Assembly (NCBI GenBank): GCA_016839605.1
Contig: JAEOTX010000151.1
Location: forward strand, 1-17,101
Length of the DNA: 17,101 nucleotides
From: Candidatus Thorarchaeota archaeon
Lineage (GTDB): Archaea > Asgardarchaeota > Thorarchaeia > Thorarchaeales > Thorarchaeaceae
Direction of reading: 5' to 3'
Below the pieces are notes generated by a model, which worked only from the letters and a program-made list of their open reading frames with translations, did not search any database and had not been told where the DNA came from. Both the position numbers and the translations under genes were made by a program. Below, piece by piece: positions 1 through 17,101 of this stretch. Each line of letters starts with the position of its first letter. Positions within the stretch are counted from its first letter, which is position 1.

Positions 1-479
1 GAAATAACTTGAGCTGCTCCAAATCTAAGATCAAGTGGGAATGACTGAGATGACCTCTGGAAGTGATTTGGATCCATGACTTCCATATGATAATGAGGCC
101 TTGTCCAAAAGCAAAAGTAACGTGACCTGAGAAGCTCACCAATTGAATCGCCTTTTGCTACAACATCACCCTCTGATACACTTGGTGCACAATGCAGTAC
201 TCGGACAACAACTTCGTCGTTTTCATCAGGAGTGATGGCTATCGCATAGTCAGAATCAGAGGTGGGGAAGACTTTCTTCATCCCCATTCTTAGCTTCTTT
301 ATTCGTTGAACTCTTCCATCAACAGGGGAGAATGCCGGCCCACCCCACAATTGGTGTGATGGATATACATCTATGGAACTGCTCCGTTTGTGACCTATGA
401 ACGGGCTGTTGAAATATGAGAAAAAGGAGTCATCAGGAGCAAAGAGCTGTGTTCCTGCAGCAACTCCAACTATTCTCAT
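1..479 (-). CDS. M23/LytM-like (duplicated-hybrid fold) putative zinc metalloprotein, 3' end truncated by the window edge
   Basis: Hand-translated and absent from the ORF track. ATG at 479-477, 20 nt after the GGR stop, with an in-frame TGA just upstream. Open to base 1: MRIVGVAAGTQLFAPDDSFFSYFNSPFIGHKRSSSIDVYPSHQLWGGPAFSPVDGRVQRIKK...VRVLHCAPSVSEGDVVAKGDSIGELLRSRYFCFWTRPHYHMEVMDP... It shows M23-type elements: H..(x6)..D (GHKRSSSID), SPVDGxV, LH...V.EGD.V..GD.IG and PHxH.EV. Confidence 0.75.
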   Translation of the reverse strand, partial: MRIVGVAAGTQLFAPDDSFFSYFNSPFIGHKRSSSIDVYPSHQLWGGPAFSPVDGRVQRIKKLRMGMKKVFPTSDSDYAIAITPDENDEVVVRVLHCAPSVSEGDVVAKGDSIGELLRSRYFCFWTRPHYHMEVMDPNHFQRSSQSFPLDLRFGAAQVI

Positions 480-499
480 TCTTTTTCACAACATACAAT

Positions 500-1870
500 C
501 TACGCTTTCTTGGCTGCATCATAGATCGGAGTGAGACGCGCCTTCCACCTCTCAAGTCCCTCGGGGGAATCTGGATAGTCTCGGTATACATCTTTGATGT
601 CCTCCATGAGACCTGACACCTTGTTTACTCTTCTCAGAAGAGGAATGTTCCCTACCCCTGCCACCAGCCGCTTGAATTTCTCTCCTGTGCCAATCTCCAT
701 CTTCCCTGTGATACTTACACTGAGCAAGTCTATGCCCTTGACGATACCTTTCTGAAAAGCAAAGTTGATCTCGTCATTGGTCACATTGAGCAGGAACCAT
801 CTGAAAACATCCAATGAAGCCTGCTTGATTCCATAACTCTCCATGTATCGAGGATTGTAGTCCCATAGAGATTCAATTGATGTGTCATTCTGCTCAAGAG
901 CTTCAGATGCAACGTTTCCAGCATGTACGCCGCCGAGCATAGAGGATCCAATTCCTCCTCCATGGATTGGGTTCACTTGACAGGCTGAATCACCAACAAG
1001 CATGAAATTGTCATCTACCATAGTATCGATGGGCCGCCTGATTGGAGCAATCCCTCCGCTGCTGTCGTATGTCACAAGTTTAGTATTCATGAACTCCCAG
1101 TTCGTCTTGACGAATCTATCGAAGATTGTCCGCGGGTGAGTGTATCCAGGAATCATCATCACACCAAGCCCTATATTGACTCTGTGAGGCCCTGCAGGAA
1201 AGACCCAGGTGTAGCCACCAAGTGTCTGTTCTTGATTCCAGTGAATCTCTAAGATATCAGGGGTCTCGAATTCGAATTCTGGGGTTTCGTAGATATCTCT
1301 CCATGCGACCATTTGGTCTTCCTTTGCAATGGTCTTTTCAATTGGGGAACTATCAGGTAGTTGACGACGGAGCATTCCAGTGGCGCCTGTTGCGTCCACG
1401 ATAATTCGTGCTGTGAGATCTTTCTCAGCCTCTCCTTCTTTTGATATCCTGACACCCGAAACCTTCCCATCATCAAGCAGAAGCTTCTTGACCCGAGTCG
1501 AAGCAGAAACCTCAGCGCCAGCTTTCTCAACCAAGGAAACAAGCCACTGGCCCATCTTATGTCGATTAAATGAGTAACCTCGGGTGGTCTCTCCCTCCAT
1601 TGTGAGCTTGTGCTTTCCATTGGGAGCATAGAGATCCATTCCCGCAACGGGGTGTTCGACAATGTCCTTTGGCAAGTCAGGAAGTCCAATCATCTCCTTC
1701 AGCTCTCGAATGTGATGTGCTCCAAGAGCATCTCCACAAGTCTTCAATCCAATTGTGTCCCTTGCCTTTCTGTCTAGTACTAGGACAGAATGTCCCTTCT
1801 GAGCTAGTGTCAGCGCTGTAATTGCGCCTCCTGTACCAGCACCAGCGATAATAACATCATAATCTACCAT
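500..1870 (-). CDS. Geranylgeranyl reductase family flavoprotein (digeranylgeranylglycerophospholipid reductase-like)
   Basis: 456 aa with N-terminal FAD Rossmann YDVIIAGAGTGG, KTCGDAL, DATG, the GGR-family GYTWVFP motif and LVGDSACQVNPIHGGGI. Confidence 0.9.
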   Translation of the reverse strand: MVDYDVIIAGAGTGGAITALTLAQKGHSVLVLDRKARDTIGLKTCGDALGAHHIRELKEMIGLPDLPKDIVEHPVAGMDLYAPNGKHKLTMEGETTRGYSFNRHKMGQWLVSLVEKAGAEVSASTRVKKLLLDDGKVSGVRISKEGEAEKDLTARIIVDATGATGMLRRQLPDSSPIEKTIAKEDQMVAWRDIYETPEFEFETPDILEIHWNQEQTLGGYTWVFPAGPHRVNIGLGVMMIPGYTHPRTIFDRFVKTNWEFMNTKLVTYDSSGGIAPIRRPIDTMVDDNFMLVGDSACQVNPIHGGGIGSSMLGGVHAGNVASEALEQNDTSIESLWDYNPRYMESYGIKQASLDVFRWFLLNVTNDEINFAFQKGIVKGIDLLSVSITGKMEIGTGEKFKRLVAGVGNIPLLRRVNKVSGLMEDIKDVYRDYPDSPEGLERWKARLTPIYDAAKKA

Positions 1871-1876
1871 TGTTCG

Positions 1877-2602
1877 CTACCTCGACATATTCCATGTCTG
1901 CTCAAGAAATCCCTCGAGCTGCAGAGATACTAGAGCGTTATCAGCCCATCCGCATACGGACAAGTCAGGCATTGAGATAAGGGCTTCTGCACCATCAATC
2001 ACAAGATTGACAGCGAGTGTATCTTCCCTAATTCTCTGCTCTGCTTTGTAATCATGCGAATCGGACTCCGTCGCAACAATCAATCGTATCGAAACGCCTC
2101 GCTCGGATGCGGTCCTCAATGCGGCATGTACTGGCTCATCATACATGTCCATATTTGGTGTTACTAGGAGAATTCGCTCAGATGCCCTTGAGACCATTCC
2201 TTGCATTTTCGATTCTACGACCGATCTGCCCCGAATTGTGTATATCAATGTGGGCAGTAGTCGCTTTGTTTCTCGCTCTCGCTGTATCCTTTCCATGTCC
2301 AAGATGAGCTGGTCCAATTTTGTGGATAGGAGGTCTCTCACATTTGACAATGGAGTGAACTCGAATCTGCGAGGTCTACCCTCATGTTCGATAGCTAGGC
2401 CTCTGGATACCAATCCTTCAAGAACAGAATACAGGTTTGCATGATGAATTCCTGTCGCTGTGGAAAGATCAGCTACAGTGGCGCTGTCCAGTTGATTCAG
2501 TGCTAGAATTACTGAGGATTCATGTACACCAAACCCAAACTCTCTAAGCGTCGCCTCTGCTCGTGAGCTTACTTGCTCTATTCTTTCTTCAGCGATTGTC
2601 AT
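1877..2602 (-). CDS. TrmB-family transcriptional regulator (short TrmBL2-like architecture: wHTH, coiled coil, PLD-like domain)
   Basis: 241 aa: LREFGFGVHES..ILAL...ATVADLSTATGI....LYSVLEGLVSRGL.....GRPRRF, then IYTIRGR, RASERILLV, A.ERGVSIRLI, VIDG.EALI and F.EQTW. It lacks the extra C-terminal sugar-binding subdomain of full-length TrmB. Confidence 0.88.
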   Translation of the reverse strand: MTIAEERIEQVSSRAEATLREFGFGVHESSVILALNQLDSATVADLSTATGIHHANLYSVLEGLVSRGLAIEHEGRPRRFEFTPLSNVRDLLSTKLDQLILDMERIQRERETKRLLPTLIYTIRGRSVVESKMQGMVSRASERILLVTPNMDMYDEPVHAALRTASERGVSIRLIVATESDSHDYKAEQRIREDTLAVNLVIDGAEALISMPDLSVCGWADNALVSLQLEGFLEQTWNMSR

Positions 2603-2629
2603 CTCGGCCGAAATTATGTGTAATTGCTA

Positions 2630-3568
2630 CTAATTTAAGCCTTTCTGAAGAGCATATCCAGTCAGGACTTCCTTCACAATATCACGAGCAGCGATGGCCC
2701 CAAGGCCAGACTTGTCAGTCAACGGATTTAGTTCAACGACATCGACATAGCGAACCTTTCTTGTTGCGAAGCAGGCTCTGATGAATTCAACCAAGGTCTC
2801 AATTTCAGGACCTCCGGATTCAGGATGACTGACGCTGGGCTGGACTGACGGTCTCAGCACATCGAGATCGATGGAAATGTAAATTGTATTTACACGAGTG
2901 GAAACTGCATTGAGCGATTCCTGGAAAGATTCAAACGAATGAATCAGTAGGTCCTCTCCAAGAAGGGCTTTCTTCTGATCTGGAAGAGCTGACCGAAGGT
3001 CATAGGCGACCACATCCTCAAGTTCTACTACCTTCTCTTCTATAAGCCGCTTCAGAGTCGTTGCGTGTGATAATGAATAGCCACCGTAGTCTGCATAGAA
3101 ATCGGCGTGCGAGTCAAAGTAGACTAGCCCATACCTTCCAGGGCGGGCACGTTTGATTCCTTTGAGTAGAGGATAGGTTATGAAATGGTCACCACCAAGA
3201 AACAGGTAATTAGAATCAAATACAGCTAACTTTGCAGCGGCTTCTGAAATGTCAACTTGTGCGGCATCTGGAAGGCGACCCATAATTTCTAGGTCCCCGA
3301 TATCCTCCAAGGTTATGAGCTTAGACAATGGTTCGTCAGTGACTAGCGAGCCTTTACCAATACTGAGCGGAAAGCTGTGGGATCTCTCGGAATCTGTAGC
3401 TGCTCTAATGGCGTCAGGACCAAATCGGCATCCCGGCATATGACTGGAAGTTAGATCATATGGCACTCCTAGCACACCCACATCAGGGGTTCCAGACTCA
3501 GGCTCCTTAATCCCGAAGAACCTTCTAGGGAGTCGTAAGTAACCGTTGAGTTCGTCACGCAGAGGCAT
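2630..3568 (-). CDS. Ureohydrolase (arginase/agmatinase family), agmatinase-like
   Basis: 312 aa with GVPYD, GCRFGPDAIR, GGDHFIT, DSHAD, SHAT, SIDLDVL, PESGG and DVVELNP. All binuclear-metal ligands are present. The exact substrate cannot be assigned from sequence. Confidence 0.9.
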   Translation of the reverse strand: MPLRDELNGYLRLPRRFFGIKEPESGTPDVGVLGVPYDLTSSHMPGCRFGPDAIRAATDSERSHSFPLSIGKGSLVTDEPLSKLITLEDIGDLEIMGRLPDAAQVDISEAAAKLAVFDSNYLFLGGDHFITYPLLKGIKRARPGRYGLVYFDSHADFYADYGGYSLSHATTLKRLIEEKVVELEDVVAYDLRSALPDQKKALLGEDLLIHSFESFQESLNAVSTRVNTIYISIDLDVLRPSVQPSVSHPESGGPEIETLVEFIRACFATRKVRYVDVVELNPLTDKSGLGAIAARDIVKEVLTGYALQKGLN

Positions 3569-3621
3569 GGTAGTTCACAAGAAGTCTTGTTCAGACTCAC
3601 TTCTGATAAACATGATGCACG

Positions 3622-3666
3622 GAAAGAAAAAGAAACGCAACGACTCTCGGAAAGCACCGAGAGTCG
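3622..3666 (-). terminator. Stem-loop plus U-tract terminator after the surface-protein gene
   Basis: Perfect 10-bp inverted repeat CGACTCTCGG (3641-3650) / CCGAGAGTCG (3657-3666) with a 6-nt loop, 10 nt after the stop at 3677. On the minus strand it is followed by TTGCGTTTCTTTTTCTTTC. Confidence 0.75.
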
Positions 3667-3676
3667 CACTGTTACA

Positions 3677-5353
3677 TTATGTCTGATAGAACTCGCTGCC
3701 GCCGCCGCCACGAATTAGTCCCAGAACTGAATAGATGCCGGTAACACCAACTAGGCCAAGTATCATTCCAGTGTAAGGCCAGCCATCAGCAATCCCTTGC
3801 TGGATTAGACCAACTACATCAGCGGTGACATCAAAACCCTGATTGCTAGTGTCTTTGGTGAAGACATTCGTGTTGTAGTCGTAGGTTAGGACCGCTCCTG
3901 GAAATGTGTAGCGACCTTCGTTTGTGAAAGTCACAGTATAGGTGATGCTCTGAGATGCTCCTGGCGCAAGAGTTGCCCAATTGTCAGATGTGGAACCACT
4001 GACCCCAGCATCAGGATAGATGGCACTGAACTCAGTATCAACAAGAGACACGTTAGCTATGGGATCATCACCATCGTTGGTCACAGTCACAGTCACTTGT
4101 GTAGACTCTCCGACTGAACAGCTCTCTGGGTCGAATGAACGCTCCAATGAAATCAGAGGTGGCAGATTCGTTGCATTGAAAGTGACAGTGTAGTCGGGTT
4201 GAGTGCCTAGTCCCGTACCATTCCAGAAAATCAGGTTGGTCGCATTGTCATAATATGTGAGATTATGTGCCTGGTCCTCTGGGGAATACGAGGTCACATT
4301 GATAGTGTGCGGGAAATGGGCAATTACTGCTGAAAGTCCTGAATCAAGTGGTACGACATTCCCTGTTGAACCAAGCAGGTCAGCAAAGATATCCAAATCA
4401 GTACTAGAAGTGGAAAGCAGCTGCTCACCAAGATACCCAACTGCCGCGACAGCTAATGGACCTTCCAATGTGAGATTGCCGATATCGAACTGCGAGGTGA
4501 AGAAATCCGCTGCAATGAAGCCACCTCCATCTCCACTAGTGAATCCGCTGATTAGATCCACCAATGCATCCATATCAGGAACAGCGATGAGGCCAGCCGC
4601 AGCTGCAGGAGCGTTCTCGAATATTGTTCGATCAATAGAGGCTGCGAAGCCATCCGTGTTCATGACGTCGAATATCGCATCGATGACCTCTGCGTCAGAG
4701 ATTGTCATCTGTTCGATAAACACATCGATGGACTGGAATGGGAGCTGCAACTCAAACTCAGGTGGGAAGAAGCTCTCATCAATTCGCAACGAGAAGAGCT
4801 CAGAGAAACCGAACCCAAAGCTGGTAGTCAAGTGACTCTTTATCTCATTCATTCTATAGCGAGAGGTTGCTTCTTCAACATCCAGAAAGACATTAACCAG
4901 CATATTGAGTTCATCACCAATCAGGTCCATTATGGAATCCATGCTGAATATTTCAGTCTGAAGCGGAAAGAACCCACCATCTGATTCGTTTCCTCCTAGG
5001 AAACCTGTGCCGAGGAGCTCAAAGATGTACTCCAGCATCTCACCATAAGTAGCCACTAGGACCATTGCAATGCATCCGGTATACATCTCGGATAGAACCC
5101 CTCCGGTAGTGACACCAAGAGTCTCTGATGGTATTCCTAGTTGCCCATAGATCACCTGTGGTGCACCCTCTTCGTCGATATTGGCTAAGACAAGCTCTGC
5201 ACCATGCTCTAAGATGTTACTAAGAAGATCACCAATTTCAACATCCTGTGCTGGGCTGTAGCTATCATTGAAGACAGTAGCCGCCACTGCAGGAGAGACC
5301 AATAGGAATCCCATTAACGCAATTACGAATGCGTGTTTGTAAACGTGCTTCAT
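3677..5353 (-). CDS. Large acidic type-I membrane/cell-surface glycoprotein with a C-terminal TRAP-beta/BatD/DUF11-like Ig domain
   Basis: Start re-set to ATG 5353 (MKHVYKHAFVIALMGFLLVSPAVAA is a signal peptide with AxA; GGAGTG lies upstream, overlapping the previous stop), giving 558 aa. Nine N-x-S/T sequons. C-terminal domain L.LERSF...VGE...VTVTVTNDG.....V.L.D..F......VSG.....W..LAPG.S.S.TY.......G.Y.FP.A..TY, then one TM helix and the short tail GGGGSEFYQT. Confidence 0.8.
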   Translation of the reverse strand: MKHVYKHAFVIALMGFLLVSPAVAATVFNDSYSPAQDVEIGDLLSNILEHGAELVLANIDEEGAPQVIYGQLGIPSETLGVTTGGVLSEMYTGCIAMVLVATYGEMLEYIFELLGTGFLGGNESDGGFFPLQTEIFSMDSIMDLIGDELNMLVNVFLDVEEATSRYRMNEIKSHLTTSFGFGFSELFSLRIDESFFPPEFELQLPFQSIDVFIEQMTISDAEVIDAIFDVMNTDGFAASIDRTIFENAPAAAAGLIAVPDMDALVDLISGFTSGDGGGFIAADFFTSQFDIGNLTLEGPLAVAAVGYLGEQLLSTSSTDLDIFADLLGSTGNVVPLDSGLSAVIAHFPHTINVTSYSPEDQAHNLTYYDNATNLIFWNGTGLGTQPDYTVTFNATNLPPLISLERSFDPESCSVGESTQVTVTVTNDGDDPIANVSLVDTEFSAIYPDAGVSGSTSDNWATLAPGASQSITYTVTFTNEGRYTFPGAVLTYDYNTNVFTKDTSNQGFDVTADVVGLIQQGIADGWPYTGMILGLVGVTGIYSVLGLIRGGGGSEFYQT

Positions 5354-5360
5354 TCTTCTT

Positions 5361-5927
5361 TCACTCCTTTGGGCGGACCATTGCGCCAAGTATTCCAGCT
5401 ACAATGACCACAACAATTGGGACAACAACCCACATGACAAGTGGAAGGATCATTGAGAAAATGTCCAAACCTCCACCCGCCATGCCTGCTATCATGGGAA
5501 GAATCCCACCAATGACATCTTGGATCAACGGAATGCCAAGTATGTCTACAATTGAAGTACCAGGTGGAATGGGAGGCAATGTACCCAGGTTGAGTCCAGT
5601 CATGAACATCTGTATGACGCAGAACCCAGCGATACCTAGACAGAAGAGCCAGGTCATAAATCCGACCACGAATGCGCCCTTCTTGGTACCAGCTAGCACA
5701 CCACCCAGAAATCCTGCTGCACCCCATATTGCGATCATCATGATATTGGTCATTGGGTTGACTAGTAAAATATTGACCATGACCAGAGTTGGCCTCACAT
5801 AGTTACCGAGTTGTGGAGCCATCCACTGAATCAGGGTATTATACCCAGCTGGCAAAAGGAACCAGCCACCAGCGAGAATTATAGCCATAGCTGACAGCCA
5901 GCCAAAGTATTTGCTTCCGAAAGCCAT
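5361..5927 (-). CDS. Hypothetical integral membrane protein (about 4-5 TM, Gly-rich; loosely DUF5518-like)
   Basis: 188 aa, almost entirely hydrophobic, with WGAAGFLGGVLAGTKKGAFVVGF and AGILGAMVRPKE. GGAGG at 5940-5944 upstream. Ends 7 nt before the ATG of the surface-protein gene, so they are probably co-transcribed. Confidence 0.8.
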   Translation of the reverse strand: MAFGSKYFGWLSAMAIILAGGWFLLPAGYNTLIQWMAPQLGNYVRPTLVMVNILLVNPMTNIMMIAIWGAAGFLGGVLAGTKKGAFVVGFMTWLFCLGIAGFCVIQMFMTGLNLGTLPPIPPGTSIVDILGIPLIQDVIGGILPMIAGMAGGGLDIFSMILPLVMWVVVPIVVVIVAGILGAMVRPKE

Positions 5928-6153
5928 AATCTGAATAAACCTCCAGACGAATACAAGGTTCTGGACCTATACTCTATTGATTTCTTATTAACTTCTGTAG
6001 GGTGCAGTCAATTCGAAATTAGGAAAGAAAGATATATTGAGATGGCAATGACGTCTTTACGCCTAGCCTGGAGCTGCAATATAGATCGTGGCATCTCAGC
6101 GACTTAATGTTGTGTAAAGGGCGACACAAGCAAGTAGATGAGCTAAGGAAGAC

Positions 6154-6516
6154 ATGATTACTATGGCAGAAGAGGACACACAACGCTCCGTATATGAGCT
6201 TCTCCAGCTTATGTCTTCACTCAACGACACCAGAAGGGCAATCCTCTTGGCGCTGGGACATATATACCCCCGGAGTGTTAGTGGAGTCCAACTCAGCCGT
6301 CTGATAGGGTACAGCGGGAAATCAAGATCCCTCTATCGGGGTGTGCTTACACATCTCCAGGAAGACAAGATGATCTTGATTGACCAGCTCACACCAAAGT
6401 TGTACTCAATCAGAATCAACAATGAGCACCCCCTCTTGGGAGTGCTTGTTGACATGTGTCGAGCTTACGGAAAAGAGGTGAAGAGCCTCTACCTGAAAGC
6501 CATGGAGGAAGAGTAA
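6154..6516 (+). CDS. Winged helix-turn-helix (ArsR-like) DNA-binding protein
   Basis: 120 aa (alternative ATG at 6163): LNDTRRAILLAL....SVSGVQLSRLIGYS...SLYRGVLTHLQEDKMIL followed by a wing and INNEHPL. Confidence 0.7.
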   Translation: MITMAEEDTQRSVYELLQLMSSLNDTRRAILLALGHIYPRSVSGVQLSRLIGYSGKSRSLYRGVLTHLQEDKMILIDQLTPKLYSIRINNEHPLLGVLVDMCRAYGKEVKSLYLKAMEEE

Positions 6517-7106
6517 TGGACCAGCTGCTCATGAAAGCACGAGCGCTTCACAATGAGAGAAAGAAGATTGCTTTCTCTGCGCTCCTTATAGCTGGCACTG
6601 TAGCTTTCTATCTCTTCTATTCTCCAGGGATTATTGACTTGCCGCCTCCTGATTGGTTCCCAAGTGGATGGATCCAAGGATTTGAGGTAGTAGCTTCATT
6701 CAACACCATAGCATTCTTTCTGGCGCTGGGCTTGATGGTGCTAGCCTATAGCGTTTGGACCTGGGCATTTCTCCCCAGTCCAGCTGCAATATACACTATG
6801 GGAGTCCTAAGAGGAATTCTTGGTCCTGATGTGATAATTAGGCAGTCAATTGGCAAGAAATTCAGAGTGATGCTTGAAGGTGGTAATCATATCGATGTGA
6901 GCTGTAGCATCAAGGGACTAGGAGGAGAGTGGTTCAACTATCGACTAGTGTCATCCAAAGTGGAAGGCGAAAATCTTGACAGCATCGCCTTGAGACATGG
7001 AATGTCAATTCAGGATGGCCATTTCACTTCTCATGTTTCGAATGATGAGCTTCATTCGAGAACTCTGCTTCTAGCAAAAGCAATGATGTTTGTAAATGCT
7101 AACTAG
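6516..7106 (+). CDS. Hypothetical membrane protein (2 TM plus soluble C-terminal alpha/beta domain)
   Basis: Start re-set to ATG 6516, overlapping the wHTH stop (TAATG, translational coupling), giving 196 aa. Hydrophobic segments IAFSALLIAGTVAFYLFY and IAFFLALGLMVLAYSVWTWAFL. Confidence 0.75.
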   Translation: MDQLLMKARALHNERKKIAFSALLIAGTVAFYLFYSPGIIDLPPPDWFPSGWIQGFEVVASFNTIAFFLALGLMVLAYSVWTWAFLPSPAAIYTMGVLRGILGPDVIIRQSIGKKFRVMLEGGNHIDVSCSIKGLGGEWFNYRLVSSKVEGENLDSIALRHGMSIQDGHFTSHVSNDELHSRTLLLAKAMMFVNAN

Positions 7107-7180
7107 ATTCTTCATCAAGGATTAAGACACGCCACAAACCTATTTCTATCATTAGAGGAGTTTCATTCTGGGATATCGGA

Positions 7181-7576
7181 ATGGTCATGCGTATAAAGAG
7201 AACTGTTGATATCGCTATGTCTAACTATGAAGGAATCATTGGTTCCGCTGTATTTTCATATGAGGGAAAGGTTGCCTATGCAACTGATAACATGCAACTT
7301 GATTTGCAAGACCTCCATACAATACTTAACGCATGGAATGGCGGGACCAATAATTTCAATGTGAAGCAAATCTCTTTCCTGACCGCCATGGCAGAGAACA
7401 ATGGTTTTGTCGCGATAAATCCGGAAGGAGCAATCAGTCTCATTGTGGGTACAGGCAAGGGAGTCTGGTTTGTTTCGTGCTTCGCACCAATGGACCAGGA
7501 TAAGTCAGGAATTCTTCGCGAGTGCGTTCAAGCAGCTAAGCTGCTCGAAACATCTGTTTCAGTTCTGGATGTATGA
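7181..7576 (+). CDS. Profilin-like protein (Asgard profilin family, divergent)
   Basis: 131 aa. The pattern helix-IIGSAVFSYEGKVAYATDNMQL-(helix ILNAW)-NFNVKQISFLT-FVAINPEG-LIVG-WFVSCFAP-C-terminal helix matches my recollection of Asgard profilins (IG.AVV...G.V..QTENW.L...I..W....I.V.G.KY.....L.ATN..G.GH.I......YV.P). A roadblock/longin fold is the less likely alternative. Confidence 0.7.
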   Translation: MVMRIKRTVDIAMSNYEGIIGSAVFSYEGKVAYATDNMQLDLQDLHTILNAWNGGTNNFNVKQISFLTAMAENNGFVAINPEGAISLIVGTGKGVWFVSCFAPMDQDKSGILRECVQAAKLLETSVSVLDV

Positions 7577-7581
7577 CAGAT

Positions 7582-8028
7582 TCATTCCGAGACAATCATT
7601 GACGGCTGTTCAGCAATTGTCTGGGCAATCAAAGAGAAGATGGCACCTAGCCAACCGATCGATTGGGCTAATTGAACTGTTAATCCCATCACAAGAGTTC
7701 CTACCATCAATAACTGAACAAGACTCATGACAAGACCTGCTACACCCATTACGATACAGAGCAGAACAACAAACCGACCGATCTGATAGCGGCGAGTTGT
7801 CAGGATTATACCTCCAATAATCACGCCCACGCCACCGATAAAGGTCAAACCACCGAGAATGCCCATTATGATATCAAATGTTAGGACGAAATCTGCTCCA
7901 AAAAGATTGTCTAAATGGGGACCTAGTTCAGCAAGAGTTCCGATTGCTCCGCTTGCTCCGGAGGAGACCATTAGCATTCCTCCCAGAAAACATAGGATAA
8001 GTGGGTTCTGATTATGGATTCTCTTCAA
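7582..8028 (-). CDS. Hypothetical small integral membrane protein (about 4 TM, Gly-rich)
   Basis: The track ORF is 7582-8085. A more likely start is the in-frame TTG at 8028 (MKRIHNQNPLILCFLGG...), 27 nt downstream of TTTAAA at 8056-8061. The gene converges on the profilin-like gene with a 5-nt gap. Confidence 0.7.
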   Translation of the reverse strand: MKRIHNQNPLILCFLGGMLMVSSGASGAIGTLAELGPHLDNLFGADFVLTFDIIMGILGGLTFIGGVGVIIGGIILTTRRYQIGRFVVLLCIVMGVAGLVMSLVQLLMVGTLVMGLTVQLAQSIGWLGAIFSLIAQTIAEQPSMIVSE

Positions 8029-8055
8029 GGTAACTAATGGCCCGGATGGAGTCGA

Positions 8056-8061
8056 TTTAAA
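8056..8061 (-). promoter_or_regulatory. Putative TATA box for the 7582-8028 gene
   Basis: TTTAAA(T) at the spacing expected for a near-leaderless transcript starting at TTG 8028. Confidence 0.4.
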
Positions 8062-8288
8062 GGTAATCCTGCATATAGTAGACAATCAGATGTGGTTCGT
8101 TCCTAGTAGTATGAGCTCCAAATCTTCATTTCTTTTTTCTTAAAGAGCCCTAAGAATTTGAAGCAGAACACTAGCTTACGACGCCTTTTTTAGTGAGTAT
8201 CTCACTGGAGAGGTACACCAAAACGCTGAGCACTACACTGCTTGCGTTTGATACTCCAAAACTAACATGTTAGGAGAGAGAGTGAAAT

Positions 8289-9470
8289 ATGAGTTCAAGT
8301 AACAAGAGTGTGATGGCTGTCGCGCTGATTATCATCATAGGCATCGCCGGTCTCGGCATCTATATCATTGCCTTCAATCCGTTTGCACCACCAACGACGA
8401 CAACTACCACCACAACGACAACTACCACCACGACGACTACTGGTAATCCCAATCCATACGATGTTGCAATAGTATTTGCTACCGGTGGACTTGGTGACAA
8501 GAGCTTTAATGACGCGGCTTATCAAGGCGCGTTAGACGCGGAAGACCAACTAGGTATCACTTTCACGTACGTCGAACCTGCTTCGGTCACGGAATTCGAG
8601 GGCTATATTCGTGATTATGCCCTTCATGCGGGGTATGATGATCCCTACGACCTAATTATCTGCGTTGGATTTACCCAAGCTGACGCGTTGATGACAGTGG
8701 CAAACGAAACACCAACCCAGAACTTTGCCATTATCGACATGTGGATCGACCCAGTCGTCTATCCAACAGTGACATCATTGCTCTTTAATGAGAACGAGGG
8801 TGCCGCACTTGTCGGTGCGCTCGCAGGCCTTATGACCACAACAAACAAGGTCGCTATTGCTGCGGCATATCAGAATGATATGTTTGACAGGTTCGCAGGT
8901 GGGTACGTCTTTGGAGCCAACTATACGAACCCGGGAATTGCAGGTGACCTCTCGCATGCAGCACCGTATAATTGCACAGTCGCATACGTAGGAAGTGACT
9001 GGCGCGCATTTACCGACATCCCTGCTGCAACGATACTAGCTGACGCTTTGTACAATGCGCAAGGAAATGATATTGTCTTTGCCGCAACTGGGCGAGCAGG
9101 TCTAGGTGTGATTAACACAGCCAAGGTCTTGAACGAAACCTTAGACCACCCAGCTTGGGCAATCGGAGTCGATTCGCCGCAGATGTACCTCGGGACTGCC
9201 AATCCATCTGCTCCTGATGCGCCAACAGCTGTCATCACATCAATGCTCAAGAGAGTTGACGTCGCAGTCTTTGATGCAATCAAAAATGCTACGACTACAG
9301 GCCACACACCTGGCATATGGTCCGGCACAGTTGCGAATGGCGGCCTCGACTTTGAGATAAATGCAGACTTGAGAGTCATCCCACAGAGTATCCTTGATGA
9401 GGTTAATGCGTTCAAGGCGTTGATTGCAGCGGGAACAGTTGTAGTACCGTTCAATCTCTACTGGATTTAG
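8289..9470 (+). CDS. BMP-family (PnrA/TmpC/BmpA-like) ABC substrate-binding protein, probably for nucleosides
   Basis: 393 aa: N-terminal TM anchor, Thr16 linker, then GGLGDKSFNDAAYQG, DLIICVGF, NFAIID, F.ENEG..LVG.LAG, DIVFAATG..GLGV, AIGVDS.Q and TSMLKRVDVAVF. Confidence 0.93.
   Translation: MSSSNKSVMAVALIIIIGIAGLGIYIIAFNPFAPPTTTTTTTTTTTTTTTTGNPNPYDVAIVFATGGLGDKSFNDAAYQGALDAEDQLGITFTYVEPASVTEFEGYIRDYALHAGYDDPYDLIICVGFTQADALMTVANETPTQNFAIIDMWIDPVVYPTVTSLLFNENEGAALVGALAGLMTTTNKVAIAAAYQNDMFDRFAGGYVFGANYTNPGIAGDLSHAAPYNCTVAYVGSDWRAFTDIPAATILADALYNAQGNDIVFAATGRAGLGVINTAKVLNETLDHPAWAIGVDSPQMYLGTANPSAPDAPTAVITSMLKRVDVAVFDAIKNATTTGHTPGIWSGTVANGGLDFEINADLRVIPQSILDEVNAFKALIAAGTVVVPFNLYWI
8394..8441 (+). 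repeat. Poly-Thr (16 codons) linker with an internal tandem duplication
   Basis: ACN x16 using all four Thr codons. The exact 17-nt repeat ACGACAACTACCACCAC occurs at 8397-8413 and 8415-8431 (18-nt period). Confidence 0.9.
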
Positions 9471-9488
9471 TGTGTACTGAATCGAAAC

Positions 9489-9525
9489 AGGAGGCGAACG
9501 CCTCCTTTTCCTCTTTTTCTTTATT
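9489..9525 (+). terminator. Stem-loop plus U-tract terminator/attenuator after the BMP gene
   Basis: AGGAGGC-GAAC-GCCTCCT (9489-9506) followed directly by TTTCCTCTTTTTCTTTATT. Confidence 0.75.
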
Positions 9526-9638
9526 CGTAATCTCATCCCGCACGGTTTATTACGAGGATTAGTGATACATCCGCCCATAGGATGTCATACCGAGTTTCCC
9601 TGTCGAAACTCGGCTCCCCAATCTAGGAGGTTGTAGCC

Positions 9639-11231
9639 ATCTACGCAGTTGAGCTTGAAGGAATTAGTAAGACCTTCCCGGGCGGCGTTCAGGCGAACCG
9701 GGATGTGACTCTGCGAATTGAGGAGGGTGAAGTCCACGGTCTTCTCGGCGAGAACGGAGCTGGCAAGAGTACACTCATGAATATCCTCTACGGTCTATTG
9801 TCAAAAGACTCCGGAAGAATTGTCATCAAAGGGGAGGAGGCTGATCTGCAATCCCCACAGGATGCGATCGTTAGAGGAGTAGGTATGGTCCATCAGCATT
9901 TCAAGCTGATACCTACACTCACCGTGACAGAGAACGTTATACTAGGTCTTGAATCCACGTTGAAAAGACTCGGCGCAATTAGCCGGAGAGCCAGTGGATT
10001 GATCAAGCCATTTATACGAACTGACTACAAAAGCGCTGAGGAGAAGATACGAAGAATCTCAGAAGAGAACGGACTAATAGTAGATCCACAGGCCAAAGTG
10101 GCAGACCTATCAGTCGGTCTGCAACAGAGAGTTGAAATTATAAAGACGCTCTACAGAGACGCTGACATTTTGATACTTGATGAACCAACGTCCGTACTCA
10201 CCCCCCACGAGGTTGATGAGCTCTTTGAAACCCTTGAGGCCTTCAGGGATTCCGGCAAGACCATAATCCTAATCACCCACAAGCTTCGTGAACCAATGGC
10301 ACTATGCGATAGGATTAGTGTTCTACGAGATGGCAGCCTCGTGGGAACAGTGAATAGGCAAGACACATCGCCCGAGGAGTTGGCCGAGCTAATGGTAGGG
10401 CGTCCAGTTGTTTTCAGGATTGAAAAAGCTCCGGCCTCCATTGGCGAAGCTGTCCTTTCAGTGAGAGAATTGAAAGTAGCTGACAGTCGCGGATTGACAA
10501 GAGTTAGAGGAGTTTCTTTTGAAGTTCACGCAGGGGAAATCTTTGGCATTGCTGGCGTTGAGGGGAATGGTCAGACCGAGCTAGTCGAAGCTATCTCAGG
10601 TCTGCGAAGACCTCTGGGAGGACATATCTTTCTCTCGGGTCAGGACATAGCAGGCCAGAACGCTAGAAGTGTGCGAGAGGCTGGTGTGAGCCATATCCCG
10701 GAGGACAGACAGAAACGAGGACTAGTCCTGGGATACAACGTCAGGGAGAATATGGTACTCGGGAAACATCATACCGATCGTTTTACTTCAGGACCGCGTG
10801 GCTTGTTAATTGATGGCGATAGCATCCTTGAAACTTCGGAAAAGCTGGTGGATGATTTCTCGATAAAAGTCGGGAGCCTAAAAGGACAAGTCAGCACTCT
10901 TTCTGGTGGAAACCAGCAGAAGCTGATTGTTGCAAGAGAACTGGCATTCGGACCTAAGCTGGTTATCGCGGCTCAGCCTACTAGGGGTCTGGATGTTGGA
11001 GCAACTGAATACATTCACAATGTACTTGTTACAATGAGGGATGCTGGAGGGGCTTTGCTCTTAGTAACAGCAGACTTGGATGAGGTTTGGTCCTTGGCTG
11101 ACAGGATAGGAGTGATATTTGATGGACAATTAGTAGCCATCAAAACACCCGAAGAAACCAGCATGCAAGAACTTGGATTACTTATGGCCGGTCATGGTGT
11201 TGACCAATCTTCTCAGGGGGTATCGAATTGA
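9639..11231 (+). CDS. ABC transporter ATP-binding protein with tandem NBDs (NupA/YufO-like, CUT2 family)
   Basis: Walker A GENGAGKS, HQHF Q-loop, LSVGLQQRVEI, LILDEPT and ITHKL; second NBD with degenerate GVEGNGQT, LSGGNQQK and AAQPTRGLD. The conserved N-terminus (YAVELEGISKTFPGGVQANRDV) lies upstream of the track's GTG 9705, so the start is placed tentatively at ATC 9639 behind GGAGG (9626-9630). Confidence 0.92.
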   Translation: MYAVELEGISKTFPGGVQANRDVTLRIEEGEVHGLLGENGAGKSTLMNILYGLLSKDSGRIVIKGEEADLQSPQDAIVRGVGMVHQHFKLIPTLTVTENVILGLESTLKRLGAISRRASGLIKPFIRTDYKSAEEKIRRISEENGLIVDPQAKVADLSVGLQQRVEIIKTLYRDADILILDEPTSVLTPHEVDELFETLEAFRDSGKTIILITHKLREPMALCDRISVLRDGSLVGTVNRQDTSPEELAELMVGRPVVFRIEKAPASIGEAVLSVRELKVADSRGLTRVRGVSFEVHAGEIFGIAGVEGNGQTELVEAISGLRRPLGGHIFLSGQDIAGQNARSVREAGVSHIPEDRQKRGLVLGYNVRENMVLGKHHTDRFTSGPRGLLIDGDSILETSEKLVDDFSIKVGSLKGQVSTLSGGNQQKLIVARELAFGPKLVIAAQPTRGLDVGATEYIHNVLVTMRDAGGALLLVTADLDEVWSLADRIGVIFDGQLVAIKTPEETSMQELGLLMAGHGVDQSSQGVSN

Positions 11232-12745
11232 GCGGGGAATACATCGAAGACAGCGCAGTGGATGTATCTCATACACATGAGGAGAAGTCAAGTGCATTCC
11301 AGAAGCTAGTCATCGTATTCAACAAAGTCAAGCACAGACTTCCAAGCAGAGACTATTGGAAACCGCTATTTTGGTCTCTGGGATCCATTATCCTTGCGCT
11401 CTTGGTGAGCGCTATTATGATGACGGTCATGGGGTATGATGCCATTATGGCTTTCGACTACCTCATACGCGGTGCTTTGGACCAACCCGACAGGGTTCTC
11501 CAGTATGCGACTCCATTGATTCTTACGGGCTTGTCTGTTGCACTCGCCTTCAGATGTGGCCTATTCAACATTGGACCTGAGGGGCAGCTTCTGATTGGTT
11601 CAATGGCAGCGGCAATTCTGGGATATGTGGTTGCCCTTCCATTCTTGGTTCATCCCCTAGTTTGCATCGGCGTAGCGGCATTAGCCGGGGGACTATGGGG
11701 ATTTCTTCCTGGACTGTTGAGAGCCTATCGTGGTGCTCACGAGGTGGTCACCACGATGATGCTAAGTTACGTAGCGATCAATTTCACTCAATATTTAGCC
11801 GGTGGTCCACTGAAAGAGCAGGGAGAATACGCATGGATTTCCCAAACGACTCGAATCCTAGACACTTCAGAATTGGCCAAGATATTTGGTCCATACCTGC
11901 ATTGGGGATTCGCAGTCGCCATTGTATGCGTTATTGGTATTGATTTCCTGCTGAAGCGGACTGTTCTGGGTTATGAAATGAAGGCAGTTGGATTAAACGA
12001 GGAAGCAGCAGAATATGCCGGCATTAATTCCAAGCGGAGCATGGCTCTGGCACTAGGAATCAGTGGAGCCCTAGCTGGTATTGGTGGTGCAGGAGAAATC
12101 CTAGGAACCCATCACAGATTCCTTGATGGCTGGTCAGGTGGATTGGGATGGGACGGAATAACAGTCGCAGTTCTCGGCAACAACAGTCCTTGGGGTGTGC
12201 TAGGCGCAGCGATATTCTTTGGGGCCCTCAGGGCTGGCGGGAACCGCATGCATCAGTTTGCCCACGTACCAATCGAGATCGTTGGTTTGATTCAAGGTCT
12301 GGTCGTTATATTTGTAGCTGCACCAAGAATCATTGATTGGCTAGGCAGACAGACCATAGATTCAGCAAGCTGGATTAAGAGAGAGCCTAGAGAGGGATTG
12401 CCCGGCATAGCTGTCTTGGTCTTTAATCTATTCGGACTGTTCTTGGGTATCGGCATATCGGCATCGCTGTTCGCAACCAATCCTATACTTGGCGTGATGT
12501 TTTCAATGGTCGGCATCGTCAGCGGTCTAGTGTCATACAGGATACTCTCAAGACAGGAAACAGCATTGTCCCTATCAATTATCCCAGCAATTGCATGGGT
12601 TGACGCGATGGTTCTTGATATTTTGATTGGGGAAGCGATGTTCTTCAACATGGGAATGGTAATGGTCATTGTCGGTCTCATCCTCTCGGTCGTGTTATGG
12701 ATGATGCAGGCTCTCACTGTACAACCTGATGGAGGCGAAGTATAA
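11228..12745 (+). CDS. ABC transporter permease (NupB/YufP-like) with C-terminal membrane extension
   Basis: TTG start overlapping the ATPase TGA (TTGA). Motifs ATPLILTGL, GLFNIGPEGQ, HEVVTTMMLSYVA, T.LGYEMKAVG.N..AAEYAGI and GWDGITVAVLG. 505 aa, versus roughly 350 aa typical for the family. Confidence 0.9.
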   Translation: MSGEYIEDSAVDVSHTHEEKSSAFQKLVIVFNKVKHRLPSRDYWKPLFWSLGSIILALLVSAIMMTVMGYDAIMAFDYLIRGALDQPDRVLQYATPLILTGLSVALAFRCGLFNIGPEGQLLIGSMAAAILGYVVALPFLVHPLVCIGVAALAGGLWGFLPGLLRAYRGAHEVVTTMMLSYVAINFTQYLAGGPLKEQGEYAWISQTTRILDTSELAKIFGPYLHWGFAVAIVCVIGIDFLLKRTVLGYEMKAVGLNEEAAEYAGINSKRSMALALGISGALAGIGGAGEILGTHHRFLDGWSGGLGWDGITVAVLGNNSPWGVLGAAIFFGALRAGGNRMHQFAHVPIEIVGLIQGLVVIFVAAPRIIDWLGRQTIDSASWIKREPREGLPGIAVLVFNLFGLFLGIGISASLFATNPILGVMFSMVGIVSGLVSYRILSRQETALSLSIIPAIAWVDAMVLDILIGEAMFFNMGMVMVIVGLILSVVLWMMQALTVQPDGGEV

Positions 12746-13701
12746 TGCAAGACATTCAGACTCTAGTTGCTCTGACAGGATGGCTTCTGAAGGCTACTCT
12801 AATGATGTCTACACCACTGGTCTTGGCAGCATTGGGAGGCTTGTTCTCGGAGAAGACAGGGATTGTTAACATTGGTTTGGAGGGAATGATGTTGATAGGC
12901 GCGTTTAGCGCAGTGGCAGCAACGTACTTCACTGATAATCCCTGGCTAGGCGTTCTGGCTGCGGTAATAGCTGGAGGAATGCTAGCGTCCATCCACGCCA
13001 TCGTGTGCGTCAAGTACAAAGGGAACCAAATTGTGAGTGGTGCAGGCATCATACTCTTTGCGGGAGGATTTACGACACTAATGCTGGAGGTCGTTTGGGG
13101 TGTGAAGGGAGTGTCAGACTCAGTCACAAGATTACCCAATGTGGTCATTGAGCCTATAAGCGATATTCCAATCCTAGGGGTGGCCCTTGGAGCACAGTCT
13201 CCACTTGTTTATATCATGTTAATACTGGTTGTCGTAAGCTGGTTTGTTATATACAAGACCCCGTTTGGTCTTAGAATCCAAGCAGCCGGAGAAGATCCAA
13301 GCGCATTAGACGCTGCAGGAGTCAGTGTTAGTAGTGTACGCATGATTGGGGTGGTTCTCAGCGGCTGCCTATCAGGATTGGGAGGTGCCTATCTAGCAAT
13401 CTCATATGCTTCAGAGTTTGGAAAAATGATGACTGTAGGTAGAGGATTCATCGCCCTGGCAGCCTTGATTTTCGGTAACTGGACTCCATTTGGTTGCCTC
13501 ATTGCAGGCGCATTATTCGGATTCCTAGATGGACTCCAATTTGCAATCTCTATTCTACCGGAATTCAGTTTCATGCTAGAGTATGTTAACTTCATCAAAA
13601 TGATACCATATGTCTTAGTGATAGTGGCTCTCGCAGGAATAAGAAAATCTGTCCCGCCCAAGGCAATTGGTACACCATACGAAAAGGAGGCCCGTGGTTA
13701 A
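12745..13701 (+). CDS. ABC transporter permease (NupC/YufQ-like)
   Basis: TAATG coupling to the upstream permease. Motifs TPLVLAALGGLFSEKTGIVNIGLEGMM, NQIVSG, KTPFGLRIQAAGEDP.A.DAAGVSV, GRGFIALAALIFGNW and PYV...PKAIGTPY. Confidence 0.93.
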   Translation: MQDIQTLVALTGWLLKATLMMSTPLVLAALGGLFSEKTGIVNIGLEGMMLIGAFSAVAATYFTDNPWLGVLAAVIAGGMLASIHAIVCVKYKGNQIVSGAGIILFAGGFTTLMLEVVWGVKGVSDSVTRLPNVVIEPISDIPILGVALGAQSPLVYIMLILVVVSWFVIYKTPFGLRIQAAGEDPSALDAAGVSVSSVRMIGVVLSGCLSGLGGAYLAISYASEFGKMMTVGRGFIALAALIFGNWTPFGCLIAGALFGFLDGLQFAISILPEFSFMLEYVNFIKMIPYVLVIVALAGIRKSVPPKAIGTPYEKEARG

Positions 13702-13732
13702 GGCCAAGTGCGTACAGCATATGATAGCCCCT

Positions 13733-13762
13733 AAAAAACAAGAAAAGGGGTGAAACACCCCT
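13733..13762 (-). terminator. Stem-loop plus U-tract terminator of the small basic protein gene
   Basis: AGGGGTG-AAA-CACCCCT (13746-13762) overlaps the stop codon and is followed on the minus strand by TTTCTTGTTTTTT. Confidence 0.7.
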
Positions 13763-13955
13763 ATTTCCCGGAATTCATTCTCTGCCAGCAACGCTTGCAG
13801 ATGCCCGGCGCAGGCATGGTGTTGCCATTCGCCCAGCCCTTGCAGTTGGGAGCCACACGAACAGTGCAGCGTTCCATCTTGCGGGGATAGCGAAGACCAC
13901 CGAACTCGCGAACGCGGGTCTTCTTCTGGCCTCGACGGCCCTTCTTGTGTGGCAA
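13761..13955 (-). CDS. Small highly basic Cys4 zinc-ribbon protein; candidate ribosomal protein (eL34-like)
   Basis: 64 aa with TTG start and upstream AGGA. 18 K/R versus 2 E, and C-x7-C-x14-C-x2-C. It fills an otherwise empty intergenic gap and is flanked by TTTAAAAG upstream and a hairpin/U-tract downstream. Coding status is well supported; the family call is tentative. Confidence 0.72.
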   Translation of the reverse strand: MPHKKGRRGQKKTRVREFGGLRYPRKMERCTVRVAPNCKGWANGNTMPAPGICKRCWQRMNSGK

Positions 13956-14058
13956 GTTACTGTTTTTCCTACTATGGCCTCAAGGGCGACATAGCTATGA
14001 AAGGGCGTCATCGAGCATGTCCATAACAAAACTCACGAGCGCCAGCGAACAGCTTCTT

Positions 14059-14066
14059 CTTTTAAA
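14059..14066 (-). promoter_or_regulatory. Putative TATA box (TTTAAAAG) for the small basic protein gene, within a divergent promoter region
   Basis: Minus strand reads AGAG-TTTAAAAG, implying a leader of about 80 nt before TTG 13955. Confidence 0.45.
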
Positions 14067-14127
14067 CTCTTGCAGAATTTGGACGATTTCCATAAGGTTC
14101 AAAGCAAGCAGAAGCCGTTCCTCTGCT

Positions 14128-14868
14128 ATGACTGTCCACTATGAGGAACGTGGAAAGGGAAATCCCGGTCCGATCATCATGGTCCACGGAGCAGGCGGCT
14201 CTTCAGCAACTTGGTATATGCAGGTCAAACATCTCTCTGACCGATTTCATATGATTGGCATTGATCTCAATGGACATGGAAGAACACCTGACCGGAAAGA
14301 GGATGATCTGACCCAGGCTTATCTGAATGACATCGGAACCATCGTCGGTCAATTCGAGAAACCAGTCTTATGTGGTCATTCCATGGGGGGAGCATTGACT
14401 CAGCTCTACGCTCTCAGGTATCCCGATAGATTGAGCGGAATAATCCTTGTCGGCACAGGTGCACGCCTCCGTGTTAATCCAATGATATTCAACCTGCTTG
14501 AAACTGACTTCGAAGGGTACGTCAATGCGGTTGGCGAATTCATGTTCCACGAAGACGCTGATGAATCCATAAAGGAGGCATCAAAGGCAGAAGTAAGAAA
14601 GTGTCCAGCCACTATAACACACAGAGACTTTGATTTATGCAATGAATATGATATAATGGAGGAGGTGGCTGGTCTTAGCCTACCTGCATTGGTAATAGTG
14701 GGTGATAGTGATGTCCTTACTCCGGTGAAATACTCGCAATATCTGGCGGATAGAATTGCGGCGTCTGAGATACACATAGTACCGAAAGCTGGACACAGTG
14801 TCATGCTAGAGCAGTGGGAATCATTCAACGACATAATTGCGAACTGGTATCAAGCCCTCGCAACATGA
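14128..14868 (+). CDS. Alpha/beta-fold hydrolase (Abhydrolase_1/6 type)
   Basis: Start re-set to ATG 14128 (MTVHYEERGKG), giving 246 aa. Oxyanion HGAGG, IDLNGHG, nucleophile GHSMGG, acid VGDSD and base AGH. Confidence 0.92.
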   Translation: MTVHYEERGKGNPGPIIMVHGAGGSSATWYMQVKHLSDRFHMIGIDLNGHGRTPDRKEDDLTQAYLNDIGTIVGQFEKPVLCGHSMGGALTQLYALRYPDRLSGIILVGTGARLRVNPMIFNLLETDFEGYVNAVGEFMFHEDADESIKEASKAEVRKCPATITHRDFDLCNEYDIMEEVAGLSLPALVIVGDSDVLTPVKYSQYLADRIAASEIHIVPKAGHSVMLEQWESFNDIIANWYQALAT

Positions 14869-14869
14869 C

Positions 14870-15262
14870 CTATATCCATTTGTCCTCCCTAATAGCTTCT
14901 AGCCAATTTGTTTGGTCAAAGTAAACTTCATTATGAACGATCTTATCAAACATGACTTCAACAACATCCATGCCCTCTTCTACAATCACTCTTGTGCCAA
15001 CTGGAATCTCGGCTTTCCATTTCAAGATAAAACCGTCTTTGGTGGGAAATACCTTTGAGGCGGTCCAGACCCATTCAGGATTTCTCTCAAGCAATTTCTG
15101 GAAGTAGGGTCGTATCTGATCATGACCCTGGATTCCATGGGGTTTAGCAGGATCGCGATAAAAAGCATGATTCGCATAGAACTCGATTAGCTTCTCAGGC
15201 CGATTGCCCGTCCAGGCAGTAAGCCATTTCTCACAGAATTTCAATGCCTCAGCTTCGTGCAT
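14870..15262 (-). CDS. NTF2-like / SnoaL-like domain protein
   Basis: 130 aa with W..AW......L..FYA....YRDP.....G.DQIR.YF, G.DVVEV...KI...EVYFD. Confidence 0.85.
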   Translation of the reverse strand: MHEAEALKFCEKWLTAWTGNRPEKLIEFYANHAFYRDPAKPHGIQGHDQIRPYFQKLLERNPEWVWTASKVFPTKDGFILKWKAEIPVGTRVIVEEGMDVVEVMFDKIVHNEVYFDQTNWLEAIREDKWI

Positions 15263-15392
15263 GGTTTGACTTAGACGAAACTAATGGTTTACTCTTCCGG
15301 TTCAAGGCCATAGAGCAGCTCCGGCAGAAACTTATGTCAGATTTGGAGCCATGAGTTGTTCTAAATCACAATGATTCAAGGAGAGAAATGAA

Positions 15393-16730
15393 TTGGGAGA
15401 ACAACAGTCAACAGGAATGGTCCCAACCGATAGAAGAGAAAAAATCGCTTGGTACCTGTTTGATTTTGCTAACACCAGCTTTACAGTGCTTATTGTGACC
15501 GCATTATTCCCACTATACTTCCGGACGTTGGTAGGAGATCCGCTTGTGGGTGGTACTCTTTGGGGATATGCGGGTAGCATCACCATGCTCATTATTGCTA
15601 TCACATCACCAGTTCTTGGAGCGATGGCTGATTATACAGGGGCAAAGAAGAAGTTCCTGTCATTCTACACCGCATTATCAATCGTGTTCACATCACTCAT
15701 GTTCTTTCTGAGTGATGACCTGCCAACATTTCTTGGCGTGGATATGTGGATGTGGGCATTCATCCTCTTTGTAGTGGCCAATATCGGATTTGAGGGCGCA
15801 TTGCCATTCTATAACGCATGGCTTCCTGAAATCAGCACTGAAGAGAATGTAGGAAGAATCAGTGGAATAGGGTATGCCGCAGGCTATGTTGGTGCAATGC
15901 TGACTATCATAATTGCTTTAGTTAGCTACATCATGCTCCCAGACTATCCGACTTTGCCTTTCCTGTTTGCAGCAATCTTCTTTCTTGTGTTTGCAATTCC
16001 CAGCATAATTGGCTTGAAGGAGCGTCCTGCAAGTCAATTTCCAGATGAAGAAGGCGTGAGTATTGTTACAATTGGTTTCAGAAGGGTGAGGAAGACCATC
16101 AGTAAAATCAGTGACTATGAAGGACTCCCGAGGTTCCTAGCATCATATTTCTTGTTCTCCGATGCCATTAGCACCGTGATCTATTATGCCGCGATATTCG
16201 GGGCTGCGGTCTATGGATTCAGCACTGAACTCATACTGATCTTTTTCGCAGTGACCCAACTTGCAGCAATTCCAGGAGCATTTGTTTTCGGATATATTGC
16301 AGACTCAATTGGTACAAAGAAGACACTGATGATAACTCTTGGAATCTGGATAGTCGCTTTGCTTATCGCATTCTTTGGTGAAGCTCAGATTATCTGGTGG
16401 ACTGTAGGAATGATTGCAGGAGTTGGCATGGGCTCTTCGCAAAGCACAGCTCGGAGCATGTACGGTCAGTTCATTCCCGAAGAAAAGAGAACAGAGATGT
16501 TCGGCATCTATGCCTTGAGTGGCAAGTTTGCTGCAATTGTCGGTCCGTTTATCTATGCGACTGTGCTTGCATTGGTTTCGAGCCTTGGAGAGGCTATGGC
16601 CCATCGAATAGCAATGCTTAGCATCCTTGGAGTATTCGTCATAGCACTACTGATCTTGGTCAAGGTCAGACAACCTGTGATGGGTGAAGCAAAGGTTCAT
16701 CTCGAAGATGATATGAGACCTGGAATGTAG
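15393..16730 (+). CDS. MFS transporter, UMF1/Atg22-like family
   Basis: 445 aa, about 12 TM, TTG start after GGAGA. Motifs AWYLFDFANTSF, PVLGAMAD..G.KKK, FYNAWLPEI....GRISG.GYA.GY, FLFSDAI.TVI, G..AD.IG.KK and SQSTARSMY..FIP......FG.Y..GK. Confidence 0.9.
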   Translation: MGEQQSTGMVPTDRREKIAWYLFDFANTSFTVLIVTALFPLYFRTLVGDPLVGGTLWGYAGSITMLIIAITSPVLGAMADYTGAKKKFLSFYTALSIVFTSLMFFLSDDLPTFLGVDMWMWAFILFVVANIGFEGALPFYNAWLPEISTEENVGRISGIGYAAGYVGAMLTIIIALVSYIMLPDYPTLPFLFAAIFFLVFAIPSIIGLKERPASQFPDEEGVSIVTIGFRRVRKTISKISDYEGLPRFLASYFLFSDAISTVIYYAAIFGAAVYGFSTELILIFFAVTQLAAIPGAFVFGYIADSIGTKKTLMITLGIWIVALLIAFFGEAQIIWWTVGMIAGVGMGSSQSTARSMYGQFIPEEKRTEMFGIYALSGKFAAIVGPFIYATVLALVSSLGEAMAHRIAMLSILGVFVIALLILVKVRQPVMGEAKVHLEDDMRPGM

Positions 16731-16736
16731 AATGAT

Positions 16737-16757
16737 GAGAGGGGACACACCCCTCTC
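16737..16757 (+). terminator. Stem-loop immediately after the MFS stop codon
   Basis: GAGAGGGG-ACACA-CCCCTCTC is an 8-bp perfect stem. There is no U-tract, so it may be a stabiliser or processing hairpin rather than a terminator. Confidence 0.5.
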
Positions 16758-16795
16758 CTCACCCCCAAGGTGAAATTAGCTAGTGGGTGTTATGC

Positions 16796-17101
16796 ATGAA
16801 AGAAGAGCCCTTACGCGTCAAACTTGTGGAATATCGTGGAAGCACATCCGTTTTCATAGATGCAAAAGTCGATGAGGAGGGGAAATTCGTGGTATCAGGG
16901 CAAGACATAGGAGAACTTCCAGAACAGCACTTTGGGGACTCCGACTATGAGTACTGGGTTGTTGTGCCTAAAGATGAGAAGGATAGAGTGCTTCTTGCTC
17001 TAATGGAGAAGCTCTATCTGGGGGATTCAAAAGTGGTGTCCGCGTTTATGGATTTGCTAAAATCTAAAGGAATTCAATACGAGTTTGGTAGTTGGACCTG
17101 A
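16796..17101 (+). CDS. Hypothetical protein
   Basis: About 101 aa from ATG 16796 (track start is GTG 16787), ending at TGA 17099-17101. Globular-looking acidic sequence with GQDIG....FGDSDYEYW. No family recognised. Confidence 0.7.
   Translation: MKEEPLRVKLVEYRGSTSVFIDAKVDEEGKFVVSGQDIGELPEQHFGDSDYEYWVVVPKDEKDRVLLALMEKLYLGDSKVVSAFMDLLKSKGIQYEFGSWT

Follow-up and report, generated by a model that had tools for sequence, protein, structure and literature searches.

A predicted zinc-finger microprotein gene of Thorarchaeota with a putative uORF-hairpin translation switch in its leader

The Candidatus Thorarchaeota contig analyzed here (17,101 nt; its full length is referred to as the window) carries a short ORF which the initial annotation took for a minimized eL34 paralogue or replacement, or else for an undescribed lineage-specific ribosomal or nucleic acid-binding protein. 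This raises the questions of whether the ORF is a gene, what its product is related to, and how that product is made. The basic description holds: the minus-strand ORF (13955-13761) encodes 64 aa from a TTG start, with 18 lysines and arginines against two aspartates and glutamates (net charge +16) and four cysteines spaced C30-x7-C38-x14-C53-x2-C56. In some relatives, the start codon is ATA. The gene had also been described as a stand-alone unit with a TATA box, leader, and terminator, all of which are present, and nearly every relative has a comparable hairpin and T-run 3' of the gene; what had been missed is a short upstream ORF (uORF) and a conserved hairpin within the leader (Table 1). Both flanks are ordinary: the gene faces a convergent ABC transporter operon of the BMP type, for sugars or nucleosides (window 8289-13701), and has its promoter region in common with a divergently oriented alpha/beta hydrolase gene (window 14128-14868). 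We regard it as virtually certain that the gene is real.

Table 1. Features of the microprotein locus (window positions).
Feature	Position	Strand	Remarks
TATA box	14066-14060	minus	TATA-like box 29-30 nt before the uORF GTG in 38/41 loci
Predicted leaderless uORF, 13 codons, GTG to TAG	13995..14036	minus	Putative transcription start on the GTG (TATA+30)
Conserved hairpin: 6-bp lower stem, 2-nt bulge, 3-4-bp upper stem	13971..13995	minus	Covariation
Shine-Dalgarno-like AGGA	13967..13970	minus	Abuts 3' side of hairpin, 11 nt ahead of TTG; putative function
ORF of 64-aa basic microprotein, predicted treble-clef zinc finger	13955-13761	minus	TTG start, weak
Terminator: GC-rich hairpin (13762-13746) and T-tract (13745-13733)	13733..13762	minus	Between microprotein gene and convergent ABC-permease gene

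In a profile search, 29 of 87 Thorarchaeota genomes, belonging to six genera, were clearly matched, and no homologue turned up in the 314 other Asgard genomes searched, which bears out the suggestion of a conserved, lineage-restricted gene. The nearest database relatives are Thorarchaeota hypothetical proteins, and a single Gammaproteobacteria match (35%) was taken as chance. No informative match to the protein was found in Pfam, PHROGs, or the PDB (phmmer and profile searches), nor in a phage collection or IMG/VR (five queries), and no description of the family was found in the literature. The gene is under purifying selection, with a dN/dS of 0.12-0.31 relative to the window copy and a median of 0.15 within genus g5. 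C38, C53, C56, W41, and N43 are invariant and C30 is nearly so. Since eL34 and eS26 were each detected in 78 of the same 87 genomes, genome incompleteness does not explain the gaps in distribution. Two copies are broken (L032, L034) and probably two others (P0006, P0015), and the neighboring genes vary from genus to genus, with no conserved synteny. In a weakly supported tree, the copies cluster largely by genus, which is compatible with vertical descent and repeated loss. The microprotein is encoded by a stand-alone accessory gene of some Thorarchaeota. In two genera (L008, L022, L081), the gene sits between the uL4/uL2 ribosomal cluster and ftsZ.

The G/C-ending codon bias noted earlier was found again (GC3 of 0.70 vs 0.43-0.49 in window neighbors), but it is not the pattern of ribosomal proteins in this genome. 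Long ORFs genome-wide have a GC3 of 0.455 +/- 0.044, and a value of 0.70 is reached by 0.17% of 63-codon windows. The ribosomal proteins eL34 (0.42), eS26, uS14, and uL2 (0.47 each), and eL14 (0.50) lie near the average, so the bias is no ribosomal-protein signature here; the nearest value is that of EF-1alpha (0.57), which the microprotein gene still exceeds. All 40 Thorarchaeota copies whose flanks could be measured had a higher GC3 than those flanks; the virus-like copies described below did not. This codon usage suggests that the microprotein may be synthesized in bulk.

The leader is organized alike at nearly all of the Thorarchaeota loci. A TATA-like box followed at 29-30 nt (from box start) by a GTG, which opens a uORF running to TAG or TAA, was found at 38 of 41 loci, a count that includes near-duplicates (the 41 loci represent 25 distinct leader sequences) and three TATA patterns added to fit single loci. 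The exceptions are L009, where the uORF is present and the TATA box unmatched, the divergent gene L010 with an ATG-started uORF, and L089, which has no start. In the genome of the window, ATG peaks at +30 from TATA-like boxes (26 vs 10-20 at other offsets), and leaderless starts are therefore expected at the position of the uORF GTG. From start to stop, the uORF measures 24, 36, 39, or 48 nt (8, 12, 13, or 16 codons) and is always in frame; the chance that four independent length classes are all in frame is ~1-4%. In-frame internal stops were seen in none of the 25 distinct leaders, compared with stops in 8 of 25 when read in frame 3; the second frame is uninformative because GTGA contains TGA. 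The uORF peptide sequence is not conserved, and the 8- and 13-codon classes have no codon-position bias, which indicates that translation matters and not the peptide. Across relatives, the uORF stop lies 37-44 nt before the microprotein gene. In most genera (L006, L008, L014-L021, L025, L027-L029), a TTCAnGAA palindrome is located between the TATA box and the GTG, ~10-20 nt before the predicted start, where it is a candidate repressor site; the group to which the window belongs is without it.

The first base pair of the hairpin involves the final nucleotide of the uORF stop. In the alignment of this hairpin, 97.7% of cells are paired, compared with 22-48% in slid controls, and three of nine pairs have changes on both sides. 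Its covariation score was reached by 0 of 500 shuffles, a test that is inflated by related sequences. A change of the uORF stop from TAG to TAA is matched by a T on the partner strand in Thorarchaeota L003, L004, and L008. Searches with a covariance model returned a strong match once per genome, always at the microprotein gene. A hairpin regulon was rejected, as the weak matches L117-L121 have no related gene behind them. Among these, L117 (G001:C84:1577-1630) shows a TAA, matching stem arms, and an AGG ahead of an ATG, and is followed by an unrelated 45-codon ORF. Mimicry of 16S rRNA was likewise dismissed (best 16S-locus score of 10 bits, E 1.2). The leader had no informative match in Rfam, and the conserved hairpin is absent from the 31 eS26 leaders inspected. 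On the 3' side of the stem, an AGG is nearly invariant in relatives, and the 16S rRNA gene of this genome ends in the anti-Shine-Dalgarno sequence CCUCCU. That gene (L092, G000:C82:4569-6699, minus strand) spans 2131 nt vs 1478 positions in the model, and its 3' end is interrupted just ahead of the anti-Shine-Dalgarno sequence by a 30-nt insertion that contains a hairpin; the extra length and the insertion are probably rRNA introns.

A search of 1.84 billion representatives recovered microprotein relatives at 41-44% identity on short contigs with 33-38% GC, dense co-oriented unknown ORFs, and NrdD, ATP-dependent ligase, and HNH/NUMOD3 genes, for which we infer a viral origin. Of the virus-like leaders, that of L036 is ambiguous, and six related ones, to which that of L037 is similar, have a longer hairpin in which 8 of 19 pairs covary. 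Their uORF starts with ATG, has 4-9 codons, and ends in TAG or TAA, with the UA of the stop forming the bulge and the purine being paired, and L122 and L123 show a TAG-C to TAA-T compensation. The lower stem covers the Shine-Dalgarno-like motif in the virus-like copies (z -3.8 to -7.3 in 6/7). As the virus-like uORF is internal to an operon, the conserved feature is the uORF stop within the hairpin and not leaderlessness as such. The distant homologues on virus-like contigs keep this design. Directly ahead of the uORF, two of the virus-like contigs carry a gene for a small RGG-rich protein (L122:4306-4518; L123:945-1130), and gene calling in L122 overlooked the microprotein gene itself.

Ribosomes unwind hairpins, and the geometry of the leader suggests how this could be used. 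The transcript would start on the GUG of the uORF, and the ribosome translating it would terminate at a UAG or UAA fused to the hairpin. Because the hairpin's first pair includes the third base of that stop, the terminating ribosome would have to melt the hairpin through its helicase activity. Melting would free the adjoining Shine-Dalgarno site, and a second ribosome could then initiate at the weak UUG or AUA ~40 nt downstream, the two events being coupled by RNA unfolding. This type of coupling is recognized by a conserved upstream ORF that overlaps a structure, likewise conserved, next to the ribosome-binding site of the downstream gene, which is the arrangement found here, and it works at a spacing of ~50 nt (+52 nt in rpmI-rplT; PMC12548453). 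In Haloferax and E. coli, almost no termination-reinitiation is left at a gap of ~20 nt (PMC10666635), and it was rejected here since the gap of 37-44 nt is too long. Readthrough or recoding of the uORF stop (PYLIS/SECIS-type) was excluded because the stop-to-start gaps cover all frames, and TAG and TAA interchange. The uORF peptides are without a common codon run, and an amino acid-sensing leader-peptide attenuator was discarded as well. The computed gains in accessibility are modest and some copies show none at all; the switch may therefore have an effect on mRNA stability as well. Overall, we consider a uORF-hairpin translation switch quite probable.

AlphaFold models of the protein have a core pLDDT of 72-88. 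In two models, strands flank C30/C38, a minimal hairpin spans residues 49-52, and a helix begins at 54. Treble clefs are made up of a knuckle hairpin, loop, beta-hairpin, and helix, with two ligands contributed by the knuckle and two by the start of the helix (PMC4999995). The predicted fold is thus a treble clef and not the zinc ribbon named by the initial annotation, and zinc binding is predicted. Among 48,161 chains, eS26 was the sole match to both models; PHD, LIM, and endonuclease VII treble clefs appear among the weak Foldseek and Atlas rows. In the ESM Atlas, uS14 was suggested with scores of 0.83 and 0.86, values below 0.9 counting as a lead only. The protein eL34 was not among the Foldseek or VIA-align matches listed, where absence does not exclude an eL34-like fold.

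The idea of a minimized eL34, whether as paralogue or as replacement, or of a core ribosomal protein specific to the lineage, is largely refuted and deserves next to no credence. The canonical eL34 adjoins eL14 in the genome and eL34 is present in 28 of the 29 carriers. PF01199 gave no match at E<=10, and hhalign against the eL34 of the same genome returned a probability of 0.4%. The GG of the supposed RTPGG-like motif (positions 18-20) varies freely in 30 homologues, and the likeness is confined to the basic tail and the terminal CxxC. The microprotein is also shorter than eL34, lies outside the eL34-eL14 cluster, and is not universal; its one-third prevalence (29 of 87 genomes vs 78 for eL34 and for eS26) and broken copies make a core ribosomal protein unlikely. 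What the eL34 idea does have on its side, apart from tail and CxxC, is that the canonical eL34 (L011, G000:C46:5631-5867, minus strand) has lost its zinc site, with one cysteine left.

Three other explanations were weighed. A virus-derived autoregulatory RNA-binding module, with Tat/TAR- or N/boxB-like logic and its own bulged hairpin as main ligand, might have been captured by a Thorarchaeota ancestor and lost piecemeal, without any ribosomal role. The restriction of the hairpin to the microprotein gene, the virus-like contigs on which relatives occur together with NrdD, ligase, and HNH/NUMOD3 genes, and the patchy distribution with broken copies and no conserved synteny all agree with such a module; we nevertheless hold it to be unlikely, as there is no downstream operon to control and a purely self-regulating protein leaves unexplained both a dN/dS near 0.15 across six genera and the fact that chromosomal copies have acquired a strong codon bias of the host type. 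The odds are similarly low for a small nucleoid, DNA-binding, or RNA polymerase-binding zinc protein made in bulk under stress, with the leader as a generic translation switch, to which the net charge of +16, a codon bias above that of ribosomal proteins, and the weak structural rows with PHD, LIM, and endonuclease VII treble clefs would point. A type I-like system with hok/mok logic, whose toxin inhibits growth and in which uORF coupling and the hairpin hold translation off, would account for the uORF with a sequestering hairpin, the weak start codon, the mobile contexts, and the pseudogenes. This is highly doubtful, since the microprotein is a soluble basic zinc protein and not a membrane peptide, the gene is single copy with high-expression codons, and there is no clear antisense unit in a standard promoter/terminator scan, which does not cover archaeal promoters.

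The reading we prefer, with a probability of roughly 45%, is that of an inducible RNA- or ribosome-binding accessory factor, which is translationally coupled via hairpin melting and possibly autoregulated. The gene product, predicted to fold as a treble-clef zinc finger and to carry a long basic tail, would most likely bind RNA as an exchangeable small-subunit factor, and it may bind its own bulged hairpin and thereby shut off its own synthesis. We put a ribosome-associated role at slightly less than an even chance. New at the level of the sequence are a uORF whose start coincides with the predicted transcription start and whose stop is fused to a covarying hairpin beside a putative Shine-Dalgarno site, and distant homologues on low-GC virus-like contigs that follow the same uORF-stop-hairpin design. 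Cis-acting translational control is barely described in Asgard archaea, and the locus offers a compact, covariation-supported switch which is directly testable with reporters in a laboratory archaeon, as well as a protein family that lacks annotation and has been passed between Thorarchaeota and virus-like elements.

Of the known ribosomal proteins, uS14/S29e resembles the microprotein in size, basic tail, and x14 spacing ahead of a CxRC-aromatic helix, but PF00253 gave no Pfam match, the middle segment is unlike (rank 211/729), and a canonical uS14 is present in the genome. The tentative structural match eS26 has no detectable sequence similarity to the microprotein (no profile match with PF01283 or Thorarchaeota eS26 alignments, ~1% probability; rank 416/729 in anchored scoring), and its canonical form coexists in 28 of the 29 carriers. 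The first knuckle is C-x2-C in eS26 and C-x7-C here, and where eS26 has a central insertion of ~30 residues and a long C-tail, the microprotein has the x14 spacer and a short C-end. About 20 of the 87 Thorarchaeota genomes gave two matches to eS26, a few of which are fragments, and two sequence types seem to be represented (L049-L078); Asgard eS26 paralogues may themselves specialize ribosomes.

In Saccharolobus, eS26 is loosely bound, covers the anti-Shine-Dalgarno sequence so that Shine-Dalgarno pairing is blocked, and favors leaderless mRNAs (PMC11698992). An eS26-like role of the microprotein in leaderless vs Shine-Dalgarno initiation is possible. In its full form, the microprotein would be a stripped-down eS26 mimic that sits in the mRNA exit channel, as eS26 does in Saccharolobus, and shifts ribosomes between the two modes, with its own mRNA as feedback sensor of the balance, since its synthesis would need both leaderless and Shine-Dalgarno-led initiation; viruses would carry the same module to retune host initiation, which would make it an archaeal counterpart of bacterial and phage bS21. 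This extended proposal is rather improbable. If the eS26-like role is true, it has implications for the choice that Asgard ribosomes make between leaderless and Shine-Dalgarno messages, which is a step towards eukaryotic initiation; if false, what is left is a modest lineage-specific microprotein with an unusual leader. SD-dependent autoregulation of bS21 occurs in Flavobacterium (PMC9976891), and bS21 is encoded by phages (PMC9723584). Under the eS26-mimic proposal, the two would be alike as small basic proteins common to cells and viruses whose own synthesis is tied to initiation mode, but bS21 lacks zinc and homology to the microprotein, for which ribosome binding is hypothetical.

For the leader, the closest parallels are the RNA-unfolding couplings of MS2 coat-lysis and E. 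coli rpmI-rplT (PMC12548453), and an archaeal precedent for coupling through a uORF stop in a hairpin was not found in the literature. As in these systems, an upstream ribosome would open a structure by the downstream ribosome-binding site at a spacing of 40-55 nt. Unlike in MS2 and rpmI-rplT, the upstream frame here appears to be a dedicated, peptide-indifferent uORF, which is predicted to be leaderless in the archaeal copies and places its stop codon in the helix junction.
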